Part shown: one piece after another, positions 1-3,083 of the stretch | Position numbering within the stretch: position 1 is the first letter of the stretch | Layout of the letters: each line of letters starts with the position of its first letter | Assembly (NCBI RefSeq): GCF_054482595.1 | Contig: NZ_JBTHVH010000002.1 | Strand: one strand, 5' to 3' | From: a plasmid | Length of the DNA: 3,083 nucleotides | Translations under genes and position numbers: made by a program | Notes under the pieces: generated by a model | What the model saw: the letters and a program-made list of their open reading frames with translations, nothing else | What the model was told of the DNA's origin: nothing | Databases searched by the model: none

Positions 1-426
1 CTCTTCGCTCTCCGTCTGATTTCGTTTGCAATTCTGTTATTTACTCTAATGGTGATAACCTTAGTCCTCTGCCGTACTTCTGAACCACTACGCTTATTTT
101 TAGCCATCGCAATGACTCTCCATTTTGCACGTTCTGGGTGTCGGGGCCTGCCCTGACAGGAGGTATTCTCATGCAAGCGAATGTATTCGCGGTATGACGA
201 ATACACATCCTGTCCCGTTTTTCGCTACAACTTTTCGACAAAAATAAAATACCGCGTCGTAACCTGGTATTTCTGATACAAAAAAACGATGCTTCATTCA
301 ATATTATTTACACAGATTTTAAAAGTTATTTCTTGTTATTTAATAAATAACGCAAAATTAATTGATGCTTTTGTTCTTTGTCGTTTGTTGATTATTGAGT
401 AAATAAAGATTGTGTTTTCCTGATTA

Positions 427-432
427 TATAAT
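427..432 (+). promoter_or_regulatory. Candidate -10 hexamer (TATAAT) of a ColE1-type RNA II primer promoter
   Basis: Perfect TATAAT at 427-432 in an AT-rich tract. No good -35 was found (TAAAGA at 17-bp spacing matches 3 of 6). The implied start near 439 puts GATCAAGA (481-488) about 43 nt into the transcript, as in ColE1/pBR322 RNA II. Confidence 0.35.
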
Positions 433-438
433 CCATTG

Positions 439-1010
439 CCTGTTAGTGATACGGAGTGCATCAGAGAACAGGAAGCAGGAGATCAAGATAGTAGCATGTG
501 CATAAAATACAAACCCGTGAGTTATTGATATCGCGTTTATATATTAAAAATATAACTTAACATTGCTCTTAATATTTATTTTGCCCTCGCAATGGGTGCA
601 TTAATCCCCGTGCAGCGCTCCGCCAGCTGCTGACGGCCTCGACATGCAACCGTCAATGCGATAAAAGATCGGGGTGCGTTTCCGGCAACAACTAACCATA
701 GGGATGGTTTGCGTGCCGACAAACGCCGGAAACGCGCCTCAAATCCACCAAGCCGCCACGGTTCCGGCAGCGCCTTGAGCGCAACCGGAAACCGACTGGG
801 GAGAACCCCAGACCCCCACCGCTGCAACATCATCGGTCTGCGACCGCCTACCAACCGAGCGACTGCCTGTACCGTGCAAACGGGCTTTGCAGGGGCTGGC
901 GCGGTTCCTGGCGACCTGAAAGCCCCTGGTTAGGGGTATCGGCGCGCCTGGCCTCCTGAAACCCTCTGTAAGCGTTTTTCGCGCCTTCCATGCCCTGGGG
1001 GGCATTTAAA
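439..1010 (+). ncRNA. ColE1-family pre-primer RNA II (ends approximate)
   Basis: ORF-free GC-rich stretch of about 570 nt between the -10 at 427-432 and the G6 run (997-1002) plus A-rich transition (TTTAAAACCC, about 1005-1014). This is the pBR322 geometry (RNA II about 555 nt; G6 then GGAAAAACGCC at the RNA/DNA switch). The six-frame ORFs here are Arg/Pro-rich with no ribosome-binding site. Confidence 0.5.
441..549 (-). ncRNA. Predicted antisense RNA I (copy-number control); position inferred from the ColE1 paradigm only
   Basis: In ColE1 replicons RNA I is antisense to the first ~110 nt of RNA II. I could not identify its promoter or its three stem-loops with confidence, so the coordinates are placed by analogy, not by sequence match. 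Confidence 0.2.
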
Positions 1011-1015
1011 ACCCG
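997..1015 (+). other. ColE1-type origin core: G6 run and A-rich RNA-to-DNA transition
   Basis: CCCTGGGGGGCATTTAAAACCC resembles pBR322 TCAGGGGGGCGGAGCCTATGGAAAAACGCC, the G-run and A-run that flank the RNase H processing site. Comparison is from memory of pBR322. Confidence 0.45.
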
Positions 1016-1059
1016 TTTCGTGCGTCTGAGAGCTTCTGAGCGCGTTTGAAGGGCTATCT

Positions 1060-1215
1060 GGCGACTCATCCCTGAAAGAAAAACAACGGGATCACCGACA
1101 ACATGCGAGAGATGACACCGCTCGCCGCAGCCCTAGCGACCGAACGTAGTGAGCGAGTGGGCGAGGAAGCGGAAGAGAACTGGAAGGTACATTTGGCTCT
1201 TACGCACTTCCGTAA
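1060..1215 (+). other. Ori-distal conserved segment with primosome assembly site (n'-pas / ssi-like)
   Basis: TCATCCCTGA...GATGACACCGCTCGCCGCAGCC...GTGAGCGAG...GAGGAAGCGGAAGAG...CTCTTACGCAC parallels pBR322/pUC TTATCCCCTGA...GATACCGCTCGCCGCAGCC...GTGAGCGAGGAAGCGGAAGAG...CTCCTTACGCAT. The GAAGCGG heptamer (1166-1172) is, as I remember it, the conserved PriA/n' recognition motif. Confidence 0.6.
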
Positions 1216-1278
1216 AGAACTAAGAAGAGGGTATCGCGGAAGCCGCGAAAAATGGGGATCCAATTTTCAGATCATGTG

Positions 1279-1369
1279 AGACGGTCTATCAGACGTCATC
1301 AGACCGTCTATCAAAAAACACGTTGATTTTGATAGACCGCGAATCTAAAGTTGAATCTTGTCTATCAAA
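1279..1369. repeat. Iteron/operator cluster, consensus AGAC(C/G)GTCTATCA, three direct copies and one inverted copy
   Basis: AGACGGTCTATCA at 1279-1291; AGACCGTCTATCA at 1301-1313; GTCTATCA at 1362-1369; inverted TGATAGACCG at 1331-1340; a degenerate copy AGACGTCATCA at 1291-1301. The first two copies are 22 bp apart and each contains the 9-bp palindrome AGAC-N-GTCT. The cluster sits immediately upstream of the winged-helix gene. Confidence 0.65.
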
Positions 1370-1382
1370 AAAAGGTTTAATT

Positions 1383-1913
1383 ATGATAAACGGTCGATAC
1401 AAAACTAACCCTTTTTTGGAAGGTATGATAGTGCCCGTCAAGGGTAAACAAGTCAGACTTTCCCGTCTAGGTCGTGATGAAAACATACTGGTTAATCAGA
1501 ACACGGGAGAGGTTCAAGGCACCCATGTAACAACATATAAACGGGTTGATGGTGAGCAGTTTGTAAAACTATTCACTGCAAATATCGCGTTAACCTTTGA
1601 TTTGTCAGCTCAAGGAATAAAAGCATTTAACGTTTTGATGTGGGCAATACAAAAGCAGTCAGTATCAAAAGACGAAGTTTATTTAGATACTCACACAAGA
1701 GAGGAGTTTCTTGCTATTTATAATGATAAAGATAAACCAATTAAATTAAGTCAGCCAACATTTGCTAGAGGATTAGCTGAACTTACAAAAGCTCAAATTA
1801 TAGCTAAAACCATACGTCAAGGAGTGTATTGGATAAATCCAAATTTTGCATTCAACGGTGATAGAATCGCGTTTACAACTCTTATTGAAAGGCAAGGTAA
1901 TAGTGAAAAATAA
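1383..1913 (+). CDS. Small winged-helix DNA-binding protein, putative iteron-binding replication/maintenance protein (RepL-like; assignment tentative)
   Basis: Same frame as track ORF 1323-1913. ATG 1383 has AAGG 7 nt upstream; alternative starts are ATG 1425 and GTG 1431 (GGAAGG 7 nt upstream). Stop TAA at 1911-1913. The C-terminus has a helix-turn-helix plus beta-wing signature (QPTFARGLAELTKAQIIAKTIRQGVYWINPNFAFNGDR) and the N-half has a GEV...FVK pattern I recall from RepL. Direct repeats upstream fit an autoregulated iteron-binding protein. Confidence 0.65.
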   Translation: MINGRYKTNPFLEGMIVPVKGKQVRLSRLGRDENILVNQNTGEVQGTHVTTYKRVDGEQFVKLFTANIALTFDLSAQGIKAFNVLMWAIQKQSVSKDEVYLDTHTREEFLAIYNDKDKPIKLSQPTFARGLAELTKAQIIAKTIRQGVYWINPNFAFNGDRIAFTTLIERQGNSEK

Positions 1914-1926
1914 CAGGGTAAAAACA

Positions 1927-2715
1927 ATGAGAAAAAAGAATATGTTTCCGCCAGGATCTTTGAGTATAAAATTAAATAAACCTTTAACTAAATATGAAAT
2001 AATTGAGATATTGTCAGAATACCTCTCGATGTTAGAAATAACTTTTAGGATAAAAGAATTCCGGCTTTTCTCTTATTTGGAATGCGTGCTTAATGGAGAA
2101 AAGCAGGCTATATACCATAAAGATAATAACACAATCGTGTCTGGATTTTTACTTGATTCAATGAGGAGTACAAACAACAGAAAAATCAATAAGATACTGT
2201 TAGGCGGTGATGATTTTGATGCCATGGAAAAAATCGATGACATGTTAAATATGAAAGCAGAATCCAATCCGTATGAATATTTTAAGAGTTTTTTATCACT
2301 AGTTCCTGCTAATATTGCATATGATCTCATCAGGAAAACTGAAGAGTTAATCGAACTTGAGAGAGTGGAAAGGATAAAAGAAAAAATCGAATTGCGTGAA
2401 AAAAAGCTAGAAAAAGATAAAAACATATTAAAGGTTATTTATAACAATAAGATTGCTGAGTATTCATGTACTTTTGATTATTTTAGATCTGTATATTTGT
2501 CTAGCTCTGGTTTTTTATCTTTAGAAAAACAAAAGGCTAAATATTTTCTTGCGGAAGGGTTGGGTTCACTATTGAAGGATTATGTTGGTAAAAGGTTGGT
2601 AAGATTATCAATTAAAGGCGATGATGGTAAAGTCTCCATAGTCGAAATATATGATGAAAATGGTAGATTTTTATTTAAGACAAAACCTCTAAATAAATCA
2701 CAGAGTAATCTTTAA
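1927..2715 (+). CDS. Hypothetical protein (262 aa), AT-rich, with a highly charged E/K-rich central helix; function unknown
   Basis: ATG 1927 lies 14 nt after the upstream stop, with AGGG 8-9 nt upstream. The track ORF start at 1846 would overlap the upstream gene out of frame and is unlikely. Stop TAA at 2713-2715. Residues ~134-169 (nt 2326-2433, DLIRKTEELIELERVERIKEKIELREKKLEKDKN) look like a charged helix or coiled coil. No Walker, HEPN, PD-(D/E)xK or polymerase motifs seen by eye. Confidence 0.75.
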   Translation: MRKKNMFPPGSLSIKLNKPLTKYEIIEILSEYLSMLEITFRIKEFRLFSYLECVLNGEKQAIYHKDNNTIVSGFLLDSMRSTNNRKINKILLGGDDFDAMEKIDDMLNMKAESNPYEYFKSFLSLVPANIAYDLIRKTEELIELERVERIKEKIELREKKLEKDKNILKVIYNNKIAEYSCTFDYFRSVYLSSSGFLSLEKQKAKYFLAEGLGSLLKDYVGKRLVRLSIKGDDGKVSIVEIYDENGRFLFKTKPLNKSQSNL

Positions 2716-2723
2716 TATGCTTC

Positions 2724-2756
2724 AGCCGATATACCAAATAAGACAGGATATCGGCT
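2724..2756. terminator. Intergenic hairpin between convergent genes (candidate bidirectional terminator)
   Basis: Perfect 9-bp inverted repeat AGCCGATAT (2724-2732) / ATATCGGCT (2748-2756) with a 15-nt loop, in the 46-bp gap between the stops at 2715 (+) and 2762 (-). The loop is long and there is no clean U-tract, so it is a weak intrinsic terminator. Confidence 0.3.
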
Positions 2757-2761
2757 AATAT

Positions 2762-3083
2762 TTATCTGTCGAATAAGTTAGAGCCTGGGTATTTATTTTT
2801 GTGCTCTCTTTTTATTATTTTTATTTCCTCTATTATTAAATCCATCTCTTTATAAATATTTGAAATTTTCTGTGTTATCTCTTTCATTTCAGTACAGAGT
2901 GAAATTATTTTATGCATCACCTCTAGGTACTCTTTATCATTCGGACTCATCCCTTTATCAAATAATTTTTTCTGCATCCGACCAAGTTGTATTAATTCAT
3001 CTAGATATCTAGAAGGCACGCGCTGTTTTATTTCATTATTTAAACTTACTGTCCTTATATACTCTGAGATTGTCAGCCCTTCG
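2762..3083 (-). CDS. Hypothetical protein, 5'-partial (frame open to the window edge), AT-rich; function unknown
   Basis: Track ORF 2762-3019 begins at a GTG with no ribosome-binding site. The same frame has no stop for 21 more codons to position 3083 (…EGLTISEYIRTVSLNNEIKQR-VPSRYLDEL…), so the true start probably lies beyond the window. Stop TAA (plus-strand TTA 2762-2764). Convergent with the 1927-2715 gene. Confidence 0.5.
   Translation of the reverse strand, partial: EGLTISEYIRTVSLNNEIKQRVPSRYLDELIQLGRMQKKLFDKGMSPNDKEYLEVMHKIISLCTEMKEITQKISNIYKEMDLIIEEIKIIKREHKNKYPGSNLFDR

Follow-up and report, generated by a model that had tools for sequence, protein, structure and literature searches.

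A conserved 17-bp palindrome in the AT-rich DNA beside the predicted nic site of a small RepL plasmid of Escherichia coli

The window, by which we mean the whole stretch of 3083 nucleotides that was analyzed, proved to be a rotated copy of the complete circular E. coli plasmid pLH10-b-1-j (NZ_CP100540.1, 3083 bp, Col(MG828)). The plasmid carries three genes, repL, an ORF of 270 aa, and mobA, the last of which is missed by the ORF list of the linear window because it spans the window ends. The features of the locus, in order of position and without a strand where none applies, are as follows.

1-107, minus strand: 5' part of mobA, from the annotation of NZ_CP100540.1
136-220, plus strand: R64 (IncI1)-type oriT, from alignment to the R64 oriT, with an identical 21-mer, CACATCCTGTCCCGTTTTTCG
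139-158: oriT inverted repeat
182-189 and 198-205: oriT inverted repeat TGTATTCG/CGAATACA
213-640: non-coding AT-rich block (AT block), ∼30% GC, between nic and the GC-rich origin region, predicted to be transferred first
335-351: perfect 17-bp palindrome GTTATTTA-A-TAAATAAC, with a conserved unit of 7-3-7
427-432, plus strand: TATAAT formerly taken as the −10 element of RNA II, conserved, without a usable −35 element
529-558: deepest conserved island of the AT block, ATCGCGTTTATATATTAAAAATATAAC, 87% kept in the sister family
747-1208: GC-rich non-coding region, common to plasmids with three different small Rep proteins
1117-1206, plus strand: sole ColE1-like stretch, 77% over 90 bp, matching ColE1 1308-1396
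1280-1391: GTCTATCA direct and inverted repeats (iterons) and the predicted repL promoter, upstream of and overlapping the repL start
1383-1913, plus strand: repL, encoding a replication protein of 176 aa (annotation; Pfam RepL, 2.4e-7)
1903-2715, plus strand: ORF of 270 aa, overlapping repL by 11 nt
2762-3083, minus strand: 3' part of mobA, same annotation

The best promoter-like site in the window was the repL promoter, which scored 8.4 on a σ70 matrix. The 270-aa ORF yielded no family match in Pfam, NCBIfam, or PADLOC; it is present in pLAO21-like plasmids and missing from the 2.3-kb relatives. MobA (142 aa) is a NikA-like ribbon-helix-helix relaxosome accessory protein (NCBIfam MobA, 3.8e-26; Pfam NikA-like, 3.8e-16), the N terminus of which matches the solved DNA-binding domain of NikA (PDB 2BA3, 1.1e-5). 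The protein is ∼41 to 44% identical to R64 NikA and ∼32 aa longer, with an added C-terminal coiled-coil region. Within the mobA coding sequence, a perfect 14-bp palindrome, TCTAGATATCTAGA, is located at 3000-3013. No relaxase gene was found on the plasmid, which implies mobilization by an I-complex helper.

The oriT arm CGAATACA at 198-205 ends 8 nt before the expected nick in ACATCCTG/T, where the slash marks the nick, and on this basis nic is predicted to lie between G212 and T213. This placement was made from the nick position in R64; Furuya and Komano reportedly located the repeat arm 8 nt from the nick. The locus thus combines the nick-region sequence, a repeat arm 8 nt from the nick, and an adjacent gene for a NikA-like ribbon-helix-helix protein, the attributes of an R64-type oriT, whose core consists of the nick region and repeat A (PMC4743918). 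The hybrid plasmids in our comparisons bear on the same site. For L014 (p5312.29, an IncK2/Z cointegrate), CACATCCTG has the oriT of the large plasmid itself on its left and DNA of this plasmid family on its right, and for L036 (pB771_2328, 2328 bp), main-type DNA on the right of nic is joined to a mobA and a repeat of the sister type on the left. Both junctions fall exactly at the predicted nic, a coincidence that suggests module exchange at oriT, and those of L014 provide indirect support for mobilization. The DNA 3' of a nic site enters the recipient first. On the strength of the predicted nic and the hybrid junctions, transfer would begin with the plus strand from position 213, and 130 nt of that leading strand would separate the predicted nic from the center of the palindrome.

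Comparison with known systems supports the same assignment. The nick-region core CACATCCTGTCCCGTTTTTCG is identical in R64, and a neighboring ribbon-helix-helix accessory gene transcribed away from nic is likewise a common feature; an inverted repeat ending 8 nt ahead of the predicted nick is shared with the oriT-nikA region of R64, and the possession of a NikA protein without a relaxase gene is shared with the pCERC7/NTP16 group, for which the concept of the relaxase-less, NikA-only plasmid was described (PMC9282650). In contrast, the repeat sequences are not those of R64, the DNA beyond nic (the AT block with its palindrome) has no R64 counterpart, and pCERC7-type plasmids are ColE1-like whereas the plasmid studied here has RepL and iterons. 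We conclude that the surroundings of the palindrome belong to the R64-type oriT/NikA class of relaxase-less mobilizable plasmids, set on a RepL/iteron replicon.

The GC-rich region at 747-1208 was 84 to 92% identical across plasmids encoding the 176-aa RepL, a 137-aa RepL-like protein, or a 158-aa HTH Rep, and every carrier with a PLSDB replicon type was Col(MG828). This region is probably the host-dependent part of the origin. The pKL1-like 1.5-kb Col(MG828) plasmids have only 747-1208 in common with the window (∼90% identity) and resemble it further in possessing an R64-like oriT; they differ in their 158-aa HTH Rep, in being without mobA, the AT block, and the palindrome, and in having operator palindromes of their own, GTCGCATCCTGGATGCGAC, that are unrelated to 335-351. 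In NC_018652.1 (L026), positions 1444-1527 hold an R64-like oriT that includes CACATCCTGTCCCG without a nikA or mobA gene, and in the same plasmid the GGGTGTCGGGGC...GCCCTGACC element occurs a second time in inverted orientation. We found no description of the region in the literature on Col(MG828), RepL, and pKL1.

The earlier note had placed the palindrome ∼80 bp upstream of the candidate −10 element of an RNA II promoter in a ColE1-type origin. The distance fits the TATAAT at 427-432, but we found no support for that hexamer as part of an RNA II promoter. RNA I (RF00106) was absent from the window in an Rfam search at E ≤ 1, whereas ColE1, searched against the same library as a positive control, gave 73.8 bits, and blastn with a word size of 7 detected no similarity in the window to the ColE1 RNA II region. 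Within 747-1208 only the stretch at 1117-1206 resembles ColE1, and its match, ColE1 1308-1396 in the same orientation, is located ∼100 to 190 bp downstream from the origin. A promoter consensus scan returned nothing in 1-1357, the TATAAT included, and the combination TAAAGA-17-TATAAT scored 4.3 on the σ70 matrix versus the 8.4 of the repL promoter. RNAalifold analysis of 23 aligned relatives over 425-600 on both strands revealed no supporting covariation or conserved RNA structure. Replication without a plasmid initiator, as in ColE1, would not be expected of a plasmid that has a RepL gene and iterons. An RNA I/RNA II system was rejected on the Rfam, ColE1 blastn, and RNAalifold results together with the ColE1 control, and RNA I/RNA II models are no guide to the copy-number logic of a plasmid that is not ColE1-like.

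Positions 335-351 read GTTATTTAATAAATAAC, two perfect 8-bp arms around a central A343, exactly as the earlier note had described, and the window has no second perfect palindrome whose arms reach 8 bp at a spacer of 0 to 3. The warning given with that description, that AT-rich DNA yields palindromes by chance, was well founded. When the whole window was shuffled with preservation of its dinucleotides, 15.6% of the shuffles held an equally good palindrome (arms of at least 8 bp, spacer of 0 or 1), a frequency that rose to 22% when spacers of 0 to 3 were allowed; for the AT-rich block 230-600 shuffled alone, the corresponding frequency was 3.3%. Given these frequencies the palindrome by itself is not significant, and because ∼16% of shuffled windows match it, it is weak evidence when taken alone.

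We compared the site among 12 PLSDB relatives, 11 metagenome contigs that were fetched with a search pattern placed outside the palindrome, and three further RefSeq plasmids. Metagenome contigs exceeding the plasmid length were chimeric or multimeric assemblies and provided no added context. The palindrome was perfect in 21 of the 26 main-type sequences (the window included), and 24 of the 26 retained an intact 7-3-7 arrangement, in which the 7-bp arms GTTATTT and AAATAAC (335-341 and 345-351) flank a free 3-bp center (342-344). The most variable position of the palindrome was 342, beside the center, where A, G, or T occurs (A342G in L011, L017, and L012; A342T in L035), and the arm substitutions were G335A in L012 and A350G in L008. 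The right arm (345-351) was conserved as well as the left arm in the 26 main-type sequences. For 23 unique related sequences, the mean pairwise differences in 325-334, 335-351, and 352-368 were 0.165, 0.024, and 0.206, respectively, so that the site is flanked by variable DNA on both sides; the right edge of the conserved island coincides with the end of the palindrome, and bases 352-358 vary freely. Equally conserved 17-nt windows made up 1.7% of the variable zone 325-520 and 16% of 213-640. The joint chance of a palindrome (3.3%) in a conserved window (1.7 to 16%) is ∼0.05 to 0.5%, a figure that was computed post hoc and assumes independence, and all of these conservation statistics are soft because the relatives represent few lineages within one plasmid family. 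No compensatory, symmetry-restoring double changes were seen among the compared relatives. Conserved arms with a free center form the pattern expected of a dimer site whose center is not contacted, and the site has the dyad symmetry, the conserved arms, and the free center of an operator. The geometry of a dimeric operator or nucleoid-protein site, which the earlier note had recognized, is accordingly retained here as the most plausible class, although the site does not stand upstream of RNA II.

The distribution of the palindrome was found to be independent of both RepL and MobA. The plasmid pS19_141-h (L031) is 81 to 87% identical to the window over 752-1889 and pLAO21 (L032) is 73.5% identical over 747-2687; each has a different oriT and no AT block. 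Conversely, 2337-bp plasmids that encode a 137-aa Rep (L028), the gene for which shows no detectable DNA similarity to repL, have the palindrome in perfect form. There is no likeness between the palindrome and the GTCTATCA iterons and no covariation with the type of Rep, as would be expected of a RepL site. In a sister family of 2.18-kb plasmids (L033 and L034), the AT block is colinear and strongly diverged, and the site of the palindrome reads CTTGTTATTTTTTTATTATG, where the left arm survives without the right one; what these plasmids retain is CTTGTTATTT, the left arm with the preceding CTT. MobA of L036 is 98.6 to 99.3% identical to those of L033 and L034, yet the palindrome of L036 is perfect. 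L034 and L036 even encode the same RepL (WP_072650454.1) along with MobA proteins that are 99.3% identical, and the palindrome is found only in L036. Conservation in distant relatives that keep the same regulator, as expected of an operator, was therefore not seen in the sister family. Because of this loss and because the AT block is missing from close RepL replicons, the palindrome is tied to neither RepL nor MobA, and the same comparisons indicate that it is not a copy-number operator. Where an origin function is concerned, the earlier note had looked for retention of the palindrome in close relatives keeping that origin; this expectation largely failed, since plasmids with the same RepL replicon have no AT block and the right arm of the sister family is scrambled. 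Because the palindrome is independent of the plasmid proteins, a protein that binds the dyad is unlikely to be plasmid-encoded, which points to a host factor.

Searches for a partner of the palindrome were negative. Consensus sites for IHF, Fis, H-NS, DnaA, ArgR, Lrp, Fur, CRP, ArcA, and XerCD matched the palindrome with two to five mismatches at best, and a search of 213-640 for a Xer/cer-like site gave 8/22 mismatches for the best dif-like sequence and 4/16 for the best ArgR box. The palindrome has no similarity to the RepL iterons or the oriT repeats. R64 (120.8 kb) contains no GTTATTT-N0-6-AAATAAC dyad, its best match having one mismatch and lying inside excA, and a regulon of the helper plasmid was rejected on this ground. 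No good σ70 promoter was present within 100 bp of the palindrome on either strand; the weak candidates nearby include TTAAAT-16-TAAAAT on the minus strand, with a score of 3.3. As a hairpin, the palindrome has a predicted stability of −3.5 kcal/mol and a stem made entirely of A-T pairs except for the terminal G335-C351. Taken alone, the 27-mer is more stably folded than its shuffles (z = −4.1), whereas the 51-nt context does not stand out (z = −0.67), and the AT block as single-stranded DNA showed no unusual folding (z = −0.82). Established ssi and Frpo elements are long and highly structured, and extensive stable single-strand structure of that kind was not found here. A hydrophobic ORF with a conserved ATG, at 289-402 on the plus strand, which overlaps the palindrome, specifies 37 aa in the window, 67 to 68 aa in many relatives, and 17 to 44 aa in others. 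The AT-block relatives showed no codon periodicity, and the small ORF from ATG 289 was rejected as a coding sequence since it is broken in many relatives; it is probably not a gene.

From the comparisons above, we tentatively favor the reading in which the palindrome is a binding site for a two-fold symmetric protein supplied in trans, with a host factor as the likeliest candidate. The element would be a small, locally conserved, dyad-symmetric cis element in the double-stranded AT-rich DNA that follows nic, a double-strand site being favored because so weak a hairpin should not matter in single-stranded DNA. Its binder would more probably be a host factor with a preference for AT-rich DNA than a plasmid protein, and its role may be to help organize or bend the AT block. 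Such an element would be accessory and replaceable within the AT block rather than a copy-number operator; the dyad is not required for AT-block function because the sister family keeps only the left arm. Against a protein-binding dyad stand the missing right arm of the sister family and the lack of a compensatory change, a consensus match, or an overlapping promoter. These same points suit an account in which the palindrome is incidental, namely that an AT-rich stretch is conserved for a reason other than symmetry, e.g., as the tail of the near-invariant segment 213-322, as a bend or a tract that melts readily, or as an UP-like element, and that the dyad arose from low-complexity A/T sequence as a side effect. 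We consider this account a strong rival, if somewhat less probable than the binding site. Between 16 and 22% of shuffled windows do as well, the retention of the left arm and CTT by the sister family suggests that the constrained piece is CTTGTTATTT rather than the dyad, and 16% of the 17-nt windows over 213-640 are just as conserved. It is less easily reconciled with a right arm as conserved as the left in the 26 main-type sequences next to freely varying bases 352-358, with the concentration of variation at the near-central position 342, or with the very small chance that an independently conserved 17-mer would be a perfect 8 + 8 dyad.

The remaining explanations are less probable. The palindrome could be a secondary site for the plasmid's own MobA, which would either carry the relaxosome over to the leading side of nic or serve in autoregulation of mobA. 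In PLSDB and RefSeq the AT block occurs only in records that also carry a mobA/oriT of the window's type, ribbon-helix-helix proteins bind short inverted repeats, and MobA combines a match to the NikA DNA-binding domain at its N terminus with ∼32 aa beyond the length of R64 NikA. We nonetheless regard a MobA site as unlikely in view of the near-identical MobA proteins of L036 and L033/L034, which accompany the palindrome in the one and a site without its right arm in the others, and of the predicted DNA-reading strand KVIT[IL]R, which is nearly identical in both families; in addition, the arms are unlike the oriT repeat CGAATACA, the expected place for NikA-type binding, and no credible mobA promoter overlaps the dyad. 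A hairpin in the transferred single strand, serving like ssi or Frpo as a signal, for priming or recognition, in complementary-strand synthesis, would be suitably placed, as the 5' end of the strand predicted to be transferred is 130 nt away, and a 7-bp stem with a 3-nt loop fits both the freedom at 342 and the z score of the isolated 27-mer. Its nearly all-A-T stem of only −3.5 kcal/mol, the ordinary folding of the 51-nt context and the AT block, the contrast with the long and strongly structured ssi and Frpo regions, and the lack of compensatory changes make it very improbable. The view put forward in the earlier note, an operator or nucleoid-protein site upstream of a ColE1-like RNA II promoter that affects copy number, fares worse still. 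It can draw on the conservation of TATAAT 427-432, on a rightward transcript that may enter the GC-rich region, and on the similarity of 1117-1206, in the same orientation, to DNA downstream of the ColE1 origin, and the overall layout, a TATAAT-bearing AT-rich region upstream of a GC-rich non-coding region ending in a 90-bp ColE1-like stretch, does recall ColE1. By comparison with ColE1, however, the window has neither RNA I (with the positive control detected) nor similarity to the RNA II region, its candidate promoter is weak and no RNA structure is conserved, it has a Rep protein and iterons, and the AT block is dispensable for related replicons, being missing from RepL replicons of 81 to 87% identity and from the 1.5-kb plasmids with the GC-rich region. 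Such comparisons appear largely to refute this view, and we give it hardly any weight; what stands of the earlier note is the palindrome, the caution about chance, and the plausibility of an operator or nucleoid-site geometry, whereas its ColE1/RNA II frame does not. Least credible of all is that the palindrome is coding, as CYLINN in a small hydrophobic peptide starting at ATG 289. The reading frame, 37 aa here and 67 to 68 aa in many relatives, is annotated in one record, but frameshifts or early stops in many relatives shorten it to 17, 25, 33, or 44 aa, the sister family has no such ATG, the variable sites divide 13/14/12 among the codon positions, and no Shine-Dalgarno sequence precedes ATG 289.

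The palindrome is one of the conserved islands of the AT block, which are set between variable spacers. The block begins with a near-invariant leading segment (213-322), and its occurrence was limited to 37 records of PLSDB and 56 of E. coli in RefSeq. The island at 529-558 survives in the sister family, where nearly all other AT-block DNA has diverged, and it may be of greater importance than the palindrome. The minus strand has a perfect DnaA box, TTATGCACA, at 497-505; most relatives read TGTACATAA or TATGCATAA, and the box was dropped as a functional site because it is not conserved. In L033 and L034, a perfect 14-bp palindrome, TAAATAATTATTTA, with the same 7-mer half-site in the opposite arrangement, occurs ∼190 nt past nic (p ∼8e-4 in shuffles, in a post hoc test). 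We did not rely on it as the counterpart of the palindrome at 335-351, since it aligns to a different island (window 400-410) and was tested post hoc. A bolder proposal is that the AT block serves tiny NikA-type plasmids as a cis-acting leading-region cassette that can be exchanged independently, existing in two strongly diverged versions, each with a perfect TTATTTA/TAAATAA half-site dyad that would nucleate a host nucleoid protein, control mobilization or establishment, and couple oriT to the Col(MG828) origin; we offer it as speculation that is rather unlikely to be correct.

In its setting, the palindrome is most like the accessory sites that flank nic in F and RP4, an analogy that we draw without claiming membership in that class. 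The accessory sites of RP4 and F aid relaxosome architecture and are not essential for nicking, and we know of no need for such a leading-side region in R64-type origins. Both the TraK-bound bent region of RP4 and the oriT of F, the IHF, TraY, and TraM sites of which have been summarized (PMC9282650), resemble the present locus in having AT-rich non-coding DNA beside nic with short symmetric or repeated sites. They differ in that no IHF consensus is found at the palindrome here, the sister family is without the dyad, and the binder is only presumed. As judged from sequence comparison, the palindrome is probably a protein-binding site of modest importance and an ordinary cis element. Its assignment to the oriT-proximal leading region corrects the context in which it had been viewed, and the wider significance is limited. 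Gut E. coli commonly carries small Col(MG828)/RepL plasmids, in which non-coding DNA makes up over half of the sequence; should a host factor bind the dyad and influence mobilization or establishment, the dyad would be a cis element of relaxase-less "hitcher" plasmids that need IncI-complex helpers. One 2310-bp member of the family, NZ_CP031857.1 (L007), was deposited as Actinobacillus pleuropneumoniae, which represents either a true extension of the host range or contamination.

Follow-up and report, generated by a model that had tools for sequence, protein, structure and literature searches.

The 3,083-nt stretch of DNA analysed here (the window) is an entire circular, cryptic E. coli plasmid of 3.1 kb, in which a GC-rich, hairpin-rich cassette shares its strand with a RepL-type replicon and lies upstream of it. 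We lean toward the view that this cassette is an exchangeable single-strand initiation (lagging-strand origin) module serving that replicon. Its maintenance among plasmids with widely different initiators, its fixed orientation and its homology to the ssiA element of ColE1 are the observations that carry this reading.

Modular layout of the plasmid

The window is 99.9% identical to pLH10-b-1-j, a plasmid typed Col(MG828). Because it is circular, its AT-rich DNA runs on past the end of the window, and nikA is split into 2762-3083 and 1-107. The modular architecture of this complete small plasmid is firmly supported, and its modules differ in history. Two of them are AT-rich: a RepL-family replicon, in which five iterons are followed by repL and then by the orphan gene ORF2, and a relaxase-less mobilisation unit made up of nikA, an I-complex-type oriT and a family-specific spacer. 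The third is the GC-rich non-coding cassette, with its core at 747-1208 and, at 583-746, an extension specific to this plasmid family. The features are as follows.

1-107, minus strand: 5' third of nikA/mobA, start codon at 107-105 (RefSeq; wrapped translation)
136-224, plus strand: oriT of I-complex (R64-like) type beside nikA, about 76% identical to I-complex oriT
268-582, no strand: AT-rich spacer, 27.3% GC, conserved only in nikA-type small plasmids (segmentation)
583-746, no strand: left, family-specific part of the GC-rich segment, including a long hairpin at 676-735 (segmentation)
747-1208, plus strand: conserved GC-rich non-coding cassette, proposed single-strand initiation/lagging-strand origin module; Col(MG828) marker
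759-811, plus strand: a pair of stable hairpins side by side, 759-794 and 796-811, at the cassette's left edge (ssDNA folding)
820-994, plus strand: sub-unit also found alone in other plasmids (copies in NZ_CP045715.1 and L013)
1117-1206, plus strand: homologue of ColE1 ssiA/n'-type primosome assembly site (pas)
1283-1392, plus strand: iteron cluster with five copies of CGTCTATCA, three direct and two inverted
1383-1913, plus strand: repL, replication initiator, 176 aa (Pfam RepL PF05732; RefSeq annotation)
1927-2715, plus strand: ORF2, orphan 262-aa protein, 30% GC (protein-cluster search)
2724-2756, no strand: inverted repeat AGCCGATAT..ATATCGGCT where the convergent genes ORF2 and nikA meet (seen in the sequence)
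2762-3083, minus strand: 3' two thirds of nikA/mobA, which encodes a 142-aa relaxosome accessory protein and continues into 1-107

Sliding GC content is 21-38% at 250-600, rises to 51-67% over 600-1250 and is back at 21-44% from 1300 onward. When the circular sequence is segmented by maximum likelihood, 583-1247 stands out, with 59.7% GC against 33.3% outside (log-likelihood ratio 74.8; mean 6.3 and maximum 11.8 in 40 shuffles), and recursive segmentation yields four segments: 1-267 (45.7% GC), 268-582 (27.3%), 583-1308 (58.4%) and 1309-3083 (32.1%). The three-part AT/GC/AT composition noticed in a preliminary description is borne out by both approaches, its hand counts hold (66.7% GC at 841-900, 33.3% at 1561-1620 and 21.7% at 2401-2460), and the right-hand GC boundary does adjoin the repeat (iteron) cluster. 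The mosaic is real, yet ordinary for plasmids, and we suspect that it exists because the plasmid was assembled from modules with different histories. A block of 57-62% GC stands beside rep genes of 30-46% GC in all 13 relatives measured.

RepL matches its Pfam family with an E value of 2.4e-7 (30.8 bits; cut-off 20.3), and its gene has 36% GC (GC3 27%). A homologue search returned 1357 related proteins, nearly all of them encoded by contigs of about 1-10 kb. If up to one mismatch is allowed, CGTCTATCA is present five times where 0.45 copies are expected, and none of 200 shuffles has as many as five. The final copy overlaps the start of repL, and the iteron sequence shifts with RepL subtype (GGTCTATCA, GTAGCTCA, TAAGCTCA) while the layout is unchanged. 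The iterons are predicted to be RepL binding sites, serving as operator and as origin or dso.

ORF2 is plausibly the sole accessory-gene candidate in the plasmid. Five protein clusters in 5.8 billion correspond to it, every one from small contigs of E. coli, it has no family match in Pfam, NCBIfam, PHROG or PADLOC, and its AlphaFold2 model has a pLDDT of 37. The gene is missing from two relatives of 2.3-2.5 kb (L002 and L003), and follows repL in a ddp1-type plasmid (L008). Flanking direct repeats, a sign of insertion that the preliminary description had proposed to look for, were not found around it. The inverted repeat downstream of ORF2 is possibly a bidirectional terminator; a terminator scan did not detect it.

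The nikA product, annotated as mobA in RefSeq (NZ_CP100540.1, record 1437-1865), matches the NikA-like family PF21983 (E 3.8e-16) and the NCBIfam MobA model NF041264 (91.4 bits; cut-off 80). The neighbouring oriT holds inverted repeats at 137-157 (GGTGTCGGGGC..GCCCTGAC) and 177-189/198-206. It is about 76% identical to the DNA immediately upstream of the mobA-relaxase operon of the IncK2/Z plasmid pL2-87, is matched at about 76% in many plasmids of 85-127 kb, and has its layout repeated at positions 1-90 of a pKL1-like relative (L005). By the RP4/R64 consensus the nick is predicted in CATCCTG|T, between 212 and 213. When 300-746 was used as a query, 126 records matched, the match spanning 80% or more of the query in 25; nearly all are nikA-type plasmids. 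Within the spacer, the window, L002, L003 and L004 hardly differ from one another in two stretches, at about 290-350 and 520-580. No conserved ORF was found at 268-582; the spacer contains one perfect DnaA box (497-505, minus strand), which is not conserved.

A conserved non-coding cassette uncoupled from its replicon

The core at 747-1208 is matched in 951 plasmid records at 80-100% identity, and almost none of them has an annotated feature at its position. Its ends recur among relatives (left 745-756, right 1193-1208), and homology to many relatives ends at 1180, 1193, 1207-1208 or 1260; a genuine module boundary lies near 1208-1260. The core is non-coding: every ORF within the cassette is disrupted by frameshifts or stops in relatives. 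In the Col(MG828) reference pMG828-1 the core is the only long stretch in common with the window (89.6% identity) and must therefore carry the Col(MG828) typing marker.

The cassette lies upstream of rep and on the same strand in 15 of the 15 plasmids examined, which represent at least seven Rep types. Its identity to the window stays at 82-91% while that of the Rep proteins spans 19-95%, a pattern indicating that cassette and rep module have uncoupled histories. Homology runs unbroken through block, iterons and repL in five diverged relatives (L004, L007, L008, L010 and L017).

Parts of the GC-rich segment also occur separately. Homologues of 60-70 nt from the 583-746 part occur in Y. pestis pPCP1 (L020 2418-2478) and in a Rep_1 rolling-circle plasmid (L022 790-857). 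Three co-oriented copies of the 820-994 unit, at 79-80% identity, are present in a 34-kb T4SS plasmid (NZ_CP045715.1), where two of them bracket ccdAB, and the 5.2-kb ddp1 plasmid L013 has a copy at 93%. A stretch at the end of this unit, within window 975-994 (TTTTTCGCGCC.. with C180 A181 T182 G183 C184 C185 of the aligned segment), is invariant at all but two positions in nine sequences.

Several stems in the block are stable and preserved. Folded as single-stranded DNA, the 61 nt at 755-815 that include both left-edge hairpins reach -21 kcal/mol (z -6.05), and the 68 nt at 676-743 that hold the 676-735 hairpin reach -17.5 kcal/mol (z -3.68; none of 200 shuffles as stable). The first left-edge hairpin is present as its reverse complement in L015, and in L008 the second has its loop inverted and T-A replaced by C-G in a compensatory change. 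A hairpin at 990-1005, 3' of the invariant stretch, is kept with a different stem in L023, whose distant copies do not preserve some other stems, such as TGCAAA/TTTGCA. The whole cassette folds modestly better than shuffles (z -1.8 and -2.65), and the predicted stability of the 91-nt pas-like region is unremarkable on both strands (z -0.16 and -0.11). Paired substitutions can be seen there, from GCCC..GGGC to GTCGA..TCGAC in L002/L004 and to GCCGA..TCGGC in L018, in a stem picked by eye that differs from the predicted consensus. The RNAalifold covariation term is -0.07, with 4 of 110 pairs changing on both sides among relatives too similar for statistics.

Could the block be a recombination-prone remnant without a function of its own, and the mosaic a product of the differing mutational histories of coding and non-coding DNA? 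Its internal mosaicism, with sub-units separate elsewhere, would fit, as would block edges that are recombination breakpoints and a 58-nt insertion tolerated inside the block in L004, L007 and L010. We think this very improbable, given that the cassette is kept in all those records, including plasmids of 1.46-1.55 kb, which lack room for ballast, that long invariant runs and hairpins are preserved across Rep types, and that its orientation is strictly conserved.

A candidate lagging-strand initiation site

At the right end of the cassette, the 90 nt at 1117-1206 align with ColE1 1308-1396 at 76.7% identity and share the orientation of RNAII. The match falls at the position of ssiA/pas, about 110-200 nt downstream of ori, and is the sole ColE1 similarity in the window. 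An ssi is a standard element of ColE1-like replicons (PMC2831885), and in ColE1 PriA is recruited by ssiA on the strand that leading-strand synthesis exposes (PMC3167613). A distant search with the GC-rich block returned at least 5000 plasmid records, and most of the matches listed cover the pas part alone; they include ColE1-like, IncX4 and larger plasmids. In pCROD2 a pas-like unit lies upstream of the IncX4 rep and is co-oriented with it.

This match also speaks for the interpretation offered in the preliminary description, namely that the block is a ColE1-type origin or backbone and the AT-rich DNA to its right recent cargo inserted at the iteron cluster. The real GC contrast, the typing of the plasmid in a 'Col' group and the breaks in relatives' homology near 1208-1260 could be read in the same way. 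However, an Rfam scan at E<=1 found no RNAI in the window while detecting ColE1's own at 73.8 bits (ColE1 645-749, minus strand), neither RNAII nor rop was found in the window, and any ColE1 similarity upstream of the pas scores 39, within the null (shuffles reach 41). The supposed cargo is mostly backbone, holding the plasmid's only initiator gene with its cognate, co-varying iterons and the mobilisation gene beside oriT. A recent insertion is further at odds with the family-wide GC contrast, the contiguity of cassette, iterons and repL in the five diverged relatives, and the lack of direct repeats around ORF2. We give this interpretation hardly any credence, as the present data contradict it. 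What survives of the junction proposed near 1260-1280 is a module boundary at 1208-1260 between parts with uncoupled histories, not one between a ColE1 backbone and acquired DNA. The pattern that the preliminary description set against its own view, ancestral genes in uniformly low-GC backbones, is seen by half: the AT-rich genes are an ancestral part of the backbone, but GC content is not low throughout the backbones.

How might such an element serve a RepL replicon? RepL (PF05732) initiates replication in the pSN2 rolling-circle family, which has a dso as well as an ssoA that lagging-strand synthesis requires (PMC5703833), and host enzymes suffice to convert single-stranded to double-stranded DNA at an ssi or sso (PMC5714925). 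We infer that RepL acts at the iterons, with replication heading toward repL and the plus strand displaced, either by strand displacement or by rolling circle, the mode assigned to the RepL/pSN2 family. The cassette, just upstream of the iterons, would then be exposed last; on the displaced strand it may fold and recruit the host PriA primosome, at which point complementary-strand synthesis would begin. The plus strand is also the strand predicted to be transferred from oriT, so that the cassette could prime complementary-strand synthesis in a recipient as well. Reliance on host factors rather than on a particular Rep would allow its free exchange among plasmids with different initiators.

Alternatively, the cassette may be the vegetative origin of Col(MG828)-type plasmids, used for theta replication. 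It would contain the start of the leading strand and sites for host factors, with the pas about 110-200 nt downstream as in ColE1, and the iterons would be mainly an autoregulatory operator or enhancer. Its constant place upstream of rep on the same strand, the replicon-typing marker within it, a pas polarity that fits a leading strand starting to its left and running rightward, and its share of about one third of the DNA in 1.5-kb plasmids all suit this idea. The oriV of pKL1, which is described as having an IHF box and sites for Rep binding and as preceding repA (PMC3832669), resembles a theta origin and counts against the rolling-circle reading. The same oriV is directly upstream of repA, though, and in the pKL1-like L005 its position is about 300-480, with oriT between it and the cassette. 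An initiator-specific origin should moreover co-vary with Rep as the iterons do, which the cassette does not, and its parts adjoin unrelated IncX4 and other rep genes or occur in multiple copies far from any rep. We consider a vegetative origin unlikely.

Still less probable, in our judgement, is a role confined to conjugative establishment, in which the cassette, as a leading-region element of the Frpo/ssi kind, primes or promotes transcription on incoming ssDNA in the recipient and takes no part in vegetative replication. Transfer from the 212|213 nick is predicted to involve the strand with the cassette, which would enter early in this plasmid; cassette-bearing pKL1-like plasmids also have an R64-like oriT, and a T4SS plasmid has repeats of the 820-994 unit, all on one strand. 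Against this, the cassette-bearing L017 and L010 have no oriT match to the window, the cassette would enter last in L005, its constant linkage is to rep and not to oriT, and the identity of the transferred strand depends on a nick site predicted from a consensus.

Relation to known systems

The plasmid resembles several known systems in part. With ColE1/pMB1 ssiA the cassette shares an alignment that covers ACCGCTCGCCGCAG and GAGGAAGCGGAA, polarity relative to the displaced strand and non-coding character. In ColE1/pMB1 the element sits downstream of an RNA-primed origin, whereas here it lies upstream of a Rep-encoding replicon, without ColE1 ori, RNAII, RNAI or rop, and its priming is predicted.

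The pSN2-family (RepL) staphylococcal plasmids are likewise very small, with an initiator of about 18-20 kDa bearing an HTH and the PF05732 domain. They have a structured non-coding lagging-strand element apart from the Rep-binding site (PMC5703833), as we propose here, although theirs is an RNA-polymerase-dependent ssoA and ours resembles a PriA-type pas. The present plasmid differs further in its enterobacterial (Enterobacteriaceae) host, in its mobilisation module and in that rolling circle is assigned to it by analogy. We know of no pSN2-family member with a mobilisation module.

The pCERC7, NTP16 and pU302S group offers the parallel for that module: a NikA-like ribbon-helix-helix protein adjoining an R64-like oriT with inverted repeats, in small plasmids that, like this one, have no relaxase gene; that group is mobilised by I-complex plasmids (PMC9282650). 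Those plasmids are ColE1-like (RNA-primed) with identical NikA among members, whereas the replicon here is of RepL type, the nikA/oriT variant is the plasmid's own, with about 76% identity to I-complex oriT, and mobilisation is predicted.

The ssi and Frpo elements of conjugative leading regions are also strand-specific, hairpin-forming non-coding units, lie on what is here the predicted transferred strand, and can recur on one strand of a conjugative plasmid. This likeness is one of organisation.

The pKL1/pMG828-1 group of 1.5-1.9 kb cryptic E. coli plasmids (PlasmidFinder Col(MG828)) lacks nikA, the AT-rich spacer and ORF2, and its initiator, a winged-helix/HTH_36 protein of 146-212 aa with sub-threshold RepL similarity, is 19-23% identical to the RepL of the window. 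It nevertheless has an R64-like oriT and a 462-bp cassette 89-92% identical to that of the window, placed and oriented in the same way with respect to rep.

Base composition and module layout

The plasmid itself is not new: it is already deposited as E. coli pLH10-b-1-j (NZ_CP100540.1, 3083 bp, circular), to which the window is 99.9% identical over 100% of its length after a rotation of 1325 bases. RefSeq places three genes on that record (repL, a hypothetical protein and mobA), and PLSDB labels it replicon Col(MG828) and 'non-mobilizable'. A 2310-bp relative (H12 in the similarity search with the window; NZ_CP031857.1), with 89% identity over half of the window, was deposited as Actinobacillus pleuropneumoniae. 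That label points to a genuine host in another family or else to contamination.

The preliminary description had read this DNA as a GC-rich ColE1 origin joined to acquired AT-rich cargo. Its three hand counts of GC content are right (66.7%, 33.3% and 21.7%), and the mosaic is real and far above chance. In a 100-nt sliding profile, GC content is 21-38% at 250-600, 51-67% at 600-1250 and 21-44% thereafter, and the optimal division of the circle at two breakpoints separates 583-1247 (59.7% GC) from the remainder (33.3%) with a log-likelihood ratio of 74.8, compared with at most 11.8 in 40 shuffles. The contrast is a family trait, present in every relative, with cassettes at 57-62% GC and rep genes at 30-46% GC; in the window, GC3 is 27-34% in all three genes (repL, ORF2 and nikA/mobA). 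The right-hand boundary also adjoins a true repeat cluster, as had been noticed: CGTCTATCA occurs five times at 1283-1392 with no more than one mismatch, where 0.45 would be expected. The proposed module junction is real, but the modules on either side were misidentified and the direction of 'acquisition' was wrong. Most of the AT-rich DNA is backbone rather than cargo, consisting of RepL with its iterons and NikA with its oriT, and ORF2 alone resembles an accessory gene. GC skew was discarded as a signal of replication mode because it tracks gene orientation and is hence uninformative.

Features of the window (coordinates, strand, identity)
2762-3083 plus 1-107, minus strand: nikA/mobA, wrapping the window ends (RefSeq mobA)
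136-224: oriT region
268-582, no strand: AT-rich spacer, conserved only within the nikA family
583-1247: GC-rich block
747-1208: cassette (core of the block)
1117-1206: pas-like unit of the cassette
1283-1392: iterons
1383-1913, plus strand: repL, RepL domain PF05732 (RefSeq name RepL)
1927-2715, plus strand: ORF2, orphan 262-aa protein (ATG at 1927 used; RefSeq start 1903)

The 176-aa RepL product matches PF05732 (E 2.4e-7) with 30.8 bits, above the cut-off of 20.3, and has the initiator traits of the RepL/pSN2 family (PF05732, about 18-20 kDa, HTH). Its more than 1300 relatives come almost all from contigs of about 1-10 kb. In relatives, the iterons keep their layout, with two direct repeats, one inverted, one direct and one overlapping the start codon, and the repeat sequence varies with the RepL subtype. 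Because the sequence shifts with the subtype while the layout stays constant, the iterons are likely to be cognate to RepL. An initiator of the pKL1 RepA type is ruled out by the 19-23% identity between the window Rep and the pKL1-like Reps of four compared plasmids (L005, L016, L018 and L019), whose own PF05732 matches (E 0.003-0.01) fall short of the cut-off.

The product of nikA is classed as NikA-like, a ribbon-helix-helix protein of the relaxosome (PF21983, E 3.8e-16; NCBIfam MobA NF041264, 91.4 bits, cut-off 80), and no relaxase ORF is present in the ORF list or RefSeq annotation of the window. The stretch directly upstream of nikA, 136-224, shares about 76% identity with DNA that immediately precedes the mobA-relaxase operon in the IncK2/Z plasmid pL2-87 and in many plasmids of 85-127 kb. 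From the NikA match and this likeness we infer an I-complex-type oriT with its accessory protein and without a relaxase. The predicted nick, CATCCTG|T at 212/213, follows what we take to be the consensus, and the plus strand would then be the one transferred. MOB-suite/PLSDB calls the plasmid 'non-mobilizable' despite the NikA-like gene and the I-complex-type oriT, which together occupy window 1-224 and 2762-3083; mobility calls probably miss other such plasmids that have an oriT and no relaxase. On another backbone, the 1.55-kb pKL1-like plasmid p7_2.5 (L005) carries, within 1-250, an R64-like oriT and beside it a stretch (..agccagtatacactccgctatcgctacgtgactgggtca..) that resembles the ColE1 bom/nic region. 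If this likeness is true, two oriT types would lie within 250 nt.

No assignable element was found in the AT-rich spacer. It holds a perfect DnaA box, TTATGCACA, at 497-505 on the minus strand, which has one mismatch in two relatives (L003 and L004), and a near-IHF site at 518-530. A DnaA/DUE-type origin there was rejected, since the single DnaA box is unconserved and not above chance and the spacer has no exact IHF site.

Judged from its distribution, ORF2 is the only gene that behaves like an accessory. The 2.3-2.5 kb relatives of the plasmid lack it, and its own relatives form five clusters among 5.8 billion proteins (57-98% identity), all from 2-4 kb E. coli contigs. Pfam, NCBIfam, PHROG and PADLOC returned no family match, and the AlphaFold2 model (pLDDT 37) was too poor for a fold search. 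No direct repeats longer than 6 nt flank the gene. It lies directly 3' of repL in two backbones, the nikA type and a ddp1 type (L008, with ddp1 in place of nikA), a position that hints at a replicon-linked role.

The GC-rich block and ColE1

A ColE1-type replicon needs no initiator encoded by the plasmid, rop being optional, and would be recognized by its RNAII preprimer with antisense RNAI, some 445-555 nt before ori. In the Rfam search (E<=1), the window gave no RNAI match, with ColE1 RNAI as positive control scoring 73.8 bits, and nothing credible among the other families, the best being U7, BSnc120 and H19 at E 0.05-0.9. The RNAI non-match is weak evidence alone, because the same model gave nothing (E<=0.1 and E<=1) on L006 (NZ_CP045684.1), a 3.4-kb plasmid presumed to be ColE1-like from its Rop and MobC genes. 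Given that failure, we added a direct comparison of the window with ColE1, and it returned a single similarity, window 1117-1206 against ColE1 1308-1396 (76.7% over 90 nt, RNAII strand). ColE1 RNAI lies at 645-749 on the minus strand, which puts ori near 1195, so the match falls about 110-200 nt downstream of ori, the position of ssiA. Local alignment of window 583-1116 with the ColE1 RNAII-ori region was not above shuffles, and the ORF list and RefSeq annotation of the window contain no rop ORF. A likeness of 898-912 to the pBR322 ori-proximal 'GGTTCCTGGCC' was likewise not above chance. The plasmid has no RNAI/RNAII and encodes its own initiator, RepL, with cognate iterons, which rules out a ColE1 replicon; the suggestion that the GC-rich block is a ColE1 origin is therefore not borne out, the 90-nt match at the ssiA position being its sole ColE1 likeness.

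In ColE1, ssiA is an n'-type primosome assembly signal to which PriA is recruited once extension by Pol I has exposed it (PMC3167613), and ssi is a standard element of ColE1 plasmids (PMC2831885). In a distant search with the GC-rich block, at least 5000 plasmid records gave a match, and among the matches listed most involved the 60-95 nt pas-like element alone. A Xer/cer-like core, sought as a XerC arm, a 6-8 bp spacer and a XerD arm, was not found; the best candidates on either strand had at least 7 mismatches to known arms.

The Col(MG828) cassette and its possible role

The core at 747-1208 recurs in 951 plasmid records at 80-100% identity, hundreds of them pKL1-like plasmids of 1.46-1.55 kb, with recurrent ends (left 745-756, right 1193-1208) and almost no annotated feature under the match. 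In relatives, stops or frameshifting indels disrupt all five window ORFs in or across the GC-rich block (58-92 aa), and the 'hypothetical protein' calls that some records place in the block disagree with one another. By these reading frames, the cassette is non-coding. A promoter/terminator scan gave fewer matches than shuffles and was uninformative.

At its left edge, the segment 755-815 folds as two stems (z -6.05); close by, outside the core, 676-743 has z -3.68. In one relative (L015, 2656-2693), the first hairpin (window 759-794) is present as its reverse complement, and in another (L008), the second (796-811) has an inverted loop and a compensatory change of a T-A to a C-G pair. The flipped hairpins suggest that palindromes invert and that selection keeps the stem but not its sequence. 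The pas-like segment has an unremarkable predicted stability, and in the alignment its GCCC..GGGC stem becomes GTCGA..TCGAC in L002 and L004 and GCCGA..TCGGC in L018. The covariation term for the cassette is -0.07, the relatives being too alike, and we have relied instead on the hairpin flips and paired changes. Homologues of 60-70 nt of the long hairpin at 676-735, immediately left of the cassette, occur in Yersinia pestis pPCP1 (L020, 2418-2478) and in an E. coli Rep_1 rolling-circle plasmid (L022, 790-857).

Parts of the cassette also travel separately. A 34-kb T4SS plasmid (L023, NZ_CP045715.1) carries the 820-994 unit three times on one strand (7681-7855, 26192-26366 and 27047-27222), two of the copies bracketing ccdAB toxin-antitoxin genes, and has a pas-like unit (5665-5739) just after a rep gene. 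The pas-like unit adjoins unrelated rep genes in this plasmid and in the IncX4 plasmid pCROD2. The sub-units of the cassette thus behave as independent, strand-specific elements. In three relatives (L004, L007 and L010), an insertion of 46-58 nt after window 1056 (alignment columns ~319-376) separates 820-1056 from the pas-like part, which is consistent with a cassette of two or more separable units.

The cassette lies upstream of rep on the same strand in all 15 plasmids compared (the window, 13 relatives and pMG828-1), whose Reps comprise three RepL subtypes, proteins of 158-170 aa of the HTH_36 pKL1 kind, proteins of 146 aa and 137 aa, and the 212-aa Rep of pMG828-1. How closely the cassette matches that of the window (82-91% identity) bears no relation to Rep identity (19-95%): the relative with the closest RepL (L004, 95.5%) nevertheless has the most divergent cassette, and the pKL1-like plasmids combine the most similar cassette with an unrelated Rep. 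Since the two identities are uncoupled, and the iterons instead track the initiator, the cassette is exchanged through recombination without regard to the initiator.

This independence bears directly on plasmid typing. The Col(MG828) reference, pMG828-1 (L024, NC_008486.1), matches window 747-1208 at its positions 873-1334 (89.6%) and otherwise shares only 34 nt of oriT with the window. The marker, which the window carries, PLSDB giving the identical record this type, must therefore lie in the cassette, the only long stretch in common, and not in the rep gene. Among the plasmids typed as Col(MG828) that we examined, the initiators are of four or more unrelated kinds (L001, L005, L014 and L019), so that the 'replicon type' does not correspond to a single replicon. 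The marker was reported in 530 of 880 ST131 genomes (PMC6949217). A heavily used 'replicon type' thus marks an unannotated, non-coding cassette common to unrelated replicons and defines neither one replicon nor one incompatibility group.

What might such a cassette do? We lean towards a lagging-strand (single-strand) origin serving the RepL replicon. An origin of this kind would be expected to be host-dependent, strand-specific and rich in hairpins, and to have a homologue of ssiA and a fixed orientation upstream of diverse initiators. A displaced strand is converted to duplex at ssi/sso by host enzymes alone (PMC5714925), and a cassette working in this way could for that reason serve any Rep. 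We infer priming activity, a replication mode and strand assignments as follows. Replication would begin at the iterons and run through repL, displacing the plus strand, so that the cassette would be exposed last. On the displaced plus strand, the pas-like unit would have the polarity of its ColE1 counterpart, which works on the RNAII-sense strand when that strand is displaced. A PriA-type (phiX174-type) primosome assembly site is defined by PriA-dependent priming of single-stranded DNA in one orientation; the pas-like unit resembles such a site in homology and polarity and may prime in this way. With the plus strand also predicted, from the assumed nick consensus, to be the one transferred, the cassette could prime the complementary strand in a recipient as well.

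The main rival, in which a theta replicon uses the cassette itself as its vegetative origin, seems to us unlikely. The pKL1 oriV is described as directly upstream of repA (PMC3832669), a site from which the cassette is separate in pKL1-like plasmids; the same description also cautions against assuming rolling circle. The independence of the cassette from Rep type argues further against this rival. Should the cassette prove to be a PriA-dependent single-strand origin, it would offer a handle on RepL-type replication in Gram-negative hosts. A broader and more speculative proposal, possible rather than probable in our judgement, treats the 462-bp cassette as a 'Gram-negative sso' with a PriA-type pas at its centre: a lagging-strand origin that is portable, independent of Rep and swapped by recombination among many unrelated small enterobacterial replicons and some IncX/T4SS plasmids. 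If this were true, E. coli plasmids of the RepL and pKL1 types would replicate via long single-stranded intermediates, and the Col(MG828) type would register the cassette instead of a replicon, grouping seven or more kinds of initiator together.

Comparison with known plasmid systems

The direct significance of a very small plasmid built from exchangeable modules is small, and its mosaic is ordinary and explainable; the modular architecture is firmly supported, and it corrects the tempting misreading of GC-rich DNA as ColE1 origin and AT-rich DNA as cargo. Every module is of a known kind (RepL with iterons, NikA/oriT without a relaxase, and a ColE1-type ssiA inside a Col(MG828) cassette), and the plasmid is best filed as a small RepL-family plasmid with a Col(MG828) cassette.

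The RepL domain (PF05732) places its initiator in the pSN2 rolling-circle family, in which lagging-strand synthesis requires a separate ssoA in addition to the dso (PMC5703833). Rolling-circle replication, with single-stranded intermediates and a Rep nick site in the dso, is assigned to that family in the same work and may extend to the enterobacterial members. Against the separate, orientation-dependent single-strand origin of the pSN2 family, the window offers a pas homologue within the cassette and co-orientation with rep in 15 of 15 plasmids, with weak thermodynamic and covariation support. From ColE1 it has a single feature, the ssiA/pas that in ColE1 lies downstream of ori on the displaced strand. 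The relaxase-less NikA/oriT design, for which an I-complex conjugative plasmid would serve as helper, was described for the pCERC7/NTP16 group, and in the related ColE1-like group only NTP16 was shown to be mobilised by R64 (PMC9282650). Like the pCERC7/NTP16 group, the window has a NikA-like ribbon-helix-helix protein beside oriT and no relaxase, and its oriT at 136-224 is of the R64/I-complex-related kind, with inverted repeats and a predicted nick motif.

Follow-up and report, generated by a model that had tools for sequence, protein, structure and literature searches.

A plasmid-specific, apparently undescribed family of strand-specific hairpin units and its possible role as a single-strand DNA signal

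Introduction

E. coli, Klebsiella, and Yersinia abound in small cryptic and mobilizable plasmids (the plague plasmid pPCP1 among them), most of whose noncoding DNA is unannotated. The stretch of plasmid DNA analyzed here, called the window throughout (3,083 bp in full), carries such a noncoding tract, within which a long imperfect palindrome, P1, encloses a smaller hairpin. What is this palindrome, and on which form of the nucleic acid does it act? The original prediction, made from the letters alone, placed it inside a putative ColE1-type primer transcript (RNA II) and proposed either a stem-loop that matters for primer folding or a protein-binding or cruciform site. We analyzed its fold, its relatives, and its orientation relative to neighboring replication and transfer sites.

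Results

Gene content of the plasmid

The window is the complete circular E. coli plasmid pLH10-b-1-j (NZ_CP100540.1; 3083 bp), matched over its full length at 99.9% and rotated by 1325 bases; the plasmid is of the Col(MG828) type. Its features are collected in Table 1. The nick strand of the oriT was assigned through homology with IncP/IncI nic regions, and we take the nicked strand to be the transferred strand. Positions 580 to 1280 are GC-rich and noncoding, and no ORF with a Pfam match was found on either strand of this region. The segment homologous to the ColE1 single-strand initiation site (ssi), or primosome assembly site (pas), contains GAGGAAGCGGAAGAG at position 1163 and is the sole ColE1 homology in the window, as determined by BLAST against ColE1.

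Table 1. Coordinates of features in the window
Feature	Position	Strand	Details
I-complex (R64-type) oriT	130-217	+	Adjoins mobA; same strand as the P1 fold
oriT inverted repeat, GTCGGGGC-ctg-CCCTGAC	140-157	+	
oriT nick-region motif, CACATCCTGTCCCG	204-217	+	
Complete hairpin unit (5′ box, long hairpin P1, 3′ tail)	626-759	+	Covariance model R1, 116.7 bits, E 1e-24
5′ box: TCGACA 639-644, 17 nt, TAAAAG 662-667	639-667	+	Promoter-like, without the final T of the -10
P1 left arm	671-686	+	13-bp core 674-686 (GCGCGTTTCYGGC in the family); T675 and G672 wobble with the right arm
P1 nested hairpin, CAACTAACCAT-AGGG-ATGGTTTG	692-711	+	GGGATG nearly invariant in P1-type units
P1 right arm	725-740	+	Core 725-737, GCCRGAAACGCGC; then tail CTCAAAT
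GC-rich noncoding module	747-1208	+	88-93% identity in pKL1-like 1.5-kb and other RepL plasmids
Second hairpin, arms CGGTTCCGG/CCGGAAACCG around nested GCGC-CTTGA-GCGC	757-795	+	Inverted repeat 762-773/779-790
ColE1 ssi/primosome assembly site (pas) homologue	1117-1206	+	76.7% to ColE1 1308-1396; same strand as the P1 fold
Iterons/operators	1279-1370	+	With repL, the plasmid's own replication module
repL	1383-1913	+	RepL-family replication protein; Pfam RepL, E 2e-7
ORF for unknown 270-aa protein	1903-2715		
mobA	2762-3083 plus 1-107, across the window ends	-	142-aa NikA-like "MobA"

P1 folds as predicted but is only mildly unusual as a bare palindrome

The strings quoted in the original prediction were all found where it had placed them. 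The 14-bp stem formed by GGTGCGTTTCCGGC (673-686) and GCCGGAAACGCGCC (725-738) is a 14-nt inverted repeat, 93% complementary, with arms 38 nt apart and T675.G736 as its single wobble, and the enclosed 6-bp hairpin, AACCAT (694-699) with ATGGTT (704-709) around an AGGG loop (700-703), is also present. The stem can be extended to 16 pairs (671-686/725-740) via G672.T739 and G671-C740, which brings the G.T wobbles to two. Folding of positions 439 to 1010, the extent of the supposed RNA II, used exactly the P1 stem, as did folding of 665 to 800 alone. The RNA fold of the latter 136-nt piece had a z-score of -3.9, and none of 200 shuffles folded equally well.

Judged by sequence alone, the palindrome is just mildly unusual and is weak evidence: of 100 dinucleotide shuffles of the window, 7 contained a 14-nt inverted repeat with at most one mismatch and a spacer of 3 to 60 nt. 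The argument that it exceeds chance comes from its conservation and covariation in relatives, as described below.

The stem motif had also been reported to recur as GGTTCCGGCAG (760-770) and ACCGGAAACC (784-793). Both copies are present, and they are the two arms of a second hairpin (Table 1), which the folds of 665 to 800 and of 439 to 1010 also contain. This hairpin is the first element of the GC-rich module common to pKL1-like plasmids and lies outside the P1 unit. It is highly conserved, with one compensatory change in its inner stem (GCGC/GCGC to GTGC/GCAC in L155b), and its outer stem is broken in some relatives. Its likeness to P1 is confined to the short strings TTCCGG/CCGGAAAC.

The unit is found on plasmids with otherwise different backbones

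BLAST searches with positions 655 to 748 recovered the palindrome at ~80% identity in 119 plasmid records, and the pPCP1 version as the query added further, more divergent copies. The carriers comprise RepL plasmids of 2.3 to 3.1 kb, a pKL1-like plasmid of 1597 bp, pPCP1 (the ColE1-type plasmid of plague), a pesticin plasmid of E. coli, ColK-like plasmids of 7.7 kb, and minimal plasmids of 2.3 to 2.7 kb whose only gene encodes a Rep_1 (pC194/pUB110-family) rolling-circle initiator. When 1.4-kb contexts were compared pairwise, the block common to the carrier backbones was the unit only, ~90 to 135 bp.

Across 5426 complete E. coli genomes, the unit occupied 71 plasmid places and no chromosomal place, and no phage match for it was found. 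A metagenome scan yielded ~35 further true copies with few new alleles, while a scan of genome contigs with 15- to 16-base patterns returned chance matches only. No target-site duplications were seen at the unit; its flanks belong to the conserved unit itself. The lack of such duplications, together with the lack of chromosomal places in the 5426 E. coli genomes, ruled out a dispersed repeat of the MITE or REP type.

The unit is dispensable for replication, because pKL1-like plasmids of 1549 bp carry 12 bp in place of the 150-bp unit-bearing segment of their 1597-bp relative. These unit-less plasmids share the adjacent module (747-1208) with the window, and relatives without the unit exist in large numbers. 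The literature on Col(MG828), pKL1, pBuzz, and pKYM gives context only, and the element is not described there. P1 is apparently a member of an undescribed, plasmid-specific family of strand-specific hairpin units.

Paired substitutions preserve the hairpin, and one-sided changes mark the folding strand

Comparison of relatives for compensatory changes had been proposed along with the original prediction, and it bore out the pairing: the long stem and the nested hairpin are kept through double substitutions. We aligned 18 distinct sequences, representing ~8 alleles and a paralogous "J" unit. Both the core stem (13 bp) and the nested hairpin are retained in the alignment, with five pairs changed on both sides. 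The double changes include CCGG/CCGG to CTGG/CCAG, GGC/GCC to GGT/ACC, and, in the inner stem, CC/GG to TC/GA; by alignment column, UA alternates with CG at 60/110, and CG with UA at 63/107 and 76/87. In allele L012, GCGCA/TGCGC replaces GCGCG/CGCGC. Within the nested hairpin, columns 75/88 and 76/87 changed on both sides, and G.U alternates with A-U at 74/89 and 78/85. Both the covariation score and the count of doubly changed cells were higher than in any of 500 shuffles or any slid control, and RNAalifold recovered both helices independently.

One-sided changes were unevenly distributed between the strands. P1-type units had ~7 changes that leave G.T (or T.G) on the plus strand of the window and none that leave A.C; when all units were counted, poorly aligned ones included, the ratio was ~10 to 3. 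Since the one-sided changes are G.T on the plus strand, we take the plus strand to be the folding strand. With RNA parameters, 8 of 11 alleles folded more stably on this strand; with DNA parameters, 10 of 11 did. These comparisons suggest that constraint, or at least mutation, acts on the element as a plus-polarity single strand; with few and related alleles, the numbers are supportive and fall short of formal proof. Selection for pairing need not explain the G.T excess, which could instead come from a C-to-T mutation bias on a strand that is often single stranded.

Units form tandem arrays with invariant arms and a promoter-like box

A covariance model, R1, was built from the 18-sequence unit alignment. 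It detected one unit in the window and tandem same-strand arrays elsewhere: two units in pPCP1, three in ColK-like plasmids, and two to four in Rep_1 plasmids. The four units of L185 occupy positions 1481 to 2147, ~1/4 of the plasmid, the last of them overlapping the stop codon of rep. R1 had no match in ColE1, pC194, the G4 origin, or the 1549-bp pKL1-like plasmid, and no similarity of P1 to the known ssi classes (the phiX174-type AAGCGG hairpin, the G4 type, and ssoA with RS_B/CS-6) was found. The arms of the GC-rich 13-bp stem, GCGCGTTTCYGG and CCRGAAACGCGC, and the short A-rich tail, with the family consensus T(C/A)AAAAC, are nearly invariant across units; the interiors differ completely.

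Each of the 31 distinct units has a promoter-like box, TnGnCn and TAnAAn separated by exactly 17 nt, located 5 to 8 nt before the stem. The T at position 6 of the -10 is missing in 30 of them, and a promoter scan called no promoter at the P1 box. Since the box spacer of the C allele is the right arm of the upstream hairpin, the box is probably, at least in part, what decay has left of the right arm and tail of the unit before it. A single-stranded DNA promoter of the Frpo/M13 type, with paired -35 and -10 boxes, was unsupported: in some alleles the box pairs with nonhomologous upstream sequence, and it does so inconsistently. No intrinsic terminator (GC-rich hairpin plus U-tract) was found in a scan of positions 1 to 1500, where the P1 tail reads CTCAAATCC, and cmscan found no Rfam family, RNAI included, in the window at E≤1.

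The folding strand has a fixed orientation relative to pas and oriT

The ColE1-type ssi/pas motif, GAGGAAGCGGAAG, is carried by the folding strand in each of the five backbones that have a pas (the window, L006, L012, the pPCP1 type, and the ColK type). For both ColE1-type backbones, the folding strand is the RNA II-sense (lagging-template) strand, and published coordinates of RNAI and RNAII on pPCP1 confirm the orientation (PMC3770706 supplement). Where a plasmid has a single I-type oriT (the window, L006, and L012), the nick motif CACATCCTGTCCCG is invariably on the folding strand as well; where two inverted oriTs are present, the folding strand is one of the two nick-motif strands. P1 is not itself the I-complex oriT, which was ruled out because the nick motif CATCCTG (204-217) lies outside P1 and because pPCP1 has P1 without this oriT.

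Rep_1 plasmids have a conserved dso-like nick motif, CCTTGTATTTATAC, upstream of rep. As in pC194, it is on the rep-sense strand, so the folding strand of these plasmids would be the non-displaced strand. The ordinary sso of Rep_1 plasmids was ruled out as an identity for the unit by its wrong orientation relative to this motif.

Discussion

P1 as a candidate single-strand DNA signal

We tentatively favor, at somewhat less than even confidence, the reading of P1 as an ssi/sso-like hairpin that acts on exposed plus-strand DNA, that is, on the transferred strand or the lagging-strand template. The plus strand would become exposed when it is transferred from the I-complex oriT or when it serves as the lagging-strand or displaced template. 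Its hairpin would stay free of SSB and, in that state, would mark a priming site for complementary-strand synthesis, so that P1 would act as an ssi/sso-type signal alongside the ColE1-type ssi/pas downstream. That the single strand is DNA and not RNA, and that the activity is priming, we infer. There are precedents for such an arrangement. In pIGRK and pHW126, plasmids of the RepL superfamily, the iterons are preceded by a palindromic ssi that is dispensable, although copy number and multimerization rise when it is lost (PMC6854812; PMC2831885). The sso of ICEBs1 reportedly serves both replication and conjugative establishment (PMC4595007).

Several observations count against an ssi/sso-like role. 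No sequence similarity of the unit to known ssi classes and no phage match was found, and the G.T excess may be mutational in origin. The folding strand of Rep_1 plasmids is the non-displaced strand; only the argument from the conjugative T-strand holds there, and it holds trivially, as both strands carry an oriT. The pPCP1-type plasmids have the unit and lack an I-type oriT. Independent observations of orientation are few (~5). Paralogous units have a nearly invariant stem, which suggests that its sequence is specifically recognized; a signal that primes by structure alone would not need this. An ssi/sso model also leaves the promoter-like box unexplained, except as the remnant of a unit that has decayed.

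More speculatively, the units may constitute an undescribed hitch-hiker signal, an idea that we consider unlikely to hold as stated. They would be sequence-specific hairpins with a conserved stem and an A-rich tail, and a trans-acting enzyme (a primase or relaxase-type protein of a helper plasmid, or host RNA polymerase) would recognize them on a single strand that is incoming or exposed; small oriT-only plasmids, whatever their replication type, would array them to secure second-strand synthesis or establishment. Alternatively, they would be a new plasmid-borne family of hairpin RNAs.

Alternative explanations

The main rival reading, which we regard as rather improbable, is that each unit is a small structured-RNA gene. 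Transcription from a weak sigma-70-like promoter (TCGACA-17-TAAAAG) would begin at the base of the hairpin, and the RNA, with a very stable stem-loop at its 5′ end, could be cis-antisense, regulatory, or a decoy for a protein. The constant geometry of the box in all 31 distinct units is what such a gene would show, but the near-universal final T of the -10 is missing from all but one of them, the promoter scan was negative, and the box can be read as the remains of a preceding unit. The G.U asymmetry is as predicted for a plus-strand RNA, and a variable interior with pairing kept resembles the loops of antisense RNAs; even so, the unit has no downstream terminator in the window and no Rfam family. 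In Rep_1 plasmids, the units are convergent with rep and overlap its 3′ end; a common antisense target is lacking in the RepL and ColE1-type backbones. Small-RNA sequencing of Y. pestis reports RNAI, sR084 (HmsA), and sR104 on pPCP1 and none at 2418 to 2478 (PMC3770706 supplement), where a tight hairpin RNA may be under-sampled. HmsA (sR084), a 65-nt pPCP1 sRNA, matches in size and was rejected as a candidate, since the published primers map to L014:77, ~600 nt away.

Action of the unit as duplex DNA, closer to the protein-binding or cruciform site that had been offered as the second option for P1, also seems unlikely. The palindrome would then provide paired sites or a cruciform for a protein of the host or of a helper plasmid (such as a relaxosome, partition-like, or recombination factor) or would be a recombination hot spot that shuffles plasmid segments. 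An arm of 13 bp that is almost invariant across paralogous units with wholly different interiors fits recognition of the duplex; however, if half-sites were recognized, each arm should be conserved by itself, without the concerted double changes that preserve pairing, and the strand-asymmetric tolerance of G.T but not of A.C is unexpected for a duplex. The motif GAGCGCGTTTC recurs singly elsewhere (at window position 1038, for example), backbone homology often stops right at the unit edges, and units adjoin oriT in several backbones, yet no candidate protein is common to all carriers.

It is quite unlikely that the unit is a selfish or decaying palindromic repeat without plasmid function, spread by recombination between co-resident small plasmids. 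Arrays do contain decayed copies, and the unit is dispensable in the 1549-bp pKL1-like plasmids. Against this, compensatory changes and ~80% conservation are seen across backbones that otherwise share nothing, orientation is fixed relative to pas and oriT, and chromosomal copies and target-site duplications are lacking. Moreover, the arrays make up ~1/4 of minimal 2.3- to 2.7-kb plasmids, in which useless DNA should be lost.

The stem-loop of a ColE1-type RNA II (439-1010) needed for primer folding, the first option of the original prediction, did not hold up and is very improbable. The hairpin is stable on the plus strand and survives in the fold of 439 to 1010, and a ColE1-derived segment lies downstream (1117-1206), but the plasmid has RepL and iterons, and the region has no RNAI/RNAII homology. 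In the ColE1-type relatives (pPCP1, the E. coli pesticin plasmid, and ColK-like plasmids), the unit is located 0.9 to 1.4 kb downstream of the origin, beyond rop and after a plus-strand terminator, and it is absent from pKL1-like plasmids such as those of 1549 bp. The reading of the GC-rich region of Col(MG828)-type plasmids as ColE1 RNA II is thereby corrected as a misannotation.

The chance that P1 is a cer-like XerCD multimer-resolution site with the nested hairpin as its core is close to nil: the inner sequence ACCATAGGGATGGTT loosely resembles the XerD arm, TTATGGTAAAT, and the CloDF13 spacer, GGGATG, but no 11-(6-8)-11 core was found in the window even with 5 mismatches, and the unit-carrying ColK-like and pesticin plasmids have a canonical core elsewhere (L009:1958, GGTGCGTACAATAAGGGATTATGGTAAAT; L010:45).

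Significance and comparison with known systems

The analysis defines a discrete, recognizable cassette that is exchanged among unrelated replicons and that accounts for up to 1/4 of minimal rolling-circle plasmids. If the cassette is indeed a priming or establishment signal, it would help to explain how plasmids that have only an oriT and borrow a helper relaxase complete the second strand after transfer.

The ColE1-type ssi/pas and the ssi of pIGRK/pHW126 are, like P1, noncoding, hairpin forming, strand specific, located on the lagging-strand template, and dispensable for replication; for pIGRK/pHW126 the likeness is by description only. P1 differs from the ColE1-type sites in having no sequence similarity to them and no AAGCGG motif. 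Compared with the pas of the window, P1 is 380 to 450 bp further upstream and is absent from many relatives, and its units occur in tandem arrays with a conserved stem sequence, an arrangement that is undescribed for pas sites.

G4-type (primase-dependent) ssi sites and the complementary-strand origin of phage G4 resemble P1 in having a stable template-strand hairpin. In many P1 alleles (B, C2, F, G, H, and J), a CTG lies 11 to 13 nt 3′ of the stem, and the G4 origin has its CTG start 3 nt past stem-loop I. The window allele, in contrast, has no CTG within 55 nt of the stem and no sequence or model match to G4, whose origin, unlike P1, is made of three different hairpins.

Among antisense RNAs, Inc RNA (I-complex), CopA, and ColE1 RNA I resemble P1 in being ~65- to 70-nt bulged hairpins with a promoter-like box directly upstream and in combining a conserved lower stem with a variable upper stem and loop. 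P1 lacks the terminator U-tract, the -10 T, an Rfam match, and a common target, and its units, unlike these antisense RNAs, occur in plasmids with three different replication control systems. The multimer-resolution sites cer, ckr, and psi are, like P1, accessory sites of small plasmids at mosaic junctions; their XerCD core architecture is missing from P1.

Compared with the single-strand origins ssoA, ssoU, ssoT, and ssoW and sso1 of ICEBs1, the P1 units have no RS_B/CS-6 arrangement; TAGCGT is present but on the opposite strand and outside the hairpin. Like P1, these origins are orientation-specific, highly structured, noncoding modules that move between unrelated replicons, and they reportedly can act in vegetative replication as well as in establishment after conjugation (PMC4595007).

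Typing module and proteins of the window plasmid

PlasmidFinder assigns Col(MG828) also to a 1597-bp plasmid that lacks RepL, so this type appears to be defined by the GC-rich, non-coding module of the window and not by a rep gene. At 88-93% identity, the module recurs in other RepL plasmids and in hundreds of pKL1-like plasmids of 1.5 kb; it terminates in a homologue of ColE1 ssi/pas. The RepL protein has ~32% identity to Rep of 2.7-kb Bacteroides/Parabacteroides plasmids, which are probably pBI143-like; this identity ties the plasmids from E. coli to a family that is very widespread in the gut. The end of repL is overlapped by an ORF of 270 aa, annotated as hypothetical, for which Pfam contained no match.

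Hairpin unit and neighboring elements

The hairpin nested in the long-stem unit of the window, like its homologues, displays an RGGGAUG motif whose GGA lies at the edge of the loop, an arrangement reminiscent of CsrA/RsmA binding hairpins. RGGGAUG was absent from other units of the hairpin family. In single-strand folds of the window allele, the promoter-like box can pair imperfectly with an upstream segment (CGCAATGGGTGCAT), a pairing that was not kept in other alleles. An E. coli pesticin/Pla plasmid carries a conserved copy of the gene for the Y. pestis sRNA HmsA (sR084), located ~600 nt downstream of the hairpin units.

Features of the window and comparison plasmids
Feature	Plasmid	Coordinates	Strand
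GC-rich module	Window	747-1208	
repL	Window	1383-1913	
270-aa ORF	Window	1903-2715	+
RGGGAUG region of nested hairpin	Window	696-709	
Promoter-like box	Window	639-667	
Segment pairing with box	Window	588-602 (region 588-660)	
HmsA (sR084) gene	L014	77-141	
I-complex/R64-type oriT plus ColE1-type nic	L008 (pG-EA11)	781-1035	
I-complex/R64-type oriT plus ColE1-type nic	L006	1125-1381	
I-complex/R64-type oriT plus ColE1-type nic	L012	614-868	
Tandem hairpin units (n = 4)	L185	1481-2147	
Tandem hairpin units (n = 4)	L161	4502-5164	
CCTTGTATTTATACT(A/T)(T/A)AGG	L184 (aligned in L185-L187 and L005)	2254-2280	minus

Transfer and replication origins of small plasmids

An I-complex/R64-type oriT with its nick motif on the + strand is present in pKL1-like and related small plasmids. 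In these plasmids (L008, L006, and L012), the ColE1-type nic sequence GTATACTGGCTTA lies on the opposite strand ~135 bp beyond it; the two are distinct borrowed transfer origins in inverse orientation.

Four tandem hairpin units take up about one quarter of a 2.7-kb rolling-circle plasmid; the array converges on rep, with its final unit overlapping the stop codon of that gene. E. coli/Shigella Rep_1 plasmids share the conserved motif CCTTGTATTTATACT(A/T)(T/A)AGG at a distance of ~250 nt upstream of rep. It is probably the nick region of their double-strand origin (cf. TCTTGATAATA in pC194).

Follow-up and report, generated by a model that had tools for sequence, protein, structure and literature searches.

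Upstream of the plasmid replication gene repL, we identified five copies of a short repeat, which we propose to be binding sites of the RepL protein with a dual role, as part of the replication origin and as an autoregulatory operator. From comparison of sequences across related plasmids, we put the probability of this reading at roughly 0.6. Its parts differ in strength: binding of RepL to the sites is very probable, an operator function of the three copies I1, D3 and I2 is likely, and an origin role of the two copies D1 and D2 is reasonably probable.

The plasmid and its genes

The window, that is, the whole stretch of 3,083 nucleotides that was analysed, is the complete circular E. coli plasmid pLH10-b-1-j (NZ_CP100540.1; 3,083 bp), rotated by 1,325 bases. 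This cryptic plasmid originates from poultry faeces, is typed as Col(MG828) and carries three annotated genes.

1383-1913, + strand: repL (RefSeq WP_032188789.1, named RepL; 176 amino acids)
1927-2715, annotated from 1903, + strand: open reading frame of unknown function (262-270 amino acids), overlapping the end of repL
2762-3083 plus 1-107, across the window ends, - strand: MobA accessory gene

The open reading frame at 1927-2715 yielded zero matches in Pfam, NCBIfam and PHROGs. It was found in three relatives of 3.1 kb and is missing from the common RepL plasmids of 2.3-2.5 kb, and the middle part of its product is rich in lysine and glutamate. Adjoining the MobA accessory gene, a ColE1-type oriT-like stretch (136-221), starting with GGGTGTCGGGGC, shows 74% identity to positions 434-517 of pKL1. 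The plasmid itself has no relaxase gene and is called non-mobilizable by MOB-suite. Between the oriT-like region and a G+C-rich module lie about 160 bp of very A+T-rich DNA (290-450), with no notable open reading frame. A co-resident ColE1 replicon, assumed in the preliminary description, was ruled out, as Rfam finds neither RNAI nor RNAII (for RNAI, none in the window at E <= 1); therefore, there is no ColE1 replicon to disable. RNAI was also not found at the gathering score in pKL1 or in a 2.4-kb relative.

RepL is predicted to be a single winged-helix protein

The repL product matches only one Pfam family, RepL (PF05732), with an i-Evalue of 6.1e-7 over residues 35-174, and it gave no match in PHROGs and none at threshold in NCBIfam. 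The AlphaFold2 model, based on a 32-sequence alignment, revealed a confident single winged helix-turn-helix core spanning residues 57-151, with a predicted recognition helix at residues 124-136 and a predicted beta wing at residues 140-151. The N-terminal 55 residues are modelled at low confidence, so that other DNA contacts are not assessable there. Searching with this model by the program Foldseek returned weak and generic winged-helix matches only (TubR, ETS, MarR and ORC, all at E >= 0.14), the top one being the centromere-binding protein TubR. In the PDB, the RepL sequence found no relevant relative, the one marginal match being the unrelated PmoD at an E-value of 0.028. RepL of phage P1 was considered as a relative as well; no evidence of homology was obtained, and it is treated here as sharing the name only. 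Taken as a RepL-family protein with a single winged helix, and with no DnaA box beside its repeats, the protein does not bear out the Rep-iteron framing of the preliminary description in its classical Rep_3 form.

A five-site repeat array at the start of repL

Counting both strands, the 3,083-bp plasmid contains four exact copies of the 8-mer GTCTATCA, all of them within 84 bp (1284-1367). A fifth copy, inverted and with one mismatch (TGATAAAC, 1384-1391), lies over the ATG at 1383. The centre-to-centre spacings along the five sites are 22, 24, 30 and 24 bp.

1284-1291 (+), 1306-1313 (+), 1330-1337 (-), 1360-1367 (+): exact GTCTATCA cores
1279-1294, + strand: D1, palindrome AGACGGTCT (1279-1287) and core GTCTATCA (1284-1291)
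1301-1316, + strand: D2, palindrome AGACCGTCT (1301-1309) and core GTCTATCA (1306-1313), 22 bp after D1
1327-1337, - strand: I1, inverted copy TTTTGATAGAC in the promoter spacer
1360-1370, + strand: D3, direct copy GTCTATCAAAA at about +1, with the Shine-Dalgarno sequence AAAGG (1371-1375) downstream
1381-1391, - strand: I2, inverted copy TTATGATAAAC, degenerate, across the start codon of repL

Dinucleotide-preserving shuffling of the plasmid (1,000 rounds) and of the segment 1210-1400 (2,000 rounds) never placed four non-overlapping copies of any one 8-mer within 100 bp, which, at 0/3,000 in total, indicates that the four exact GTCTATCA copies are not due to chance. The cluster of repeats that had been described at 1279-1369 is thus confirmed. 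Its extent and orientation required correction: an inverted copy does exist, but there are two of them instead of one, and the array extends to position 1391. A repeat search further revealed a 32-nt near-palindromic unit that is present twice, at 1306-1337 and at 1360-1391 (78%); in the first of these, D2 (1306-1316) and I1 (1327-1337) form a perfect 11-nt inverted repeat.

The palindrome AGAC-N-GTCT, previously taken as the core of the repeats, is real. It occurs only at 1279-1287 and 1301-1309, however, and therefore extends D1 and D2 and not the other three sites. In relatives, a palindrome of the same 4+1+4 form recurs with other letters, as AGAC[G/C]GTCT, CTAC[G/C/A]GTAG or CTTC-C-GAAG. 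As a general feature of the repeat the palindrome was not borne out; it is missing from the second Vibrio copy and from both Zymomonas copies, and it is therefore not essential to the repeat, yet probably functional.

Within repL codons 4-8 (1393-1405), 33 bp after D3, the sequence GGTCGATACAAAA resembles the repeat (GGTCTATCAAAA with one extra base). It is kept in relatives, but the same codons specify the conserved RYKTNP motif, and the likeness to the repeat may thus be a coincidence.

The layout is fixed and the cores change

DNA of the window is common to only eight plasmids. Alignment of six close relatives (three E. coli plasmids, pColZ, pZF002 of Vibrio metoecus and the window), down to 75% identity, showed that the four exact cores, a promoter of the form TTGATT-17 nt-TAAGAT and two upstream blocks are kept, while the stretches between them vary freely. 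For a wider view, RepL relatives were found by tblastn in 203 plasmid records of PLSDB, and a pattern scan of GTDB genomes yielded 36 loci. Repeat positions were counted from the conserved arginine codon of RYKTNPF.

In more than 30 loci, spanning Gamma-, Alpha- and Betaproteobacteria, Bacteroidota and various metagenome-assembled genomes, the repeats lie at the same positions, namely -111 (+), -89 (+), -65 (-), -35 (+) and -11 (-). D1 at -111 and D2 at -89 are found in many lineages, I1 at -65 is inverted in nearly all, and D3 at -35 is present in the window group and in the loci L022, L036 and L037. The period of the direct repeats in relatives is 21-22 bp, with arrays of two to four copies. 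The letters of the core change among these loci. The core GTCTATCA is used by the window group, Zymomonas pZMOB06, Buttiauxella and a Bartonella plasmid, and GTAGCTCA or GGCTCA by pBGR2 and by several loci of E. coli, Vibrio, Pseudomonas, Flagellimonas and Rodentibacter; other lineages have GGTCA, TGCTATCA, AAGCCCA or TATTCTCA. The repeats travel with repL whatever the mob content of the plasmid, as pBGR2 and pZMOB06 carry MOBV whereas pZF002 and pColZ carry none.

Two more distant loci show repeats of their own. In pBI143 (1410-1580), whose RepA is about 32% identical to RepL of the window, TGGAAAAT/ATTTTCCA repeats occur in both orientations upstream of repA, one of them over the ATG (ATGGAAAAT). 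This plasmid is an abundant Bacteroides gut plasmid and among the most numerous elements in the human gut; three versions have been published, differing mainly in repA, and a one-version-per-person pattern has been reported. Repeats that differ in step with the repA versions might explain this pattern. The second locus, in K. pneumoniae pINF118_8 (1140-1370), encodes a RepL relative of 34% identity and contains about four direct repeats of 21-22 bp, after which come an 11-nt inverted-repeat pair in three copies, TTTATCGTTTT/AAAACGATAAA, and then TTGACA-16 nt-TATAAC. Its layout is very like the description of pIGMS31, and a tblastn search with its protein did not confirm membership in the pHW126-like group.

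The core class tracks the predicted recognition helix

Comparison of the repeats with the RepL sequences revealed an association between the core and residue 128, which lies in the predicted recognition helix. This residue is alanine or tryptophan in all 10 aligned proteins with CTATCA-type cores (the window, L002, L004, L006, L008, L011, L017, L027, L029 and L032). In the 12 proteins with GCTCA cores, counting the CGCTCA variant L030, it is lysine without exception (L009, L010, L012, L013, L014, L018, L020, L021, L022, L026, L030 and L037; the helix of L037, which is outside alignment A2, was read separately). Lysine is also found in all proteins with GCCCA, GGTCA or GTATCA cores. In addition, residue 132 is asparagine in 11 of the 12 GCTCA-core proteins and alanine in L030.

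A neighbour-joining tree that was constructed without the helix columns, and that carries no support values, distributes the CTATCA class over at least three clades. The protein of L010, 73% identical to that of the window, is paired with GTAGCTCA, and that of pZMOB06, at 66% identity, is paired with GTCTATCA. The association is correlative but replicated across lineages, and it is partly confounded by shared ancestry. As the core class tracks residue 128 of the predicted recognition helix and the layout is fixed, the repeats are very probably the binding sites of RepL.

The promoter-proximal sites

The copies I1, D3 and I2 lie around a putative repL promoter.

1323-1351, + strand: inferred repL promoter, -35 hexamer TTGATT (1323-1328), 17-nt spacer and -10 hexamer TAAAGT (1346-1351)

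This promoter scores 8 of 12 against the consensus, below the threshold of a consensus promoter scan; its hexamers and spacing are kept in relatives, as TTGATT or TTGTTT, 17 nt, and TAAGAT, TAGAAT or TATGAT. The scan itself reported TTGTCT-18-TATGAT, ending inside the ATG, which was dropped as the main promoter because transcription would start after the start codon.

I1 falls in the 17-nt spacer of the conserved promoter, and an inverted partial iteron on the rep promoter is thus present. In the six-plasmid alignment D3 follows the -10 hexamer by 8-9 nt, so that the overlaps on the operator side are I1 on the promoter spacer, D3 at about +1 and I2 on the ATG. I2, at position -11, co-varies with the core in L010, L018, L023, L036, L037 and L014: the start-codon copy is ATGAGCTAC with the core GTAGCTCA, ATGGGCTT with AAGCCCA and TGAGACTA with TATTCTCA. 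This co-variation indicates that the first rep codons are constrained by a DNA site.

The upstream block and the G+C-rich module

Four features lie upstream of D1.

747-1208, no strand assigned: G+C-rich accessory module, 89.6% identical to pKL1 1515-1549 plus 1-427
1115-1180, + strand (inferred): primosome-assembly-site-like (ssi/pas) sequence, containing GAGGAAGCGGAAGAG
1215-1229, + strand: box A, AAGAACTAAGAAGAG (family consensus AAGAACTAAGAAGGG)
1264-1277, + strand: box B, TTTTCAGATCATGT (family consensus TTTTCAGGATCTGT), abutting D1

Box A was found in 21 of 23 loci at no more than 4 mismatches, and in at least 12 loci its distance to D1, which follows downstream, is exactly 69 nt irrespective of the repeat core. 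Box B is kept in loci of Escherichia, Vibrio, Zymomonas, Bartonella, Pseudomonas, Flagellimonas and Rodentibacter with differing repeat cores. In enteric and certain further hosts, box B often includes the Dam site GATC, in place of which Bartonella and Zymomonas carry GAATC. Extra DNA between this region and the gene, as in Zymomonas, L012 and L029, leaves box A, box B, D1, D2 and I1 in one rigid block. Boxes A and B may be the actual initiation site or a site for a host factor. The double-strand origin of rolling-circle plasmids consists of a conserved nic locus and a specific bind locus (reported by del Solar et al., 1998), and an invariant box beside Rep-specific repeats is, by analogy, the same logic.

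The G+C-rich module is present in 951 plasmid records and is common to pKL1-type and other small plasmids typed as Col(MG828). RepA of pKL1 is unrelated to RepL (BLASTP E = 11), and the module is therefore a Rep-independent accessory. A replicon link to pKL1 RepA, considered in view of the same Col(MG828) typing, was accordingly rejected, the module being all that is common. The module probably explains why plasmids with unrelated Reps are typed as Col(MG828); if so, the type marks an accessory module and not a replicon.

The stretch 1115-1180 aligns with pColZ 82-147, at 88% over 43 nt plus a 13-nt exact block, which Micenkova et al. called a phiX174-type primosome assembly site (PMC6668396). 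Folding of 1090-1280 as single-stranded DNA was no better than that of shuffled sequences on either strand (z = -1.1 and -0.8), so the ssi call is drawn only from homology and the published annotation. DnaA boxes (TTATCCACA, up to 2 mismatches) gave 11 matches against 11.0 expected, with none in 1200-1400. The G+C content directly upstream of the repeats is 0.40-0.46, and no obvious A+T-rich unwinding element or 13-mer region adjoins them.

A proposed model of RepL action

The preliminary description had suggested that the sites might serve the 1383-1913 product as origin iterons and operator at once. Apart from the classical iteron framing, this suggestion gained support from the comparison, in that the cores are kept while the spacers vary, the layout is fixed and the core tracks the helix. 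We therefore retain it in the following form. The origin would be the upstream block, consisting of boxes A and B and then D1 and D2. Upon the binding of RepL to D1 and D2, phased 22 bp apart, initiation by nicking or melting, in a rolling-circle or a theta mode, would be directed to a place in or next to boxes A and B, and the primosome-assembly-like site beside the block would prime the other strand. RepL bound at I1, D3 and I2 would occlude the promoter, the transcription start and the ribosome-binding region, respectively. In this way RepL would repress its own promoter, and the negative feedback on its synthesis would set the copy number.

An unlikely, though not negligible, alternative is that the array is an operator only, with RepL dimers repressing repL and the origin residing in the boxes alone, in the G+C-rich module or inside repL. 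Three of the five sites indeed overlap the promoter, the start site or the ATG, and there are just two tandem direct copies, fewer than in classical iteron origins. The Rep of pIGMS31 showed much stronger binding to the inverted repeats near the promoter than to the iterons (bioRxiv 10.1101/2022.12.05.519187), and RepL of phage P1, which is taken here to share the name only, acts within its own gene at the proposed oriL (PMC9948254). An operator only, however, hardly accounts for D1 and D2. These are located 45-80 bp ahead of the -35 box, their palindromic extension is distinctive and co-varies, and they keep a strict 22-bp period, with three to four copies in relatives. Upon insertions they hold their place relative to boxes A and B and not relative to the gene, and in pIGRK and pIGMS31 it is the 22-bp-period iterons together with the CR that make up the minimal origin.

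A classical Rep_3 theta origin of the pSC101, F, R6K or pPS10 kind, with monomers on the iterons, dimers on the inverted repeats and DnaA-assisted melting, would give the textbook layout that is seen here, i.e. direct repeats at two helical turns and an inverted partial copy in the rep promoter. We regard it as improbable, since the protein matches PF05732 and not Rep_3, and its model is a single winged helix instead of a WH1-WH2 pair, with fold matches that are generic only. There is neither an enrichment of DnaA boxes nor an A+T-rich 13-mer region next to the repeats, and the pairing of an invariant box with lineage-specific repeats is the pattern of a rolling-circle double-strand origin. 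It is more improbable still that the repeats work for another protein or process, such as the accessory protein MobA, a factor of the host or a partition-like centromere. TubR is the top structural match, a weak one, and the RefSeq family name reads 'replication/maintenance'; against this, the repeats accompany repL whether a plasmid has other mob genes or none, their co-variation is with the helix of RepL, no partner NTPase is present and the plasmids are only 2-4 kb in size.

Going beyond the dual role of the RepL sites, boxes A and B with the 22-bp-phased repeats could represent a so far undescribed origin that defines a cross-phylum class of RepL-type replicons, with the repeat specificity readable from residues 128 and 132. 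We put this forward tentatively, as a possibility that is on balance doubtful. Were it true, the class would take in the pZMOB06 vectors, the Bartonella pBGR plasmids and, more distantly, pBI143; a single winged-helix protein without HUH or Rep_trans motifs would initiate at an invariant box, and incompatibility groups would be predictable from sequence alone.

Taken alone, this plasmid carries an ordinary control element in a little-studied family. Small plasmids of the RepL type are common and serve as vectors (pZMOB06), yet they carry no origin annotation. The five-site layout, the boxes and the helix-core association together offer a map for the design of minimal replicons, a way to predict incompatibility groups from sequence, and specific mutations for probing initiation by a single winged-helix protein. 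That Rep-binding repeats double as an operator is already known from textbooks, and a closely analogous layout has been dissected experimentally in a related superfamily. In the literature examined, there appears to be no description of the cross-phylum five-site layout, of boxes A and B or of the association between helix and core.

Comparison with known systems

Among the closest systems are the RepL plasmids themselves. RepL proteins of pZMOB06, pBGR2 (Bartonella) and pColZ (E. coli) are 62-83% identical to that of the window, and pZMOB06 and pColZ share its GTCTATCA core. Of these, pZMOB06 is the standard Zymomonas vector replicon (PMC10832546), and the origin of pColZ was placed by its authors in a G+C-rich region, the repeats not being mentioned (PMC6668396). 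The minimal replicon of pMOS6 (Paracoccus), also of the RepL family, consists of rep and an upstream region with two 18-bp iteron-like repeats (PMC3832669). The E. coli plasmid pKL1 (1,549 bp) resembles the window in its Col(MG828) type, a 460-bp G+C-rich module and the oriT-like stretch, whereas its RepA is an unrelated helix-turn-helix protein and its upstream repeats differ; its reported origin precedes rep and is accompanied by binding sites for Rep and by an inverted repeat (PMC3832669).

Similar to the Rep_3 plasmids, the window has direct repeats spaced by roughly two turns of the helix, and its rep promoter contains inverted partial copies. In the Rep_3 plasmids, these inverted partial copies mediate autorepression. 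The window differs from them in the fold and family of its initiator, in having neither DnaA boxes nor an A+T-rich element, and in its two tandem copies. With rolling-circle origins, such as that of pMV158 with its conserved nic and Rep-specific bind repeats, the window shares an invariant element beside lineage-specific repeats; a strand-specific lagging-strand signal just upstream is a further likeness, for which the pas-like site is the candidate. In contrast to the pMV158 type, there is no hairpin at the conserved box, and PF05732 is the only family found in RepL.

A close parallel in overall organization is provided by the pHW126-like plasmids of Enterobacterales (pHW126, pIGRK and pIGMS31), which combine an ssi, a conserved region, 22-bp-period repeats, promoter repeats and rep; the window matches this order, with a candidate ssi and with boxes A and B as a possible counterpart of the conserved region. 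In pIGRK and pIGMS31, the order is ssi, CR, four 20-bp iterons with 2-nt spacers, an IR/DR operator and rep; the minimal origin consists of the CR and the iterons, and the origin exerts incompatibility (PMC6854812; bioRxiv 10.1101/2022.12.05.519187). Their Rep is a dimeric winged-helix autorepressor, distantly RepL-like, that shows relaxase activity in vitro, and both rolling-circle and theta intermediates were seen (PMC6854812; bioRxiv 10.1101/2022.12.05.519187). The pIGMS31 authors assign it to a Rep superfamily without HUH or Rep_trans motifs (bioRxiv 10.1101/2022.12.05.519187). The conserved region of the window consists of two boxes about 50 nt apart and is likened to the CR of pHW126 by description, not by sequence; RepL is likewise compared with RepR/RepM by description only. 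In the pHW126-like group, Rep is a small, autorepressing winged-helix protein and transcription starts within a repeat arm, as it would in the window, where D3 lies at about +1. The window differs from pIGRK and pIGMS31 in having two tandem copies instead of four, and in reusing one 8-bp core at all five sites where those plasmids have distinct iteron and operator repeats.

Follow-up and report, generated by a model that had tools for sequence, protein, structure and literature searches.

What do the two same-strand genes at positions 1279-2715 of this small plasmid do for it, and do they form a unit? The stretch of DNA analysed here (the window, 3,083 bp) is a complete circular E. coli plasmid with 99.9% full-length identity by megablast to pLH10-b-1-j (NZ_CP100540.1), a plasmid of replicon type Col(MG828) from poultry faeces; window positions equal positions in that record + 1325. 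The pLH10-b-1-j record carries three genes: RepL (gene 1 of the pair), a hypothetical protein (gene 2) and a NikA-like MobA. The initial annotation had proposed the pair as a candidate low-GC accessory module, apparently acquired as a unit and possibly concerned with defence, abortive infection, addiction or exclusion. The region is best read instead as a RepL replication operon under iteron control, joined by an optional passenger gene that is itself part of the replication module (Table 1).

Table 1. Features of the 3,083-bp plasmid, numbered from the first nucleotide of the window
Feature	Position	Strand	Description
GC-rich non-coding block	601..1270		59% GC; outside the module
Iteron/operator array (putative)	1284..1391		four exact GTCTATCA copies and a degenerate inverted copy
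repL (gene 1)	1383..1913	+	RepL-family replication initiator; 176 aa, pI 9.6; Pfam PF05732, PGAP RepL (WP_032188789.1)
gene 2	1927..2715	+	orphan initiator-linked protein; 262 aa, pI 9.1; start ATG 1927
Hairpin	2724..2756		between gene 2 and mobA, whose 3' ends converge; stem AGCCGATAT / ATATCGGCT
mobA	2762..3083 + 1-107	-	NikA-like ribbon-helix-helix relaxosome accessory; wraps around the window ends; PGAP (record 1437-1865); outside the module

Gene 1 is a member of an already known family, RepL, and gene 2 falls in no described family. Gene 1 matches the Pfam RepL profile over residues 35-174 of its 176 (i-E 6.1e-7) and is 53-91% identical to the RepL proteins of other small plasmids; homologs were found in 200 plasmid records from Proteobacteria and Bacteroidota, many of them minimal plasmids that carry, besides a Mob gene, little more than RepL; examples are Bartonella grahamii pBGR2 (67% RepL identity) and pEC21Z147-3K-3 (73%). 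Its dN/dS is 0.05-0.27 in pairs that include the window, and that of the initiators overall is 0.04-0.27 (0.04-0.13 save for the least diverged pair). The profile match, together with the cognate repeats that precede the gene, places gene 1 in the core replicon, and we identify it from its sequence as the plasmid's own RepL initiator rather than as an accessory regulator. The "small DNA-binding protein" of the initial annotation is thus nothing so generic: it matches RepL and has cognate iterons, and it is not the regulator half of an accessory module. An apparent occurrence of the same RepL on 2,310-bp sister plasmids was rejected (BLASTP shows no similarity), and the literature on pIGRK/pHW126 was likewise set aside as concerning a different replicon family.

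The first part of the interval (1279-1382) is non-coding and holds the GTCTATCA repeats. Exact copies stand at 1284(+), 1306(+), 1330(-) and 1360(+), spanning 1284-1367 (84 bp) with spacings of 22 and 54 nt, and the degenerate inverted copy, GTTTATCA, lies at 1384-1391 and overlaps the repL start codon. Four exact copies are observed against 0.09 expected, a count reached by none of 200 shuffles. A plasmid whose RepL is 95% identical (L007) has the same repeats in the same layout, and pLAO21 (L010; RepL 71% identical) has another repeat, GGTAGCTCA, whose copies keep to the 22-nt and 54-nt spacings and also end across the start codon; a longer initiator found on chromosomal islands has four palindromes of its own, CTATGTTCGAACATAG, spaced 22-23 nt apart. 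A repeat that changes along with its initiator while the geometry stays constant is what iterons or operators would be expected to show. From this layout and covariation we infer that RepL, a winged-helix initiator, would bind the GTCTATCA repeats in front of its own gene and over the start codon, and that binding there would fire the origin and probably repress its own promoter, making the operon autoregulated. A sigma-70 promoter scan returned four sites versus 8.8 expected, the lone plus-strand match overlapping the repL start codon, and did not locate the promoter.

The second gene follows closely. The initial annotation was right in calling two open reading frames on one strand (1383-1913, 176 aa, and 1927-2715, 262 aa) and off by one in the gap between them, which is 13 nt rather than 14. 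PGAP starts gene 2 at GTG 1903, a 270-aa form that would overlap gene 1 by 11 nt; the ATG in Table 1 is the supported start, backed by the alignment of homologs and by a Shine-Dalgarno sequence (AGGGT) 8 nt upstream, and every copy of gene 2 has a Shine-Dalgarno sequence. Because the gap is only 13 nt, gene 2 has its own ribosome-binding site and a hairpin occurs only after gene 2, it is likely that gene 2 is transcribed together with repL. That hairpin (-14.3 kcal/mol when folded as RNA, z -2.4, equalled by 2 of 200 shuffles) is probably a bidirectional terminator ending the repL-gene 2 operon; it was overlooked by a simple terminator scan because its loop is longer than 8 nt.

Judged by family-wide conservation and by dN/dS, both genes are real. 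The dN/dS of gene 2 is 0.16-0.20 in pairs that include the window and 0.09-0.27 across ten pairs (about 0.2 once those with saturated dS are left aside), and the gene is therefore under purifying selection, with no overall signal of positive selection at that value. Its nonsynonymous evolution is about fourfold faster than that of RepL.

Low GC does not mark the pair off from the rest of the plasmid. Genes 1 and 2 are indeed AT-rich (36% and 30% GC) beside the block at 601-1270 (59%), as had been noticed, but the pair is not distinctive in this: GC content is just as low in mobA (31%), the intergenic DNA at 108-600 (36%) and the iteron region (36%), which makes the GC-rich block, and not the gene pair, the compositional outlier. 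AT-richness is common to most of the plasmid and so cannot delimit a two-gene unit. Positions 747-1208 of the block are about 91% identical to Col(MG828) plasmids of about 1.5 kb, and ColE1-type plasmids contain a near-identical version of a 62-bp core (about 1117-1178); an Rfam scan of the window found no RNA family, in the GC-rich block or elsewhere, and a ColE1-like comparator likewise gave no RNAI at the Rfam gathering score. The mobA product matches the NCBIfam MobA model at E 1.9e-9, under the curated cut-off.

Nor do the two genes come and go together. Gene 2 is present in only 6 of the roughly 200 RepL-bearing plasmid records, and pLAO21 (with gene 2) and pEC21Z147-3K-3 (without it) have RepL proteins that are 91% identical. 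In a 2,461-bp plasmid with the same mobA/GC-block backbone (RepL 53% identical), about 80 bp replace everything from the repL stop to about position 2778, and in a 4,237-bp RepL plasmid the place downstream of repL is taken by a regulator and an EexN lipoprotein, both unrelated to gene 2. Since closely related RepL plasmids do without it, gene 2 is dispensable for RepL replication, and since repL is kept where gene 2 is missing, the variable unit is gene 2 with the hairpin at 2724-2756 rather than the gene pair. Thus the pair shows neither the distinct composition nor the presence or absence as a unit that would mark a horizontally acquired two-gene cassette, and the idea that both genes came together from a low-GC source finds no support: composition is no marker for it, and the sister plasmids keep repL and lack gene 2 only. 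Further, the presence of unrelated cargo downstream of repL in such tiny plasmids means that the adjacency of repL and gene 2 on plasmids, taken by itself, could be positional.

Outside the window, gene 2 nevertheless keeps to its place. Of the other loci, 22 had upstream sequence long enough to judge, and in every one an initiator reading frame on the same strand ends between 14 nt of overlap and a 30-nt gap from the start of gene 2, so that the pair, whose co-occurrence elsewhere the initial annotation had wished to see checked, was found together wherever this could be assessed, and that part of its proposal stands; even homologs down to 25-35% identity lie directly behind an initiator. On one 998-bp contig (L013), stops in all frames fill the 211 nt available upstream of gene 2, with no abutting reading frame there. 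The conserved neighbourhood extends over two contexts. The first consists of Col(MG828)-type plasmids of 2.6-4.1 kb; among 5,426 complete E. coli genomes, 9 have the plasmid type of gene 2, each time on a plasmid of 2.9-3.9 kb. The second consists of chromosomal islands with a P4-type integrase, DUF6387, AlpA, an H-NS-like gene, DUF4756 and a MobA/MobL relaxase, often beside a tRNA gene, which look like integrative mobilizable elements and in which the initiator is followed by gene 2, then DUF4756, then the H-NS-like gene. These islands are present in about 3% of E. coli, and among the same complete genomes the island initiator was found in 183 and the island gene 2 in 174, close to one-to-one. 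The typical island gene 2 is intact (263 aa); some copies, including those of A28 and E2348/69, are truncated or carry a stop.

Two kinds of gene are found upstream of gene 2, one for a short RepL (176-189 aa) and one for a winged-helix protein of 244-265 aa. The latter bears the PGAP name RepL and has weak Pfam matches (HTH_36 at 1e-4, RepL at 2e-3, DnaD_N at 0.02), and on these weak matches and that name it may be called RepL-like; the profiles of the short and long initiators match each other only weakly, near the recognition helix. Between the window and an island (L012), the two genes have diverged together, with identities of 38% for RepL and 36% for gene 2. Between that island and another (L015), gene 2 is 83% identical and the initiators cannot be aligned, indicating that the initiator was replaced while gene 2 stayed; and between the window and L007, with RepL 95% and gene 2 only 70% identical, recombination must have occurred between the two genes as well.

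The gene 2 family is small and confined to Enterobacterales, with members in Escherichia, Klebsiella, Citrobacter, Salmonella, Pluralibacter, Pectobacterium, Brenneria and Affinibrenneria. A full HMM scan of 1.84 billion proteins gave 18 representatives at 50% identity; five clusters were found at 90% identity among 5.8 billion; a broader profile collected 13 proteins; and gene 2 turned up in 5 of 100,044 species-representative genomes and in three IMG/VR contigs. Searched with the window protein, with five divergent members and as a profile, gene 2 had no matches in Pfam, NCBIfam, PADLOC, PHROG or the sequences of the PDB. Domain searches found no nuclease, NTPase, transmembrane or toxin domain in it, there was no match to a phage family in PHROG, and toxin-antitoxin domains are missing from the pair (gene 1 being RepL and gene 2 being without a Pfam or NCBIfam domain). 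Neither window protein matched a family in PADLOC-DB v2, and of five divergent gene-2 homologs four had no PADLOC match and the fifth a weak, non-significant one at chance level (E 0.026). A literature search found no paper on the partner protein.

Structure prediction was more informative about the shape of the protein than about its function. With six sequences AlphaFold reached a pLDDT of 37 for gene 2, and with a 21-sequence alignment the AlphaFold2 model reached a mean pLDDT of 84.3. The predicted architecture comprises an N-terminal helix-plus-sheet domain (about residues 10-70) with an antiparallel sheet, helices at 96-121, a long helix of 52 residues (128-179) and, at the C terminus, an alpha/beta domain (183-251); the two terminal domains gave no signal of internal duplication. 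The product is predicted to be a cytoplasmic, basic protein with its two domains linked through the long amphipathic helix, a feature that makes it probably a dimer. A fold search with the model returned structural relatives only inside the gene's own family, and the predicted folds are generic helix-plus-sheet domains that give no biochemical clue tying gene 2 to DNA or the replisome. The second protein was therefore rightly described at the outset as unrecognisable, since no sequence or fold search that was tried, including the structure-based ones, gave a match. The defence, abortive-infection or addiction module proposed along with it found no support, as neither protein matched such a family and gene 1 is the replicon's RepL; gene 2 by itself might still act in defence or exclusion, but no evidence points to it.

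What, then, is gene 2 likely to be? Our preferred reading, held tentatively and at somewhat less than even confidence, is that gene 2 may be a non-essential helper of the replication or maintenance of the element, produced in step with the initiator; it might, for example, tune initiator activity or copy number, or aid the establishment or stability of the element after transfer or excision. We favour a helper because of the near-invariant position of gene 2 in the operon, which holds across two types of element and through a swap of initiators, and because of its near one-to-one co-occurrence with the initiator on the islands; such position and co-occurrence are unlike the turnover that is typical of defence cargo. 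It is possible, though we would sooner bet against it than for it, that gene 2 founds an undescribed class of initiator-coupled proteins, specific to the RepL-type replicons of enterobacteria on small plasmids and on a so far uncharacterised group of integrative mobilizable islands alike, that tune or protect the replication of the element. Such proteins, with a fold without known relatives, might control initiator activity or interfere with a competing or helper replicon.

The patchiness of gene 2, its roughly fourfold faster evolution and its mosaicism relative to RepL speak against a helper, and this pattern fits a conflict gene as well. Gene 2 would on that account be cargo that uses the rep operon to be expressed whenever the element replicates, whether as a single-gene phage defence or abortive-infection system, an anti-defence gene, an exclusion gene or one that interferes with competing or helper replicons; we regard it as rather unlikely, and nonetheless as the most serious competitor. 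It would explain why gene 2 is dispensable and patchy among plasmids with near-identical RepL proteins, rare and taxonomically narrow, and truncated or stop-bearing in some of its island copies; exclusion-type cargo, moreover, occupies the same place on other RepL plasmids, and integrative mobilizable elements are described as reservoirs of immune systems (bioRxiv 10.64898/2026.01.12.698999). Against this stand the PADLOC results, in which the window protein and four of the five divergent members matched nothing and the fifth did not reach significance, the missing nuclease, NTPase, transmembrane and toxin domains, and a dN/dS of about 0.2 with no overall positive selection. Hotspot turnover is normal for defence cargo, whereas gene 2 is fixed to the 3' end of the initiator across element types and through the initiator swap, and on the islands it accompanies the initiator almost one-to-one.

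In phage lambda, the gene for the iteron-binding initiator O is followed in one operon by that for P, which is essential and binds DnaB. The order of repL and gene 2 is the same, and the likeness goes further, as both arrangements are mosaic, with initiator specificity that can be exchanged while the partner stays (homology is not implied). Gene 2 as an essential, helicase-recruiting or -loading adaptor of this kind is, however, improbable. The order of initiator and partner, tightly coupled and kept across divergent initiators, would suit such a role, as would the near one-to-one co-occurrence with the long-form initiator on the islands and the weak DnaD_N-like similarity of that initiator; yet the plasmids without gene 2 contradict it, and so do the fold searches, since in sequence and in fold gene 2 is unlike every solved member of the helicase loaders and replication adaptors (lambda P, DnaC, DnaD-like). 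Lambda P thus differs from gene 2 both in being essential and in that gene 2, which is dispensable, resembles no solved replication protein.

The last reading, that of the initial annotation, would make the pair an addiction (toxin-antitoxin) system or a similar self-sufficient accessory cassette that came in one piece from a low-GC donor; it is largely refuted and now very improbable. Two neighbouring AT-rich genes in one orientation on a plasmid of this size do suggest it, and the pair does occur together elsewhere. But gene 1 is the RepL of the replicon and has its own iterons, proteins of 176 and 262 aa that lack toxin and antitoxin domains do not suit such a system, the remainder of the plasmid is just as rich in AT and the sister plasmids differ in gene 2 alone.

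E. coli commonly carries small Col-type plasmids and integrative mobilizable islands, and the workings of RepL-type replicons are poorly understood. A gene that follows the initiator through plasmid-to-island transitions and an initiator swap, and yet is optional, offers a handle on how the replication of such elements is controlled or safeguarded, and a natural plasmid of 3 kb is an easy experimental system in which to pursue it. As corrected, the reading of the locus is that the pair is no defence or addiction cassette, one half of it being the replicon itself; what remains new is modestly interesting, namely a confidently folded, selectively maintained family of proteins without relatives that shadows RepL-type initiators.

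The closest relatives in overall design are the small cryptic RepL plasmids (PF05732; pBGR2 and the Col(MG828)-typed E. coli plasmids of 2.2-2.6 kb), which have the same layout of initiator, upstream repeats and Mob gene. They carry RepL alone, gene 2 having been added behind repL in only the 6 records mentioned above. Among better-known systems, Par of pSK1 is a single coiled-coil stability protein encoded beside rep on staphylococcal plasmids, with an N-terminal HTH and a gene divergent from rep. Like gene 2, it has about 250 aa and a long central helix, lies beside rep and is non-essential; gene 2 differs in having no HTH family match in any member and a predicted N-terminal helix with an antiparallel sheet, and in lying downstream in the same operon. 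In the lytic operon of phage P1, kilA comes first and repL second, and KilA is a non-essential protein of about 266 aa. There too the initiator bears the name RepL (PMC9948254). Its gene shares a transcript with another whose product is non-essential and similar in size to gene 2, but the gene order is reversed, KilA contains a KilA-N domain detectable with Pfam, for which gene 2 has no match, and oriL lies inside repL, instead of which the window has upstream iterons. Lambda O-P, pSK1 Par and P1 kilA-repL share one or two features each with the module, and depart from it in essentiality, HTH, domain matches or gene order.

For the islands, a different comparison is apt. PIMEs (repA-oriV) and SGI1 are reported to replicate after excision with modules of their own (bioRxiv 10.64898/2026.01.12.698999). 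The islands of that study are different islands from those that carry gene 2. Likewise equipped with an integrase, AlpA, a relaxase and their own iteron-flanked initiator, the gene-2 islands differ in having RepL-like winged-helix initiators and a MobA/MobL relaxase, in place of RepA/RepC-type initiators for which no partner resembling gene 2 has been described. By analogy, the replication modules of PIMEs and SGI1 provide a rationale for an initiator module inside the gene-2 islands.

The gene-2 homologs of L012, an island (7435-8792 region), and of comparison locus L015 (29-1576 region) are 83% identical, whereas the initiators upstream of them differ in class: a 189-aa RepL in the former and a 245-aa winged-helix protein in the latter. 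The initiator module was swapped while the gene 2 behind it was retained. The 2,310-bp sister plasmids have the mobA and GC-block backbone in common with the window, yet the gene named "RepL" that they carry (165 aa) showed no BLASTP similarity to the window RepL, so that this backbone combines with at least two unrelated initiators.

Features of the window plasmid and of comparison loci
Feature	Location	Coordinates	Strand	Remarks
Iteron array	Window	1284-1391		
Iteron array	L010 (pLAO21)	974-1089		
Iteron array	L016 (island)	9031-9117		
GC block	Window	601-1270		Non-coding, 59% GC; core about 1117-1178
mobA	Window	2762-3083 plus 1-107	Minus	NikA-like RHH accessory protein
Gene named "RepL"	L004 (2,310-bp sister plasmids)	446-943		165 aa

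The iteron sequence varies along with the initiator (GTCTATCA in the window, GGTAGCTCA in pLAO21 and CTATGTTCGAACATAG in the L016 island), but the spacings of 22-23 nt and 54 nt are conserved despite this change, as is the iteron copy that spans the initiator start codon. Such covariation at a kept geometry looks like co-evolution of specificity between iteron and initiator.

The GC block is a module that is shared separately. Over window positions 747-1208 it has about 91% identity with the Col(MG828) plasmids of ~1.5 kb, whose sole gene content is a small HTH protein. A near-identical copy of the 62-bp core of the block is carried by ColE1-type plasmids at a distance of about 300 bp from rop; the core may resemble the region of the primosome assembly site, which lies downstream of the origin in pMB1/ColE1. 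The block does not seem to be required by RepL, since the small Bartonella grahamii plasmid pBGR2, whose RepL is 67% identical to that of the window, was not among the megablast matches to the block.

Although mobA is present, the window plasmid has no relaxase gene and is classed as non-mobilizable by MOB-suite; any transfer would therefore depend on a relaxase supplied in trans.

Loci L011 (E. coli A28 chromosome), L012 and L016-L018 apparently represent an undescribed family of integrative mobilizable islands, made up of a P4-type integrase, DUF6387, AlpA, an H-NS-like gene, EcsC, DUF4756, gene 2, a RepL-like initiator and a MobA/MobL relaxase, with TraD, BfpA or CcdAB added in places. In E. 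coli these islands adjoin tRNA-Ser/mtfA, and about 3% of complete genomes carry them, EPEC E2348/69 among them.

PGAP starts gene 2 at GTG 1903 (270 aa, an 11-nt overlap with repL); the family alignment and the position of the Shine-Dalgarno sequence favor ATG 1927 (262 aa) instead. Only one gene-2 homolog, P0010 of L013 (33% identical), has no ORF abutting its start: its contig reaches just 211 nt upstream (1-211), a stretch that has stops in all three frames, which makes L013 a possible exception to the initiator-gene 2 synteny rule.

The source of the first distant gene-2 match, a 4.8-Mb E. coli record (NZ_OL790696.1), is entered in PLSDB as "unnamed plasmid" and is evidently a chromosome. 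The enterobacterial island initiator-gene 2 pair also occurs on a 3.8-kb contig (JAEYGZ010000029.1) binned into a "Bacillota bacterium" MAG; mis-binning of this contig is a more probable explanation than a true extension of host range.

Follow-up and report, generated by a model that had tools for sequence, protein, structure and literature searches.

RepL proteins and their distant relatives initiate replication on several groups of small plasmids. Plasmids of the pSN2/RepL type are classed as rolling-circle replicons (PMC5703833). The Rep proteins of the pHW126-like plasmids (pHW126 of Rahnella; pIGRK and pIGMS31 of Klebsiella pneumoniae) are winged helix-turn-helix proteins that are distantly related to pSN2 RepL and autoregulate (bioRxiv 10.1101/2022.12.05.519187; PMC2831885). 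In this group the ssi is not essential, yet it keeps multimers from forming, and relaxase activity has been reported for both pHW126 Rep and pIGMS31 RepM, with a nick just upstream of a conserved region (bioRxiv 10.1101/2022.12.05.519187). When two origins are placed in tandem, pHW126 loses one of them (PMC2831885), and two-dimensional gels of pIGMS31 reveal theta as well as rolling-circle intermediates (bioRxiv 10.1101/2022.12.05.519187). The RepL label is also carried by SEN1990, which was shown to have no role in replication and behaves as a regulator; the same report names an Asn-Pro pair as a hallmark of RepL (PMC10655114). Two further kinds of origin bear on the locus described here: that of pKL1, described as a Rep-dependent oriV that precedes rep and contains sites bound by Rep (PMC3832669), and that of ColE1, which is reported to co-occur with putative Rep genes in Aeromonadales and Pasteurellales (PMC8683028).

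The stretch of DNA that we analyzed (3,083 bp; hereafter the window) is the whole circular Escherichia coli plasmid pLH10-b-1-j (NZ_CP100540.1; 99.9% identity, with a rotated start), whose replicon type in PLSDB is Col(MG828). RefSeq annotates three genes on this plasmid: a "replication/maintenance protein RepL" (1383-1913), a MobA accessory protein encoded on the minus strand (2762 to 107, spanning the window ends), and a "hypothetical protein" whose GTG start (1903) lies upstream of the repL stop, so that the two genes overlap, and which corresponds to the 262-amino acid cargo ORF called at 1927-2715 on the plus strand. Of 5,426 complete E. coli genomes, 13 carry a near-identical or related repL region, always on a plasmid and never on a chromosome. 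RefSeq already contains the plasmid, the gene and its family name, and the overall design has published precedent.

The repL gene (1383-1913, plus strand) encodes a 176-amino acid putative replication initiator (WP_032188789.1). It has a ribosome-binding site (AAGG) 7 nt 5' of its ATG and dN/dS values of 0.27 and 0.13 relative to homologs of 95% and 73% identity, respectively; the ORF is a real gene. The initial annotation had recognized a RepL-like winged-helix protein from a motif pattern, and three lines of evidence confirmed this assignment: Pfam RepL (PF05732) matched residues 35-174 (i-E=6.1e-7, with a modest 29.5 bits), the AF2 model contains a confident winged helix at residues 57-151, and a profile built from 103 diverse relatives aligned with archetypal pSN2 RepL in hhalign (probability 93.9%, E=1.6e-7). 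NCBIfam, PHROGs and PADLOC yielded no matches to the protein. A structure search returned matches that include MarR, Fur and ArsR regulators. The Asn-Pro pair that follows the wing (N152-P153) is near-invariant in the 103-sequence alignment and is missing from SEN1990; the protein combines the small size (~18-20 kDa), the single HTH/winged-helix domain and the Asn-Pro that characterize the RepL family. An additional N-terminal N-P-F motif (N9/P10/F11) is invariant across the proteobacterial RepL clade. The family is large: a search of 50%-identity cluster representatives recovered 1,016 relatives at E≤0.001. For the 120 closest homologs listed, the longest contigs are mostly just 1-8 kb, and PF05732 is present in all but two according to precomputed data.

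Exact GTCTATCA occurs four times in the whole plasmid, and all four copies lie within 1284-1367, upstream of repL: two are direct, one is inverted and one is a direct copy in the leader. Direct repeat 1 (AGACGGTCTATCAGAC, 1279-1294, with exact GTCTATCA at 1284) and direct repeat 2 (AGACCGTCTATCAAAA, 1301-1316), both on the plus strand and 22 bp apart, are putative RepL-binding iterons whose position and spacing are the same in relatives. The inverted copy (TTTTGATAGAC, 1327-1337, minus strand) is 100% complementary to 1306-1316 and sits in the spacer of what is predicted to be the repL promoter, making it a putative autorepression operator. This promoter (1323-1351, plus strand) was read from the sequence as a -35 hexamer, TTGATT (1323-1328), a 17-nt spacer and a -10 hexamer, TAAAGT (1346-1351); a consensus promoter scanner omitted 1323-1351 and instead reported a site overlapping the repL start codon. 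The -35 is conserved as TTGATT or TTGTTT in the alignment of relatives. The inverted copy sits directly 3' of this hexamer in all six relatives in which it is aligned (L002, L007, L009, L010, L011 and L022); in two others (L008 and L012) the aligned position does not contain it. The fourth copy (ATCTTGTCTATCAAAA, 1355-1370, plus strand) falls in the predicted 5' leader.

Farther upstream is a second conserved segment. The motif AAGAACTAAGAAGAGG (1215-1230, plus strand) matches a family consensus, AAGAACTAAGAAGGGA. Of 14 close-clade plasmids from eight genera, 13 have this consensus once, on the plus strand and 5' of repL (chance expectation, 0.02 per plasmid). Between motif and repeats (1234-1278, plus strand) are a small hairpin (1234-1239/1243-1248) and then a conserved ATTTTCAGATCATGTG (1263-1278); single-stranded DNA of this region folds with z=-2.96, and the ATTTTCAG(A)ATCTGT element is kept in the Bartonella and Zymomonas relatives. 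DnaA boxes are no more frequent in the plasmid than expected (11 matches at ≤2 mismatches versus 11.0). Of an iteron-theta layout, the region has the 22-bp phasing and an inverted copy between -35 and -10, but only two phased direct repeats.

This arrangement is shared with plasmids from distant hosts. RepL relatives of 52-73% identity are encoded on E. coli plasmids of 2.2-4.2 kb, and relatives of 58-71% identity on plasmids of Bartonella (pBGR2), Zymomonas (pZMOBP6), Pseudoalteromonas, Halomonas, Vibrio, Providencia, Sodalis and Klebsiella. The common upstream order is AAGAACTAAGAAGGGA, the hairpin with ATTTTCAG(A)ATCTGT, two direct repeats 22 bp apart and the TTGATT -35, followed by an inverted repeat that fills the promoter spacer, the -10, a ribosome-binding site and repL itself. 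The two direct repeats together with the inverted promoter copy were seen in Bartonella, Zymomonas, Halomonas, Vibrio and Pseudoalteromonas. The link between the gene and its repeats, proposed in the initial annotation, was borne out: the GTCTATCA copies lie upstream of repL, and their layout is conserved with the gene across genera.

The repeats also vary in step with the protein. A recognition helix of the form TF[AW]RGL[AK]EL is paired with CTATCA repeats in six plasmids (the window, L002 and those of Zymomonas, Halomonas, Providencia and Vibrio), and a TFKRG[LI]NEL helix is paired with AGCTCAA repeats in six others (those of Bartonella, Pseudoalteromonas and Klebsiella, and three from E. 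coli); these 12 plasmids may reflect just one or two evolutionary events. The AAGAACTAAGAAGGGA motif stays unchanged across both helix/repeat types. From this co-variation we infer that the RepL winged helix reads its repeats. In BLAST searches the GC-rich, pas-containing block that precedes the motif in the window was recovered from E. coli plasmids only and from none of the Bartonella, Zymomonas, Pseudoalteromonas, Bacteroides, Salmonella or Klebsiella plasmids, a survey that left out the Halomonas, Vibrio, Providencia, Sodalis and second Klebsiella loci (represented by 600-bp flanks only). In the plasmids compared, the predicted origin accompanies the repL gene, not the pas block. What is new here is the description of the origin plan conserved in this clade and of its helix-repeat co-variation. 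Across Alpha- and Gammaproteobacteria the plan combines a motif that is invariant, phased repeats whose sequence follows that of the recognition helix, and a further copy placed as an operator; it could guide the design of minimal replicons and experiments on how RepL-type initiators act.

Taken together, we consider it likely that RepL is the sole, autoregulated initiator of this plasmid, acting at its own repeats and motif, with the pas as an accessory and no ColE1 origin. RepL (1383-1913) is probably the only initiator since relatives with two genes hold only RepL and a Mob protein: this is the entire gene content of pBGR2 and pZMOBP6 (RepL 58-67% identical), and the 2.2-2.5-kb E. coli relatives encode only RepL and MobA. 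The plasmid and its close clade are known from sequence alone, and the following steps are proposed on that basis. The single winged-helix domain of RepL would read the GTCTATCA repeats at 1279-1370. Bound to the two direct repeats, RepL would act together with AAGAACTAAGAAGGGA and the ATTTTCAG element (1215-1278) and would open or nick the DNA there, placing the start at or beside the invariant motif, with leading-strand synthesis predicted to proceed unidirectionally towards repL. On the inverted copy in the -35/-10 spacer, RepL would repress repL and the downstream ORF and so set copy number. The pas (1117-1206), on the strand that would be displaced last, would load a PriA primosome for lagging-strand synthesis. 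The mode of replication may be theta, rolling-circle or mixed.

A strictly rolling-circle version, in which RepL would nick the plus strand near the motif and the pas would serve as the single-strand origin of the displaced strand, is possible, and of the alternatives that we weighed it survives best. Rolling-circle plasmids keep their single-strand origin on the strand that is displaced last, and the pas is directly upstream, on what would be that strand. An invariant motif beside repeats of varying specificity is likewise reminiscent of rolling-circle origins, with their nick and bind loci. Such a mechanism would agree with the class to which pSN2/RepL plasmids have been assigned (PMC5703833) and with the tandem-origin loss of pHW126 and the relaxase activity reported for pHW126 Rep and pIGMS31 RepM (PMC2831885; bioRxiv 10.1101/2022.12.05.519187). 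The protein argues against it. The HUH motif is absent throughout the 103-sequence RepL alignment, which also contains no invariant tyrosine (the position of Y6 is Y64/F20/H14, and that of Y149 is Y78/F23), and none of the Pfam families Rep_1, Rep_2, Rep_trans and Rep_3 matched RepL. Judged by its residues, RepL lacks both the HUH motif and the invariant catalytic tyrosine of HUH/Rep_trans rolling-circle initiators; it is a single 20-kDa winged helix. Phased 22-bp repeats with an operator copy are, moreover, typical of theta iteron replicons, and pIGMS31 yields theta alongside rolling-circle intermediates.

A bolder proposal, which we hold to be unlikely and offer as speculation, is that the proteobacterial RepL clade belongs neither to the classical iteron-theta nor to the HUH rolling-circle type. 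A winged helix devoid of catalytic tyrosine would act at the 16-bp AAGAACTAAGAAGGGA, the N-P-F motif would recruit a host factor, and the pas would have been captured. The ColE1 pas would then be an interchangeable lagging-strand module of an enterobacterial replicon and, if this were true, the E. coli plasmid would offer a convenient model for the long-unresolved replication mode of pSN2 and pHW126.

Returning to RepL as the sole initiator, the sequence that precedes its motif is of a different composition from the rest of the plasmid. A non-coding block of 55-65% GC extends over 745-1208, compared with about 30-40% GC outside it, and is ~90% identical to the corresponding block of the 1.5-kb pKL1-type plasmids pG-EA11 and pO26-S1. 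It is the only sequence that the window and the pKL1-type plasmids have in common; both are typed Col(MG828), and the probe used for typing presumably lies within 745-1208. The Col(MG828) label appears to say little about the initiator used or about likely incompatibility, because the shared part is a non-coding block and the pKL1-type initiator is unrelated to RepL. That the label apparently tracks a non-coding block found with two unrelated initiators is a second new observation. We found no RNAI, RNAII, cer or DnaA-box signals in the block; its best candidate for a cer-like XerCD dimer-resolution site scored 14/22, within the range of shuffled sequences. The ~370 bp of GC-rich sequence upstream of the pas (745-1116) are not explained by RepL as sole initiator.

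The block ends in a ColE1-like primosome assembly site (pas/ssi, n'-type; 1117-1206, plus strand), a putative accessory lagging-strand signal that lies just before the repeat region of repL. It is 77% identical over 90 bp to ColE1 1308-1396, on the same strand as RNAII; the initial annotation had correctly placed a pas directly before the gene region. The folding of its hairpins is thermodynamically unexceptional (z=-0.9 in the window and +0.3 in ColE1), so that the site is called by homology alone; we infer its function from ColE1 and from the pHW126-family literature. The pas part is present as well in IncX-type plasmids that have rep genes and in a MOBQ plasmid, and in one locus (L018) in which rep is not annotated. 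By this distribution, the site is a widely reused, shuffled accessory element that occurs beside unrelated initiators such as pKL1-type RepA and IncX-type Rep. Since the pas occurs in IncX-type and pKL1-type plasmids too, it is no evidence of a ColE1 origin.

The initial annotation had taken the replicon to possess a ColE1 origin already, and no such origin was detectable. A scan with the Rfam RNAI model (RF00106) returned nothing at E≤1 in the window and nothing in 15 related loci, while ColE1, as positive control, scored 73.8 bits. BLASTN with 7-nt words aligned the window to ColE1 at the pas only, with no similarity to RNAII or ori, and an nhmmer profile of 745-1116 (eight copies of the block, pas excluded) found nothing in ColE1. 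Smith-Waterman alignment produced one weak colinear match of doubtful significance (window 817-894 versus ColE1 RNAII 799-877), reached by 1 of 200 shuffles and without backing from the nhmmer profile. Of the components of a ColE1 replicon, the pas is there; RNAI and homology to the ~550-nt RNAII and ori are not. With RNAI, RNAII and ori homology missing in the Rfam, BLASTN and nhmmer searches, we rejected a ColE1 origin. Removal of the ColE1 premise is new here and corrects a misreading, in that a pas resembling that of ColE1 does not imply a ColE1 origin.

These results bear directly on the idea of a dual replicon, in which the GC-rich block (~560-1210) would be a divergent, RNA-primed, Pol I-dependent origin of the ColE1 type and RepL a second system. 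Its best arguments are the pas, which has the ColE1 orientation and lies downstream of a GC-rich region, the Col(MG828) type in PLSDB and the precedent for co-occurring ColE1 origins and putative Rep genes (PMC8683028); in addition, a run of G and then a run of A at 996-1010 resemble, by eye, the RNA-DNA switch of ColE1, and the single weak RNAII alignment could be counted in its favor. We nevertheless regard a dual replicon as very improbable. Besides the missing RNAI and the failure of the block profile to find anything in ColE1, every plasmid examined that has the whole block also has a Rep gene (either pKL1-type repA or repL), and the pas part of the block recurs in rep-carrying IncX-type plasmids and L018. 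In a pKL1-type plasmid of 1,549 bp, only ~125 bp separate the end of repA from the block and only ~370 bp of block precede the pas, which is too short for an RNAII of ~550 nt plus its promoter. A sigma-70-like promoter was not predicted upstream. Of the earlier suggestion that repL is a second replication determinant, with a dual-replicon or cointegrate history, the replication determinant stands, and neither the second replicon nor the cointegrate does.

The remaining gene to be placed is the 262-amino acid ORF, which matched nothing in Pfam, NCBIfam, PHROGs or PADLOC and has only five homologous clusters, all on contigs of 2-4 kb; the three with a source name are from E. coli. The E. coli relatives of 2.2-2.5 kb do without it, as do the Bartonella and Zymomonas plasmids, and all of these retain RepL together with its repeats and the conserved upstream motif. 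Terminator prediction gave nothing between repL and this ORF. The two are probably co-transcribed and, because the genes abut with no predicted terminator, RepL autorepression probably sets the expression of the ORF as well. The initial annotation's other suggestion, an initiator fold repurposed so that RepL is mainly a transcription factor for this ORF and replication proceeds from something else, draws on the abutting or overlapping genes, the MarR, Fur and ArsR structure matches and the example of SEN1990 (PMC10655114), and is scarcely credible given that most relatives keep RepL, repeats and motif without the ORF, that no other candidate initiator or RNA origin was found on the plasmid and that RepL retains the N152-P153 of true RepL proteins, which SEN1990 lacks.

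With RepL as the probable sole initiator, the plasmid can be set beside the systems described above. It shares with ColE1/pMB1 a homologous n'-type pas of the same orientation (77% identity over 90 bp), and differs in encoding its own initiator and in having no detectable homology to RNAI, RNAII or ori. The pKL1-type plasmids of 1.5 kb (pG-EA11 and pO26-S1) carry as their sole gene an HTH RepA unrelated to RepL, and the AAGAACTAAGAAGGGA motif is absent from them; homology between RepL and pKL1-type RepA was rejected (BLASTP E=11; hhalign probability 9.5%). pIGWZ12, also considered as a relative, is a Rep_3 plasmid and hence unrelated.

Staphylococcal plasmids of the pSN2 family (PF05732) are likewise very small and encode a homologous HTH initiator, of 158 rather than 176 amino acids. 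The two proteins have TGE, FVK and NP...GD motifs in common; they are only 23% identical, and the N-P-F motif is an addition of the proteobacterial clade. The ssoA of pSN2 is RNA polymerase-dependent (PMC5703833), whereas the corresponding signal here is a ColE1-type pas. The closest named plasmids outside E. coli are pBGR2 (Bartonella grahamii), pZMOBP6 (Zymomonas mobilis) and pPS1M3 (Pseudoalteromonas), with RepL proteins 58-67% identical to that of the window. In pBGR2 and pZMOBP6 the upstream motif, repeats and promoter are laid out as they are here; pPS1M3 has the same repeat layout and a motif too diverged to score within three mismatches. All three are without the GC-rich pas block, and their mobilization genes encode MobV relaxases. 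At the position of the pas, pBGR2 has a strong AT-rich hairpin instead (z=-5.0).

The pHW126-like plasmids differ from the window in having four 20-bp direct repeats, compared with two direct, one inverted and one leader copy here, and the ssi of the window is, unlike theirs, a ColE1-homologous pas inside a GC-rich block. A Klebsiella relative, which we did not assign to the pHW126 family, encodes a Rep that is ~34% identical, and AAGAACTAAGAAGGGA was not found in it. As judged from published descriptions of pHW126, pIGRK and pIGMS31, these too are small, low-GC plasmids of Gammaproteobacteria with a separate MOB module, and they present the same succession of ssi/pas, conserved region, repeats, inverted-repeat operator and rep.

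A plasmid backbone of mobA, oriT and the GC/pas block (a GC-rich segment followed by a ColE1-like primosome assembly site, pas) is ~89-93% identical between the window and a group of 2.3-kb E. coli plasmids (L003 and others, H6-H26). Their RepL proteins, by contrast, share only 33% identity with that of the window over aligned codons and lack its N-P-F motif; the repeats also differ (TGTAACGTGT, spaced 22 bp), and the AAGAACTAAGAAGGGA motif is absent from these plasmids. This pairing of a shared backbone with divergent RepL proteins, repeats and motifs suggests that entire rep-origin cassettes have been swapped on one common backbone.

The N-terminal N-P-F tripeptide of the window RepL (residues 9-11; window 1407-1415) is invariant or nearly so among 103 diverse relatives, although the region around it is left unstructured in the structure model. 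A second motif, NP...FNGDR, lies C-terminally, after the wing (residues 152-161; window 1836-1865). Either motif might be a place where replication proteins of the host make contact. Separately, in the record copy examined for pSN2 (L019, NC_005565.1), the archetypal plasmid, the RepL gene (225-701, minus strand) is labelled 'aminoglycoside nucleotidyltransferase ANT4', which looks like an annotation error.

Directly 3' of repL is a 262-aa ORF (window 1927-2715; RefSeq start 1903) that had no match in Pfam, NCBIfam, PHROG or PADLOC. Its homologues form only five clusters (57-98% identity), every member residing on a 2-4 kb contig; the source is named for three of the five clusters, and is E. 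coli each time. This ORF is an orphan cargo gene.

Window 136-225 is ~77% identical to the DNA directly 5' of an operon containing a nikA-like mobA and a relaxase gene on a conjugative IncK2/Z plasmid (MPF_I, MOBP), and on this basis is assigned as a predicted oriT of I-complex type. The minus-strand mobA (window 2762-3083 plus 1-107) specifies a NikA-like accessory protein whose C-terminal part matches NCBIfam NF041264 (E=1.9e-9). Because the window encodes this MobA but no relaxase, mobilisation would require one provided in trans. In MOB-suite the plasmid is classed as non-mobilizable.

The GC-rich part of the GC/pas block (window 745-1116) comprises ~370 bp of non-coding DNA with 60-65% GC, and is kept at ~90% between RepL plasmids and pKL1-type plasmids, which use a RepA initiator. 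No RNAI, RNAII or cer-like Xer site was detected in it, DnaA boxes are not enriched within it, and short ORFs in the region are annotated inconsistently among relatives. As for the pas segment, the IncX4 plasmid L017 (NZ_CP122924.1) carries two copies in inverted orientation (locus 1081-1184 and 1493-1652), both downstream of its own replication initiator gene.

The window plasmid and the pKL1-type RepA plasmids (L005, L006) are all typed Col(MG828); other RepL plasmids with the GC/pas block (L002, L003, L009-L011) are untyped. Since this non-coding block (745-1208) is the only sequence that the window plasmid has in common with these RepA plasmids, the Col(MG828) marker appears, judging from shared DNA, to follow not the initiator but an accessory module.

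What the first reader, a model, noticed from the sequence alone, without database searches (positions are those of the whole stretch)
1927..2715. 262-aa orphan protein with an extremely charged central helix and no recognisable catalytic motif
By eye I find no P-loop, HEPN Rx4-6H, nucleotidyltransferase GS...DxD, PD-(D/E)xK or polymerase signature. The only oddities are a GGDDFDAMEKIDD acidic patch at about nt 2200-2240 and the ~36-residue E/K/R-rich segment at nt 2326-2433, which suggests a single alpha-helix or coiled-coil spacer between an N-terminal and a C-terminal domain. It may be a new fold or a highly diverged effector.
Basis: seen in the sequence. Interest (0 to 1): 0.6.

Follow-up and report, generated by a model that had tools for sequence, protein, structure and literature searches.

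The report
Unknown partner gene of plasmid RepL
The 262-residue ORF is a real, conserved gene of unknown function that always sits directly behind a RepL-type winged-helix gene on tiny E. coli plasmids and on ROD21-like genomic islands, and no known protein family or solved structure resembles it.

Summary
The window is a complete 3,083-bp circular E. coli plasmid of the Col(MG828) type. It carries repL, the ORF in question and a relaxosome accessory gene, mobA.

The ORF at 1927-2715 is real. It has dN/dS of 0.17-0.26 and is probably co-transcribed with repL.

It is not a strict orphan. It belongs to a small, unnamed family found only in Enterobacterales. By gene order and size this family includes SEN1991 of the Salmonella island ROD21. 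In all 17 loci with readable upstream DNA, the gene lies -14 to +27 nt downstream of a RepL-family gene. This holds even where one RepL type has replaced another.

No Pfam, NCBIfam, PADLOC, PHROG or PDB sequence match exists for any member. AlphaFold (pLDDT 86) gives three parts:
- a 52-residue charged helix;

The "acidic patch" is not conserved.

Only 7 of 177 plasmids with this RepL type carry the gene, so it is not essential for replication. My best reading is a non-enzymatic, dispensable accessory of the RepL module. The function remains unproven.

The parts
1927..2715 (+). ORF-X coding sequence (262 aa; an alternative GTG start at 1903 is used by RefSeq, WP_139244382.1, 'hypothetical protein')
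   Evidence: dN/dS 0.17-0.26; homologues
1948..2307 (+). N-terminal alpha/beta domain (residues ~8-127). It is the best conserved part: PGSLxIKL...K22...E31...E37...EF...K59. Modelled alone it gives pTM 0.78.
2203..2241 (+). 'Acidic patch' GGDDFDAMEKIDD (residues 93-105), a variable, low-confidence loop/helix region that is not conserved
2308..2463 (+). Long charged helix (residues 128-179). Its position and charge are conserved; its sequence and length (50-62 aa) are not.
2473..2679 (+). Basic C-terminal alpha/beta domain (residues ~183-251; net charge +2 to +5 in 11 of 12 full-length members, 0 in P0003). Invariant residues are R226, S228, K230, K235, E240 and Y242.
1383..1913 (+). repL (176 aa, short-type RepL winged-helix protein), the first gene of the likely operon. 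Its stop lies 13 nt before the ORF-X ATG.
   Evidence: RefSeq annotation; Pfam RepL E=6e-7; junction
1284..1367 (.). Four exact GTCTATCA repeats (three direct, one inverted) just upstream of repL, presumed RepL iterons or operator
   Evidence: 0.09 expected by chance
2724..2756 (.). Hairpin between the convergent ORF-X and mobA genes, a possible two-way terminator
   Evidence: dG -14.3 kcal/mol, z -2.6; not picked up by the simple terminator scan
1208..2771 (+). Low-GC cassette (iterons + repL + ORF-X + hairpin). Related plasmids with the same backbone carry a different cassette here; some of those cassettes lack ORF-X.

Best explanation
ORF-X encodes a cytoplasmic protein that is probably not an enzyme. 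It is the second gene of a two-gene unit headed by a RepL-family winged-helix DNA-binding protein. It has two small alpha/beta domains held apart by a stiff, charged helix of about 50 residues. The N-terminal domain is near-neutral or acidic in most members and strongly conserved. The C-terminal domain is basic.

I propose that it is a dispensable accessory of the RepL module. In this view it is a bridging or adaptor protein that acts at or near the RepL-DNA complex. It would tune the establishment, copy number or maintenance of the extrachromosomal element, rather than catalyse a reaction.

Shown here: the gene is real; the family exists; the position behind RepL is invariant; the gene is dispensable for RepL-type replicons; the three-part predicted structure; the absence of known relatives.

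Inferred only: co-transcription with repL, any physical link to RepL, DNA or host factors, and the direction of any effect on replication.
For: Position behind RepL.
- In every locus with readable upstream DNA, the homologue starts -14 to +27 nt after a RepL-family gene. Six junctions were measured and Shine-Dalgarno-like purine runs are visible in them by eye. Seven further species loci show the same order.
- The consensus scan found no sigma-70-like promoter site on the + strand between repL and ORF-X.

The pairing survives exchange of the RepL gene.
- L006 and L012 have ORF-X copies that are 83% identical but RepL proteins that are only 15% identical (short type versus long type).
- The DNA similarity between these loci breaks about 18 nt before the ORF-X start.

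The unit moves as a block.
- Iterons, repL and ORF-X together show 72% DNA identity over window 904-2687 with a plasmid that has a different mobilisation gene.
- In the backbone shared with plasmids that lack ORF-X, the replaced cassette is 1208-2771.

Selection and decay.
- Purifying selection: dN/dS 0.17-0.26.
- About 11 of the 18 representatives of 50%-identity clusters are fragments or frameshifted. The E. coli island copy has an internal stop. This fits a function needed mainly when the element is not integrated.

Protein features.
- No hydrophobic segment long enough for a membrane span, and a basic C-terminal domain with invariant R226, S228, K230 and K235.
- Confident three-part model.
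- No enzyme-family hit in any library.
Against: - Only 7 of 177 plasmid records with this RepL type carry ORF-X. RepL relatives at 69% identity (L016) and roughly 50% identity (L014) occur without it, L014 on a complete 2.5-kb plasmid. It therefore cannot be required for replication.
- A RepL of a different type sits in front of a nearly identical ORF-X. This argues against a tight, co-evolving protein-protein interface.
- In ROD21, deleting the long-type RepL gene (SEN1990) changed neither island copy number nor maintenance. The authors consider it a transcription regulator (PMC10655114).
- No interaction, DNA binding or phenotype has been tested.
- The structural model rests on only 18-19 sequences.
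Confidence: 0.4

Rival explanations
1. ORF-X is a cargo or 'conflict' gene (defence, anti-defence, exclusion or a toxin-like effector). The upstream RepL-like winged-helix protein is simply its transcriptional regulator.
For: - Deleting SEN1990 gave no replication phenotype. [quoted passage not shown]
- ORF-X is optional for RepL plasmids.
- ROD21-like islands are rich in defence cargo: AAA ATPase plus HNH, DUF4238, a reverse transcriptase, an OLD-family protein.
- Frequent pseudogenes are typical of costly genes.
Against: - No credible PADLOC hit for any of 7 members tested; the single listed match is PprRE at E=0.026, 11.9 bits, for one member.
- No conserved His, Asp or Cys set and no nuclease, NTPase or transmembrane feature.
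- In the islands the gene lies in the conserved backbone next to DUF4756 and H-NS, not in the variable cargo region.
- The short-type RepL occurs on many 2.2-4.2-kb plasmids of varied hosts, where I saw no other replication gene under the match; full gene content was checked for only a few.
Confidence: 0.3
2. ORF-X is a DNA-binding structural or maintenance protein that works on its own. It could be a nucleoid-associated or KfrA-like scaffold, or a copy-number or handcuffing factor. Its link to repL would then reflect common descent of the operon only.
For: - Basic C-terminal domain with invariant Arg and Lys on beta strands, and an overall pI of 7.6-9.3.
- A long spacer helix.
- Island neighbours are an H-NS paralogue and DUF4756.
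Against: - No HTH, ribbon-helix-helix or other DNA-binding family was detected.
- The helix is far shorter than in KfrA-type scaffolds (my own knowledge).
- No partition NTPase or centromere-like repeats lie near it; the only repeats are those upstream of repL.
Confidence: 0.15
3. The ORF is a chance open frame in AT-rich DNA, or a decaying remnant with no function on this plasmid.
For: - The ORF has 30% GC, so long open frames arise easily.
- This copy carries R41 where 11 of 12 full-length homologues have Gly.
Against: - dN/dS of 0.17-0.26 across copies that are 58-90% identical.
- The frame is intact in all 9 E. coli plasmid copies found among complete genomes.
- Full-length homologues at 25-36% identity share 26 invariant residues.
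- The AlphaFold model is confident.
Confidence: 0.02

Closest known systems
SEN1991 of the Salmonella Enteritidis island ROD21 and its counterparts in the ROD21-like (EARL) genomic islands of Enterobacterales (uncharacterised)
   Same: - Gene order: RepL-like (SEN1990, 735 bp), then a 792-bp ORF (SEN1991), then a 480-bp ORF the size of the DUF4756 gene (SEN1992), then H-NS (SEN1993) (PMC3198454).
- Sizes and order match the island loci that I showed to hold ORF-X homologues.
- Full-length sequence homology at 34-36% identity.
- AFDB family hits in Salmonella Enteritidis.
   Different: - The window copy is on a 3-kb plasmid behind the short plasmid-type RepL, not the long island type.
- It has a shorter, more hydrophobic helix (54 versus 61 residues) and a different linker region.
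- I did not have the SEN1991 sequence itself, so that equivalence rests on gene order and size.
Two-gene 'origin binder plus helper' replication modules, for example phage lambda O-P (my own knowledge)
   Same: A DNA-binding initiator gene is followed immediately by a second gene in the same operon. Recombination exchanges one partner at the gene junction.
   Different: - No sequence or fold similarity to lambda P, DnaC-type loaders or any replication protein.
- ORF-X is dispensable for the replicon type.
- No helicase recruitment has been shown.
Phage P1 kilA-repL operon (my own knowledge)
   Same: A RepL-family gene shares an operon with a gene of about 260 codons whose role is not replication itself.
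   Different: kilA lies upstream of repL, not downstream. No KilA-N domain was found in ORF-X.
PepSY / NTF2 / cystatin-like small alpha+beta domains
   Different: - The scores are below what is usually taken as homology.
- No Pfam PepSY hit.
- ORF-X shows no hydrophobic segment long enough for a signal peptide or membrane anchor and so looks cytoplasmic, whereas PepSY domains are typically extracytoplasmic (my own knowledge).

Membership tests
SEN1991-like family (unnamed, uncharacterised; Enterobacterales plasmids and ROD21-like islands) | Full-length sequence homology | tested here: met
   phmmer E=1e-31 to P0007 (residues 7-252), 4e-20 to P0011 and 2e-11 to P0017. A profile search adds copies from Pectobacterium, Brenneria and Klebsiella. 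Seven species loci.
SEN1991-like family | Position immediately downstream of a RepL-family winged-helix gene | tested here: met
   Window gap of 13 nt; -14 to +27 nt in six measured loci; all seven genome loci. The only exception is a truncated remnant flanked by IS elements.
SEN1991-like family | Identity with SEN1991 itself | tested here: inconclusive
   Only gene order and sizes from PMC3198454, plus AFDB hits in S. Enteritidis.
ER/K single alpha-helix (SAH) domain | Long helix almost free of hydrophobic residues, enriched in i/i+4 opposite-charge pairs | tested here: not met
   In the window copy the longest hydrophobic-free run is 5 residues and charge-pair enrichment is z=1.5. Island homologues have runs of 15-18 residues with z 3.7-3.9, so they are SAH-like only in their core.
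Canonical heptad coiled coil | a/d heptad positions filled by hydrophobic residues, with 3.5-residue periodicity | tested here: inconclusive
   Best-register a/d occupancy is 0.22-0.41 against 0.16-0.26 elsewhere, with no 3.5 peak. My own crude measure; no dedicated predictor and no oligomer model were available.
PepSY/NTF2-like fold (C-terminal domain) | Significant structural superposition | tested here: inconclusive
Known anti-phage defence proteins (PADLOC-DB 2.0) | Match to any defence-system model | tested here: not met
   No credible hits for 7 family members. One hit at E=0.026 and 11.9 bits was judged noise.
Known replication helpers (lambda P, DnaC/IstB-type loaders, DnaD/DnaB-like, KilA-N) | Sequence or fold similarity | tested here: not met
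Known replication helpers | Binding to the initiator and to the host helicase or primase | not testable with these tools
   Needs two-hybrid or pull-down experiments, or a multimer model with error estimates.

The most novel reading that the evidence does not exclude
ORF-X founds a protein family with a previously unseen N-terminal fold. It would be the dedicated co-factor of RepL-type winged-helix initiators. Playing a lambda-P-like role, it would link the initiator-origin complex to a host replisome component, or control when an excised or newly transferred element replicates. That would explain how ROD21-like islands and these mini-plasmids establish themselves.
Probability: 0.15. Interest if true: 0.7.

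Novelty: new variant of a known kind. Interest (0 to 1): 0.45.

Why it matters
RepL-type replicons are widespread. I found 177 plasmid records from Escherichia, Bacteroides, Bartonella, Zymomonas and others. As far as I know, how they work is poorly understood.

ROD21-like islands contribute to Salmonella and Klebsiella pathogen biology, and most of their backbone genes have no known function (PMC10655114, PMC10763509).

This analysis gives the SEN1990/SEN1991 pair a comparative frame. The second gene is conserved, under selection and always tied to a RepL-family gene, yet it is optional. The 3-kb plasmid is therefore a very small, tractable system: three genes, with natural relatives that lack ORF-X. 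It could be used to find out what this backbone gene does.

If the predicted N-terminal domain is correct, it may also be a new fold.

Tried and rejected
Library searches with no significant hit:
- Pfam on the protein, on each of 18 family members, and on the C-terminal domain alone.
- NCBIfam, PADLOC and PHROGs on the window protein, plus PADLOC and PHROGs on six homologues.
- PDB sequences with the single protein and with the family profile.

Structure searches:
- Foldseek against AFDB50: only the protein's own family.

Other tests:
- Internal duplication of the two domains: hhalign probability 0.1%, rejected.
- Rfam on the whole plasmid: only a sub-threshold U7 match inside the ORF, judged noise.
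- Heptad and ER/K analyses of the helix: neither is clean for this copy.
- Literature search by protein accession: nothing found.
- The MOBQ4 plasmid paper was read and is not relevant.

Not done:
- The viral-contig and first genome-contig scans failed because the alignment was too divergent. The genome scan was repeated with a tighter alignment; the viral scan was not.
- I considered modelling a fused RepL-ORF-X chain. I rejected this because the tool returns no inter-chain error estimate, so the result could not have been interpreted.

Full report
**What the window is.** The 3,083 bases are a whole circular plasmid. They match E. coli pLH10-b-1-j (NZ_CP100540.1, 3,083 bp, Col(MG828) replicon type) over their full length at 99.9% identity, rotated by 1,325 bases. 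RefSeq annotates three genes.
- repL lies at window 1383-1913.
- A 'hypothetical protein' lies at 1903-2715.
- A 142-residue MobA lies on the minus strand and runs across the window ends (2762-3083 plus 1-107). It passes the NCBIfam MobA cut-off, 91.4 against 80 bits.

No relaxase gene is annotated in the record. The plasmid has two compositional parts. A segment around 600-1200 has 60% GC. A low-GC block holds repL (36%) and the ORF (30%).

**Checking the observation.**
- The ORF is as described: ATG at 1927, 262 codons, stop at 2713-2715. RefSeq's GTG at 1903 adds eight codons. Homologues and the annotation of two sister plasmids favour the ATG.
- Residues 134-169 carry 22 charged residues out of 36. 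The GGDDFDAMEKIDD patch is residues 93-105.
- No catalytic or other family signature was found in Pfam, NCBIfam, PADLOC, PHROGs or PDB sequences, with the single protein or with family profiles.
- The gene is real. Between copies 58-90% identical, dN/dS is 0.17-0.26, similar to repL next door.
- All nine copies in 5,426 complete E. coli genomes sit on 2.9-3.9-kb plasmids and are annotated as ordinary protein-coding genes.

**Not an orphan.**
- A search of 5.8 billion proteins found five close clusters, all from small E. coli plasmids.
- An exhaustive search of 1.8 billion cluster representatives found 18 relatives. Three were full-length at 30-36% identity. A profile search added Pectobacterium, Brenneria and Klebsiella.
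- A scan of one genome for each of 100,044 species found seven loci. Six are in Enterobacterales: Dickeya, Affinibrenneria, Escherichia, Citrobacter, Pluralibacter and Brenneria. The seventh is a 3.8-kb contig binned as Bacillota.
- Every source calls these proteins 'hypothetical'.

**Where the chromosomal copies sit.** They lie in islands next to tRNA genes. The islands carry a P4-type integrase, DUF6387, AlpA, an H-NS paralogue, DUF4756 and a MobA/MobL (MobQ-type) relaxase. This matches the published backbone of the Enterobacteriaceae-associated ROD21-like (EARL) islands (PMC10763509; PMC6035254).

In ROD21 the gene sizes and order are as follows (PMC3198454).

| Gene | Length | Product |
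|---|---|---|
| SEN1990 | 735 bp | wHTH, annotated 'RepL' |
| SEN1991 | 792 bp | hypothetical |
| SEN1992 | 480 bp | hypothetical |
| SEN1993 | 405 bp | H-NS |

These reproduce the RepL, ORF-X, DUF4756, H-NS order of the loci I examined. SEN1991 is therefore very probably the ROD21 member of this family. This is an inference from gene order and size; I could not align the sequence.

**The key regularity.**
- In all 17 loci with readable upstream DNA, the homologue begins -14 to +27 nt after the stop of a RepL-family gene. Shine-Dalgarno-like purine runs are visible in the printed junctions. The consensus scan found no promoter-like site on the + strand between the two genes in the window.
- The single exception is a C-terminally truncated remnant between dctPQM and an IS element.
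- Two RepL types precede it. One is the short plasmid type of the window (Pfam RepL E=6e-7). The other is a long, 244-residue island type (HTH_36 E=1e-4, RepL E=2e-3; named RepL by RefSeq).
- The Klebsiella oxytoca/Pluralibacter island and the K. michiganensis island have ORF-X copies that are 83% identical. Their RepL proteins are only 15% identical. The DNA similarity breaks about 18 nt before the ORF-X start. So the RepL gene was exchanged and ORF-X was kept.

**Modularity on the plasmids.**
- Iterons plus repL plus ORF-X show 72% DNA identity over window 904-2687 with a 2,920-bp plasmid that carries ddp1 instead of mobA.
- Plasmids sharing the window's backbone (2-1207 and 2772-3083) carry a different cassette with repL alone.
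- Upstream of repL are four exact GTCTATCA repeats, where 0.09 are expected by chance.

**Dispensability.**
- The short RepL type occurs in 177 plasmid records from many genera. Many are 2.2-4.2-kb plasmids on which I saw no other replication gene under the match. Only seven of the 177 carry ORF-X.
- A RepL 69% identical to the window's is followed by an unrelated 94-codon ORF. ORF-X therefore cannot be required for replication of this replicon type.
- In the islands the gene often decays. About 11 of the 18 cluster representatives are fragments or frameshifted. The E. coli island copy has an internal stop.
- In ROD21, deleting the RepL-like SEN1990 did not alter island copy number or the amount of excised island. 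SEN1991 mRNA rose slightly but not significantly. The authors favour a regulatory role for SEN1990, while noting that replication after transfer was not tested (PMC10655114).

**Structure.** AlphaFold2 with an 18-sequence alignment gave mean pLDDT 86 and pTM 0.59.
- N-terminal domain: helix 22-40 packed on strands 44-64, small helices, and strand 123-127.
- Helix: a single helix spanning residues 128-179.
- C-terminal domain: residues 183-251, mixed alpha and beta.

The N-terminal domain modelled alone gave pLDDT 84 and pTM 0.78.

| Search | Result |
|---|---|
| Foldseek against AFDB50 | Only the protein's own family, in Citrobacter, Salmonella and Klebsiella |

The weak PepSY/NTF2-like matches therefore probably belong to the C-terminal domain or the helix. 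The two domains are not detectable duplicates of each other.

Twenty-six residues are invariant in 12 full-length members. Apart from the start Met they include P9, G10, S11, K15, K22, E31, E37, F45, K59, R226, S228, K230, K235, E240 and Y242. There is no conserved His, Asp or Cys set. The C-terminal domain is basic in 11 of 12 full-length members (net charge +2 to +5; 0 in P0003). There is no membrane-spanning segment.

The acidic patch lies in the least conserved, lowest-confidence stretch. The nearest database copy has Lys where the window has Glu.

The helix keeps its place and charge but not its sequence or length, which ranges from 50 to 62 residues.
- In island homologues it has a 15-18-residue ER/K-like core with enriched i/i+3,4 charge pairs (z 3.7-3.9).
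- In the window copy, hydrophobic residues recur every 3-4 positions. Neither the single-helix test nor the heptad test is clean.

**Interpretation.** The evidence supports a non-enzymatic protein made of two binding domains and a spacer, functionally tied to a RepL-family gene but optional.

My preferred reading (0.4) is a dispensable accessory of the RepL module. It would affect establishment, copy number or maintenance of the extrachromosomal form. This fits four things: the operon position; the movement of iterons, repL and ORF-X as a block; the backbone location in islands; and decay in integrated copies.

The main rival (0.3) is that the RepL-like protein merely regulates ORF-X, which would be a cargo or conflict gene. 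The ROD21 deletion data and the gene's rarity on plasmids favour this. The lack of any defence signature and the backbone position count against it.

An independent DNA-binding or maintenance role (0.15) is also possible. A spurious ORF is excluded in general (0.02).

The exchange of RepL types in front of a nearly unchanged ORF-X argues against a tightly co-evolved contact with RepL. This weakens a strict lambda O-P analogy.

**Novelty and score.**
- The gene is already in databases as 'hypothetical', and SEN1991 is listed in the ROD21 papers I read only as a hypothetical protein or as the gene downstream of SEN1990.
- Three findings are, as far as I could find, not stated in the papers I read: the invariant RepL linkage across two RepL types, the plasmid-island relationship, and the absence of any sequence or structural relative.
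- I rate it a new variant of a known kind: an initiator gene followed by an accessory gene, with an unrelated accessory protein.
- Interest is 0.45. It is a well-defined, tractable unknown rather than a demonstrated new mechanism.

Noticed in passing
window 747-1208: This 60%-GC segment is shared at about 90% identity with 951 plasmid records. They include roughly 1.5-kb E. coli plasmids whose only sizeable annotated gene encodes a 158-residue HTH protein. Where I inspected context, the segment lies beside a winged-helix/RepL-type gene, and that gene differs between plasmids. It looks like the conserved core of the Col(MG828) type, combined with swappable initiator cassettes. Whether it is an origin, an oriT or both was not resolved. 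Rfam finds no RNAI-like RNA there.
   Followed up: partly
window 1284-1367: Four exact copies of GTCTATCA (three direct, one inverted) lie just upstream of repL, where 0.09 are expected by chance. They are likely RepL iterons or an operator. A promoter-like site at 1358-1387 overlaps the last copy.
   Followed up: partly
window 2047-2049 (codon 41) and 2242-2244 (codon 106): The window copy differs from NZ_CP100540.1 at G41R and K106E. Gly41 is conserved in 11 of 12 full-length homologues, so this copy may be slightly impaired, or the base may be a sequencing difference.
   Followed up: no
window 2617-2697 (residues 231-257): The C-terminal hairpin GKVSIVEIYDENGRFLF resembles one YD/RHS-type repeat unit. 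A 1,525-residue protein (P0022) matched this stretch four times (E=2e-4). This is probably a local structural-motif resemblance only.
   Followed up: no
window 2762-3083 plus 1-107, minus strand: The MobA relaxosome accessory protein (142 aa, above the NCBIfam cut-off) runs across the window ends. No relaxase gene is annotated on the plasmid, so any mobilisation would need a relaxase supplied in trans.
   Followed up: partly
window 2724-2756: A hairpin (dG -14.3 kcal/mol, z -2.6) lies between the convergent ORF-X and mobA genes. It is a possible two-way terminator that the simple terminator scan missed because of its 10-nt loop.
   Followed up: partly
L006 6359-7072 and L009 8175-8889: Repeated units of about 140 bp upstream of the island RepL genes are conserved between islands that carry different RepL types. 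They may be an island origin or a regulatory repeat region.
   Followed up: no
L024 5320-5970: This is the only family member found without a RepL gene upstream. It is a 216-residue truncated remnant lying between a dctPQM transporter operon and an IS element.
   Followed up: partly
L003 (NZ_OL790696.1): A 4.8-Mb E. coli record is filed in the plasmid database as 'plasmid unnamed'. It is evidently a chromosome, and it carries the island copy of the family with an internal stop.
   Followed up: no

Follow-up and report, generated by a model that had tools for sequence, protein, structure and literature searches.

A hairpin with asymmetric terminator features between the convergent replication and mobilization modules of a small Escherichia coli plasmid

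Several classes of stem-loops have been described that mark the 3' ends of transcripts in E. coli. Rho-dependent transcripts end just past stable stem-loops without U-rich tails, which guard the RNA against PNPase and RNase II and have rut sites immediately downstream (Dar and Sorek 2018, PMC6061677). Moreover, many convergent genes of E. coli have common stem-loops that do not look like intrinsic terminators (Wang et al. 2022, bioRxiv 10.1101/2022.10.23.513370). Such stem-loops pause the RNA polymerases, and head-on as well as trailing collisions end transcription (Wang et al. 2022). Here, we compare these systems with a hairpin that is located between two convergent genes of a cryptic plasmid.

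The window analysed is a stretch of 3,083 nucleotides (positions 1-3083) and comprises a whole circular plasmid. A megablast search matched it to pLH10-b-1-j (NZ_CP100540.1) with 99.9% identity and 100% coverage, the window being rotated by 1325 bases against this record. pLH10-b-1-j is a circular plasmid of 3083 bp from E. coli LH10-b-1 and has the replicon type Col(MG828). In window coordinates, the RefSeq annotation contains three genes, which are repL, a gene for a hypothetical protein that we call the orphan protein, and mobA. According to PGAP, the orphan gene uses a GTG start codon at 1903 (1903-2715, + strand, 270 aa). MobA has 142 aa and is encoded on the - strand by 2762-3083 and 1-107 across the ends of the window; as the linear window cuts mobA, the list of open reading frames shows a fragment of 85 aa only. 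The repL and orphan genes probably form one operon. We infer promoters for both transcription units, and promoter-like matches in a scan of the window were fewer than in shuffled sequences. The features that matter for the junction are the following:

1383 to 1913, + strand: repL, a replication/maintenance gene encoding 176 aa (stop codon at 1911-1913; Pfam RepL match)
1927 to 2715, + strand: gene for the orphan protein of 262 aa, with the conserved ATG at 1927 at which the homologues start
2709 to 2723, - strand: tail GAAGCAUAUUAAAGA, without a U-tract, overlapping the stop codon of the orphan gene
2716 to 2761, no strand: spacer of 46 bp between the converging stop codons (TAA at 2713-2715 on the + strand and the complement of TAA at 2762-2764 for the - strand)
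2724 to 2732, no strand: left arm of the hairpin, AGCCGATAT, forming nine perfect pairs with 2748-2756
2733 to 2747, no strand: apical part of the hairpin with the bulged A2733, the pairing of CC 2734-2735 with GG 2746-2747 and the loop AAATAAGACA (10 nt)
2748 to 2756, no strand: right arm of the hairpin, ATATCGGCT, pairing with 2724-2732
2757 to 2771, + strand: tail AAUAUUUAUCUGUCG, a modest U-rich tract overlapping the stop codon of mobA
2762 to 3083, - strand: 3' part of mobA (NikA-like relaxosome accessory protein), continuing across the circular junction
1 to 107, - strand: 5' part of mobA, with the start codon at 105-107

The original prediction of a convergent gene pair that is 46 bp apart and separated by a single hairpin was exact in its coordinates, and the common 9-bp stem indeed consists of nine perfect pairs. 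The hairpin occupies 33 of the 46 intergenic bases and is 8 nt away from the stop codon of the orphan gene and 5 nt from that of mobA. For the 46-mer, the minimum free energy of the RNA is -14.3 kcal/mol on the + strand (z -4.35) and -17.2 kcal/mol on the - strand (z -3.98), the latter helped by G-U pairs, and none of 200 dinucleotide shuffles folded as well as the real sequence. The DNA of the 46-mer folds with -8.4 kcal/mol (z -4.15). Among the local 46-nt folds of the AT-rich half of the plasmid, the hairpin ranks first on the - strand and third on the + strand, after the fold at 1419 and the iterons. Perfect inverted repeats of at least 9 bp with a loop of 3-20 nt occur at three places in the plasmid, namely at the hairpin and twice in the iterons; the expectation from shuffles is 0.28 per 1.8-kb AT-rich half and about 0.007 per given 46-bp spacer. 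A covariance-model search against Rfam revealed nothing at or near 2716-2761 and three weak matches elsewhere, all below the gathering scores, which excludes a known RNA family. A promoter-like match (TCGACA-16-TATCCT, 2745-2772, - strand) overlaps the right arm and points into the antisense strand of the orphan gene, and an equivalent match (TTAATA-18-TATCAT) is present at 1331-1360 of the related locus L003. The match over the hairpin was taken as chance because such matches are fewer than in the shuffles of the scan itself.

On the + strand, the hairpin resembles the Rho-independent terminators of E. coli in that a stem-loop directly follows the stop codon and is itself followed by a modestly U-rich tail. 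The tails were scored with the decaying U-tract score according to the d'Aubenton-Carafa/TransTermHP formula. The score of the + strand tail is -2.27 right after GGCU and -3.66 after GGCUAA, that is, with the flanking UU/AA closing the stem, and the latter value places it in the top 8% of the local 15-mers. The tail is only moderately U-rich, and only with the UU/AA closing pairs, which an inserted C disrupts in this plasmid. In contrast to Rho-independent terminators, the tail AAUAUUUAUCU is interrupted, the stem of 9+2 pairs contains only 4-6 G-C pairs, the loop comprises 10-15 nt, as compared to the canonical short loop of 3-8 nt, and the - strand lacks a U-tract. A simple consensus scan found no terminator in the window because of the loop of 10-15 nt. 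The 15-bp version of the relatives (L003) passes the same scan, being flagged on the + strand only, with 15 pairs, five G-C pairs counted and a 7-nt loop.

On the - strand, the hairpin rather resembles the protective stem-loops of Rho-dependent transcripts (Dar and Sorek 2018, PMC6061677), because it is stable (-17.2 kcal/mol), has no U tail and is followed by C-rich and G-poor RNA. Past the hairpin, C exceeds G in the RNA of both strands (18% C versus 10-12% G overall; 18% versus 10% on the - strand), and the - strand RNA contains 27% C and 8% G at 75-150 nt past the hairpin. This composition of the downstream antisense RNA would be compatible with the loading of Rho, the C excess being modest. 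For the present stem-loop, dependence on Rho and trimming by exonucleases are predictions.

The junction also resembles the collision-type terminators (Wang et al. 2022, and Ju et al. 2019 as cited therein), which combine a convergent gene pair, one stem-loop and a short spacer. A stem-loop is indeed present in the spacer of convergent genes, and at least one strand does not have the look of a canonical intrinsic terminator. Unlike the described examples, which are chromosomal, the hairpin is located on a multicopy plasmid, and collisions would be frequent only if both genes were transcribed strongly enough.

Taken together, the hairpin most likely marks the 3' ends of both transcripts. By a small margin over even odds, we favour the reading that it is a transcript 3'-end element common to the two converging units, which would act differently on each strand. 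For the repL-orf262 operon on the + strand, the stem-loop followed by AAUAUUUAUCU would serve as a weak Rho-independent terminator. For mobA on the - strand, the more stable stem-loop without a U-tract would most likely be a pause site and a barrier to 3' exonucleases. RNA polymerases passing the hairpin on this strand could be stopped by Rho on the untranslated antisense RNA just downstream, in which C exceeds G, or, alternatively, by head-on collision with polymerases coming from the opposite gene. The mobA RNA would then be trimmed as far as the hairpin. In sum, antisense transcription of the replication and mobilization modules would be limited on a 3-kb circle. All of these consequences for transcription we infer from the features of the DNA.

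Co-occurrence of the hairpin and the orphan gene was confined to a small group of E. coli plasmids, which are 3.0-3.9 kb in size. The junction was taken from 25 related loci in complete plasmids, draft assemblies, Logan assemblies and metagenomes, and the hairpin is kept in all 25, in five sequence variants. The commonest variant (14 loci), TTAGCCGATATATCA-AATAAGA-TGATATATCGGCTAA, forms a perfect 15-bp stem with a 7-nt loop and folds with -20.8 and -21.7 kcal/mol (z -7.0 and -8.8). Relative to this form, the apical part is degenerate in the window: the window version (four loci) and a sister version (five loci) have an extra C at the base and changes in the four pairs at the apex. In the basal 9 bp, the only difference between the variants is a C-to-U change, by which a G-U pair is kept on the + strand. 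Across the five variants, 88% of the cells pair and one double change is present (U-A to C-G, columns 26/38); the covariation is not significant, as 306 of 500 shuffles score as high and five variants give no power. Evidence from covariation is thus negligible and says nothing either way. Over 38 nt of the hairpin region, 6 differences from the commonest variant were counted manually on the alignment (about 84% identity), as compared to about 91% identity for the 2 kb around it; therefore, there is no sign of a constraint that is stronger than the background, and sequence conservation would not support a claim of purifying selection. A scan of metagenomes with flanking anchors yielded one contig, which is identical to the commonest variant. 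A scan of genome contigs with AGCCGATAT-N10-20-ATATCGGCT gave more than 120 unrelated matches from many phyla, all of which were rejected as chance. The orphan gene of the commonest relatives ends with a TAG located 11 nt earlier, which gives a spacer of 57 bp instead of 46 (window 2701-2715 versus L003 1281-1292). The window lineage reads four more codons towards the hairpin than these relatives.

The window and the abundant Col(MG828) plasmids of 2.3-2.6 kb have only the mob module in common, which extends from 2771 through the circular junction to about 1207. The homology covers mobA, the oriT-like region and a GC-rich stretch. The block of iterons, repL, orf and hairpin is a separate exchanged module with mosaic boundaries at 2771 and about 1207, of which the right-hand one (2771) is located within mobA, 10 nt from its 3' end. 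The GC-rich stretch (about 590-1280; 57-70% GC in 46-nt windows) contains many stable hairpins and direct repeats and no annotated gene in this record; relatives annotate a 59-aa hypothetical ORF in it. A part of the stretch is present with 80-95% identity in hundreds of enterobacterial plasmids. There are 951 plasmid records matching the window, most of them typed as mobilizable.

Sister plasmids, which have mobA in common with the window but contain other rep modules, carry hairpins at the equivalent repL/mobA junction that are unrelated in sequence to the one in the window. One of these elements, AAATAAGGTCTTTTTAAAAAGACCTTATTT (L008, L157, L159 and L162), is self-complementary and has U-rich tails on both strands (scores -3.97 and -3.96); in the sister plasmid pB771_2310 (L008), it is a symmetric A-tract/stem/U-tract terminator at the junction. 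In L007 and L158, the junction contains GCCCGTCAA...TTGGCGGGT followed by TTTTAATATT, and the tail of the sister-plasmid hairpin GCCCGTCAA...TTGGCGGGTTTTAATATT scores -4.45. Overall, the tail scores of the sister-plasmid elements range from -3.96 to -4.45. The presence of three unrelated hairpin sequences at one convergent junction provides the strongest argument that a hairpin as a structure is called for at this place. Where more distantly related orphan genes are not opposed to mobA (L132-L134), the 3' hairpin is weak or absent, and one distant homologue forms a 47-bp convergent junction with an unrelated gene of 150 aa.

The positional replacement also speaks against the best surviving rival, according to which the hairpin is a functionless relic, a palindrome that descends from a recent common ancestor and is now drifting. 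Such drift would agree with a shallow phylogeny, since there are only five variants, all in plasmids that are about 90% identical, and with a hairpin that is no better conserved than its flanks and whose apical part has decayed in the window lineage. However, a perfect 15-bp palindrome exactly in the spacer is far from chance (z -7 to -8.8; 0.16 matches expected at <=3 mismatches), and a relic accounts poorly for three independent hairpins at the same junction in plasmids that share mobA. We therefore regard this explanation as unlikely.

It is more unlikely still that the hairpin is a true bidirectional intrinsic terminator, which would by itself release RNA polymerase efficiently on both strands. 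Its position between the convergent stop codons and its stability on both strands are as expected for such a terminator, and the sister plasmid pB771_2310 provides a symmetric example at the same junction. However, the - strand tail GAAGCAUAUUAAAGA scores -1.57 (V2, -1.6 to -1.8), a value poorer than the median for 15-mers of the AT-rich half, 89% of which score at least as well. Furthermore, the A-tract 5' of the stem that would mirror the U-tract and serve as the U-tract of the opposite strand is absent, and the scan matched the version of the relatives on the + strand only. Thus, of the bidirectional terminator that had been suggested, the location, as expected of a transcript-end element, and the stability on both strands stand, and the symmetric intrinsic terminator does not.

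The palindrome could also act at the level of the DNA, as a site for a dimeric protein (RepL, the orphan protein or MobA), as a cruciform or as a joint at which the rep and mob modules recombined. In the relatives, an AT-rich centre of 7 bp is flanked by perfect arms of 15 bp, the single-stranded DNA folds with -14 kcal/mol (z -8.1), and the breakpoint of the module homology at 2771 is only 10-15 bp away. Nevertheless, no further half-site was found anywhere in the plasmid, and the inner four positions of the arms are asymmetric in the window lineage, which would weaken a dimer site. No XerCD/dif-like core was detected either: a search for a cer/dif-like site with 11-bp arms and a spacer of 6-8 bp gave 0 matches at <=3 mismatches to the XerC/XerD consensus. 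Moreover, candidates for the DNA sites of the plasmid are located elsewhere, at 163-216 (an oriT-type hairpin) and 1279-1395 (iterons), and the unrelated palindromes of the sister plasmids fit a structural role that is independent of the sequence better. We consider a DNA-level function to be rather improbable.

The hairpin at 163-216 is stable (-19.5 kcal/mol; arms GTATTCG...CGAATAC, then ACATCCTGTCCCG) and is located upstream of mobA and divergent from it. Its region resembles the nick regions of IncP/IncI-type oriT sites (ATCCTG core), and we take it to be a putative oriT. A blastn search for a link to IncI1 plasmids gave matches in the same family of small plasmids only. The region at 1279-1395, just upstream of repL, is likely the origin or operator; it contains iteron-like repeats in direct and inverted orientation (GTCTATCAAAA / AGACSGTCTATCA), which overlap a promoter-like match at 1358-1387.

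REP elements, for which dual roles as terminators and stabilisers have been proposed, are likewise palindromes in the 3' UTR between convergent genes, but unlike these many dispersed chromosomal copies the plasmid hairpin is not repetitive, and a REP element is excluded because none of 5,426 E. coli genomes has a chromosomal match, the sequence being present only on these plasmids.

It had also been considered that the two genes act as a toxin/immunity or defence pair. Searches for gene families do not support this idea: the - strand gene encodes a MobA/NikA-like protein and the + strand gene a repL-coupled orphan without a family match. MobA scores 91.4 bits with the NCBIfam model NF041264 (equivalog cut-off 80), has a NikA-like match in Pfam and is a ribbon-helix-helix relaxosome accessory protein. 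It reaches 21.2 bits with a RelB-antitoxin model (cut-off 50), and this weak match reflects the common ribbon-helix-helix motif. The PLSDB typing of the plasmid is non-mobilizable, with no relaxase gene. The orphan protein of 262 aa has no match in Pfam, NCBIfam, PADLOC or PHROG, and its family comprises five clusters among 5.8 billion proteins. A profile search yielded 18 relatives among 1.84 billion representatives, none of which is informative on function, and the AlphaFold2 model is unusable (mean pLDDT 37.9). Wherever the upstream flank is present, on plasmids and chromosomal islands, the orphan gene directly follows a RepL-like gene. The exception is L154 (orphan gene at 1924-2754), in which the gene upstream has no family match; L155 lacks upstream sequence. 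The coupling to RepL suggests that the orphan protein may have an accessory role in replication or maintenance. Copies after a RepL-like gene are also present in L156 (3001-3792) and L006 (6001-6792). The islands L156 and L154 contain an AlpA-like gene in addition, and the copy in L006 is a pseudogene beside an H-NS-like ORF. The convergent genes are a replication module and a mobilization module.

A bolder proposal, to which we give little credence, is that the palindrome is a natural plasmid-borne collision-dependent bidirectional terminator or, alternatively, a DNA site recognised by the orphan protein, and thus more than a passive end of transcripts. Both versions predict a palindrome that keeps the replication and mobilization modules insulated from each other and moves together with the rep-orf module in exchanges, because the homology breaks at 2771.

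The hairpin is an ordinary 3'-end element of a well-known kind with asymmetric terminator features, undocumented as such. Beyond annotation, the finding matters little; it marks the likely 3' ends in widespread cryptic E. coli plasmids of the Col(MG828) type. Within the window, the repL-coupled orphan protein is more interesting than the hairpin. If tested, the 46-bp element could become a compact natural model in which intrinsic termination is compared with termination assisted by Rho or by collisions. Moreover, it illustrates that a single hairpin between convergent genes need not be functionally symmetric, as it may have a U-tail on one strand and none on the other.

Follow-up and report, generated by a model that had tools for sequence, protein, structure and literature searches.

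A Complete NikA-Type Gene Beside an R64/IncK-Type oriT on a 3.08-kb Relaxase-less Plasmid of Escherichia coli

The plasmid DNA analyzed here (hereafter the window, 3,083 nt) ends inside an open reading frame on its minus strand. What does the frame encode, where does the rest of it lie, and does it belong with the genes at 1383–2715 that it adjoins? A preliminary description, made from the letters of the window, read it as a gene truncated by the window edge with its N-terminal part outside, noted an E/K-rich helical C-terminus, and considered that it may share an acquired low-GC island with the 1383–2715 cassette. The gene is complete and already annotated, as mobA. It is of a known kind: its product is a relaxosome accessory protein of the NikA type that is encoded beside an oriT but without a relaxase. 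Comparisons across related plasmids place it in a part of the plasmid other than the cassette.

A complete gene on a circular replicon

The window is 99.9% identical over 100% of its length (megablast) to NZ_CP100540.1, plasmid pLH10-b-1-j of E. coli LH10-b-1. That record is circular and 3,083 bp in size, and the window is the same circle rotated by 1,325 bp. Plasmid pLH10-b-1-j originates from pooled poultry feces in Switzerland and is typed as Col(MG828) and, by MOB-suite, as "non-mobilizable," a call made because a relaxase is missing. Collinearity with relatives continues over the window ends, as in locus L003, where position 2017 corresponds to window position 3083 and position 2019 to window position 2. 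Read on the circle, the minus-strand frame begins with an ATG, runs from 107 to 1 and then from 3083 to 2765, and stops at a TAA (2762–2764), giving a protein of 142 amino acids. This wrapped frame is identical in sequence to the RefSeq-annotated mobA (WP_032188787.1; 429 nt, 1437–1865 of the NZ_CP100540.1 record).

The 5′ part of the coding sequence (1–107, minus strand) holds the ATG at 105–107, codons 1–35, and bases 1 and 2 of codon 36, and is placed by the circular reading and by collinear relatives. The 3′ part (2762–3083, minus strand) holds the third base of codon 36, codons 37–142, and the stop codon, and is supported by translation, by identity to WP_032188787.1, and by dN/dS. Because the window is an entire circular plasmid, the apparent truncation of mobA is an artifact of where the circle was opened, and the N-terminus thought to lie beyond the sequence is encoded at 1–107. 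Past position 3083 the frame continues to a start codon instead of running into an in-frame stop, and the gene is conserved in relatives. A practical lesson is that a gene seemingly cut at the edge of a window can reflect the opening of a circular replicon.

That the minus strand carries a real protein-coding gene was recognized correctly at the outset. From 3082 to 2762 it has 107 open codons that end in the TAA, and the peptide previously quoted from its C-terminus (...KEMDLIIEEIKIIKREHKNK...) is present exactly. The length was rightly called notable for AT-rich DNA, as judged on the gene's own strand: in a simulation of 3,000 random sequences of 3,083 nt with matched composition, at least 107 open codons occurred on the coding strand in 2% and at least 142 in 0.07%, and none reached 181, which is the stop-to-stop length of the mobA frame on the circle. 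When all six frames are simulated, 107 codons are reached in 53% of cases, almost all on the stop-poor opposite strand.

A Shine-Dalgarno-like GGAGAG of presumed function (116–121, minus strand) lies 8 nt upstream of the mobA ATG and is kept in loci L003 and L007. A promoter scan found no sigma-70-like promoter upstream of mobA, a terminator scan called no canonical terminator in the window, including at a hairpin at 2725–2755, and a scan of the whole window against Rfam returned only sub-threshold chance matches. The whole plasmid has three genes, which encode a RepL-type protein, a protein of 262–270 aa that has no family match, and MobA. No relaxase gene or domain was found anywhere in the plasmid in the list of ORFs, the annotation, Pfam, or NCBIfam.

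The NikA-like product and the adjoining oriT

The mobA product exceeds the cut-offs of two family models, Pfam PF21983 (NikA-like; 59.4 bits, cut-off 27, residues 12–78) and the NCBIfam equivalog NF041264 (MobA; 91.4 bits, cut-off 80, residues 12–99, covering model positions 1–88 of 91). Its match to PDB 2BA3, the solved ribbon-helix-helix fragment NikA(1–51) of R64, has an E value of 1e-5 in phmmer. Over residues 1–104, it is 42% identical to NikA of R64 and 39% identical to NikA/MobA of IncK2/Z plasmids. The AF2 monomer model (pLDDT 76.6) has helices at residues 24–37, 41–57, and 60–78 and a long helix at residues 86–133, and its best PDB match in Foldseek is again 2BA3 (TM 0.66, rmsd 2.6). 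A β-strand at residues 16–22 is absent from the monomer and is seen only in a low-confidence tandem-dimer model (pLDDT 54.7, pTM 0.28), which we used for the appearance of the strand and not for packing of the tail. Homology and structure searches with the full protein thus supply the identity that had been placed outside the window, and they show homology between the N-terminal ribbon-helix-helix domain and NikA of the IncI1 plasmid R64. On the minus strand, residues 36–57 of this DNA-binding domain, as delimited by Pfam, the 2BA3 match, the AF2 helices, and Foldseek, are encoded at 3020–3083 and residues 16–35 at 3–62.

Directly 5′ of mobA is an R64/IncK-type oriT (137–232, minus strand), recognized in alignments to the oriT of R64 and of IncK2/Z. 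The IncK2/Z type is the closer of the two (73/92 positions versus 69/94 for R64). The core of the nick region (CGAAAAACGGGACAGGATGTG; 204–224, minus strand) is identical to that of R64 over 21 nt, and a 13-mer of the nick region (GGGACAGGATGTG) is present in 11 of 13 loci compared. An imperfect inverted repeat at 155–214 (arms 155–164/205–214 and 182–189/198–205) lies beside the nick region and overlaps it; its predicted DNA fold has an energy of −16.7 kcal/mol and a z of −3.1. The NikA-like protein presumably binds at this repeat, which would be the counterpart of R64 "repeat A" but is of another sequence, shorter, and less regular. The order of oriT and nikA matches that in R64 and in a large plasmid of strain LH10-b-1, pLH10-b-1-A, where it is oriT-nikA-nikB. 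At up to three mismatches, the window has no second copy of oriT of the sort reported for pBuzz.

Could the protein be mainly a ribbon-helix-helix transcriptional repressor (CopG- or Arc-like, antitoxin-like, controlling copy number or itself) with no role in transfer? It has weak matches to CopG_antitoxin (21.4; cut-off 28), DUF6290 (19.3; cut-off 27), and RelB (21.2; cut-off 50), and the matches to PHROGs, which are all weak and confined to the mobA product, include an Arc-like repressor. RefSeq also assigns "regulation of DNA-templated transcription" as a GO term. The putative binding site overlaps the upstream region of mobA itself, so autoregulation is plausible alongside a role in transfer. 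The family matches that point toward a repressor, however, all fall under curated cut-offs, whereas those to NikA-like and MobA lie over theirs. No toxin ORF adjoins mobA, PADLOC returned no match for any of the three plasmid proteins, and PHROGs returned none for RepL or the 262-aa ORF. The tight linkage of mobA to a conserved R64-type nick region would also be needless for a plain repressor. We regard a purely regulatory role as unlikely and favor a NikA-type accessory function.

Selection, distribution, and modular structure

Among 5,426 complete E. coli genomes, 51 have mobA, which is always plasmid-borne, on plasmids of 2.2–3.9 kb among the matches listed; PLSDB has ∼40 small plasmids with the gene. 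About 50 small E. coli plasmids carry both mobA and oriT. A word-indexed search for homologs recovered close relatives only (71–100% identity). With HMMER, run exhaustively over 1.8 billion representatives, only 41 relatives emerged at E < 1e-3, including a second lineage (P0043) with a 152-aa NikA-like protein that is 44% identical over residues 2–131 and is encoded on contigs of 2.7–2.8 kb (L012 and L013), on which no relaxase was seen. Like the window plasmid, this lineage encodes a protein with a long C-terminal helix, and its gene is preceded by the same oriT nick core. Unlike the window plasmid, the tail has another sequence, without KNKYPGSxLF, and the neighboring genes are one for a DUF29 protein and an uncharacterized ORF. 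No description of the orphan-NikA lineage of the window was found in the literature available to the search.

Three chicken-associated strains of E. coli (LH10-b-1, EC17CM6, and EC332) have 3,083-bp plasmids with a mobA identical to that of the window, which suggests recent spread; the match in EC332 is split by the start of the record, and the whole-length comparison (99.9%) covers the LH10-b-1 plasmid only.

Patterns of substitution bear on whether mobA and oriT function at all. They could be a decaying, nonfunctional remnant of a captured IncI/K oriT-nikAB region, since nikB is absent, R64/IncK have a longer and more perfect inverted repeat, and MOB-suite calls the plasmid non-mobilizable. 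Against decay, all copies of mobA examined are intact, at 141–142 aa, and dN/dS relative to homologs is 0.13–0.24 for the whole gene at dS of up to ∼1.2. In the family of small plasmids, the oriT is identical at 92–93 of 96 positions (96%), even where dS of mobA is ∼1.2 and thus near synonymous saturation, which argues for a function of oriT. Sequence comparison thereby shows purifying selection on mobA and on oriT as well. The second lineage, at 44% identity, has the same arrangement. We therefore consider decay very improbable.

The comparison of relatives also separates the plasmid into a conserved and an exchangeable part. The conserved block extends from window position 2771 across the junction to ∼1193–1260 and contains mobA, oriT, an AT-rich stretch, and a GC-rich Col(MG828) region. 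What is replaced among relatives is the segment from ∼1200 to 2770, with iterons, RepL, and the 262-aa ORF. The breakpoint between backbone and module falls in the last one to three codons of mobA (window 2762–2772; loci L003–L010), and each replication module supplies its own, different hairpin 3′ of the mobA stop codon. In the window, this hairpin (GCCGATAT-N15-ATATCGGC; 2725–2755) is part of the variable replication module and is flanked by the stops at 2715 and 2762, which converge on it, and it may be a candidate bidirectional terminator. MobA proteins that are 84–88% identical are paired with RepL proteins that are 95% identical, 53% identical, or without detectable similarity. Since mobA is found with divergent or unrelated RepL modules, it is part of the conserved backbone, not of the 1383–2715 cassette.

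These patterns reverse the suggestion that the ORF and the genes at 1383–2715 arrived together as one low-GC island. The compositional likeness behind it was real, with 33% GC in the mobA ORF and ∼31–35% in both regions, and the ORF does adjoin the cassette, in convergent orientation. Yet the ORF stays with the backbone of oriT and Col(MG828) when RepL modules are exchanged, the breakpoint lies in its own last codons, and the 262-aa ORF is present in few variants only. Co-variation between mobA and the cassette genes, proposed as a check, was not seen among the plasmids compared. A shared island is scarcely tenable and, to judge from the cross-plasmid comparison, already refuted; the cassette is instead the exchangeable part and mobA part of the backbone.

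The 262-aa ORF (1927–2715, plus strand) has an alternative GTG start at 1903 and a central E/K-rich helical stretch. It has no match in Pfam, NCBIfam, PADLOC, or PHROGs. Its dN/dS of 0.16 relative to the copy in L003 indicates that it is probably a real gene. Among plasmids compared at the protein level, it occurs only in variants of ∼3.1 kb and is absent from those of 2.2–2.8 kb. The RepL protein has a weak match to Pfam RepL (30.8 bits). Iteron-like GTCTATCA repeats and palindromes occupy 1279–1395, upstream of the RepL start and overlapping it, and this RepL/iteron module adjoins the Col(MG828)-like segment. The latter (747–1208) is GC-rich (∼60%), has no match in Rfam, and is ∼90% identical to hundreds of cryptic Col(MG828) plasmids of ∼1.5 kb that have no annotated gene (e.g. 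NC_018660.1 and NC_017629.1).

Some strains have several members of the family. Strains EC21Z-147 and GF4 have three each, strains STEC2018-607 and B771 have two each, and the highest count of mobA in one genome is four places. The pairs compared, those of STEC2018-607 and B771, differ in their RepL modules, which would be consistent with exchange of modules as a means of escaping incompatibility.

Proposed mobilization in trans and comparison with known systems

We suggest that the ORF, a complete mobA/nikA-like gene of 142 codons on a 3.08-kb plasmid without a relaxase, most likely encodes a relaxosome accessory protein for mobilization in trans by I-complex helpers. In the proposed mechanism, a dimer or higher oligomer of the MobA/NikA-like protein would bind, in its own oriT, the inverted repeat beside the nick region. 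Bound in this way, the oriT would serve as substrate when a co-resident conjugative plasmid of the I-complex supplies a NikB-type relaxase. The helper relaxase would then nick the oriT and the type IV secretion system of the helper would export the small plasmid, such that no relaxase of its own is needed. Because the oriT and the accessory protein are under selection and match those of I-complex plasmids (IncK2/Z and I1), plasmids of 2.2–3.9 kb with this pair, although typed "non-mobilizable" for want of a relaxase, are probably mobilizable in trans. The mobA product is only 38–44% identical to experimentally supported NikA proteins, and the repeat differs from repeat A of R64, so a productive interaction with a foreign NikB is an assumption of the mechanism.

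Precedents exist. Small plasmids with nikA only are known, and NTP16 is mobilized by R64 (Moran and Hall 2017, as cited in PMC9282650 and PMC11389934). In pEC156, an R64-type oriT alone supports mobilization by R64 (PMC4743918). The findings on mobA and oriT leave current understanding unchallenged and agree with an increasingly common view in which oriT mimicry lets many plasmids without a relaxase travel with others.

Co-resident plasmids point to a helper. Strain LH10-b-1, the host of pLH10-b-1-j, also carries the 169-kb IncK2/Z plasmid pLH10-b-1-A (MOBP/MPF_I), which has oriT-mobA-relaxase, and the same pairing of a small plasmid with IncK2/Z is found in E. fergusonii EF21JD053. With the best oriT match and co-residence in LH10-b-1, IncK2/Z is the best candidate for a helper. 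Of the 51 genomes with mobA, at least 6 are among the best 60 matches for the nikA-oriT region of pLH10-b-1-A. Leaving out LH10-b-1, there are 5 observed versus 0.5 expected co-residences, for a naive hypergeometric p of 1.5e-4. Shared sampling confounds this value, as the same studies contributed many of the carriers, which are poultry strains. NZ_CP075636 and NZ_CP075629 were considered as a co-resident pair and rejected, as they are from different strains.

The one unusual feature of the mobA product relative to NikA of R64/IncK is, by alignment, a C-terminal extension of ∼33 aa. The protein has 142 residues and NikA of R64 and of IncK2/Z 110, a difference of 32, and the alignment gap is ∼33 residues (105–137). 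The span of residues 100–142 (2765–2893, minus strand), delimited by the R64 and IncK2/Z alignments, the end of the MobA model at residue 99, heptads, dN/dS, and the conservation profile, corresponds to only ∼10 residues in R64 and IncK2/Z NikA. Heptad a/d positions from residue 88 to 126 are hydrophobic in 12 of 14 cases (Y88, V91, I95, L98, M102, I105, I109, I112, M116, I119, I123, and I126), which fits a coiled coil. The AF2 helix at 86–133 and these heptads bear out the early description of a helical, E/K-rich C-terminus. The heptad-repeat helix extends to about residue 133 and is followed by a tail, KNKYPGSxLF, that is conserved in the conservation profile; dN/dS over residues 100–140 is 0.10–0.31. 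We speculate that the coiled coil and tail probably provide added oligomerization or a contact with a helper protein.

The extension raises a small question, namely by what means an accessory protein with no relaxase encoded on its own plasmid cooperates with a foreign one. One answer would be that extension and tail form a "hijacking" adaptor peculiar to small plasmids that lack a relaxase. The tail could recruit a noncognate NikB relaxase or a coupling protein, or it could compete with the NikA of the helper, and with swaps of the replication module at the mobA stop codon, oriT and adaptor would be a modular backbone that rides on different replicons. The extension has no counterpart in NikA of R64/IncK or in the orphan NikA of pOSAK1-type plasmids, and the long C-terminal helix is also present in the second lineage, in which the tail differs. 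An adaptor with all of these properties is rather doubtful; if it were real, the plasmid would have a wider range of helpers.

Known ribbon-helix-helix proteins that bind oriT and assist a relaxase include the MbeC/MobC type of ColE1-like plasmids and TraY/TraM of F (PMC9282650). They act with a relaxase encoded by the same plasmid, whereas the window plasmid encodes none, and the mobA product has no significant match to the MbeC/MobC or TraY/TraM families in Pfam and NCBIfam. We also considered pIGRK as a precedent for a MOB module with NikA only and rejected it, since pIGRK uses MobK.

R64 and IncK2/Z plasmids are among the closest systems known. Their NikA proteins resemble the mobA product in the ribbon-helix-helix N-terminus and have the central motif LGRMQKxLF..G....DKEY in common with it, and in these plasmids, as in the window plasmid, nikA directly follows an oriT in which the nick region is the same. 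In the IncI1-type oriT-nikA-nikB operon, however, the relaxase gene nikB follows nikA, and the window plasmid lacks it. Residues of the β-strand also differ (KVITIRV in the mobA product versus VVRTLRF in NikA), as does the sequence of the repeat.

Also close are plasmids of the pCERC7/NTP16/pU302S/pOSAK1 type, which, like the window plasmid, are small and relaxase-less and have an R64-like oriT and a NikA homolog. In the account given in PMC9282650, this group shares an identical NikA that is ∼53% identical to that of R64. The mobA product is of another NikA lineage: its identity to NikA/MobA of pZ1504-2 is 38%. That protein, of 107 aa, lacks the C-terminal extension, and pZ1504-2, from its size and LsoAB genes, is presumably of the pCERC7/NTP16 (pOSAK1-like) type. 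Replicons differ too. The window plasmid has RepL with iterons and a Col(MG828) region, and no RNAI/RNAII family matched in an Rfam scan of the window, whereas plasmids of the pCERC7/NTP16 type have ColE1-like, RNA-primed replication. Mobilization by I-complex helpers would be expected for both.

Follow-up and report, generated by a model that had tools for sequence, protein, structure and literature searches.

A 14-bp palindrome in mobA of a small Escherichia coli plasmid as a probable coincidental spelling of a conserved peptide

The stretch of DNA considered in this report, a window of 3,083 nucleotides, carries at positions 3000 to 3013 the sequence TCTAGATATCTAGA, which is its own reverse complement. 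A previous sequence-only reading had offered three explanations: an operator for a dimeric regulator, a recognition sequence of the restriction or recombination type, or coincidence. Only the last of these survives our analysis. The palindrome very probably has no function of its own and arises by coincidence from the codons used for the conserved peptide SRYLD, residues 60 to 64, which follows the ribbon-helix-helix (RHH) domain of the NikA-like protein MobA. The 7+7 symmetry, read directly from the sequence, is perfect over 14 bp, as had been claimed, and it stops at the flanking bases A2999 and A3014. No other perfect palindrome of at least 14 bp occurs on the replicon, the runner-up being a 12-bp palindrome centered near position 427. 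XbaI recognizes TCTAGA and EcoRV recognizes GATATC; within the palindrome, the XbaI site occurs twice (at 3000 and 3008) and the EcoRV site once (at 3004).

The window is a complete circular plasmid cut open. Megablast alignment showed it to be the whole of the circular 3083-bp plasmid pLH10-b-1-j (NZ_CP100540.1), which comes from an E. coli isolated from chicken, rotated by 1325 bases. Three E. coli genomes from chicken (NZ_CP100540, NZ_CP190026, and NZ_AP039436) contain the identical plasmid. The replicon type of pLH10-b-1-j is Col(MG828), and its record carries three genes: repL, a hypothetical open reading frame (ORF), and mobA on the minus strand. In its typing by MOB-suite, the plasmid is classed as non-mobilizable. 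Since the circle has been opened inside mobA, the starts and ends of ORFs near the window edges are artefacts of cutting, and this bears directly on the apparent position of the palindrome. The sequence-only reading had taken the GTG at 3019 (3017 to 3019, minus strand) as the start of the ORF and had placed the palindrome at codons 2 to 6, 4 nt after that GTG. Walking upstream around the circle, we found no stop codon in the minus-strand frame between 3019 and 3083; the frame continues across the junction to an ATG at 107 to 105, which is preceded 8 nt upstream by the Shine-Dalgarno sequence GGAGAG; no Shine-Dalgarno sequence precedes the GTG at 3019. The GTG is the internal codon Val58, and because codon 58 is GTT, GTA, or ATC in the homologues, it is not a conserved start.

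The gene thus reconstructed has its 5' part at positions 1 to 107 on the minus strand, encoding most of the RHH DNA-binding domain, and its 3' part at 2762 to 3083 on the same strand, with the last base of codon 35, codons 36 to 142, and the stop codon, the frame being open through the window end. Its product has 142 residues, the same length as RefSeq WP_032188787.1 (429 nt). The palindrome lies 177 nt into the coding sequence, in frame, over codons 60 to 64: TCT (Ser), AGA (Arg), TAT (Tyr), CTA (Leu), and the first two bases, GA, of the Asp codon. Even in the earlier numbering from the GTG, it would have occupied codons 3 to 7, 3 nt after that codon. It seemed to lie where an ORF begins, a likely place for an operator or a translational element, only because the circle was cut there.

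The mobA product is a predicted NikA-like RHH relaxosome accessory protein. It scores 91.4 bits against the NCBIfam model NF041264, “plasmid mobilization protein MobA” (cut-off, 80), and its residues 12 to 78 match the Pfam NikA-like family PF21983 with an E value of 3.8e-16 and 59.4 bits (cut-off, 27). Residues 6 to 51 align with residues 6 to 51 of chain A of PDB 2BA3, the N-terminal RHH domain of NikA from R64 (E value, 1.1e-5). Residues 60 to 64 thus fall just past the DNA-binding domain, where the helical C-terminal part of the protein begins.

A protein of this class gives some substance to the idea of an operator, in which a dimeric regulator, such as MobA, would bind the palindrome to control mobA or a neighboring gene. 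RHH proteins of the NikA kind bind repeated DNA, NikA itself binding inverted repeats in oriT (PMC9282650); MobA is annotated with a transcription-regulation GO term, and the dyad symmetry of the site is perfect. However, the inverted repeats expected for binding of the NikA type lie elsewhere, upstream of mobA. There, within the 100 nt that precede the gene, an oriT-like block on the plus strand (136 to 224) contains one inverted repeat at 139 to 158 (TGTCGGGGC and GCCCTGACA), a second at 176 to 206 (GCGAATGTATTCGC and GACGAATACAC), and the motif ATCCTGT at 207 to 213. This block shares approximately 77% identity with the sequence immediately preceding the mobA-relaxase operon in the IncK2/Z MOBP MPF_I conjugative plasmid NZ_CP126939.1, and it is likely to be the plasmid's oriT, to which the RHH protein would be expected to bind. 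It serves also as a positive control, being approximately 95% identical in small plasmids whose mobA is only 76% identical. True cis-elements are therefore visibly conserved in this family of small plasmids, and the palindrome is not among them.

That statement rests on a comparison of mobA homologues at the level of the codons. The genes were collected from 42 plasmid records, from 57 records in complete E. coli genomes, and from metagenome contigs, the last scanned with a degenerate pattern that left the synonymous positions free. Representative loci, once fetched, gave 24 distinct mobA sequences of 76 to 100% nucleotide identity. The peptide PSRYLDEL is kept in nearly all of them, the exceptions being PLKYLD, PSKYLD, and the D64Y alleles (PSRYLYEL). 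The codons beneath the peptide are not kept: Ser60 is TCT, TCC, or TCA, Arg61 is AGA or AGG, and Leu63 is CTA, CTG, TTA, or TTG. Ten DNA alleles result at the site, with 3, 4, 5, 6, or 7 of the 7 pairs.

The commonest allele, TCCAGGTATTTAGA, has four of seven pairs, which is the floor set by the peptide. The D64Y alleles fall below it with three (TCCAGGTATTTATA, in L005, L006, and L020), and the PLKYLD allele stands level with it (TTAAAATATCTAGA, four pairs, in L018). Five pairs are found in TCCAGATATTTAGA (L004 and L031) and in the PSKYLD allele TCCAAGTATTTAGA (L021), and six are found in TCCAGATATTTGGA (L012 to L014, L019, and L026), in TCAAGATATCTGGA (L002 and L015), and in TCCAGATATCTAGA (L029). 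Full symmetry is reached by the window allele, TCTAGATATCTAGA, and by one other lineage with a different sequence, TCCAGATATCTGGA (L003, L016, and L025). At the mobA site, the exact window 14-mer was found only in H73, H74, and H118, three records of this one 3083-bp plasmid, each from an E. coli of chicken origin. Synonymous codon diversity is 0.28 at codons 60 to 64, compared to a gene mean of 0.17, and this segment ranks 121st of 132 five-codon windows; the ranking argues that no constraint is acting on the DNA beyond that on the protein. Codons 60 to 64 are in fact among the least DNA-constrained stretches of the gene, the opposite of what an embedded cis-element would predict. The sequence-only reading had itself proposed judging the palindrome against synonymous variation in homologues and had named free synonymous variation under a fixed peptide as the outcome that would speak against a function; this is the outcome we observed.

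Two further observations concern the gene in metagenome contigs. The mobA of L029 (contig OLGO01010359.1) is a mosaic: its N-terminal part resembles that of the 2.3-kb plasmids, its C-terminal part resembles that of L030, and in between, around the site, it matches the window allele exactly. Several contigs, among them those of L026 and L031, carry two different mobA copies. Mosaic alleles of this kind point to recombination among co-resident small plasmids.

Set against these data, the operator becomes very improbable. The site is 177 nt inside a coding region, away from the promoter and oriT regions, and 9 of the 10 site alleles do not preserve it. The half-site itself differs between the two palindromic lineages, being TCTAGAT in the window and TCCAGAT in the other. 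A further copy of the 14-mer had been suggested as something to look for on the full replicon; none was found on either strand with up to three mismatches. Nor did a scan of the replicon find promoter-like or terminator-like sites at the palindrome, the scan giving fewer sites overall than in shuffled sequences. An intragenic, unconserved, single-copy site with no promoter-like site nearby is a poor operator for a dimeric regulator, and we infer that no protein binds it.

If the palindrome is not maintained, how surprising is its presence? It had been called uncommon by chance, with an expectation of the order of 0.2 in 3 kb. We counted palindromes with at least seven pairs per half in 2,000 dinucleotide-preserving shuffles, made either over the whole sequence or within 500-bp blocks. 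The mean number per shuffled plasmid was 0.29 for whole-sequence shuffles and 0.33 for block shuffles, and 25 to 28% of shuffles had at least one (P of about 0.25 to 0.28). The earlier figure was thus somewhat low, and the occurrence of one such palindrome is not significant.

The general expectation also takes no account of what is encoded at this particular place. When SRYLD is written as TCN-AGR-TAY-YTN-GA, four of the seven pairs (1-14, T/A; 2-13, C/G; 4-11, A/T; and 7-8, T/A) are fixed under any synonymous choice. The remaining three pair the third base of the Ser codon with the third base of the Leu codon, the G of AGR with the first base of the Leu codon, and the third base of the Arg codon with that of the Tyr codon. 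We enumerated every possible way of encoding SRYLD, with weights from codon usage, and obtained a probability of a perfect palindrome, given the peptide, of 0.04 with the codon usage of the plasmid, 0.027 with that of the mobA family, and 0.019 with uniform usage. The encoded peptide raises the likelihood of a palindrome at codons 60 to 64 of mobA far above that of general chance.

The presence of two palindromic lineages with different sequences does suggest another possibility, namely, that in the 3.1-kb RepL/MobA plasmids it is the dyad symmetry at codons 60 to 64, rather than the sequence, that is kept by compensatory changes. Such symmetry might allow the transferred single strand to form a hairpin or a cruciform, or it might be recognized by the clade-specific, RepL-associated orphan protein of 262 residues. 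Site positions 3 and 12 are T-A in the window and C-G in L003, L016, and L025, and since both alleles are perfect palindromes, the difference looks compensatory; moreover, the three alleles of the CTN-Leu group that have six or seven pairs occur mostly in 3.1-kb plasmids that carry the extra 262-residue ORF. The comparison hints only weakly at a compensatory change between the window and L003 lineages, however. The L029 allele, which shares its local flanks with the window, has a C/A mismatch at this pair (TCC...CTA), and either of two transitions, C>T or A>G, restores the pairing. Two independent palindromic lineages are therefore expected from transition-biased drift alone. In L002 and L015, which belong to the same 3.1-kb group, the pair is broken again (TCA...CTG), and L029 is nearly palindromic yet has no homologue of the extra ORF. 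Folding of the mRNA around the palindrome gave a 5-bp stem of -4.8 kcal/mol (z = +0.40 relative to shuffles), no better than the shuffles. We regard a lineage-specific structural element as very unlikely.

The third possibility, an XbaI/EcoRV site cluster or the core of a site-specific recombinase target selected as such, we consider extremely unlikely. In its favor, the recognition sequences are literally there, TCTAGA twice and GATATC once, and to that extent the description of a restriction-type site was correct; no sign of selection accompanies them. The replicon encodes only RepL, the 262-residue orphan, and MobA, with no restriction-modification, recombinase, or resolvase gene and hence no cognate for the site. 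The XbaI and EcoRV sites are absent from all related alleles, except for a single XbaI site in L029 and in L018. Restriction sites are in any case normally avoided rather than selected, and recombination sites are conserved, are usually non-coding, and have spaced arms; the site here lies inside a gene, is unconserved, and has no spacer between its arms.

Two XbaI sites flanking an EcoRV site might also suggest an engineered linker, a candidate that we rejected. The ORF is unbroken, and its alignment with natural homologues contains no gaps; an allele that differs by one transition occurs in a metagenome (L029); and three independent chicken isolates carry this same plasmid. The tetranucleotide CTAG occurs nine times in the window, at 1133, 1467, 1765, 2299, 2407, 2501, 2923, 3001, and 3009; a second-order Markov model predicts 4.2 occurrences, and base composition predicts 10.9. 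CTAG is rare in E. coli chromosomes; it is not avoided on this plasmid.

We are left with coincidence as the reading that the alleles support, given that they vary at the site and that the commonest has four of seven pairs. The palindrome is explained by coding constraints and chance: it is not conserved, it is not repeated, and it occupies no regulatory position. In the lineage of the window, all three of the pairs that depend on synonymous choice happen to match. The final step was most likely a single synonymous transition, TCC>TCT, in an allele resembling that of L029; parsimony favors this direction because TCC is present in 20 of the 24 distinct mobA sequences. The palindrome as such therefore matters little, carrying no signal beyond the encoded protein. 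It does illustrate that a conserved peptide may on its own account for most of the pairs in a palindrome, so that palindromes in coding DNA are best judged against synonymous variation, as had been proposed for this one. Of practical use, the plasmid of the window has two XbaI sites and one EcoRV site that are missing from its relatives.

The remainder of the plasmid shows several features in its own right. RepL belongs to Pfam family PF05732. Directly upstream of repL, whose start is at about 1383, iteron-like copies of GTCTATCA are seen at 1284, 1306, and 1360, and the inverted form, TGATAGAC, occurs at 1330 to 1337; the region from 1284 to 1367 is probably the origin or operator of RepL. 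A GC-rich stretch at approximately 750 to 1210 has no annotated gene and is about 90% identical to hundreds of plasmids of approximately 1.5 kb from E. coli, Klebsiella, and Salmonella with little or no annotation (951 records). Its 3' end, at approximately 1115 to 1190, presumably resembles the sequence beside the ColE1/pBR322 origin, and Rfam found no RNAI or RNAII in the stretch. At an E value of up to 0.1, the only Rfam match on the replicon was to U7 snRNA at 2476 to 2534, which at 23 bits is below the gathering score of 34 and which we take to be due to chance.

The orphan protein is encoded on the plus strand at 1927 to 2715 and has 262 to 270 residues, depending on the start, which RefSeq places at a GTG at 1903. 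A search of 1.84 billion representatives gave only 18 relatives at an E value of 1e-3 or less, and four libraries gave no family match. Its AF2 model, which is confident (pLDDT, 85), has a long central helix (residues 128 to 179) between alpha+beta parts and has no significant PDB neighbor. A relative with 36% identity (L033) is encoded on a chromosomal island, directly downstream of a RepL-like gene that it overlaps by 4 nt and with an AlpA-like gene adjacent. Because the relative again adjoins a RepL-like gene, the orphan may be a conserved partner of RepL rather than cargo.

Three kinds of known system offer comparisons with this locus. The operators of the RHH repressors Arc, Mnt, CopG, and MetJ are, like the palindrome, short symmetric or repeated DNA on a replicon that also encodes an RHH protein. 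Those operators, however, overlap promoters and are conserved together with their regulators, whereas the palindrome described here is intragenic, unique, and unconserved.

A second comparison is with the pCERC7/NTP16/pU302S group of small Col-like plasmids. Small plasmids that carry nikA and an R64-like oriT but lack a relaxase gene have been described as a group, with I-complex plasmids as their presumed mobilizing partners in trans (PMC9282650, citing Moran and Hall 2017). The gene that bears the palindrome here encodes a protein which, from its domain matches, resembles the NikA of these plasmids and of the IncI1 plasmid R64. Relaxase is likewise missing from the replicon, and where the group has NikA with an R64-like oriT, the present plasmid has a conserved inverted-repeat block directly upstream of mobA; it, too, is probably mobilizable in trans by I-complex plasmids. 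The replicons differ, being ColE1-like in the nikA-only plasmids and RepL-type, Col(MG828), in the plasmid described here. The likeness moreover concerns the gene and not the palindrome, which lies outside oriT and is no feature of the family.

The comparison that holds in all respects is with the incidental palindromes and restriction sites of coding DNA. As in those, the symmetry at mobA codons 60 to 64 is mostly dictated by the peptide (four of seven pairs), is completed by the choice of synonymous codons, and is lost in relatives.
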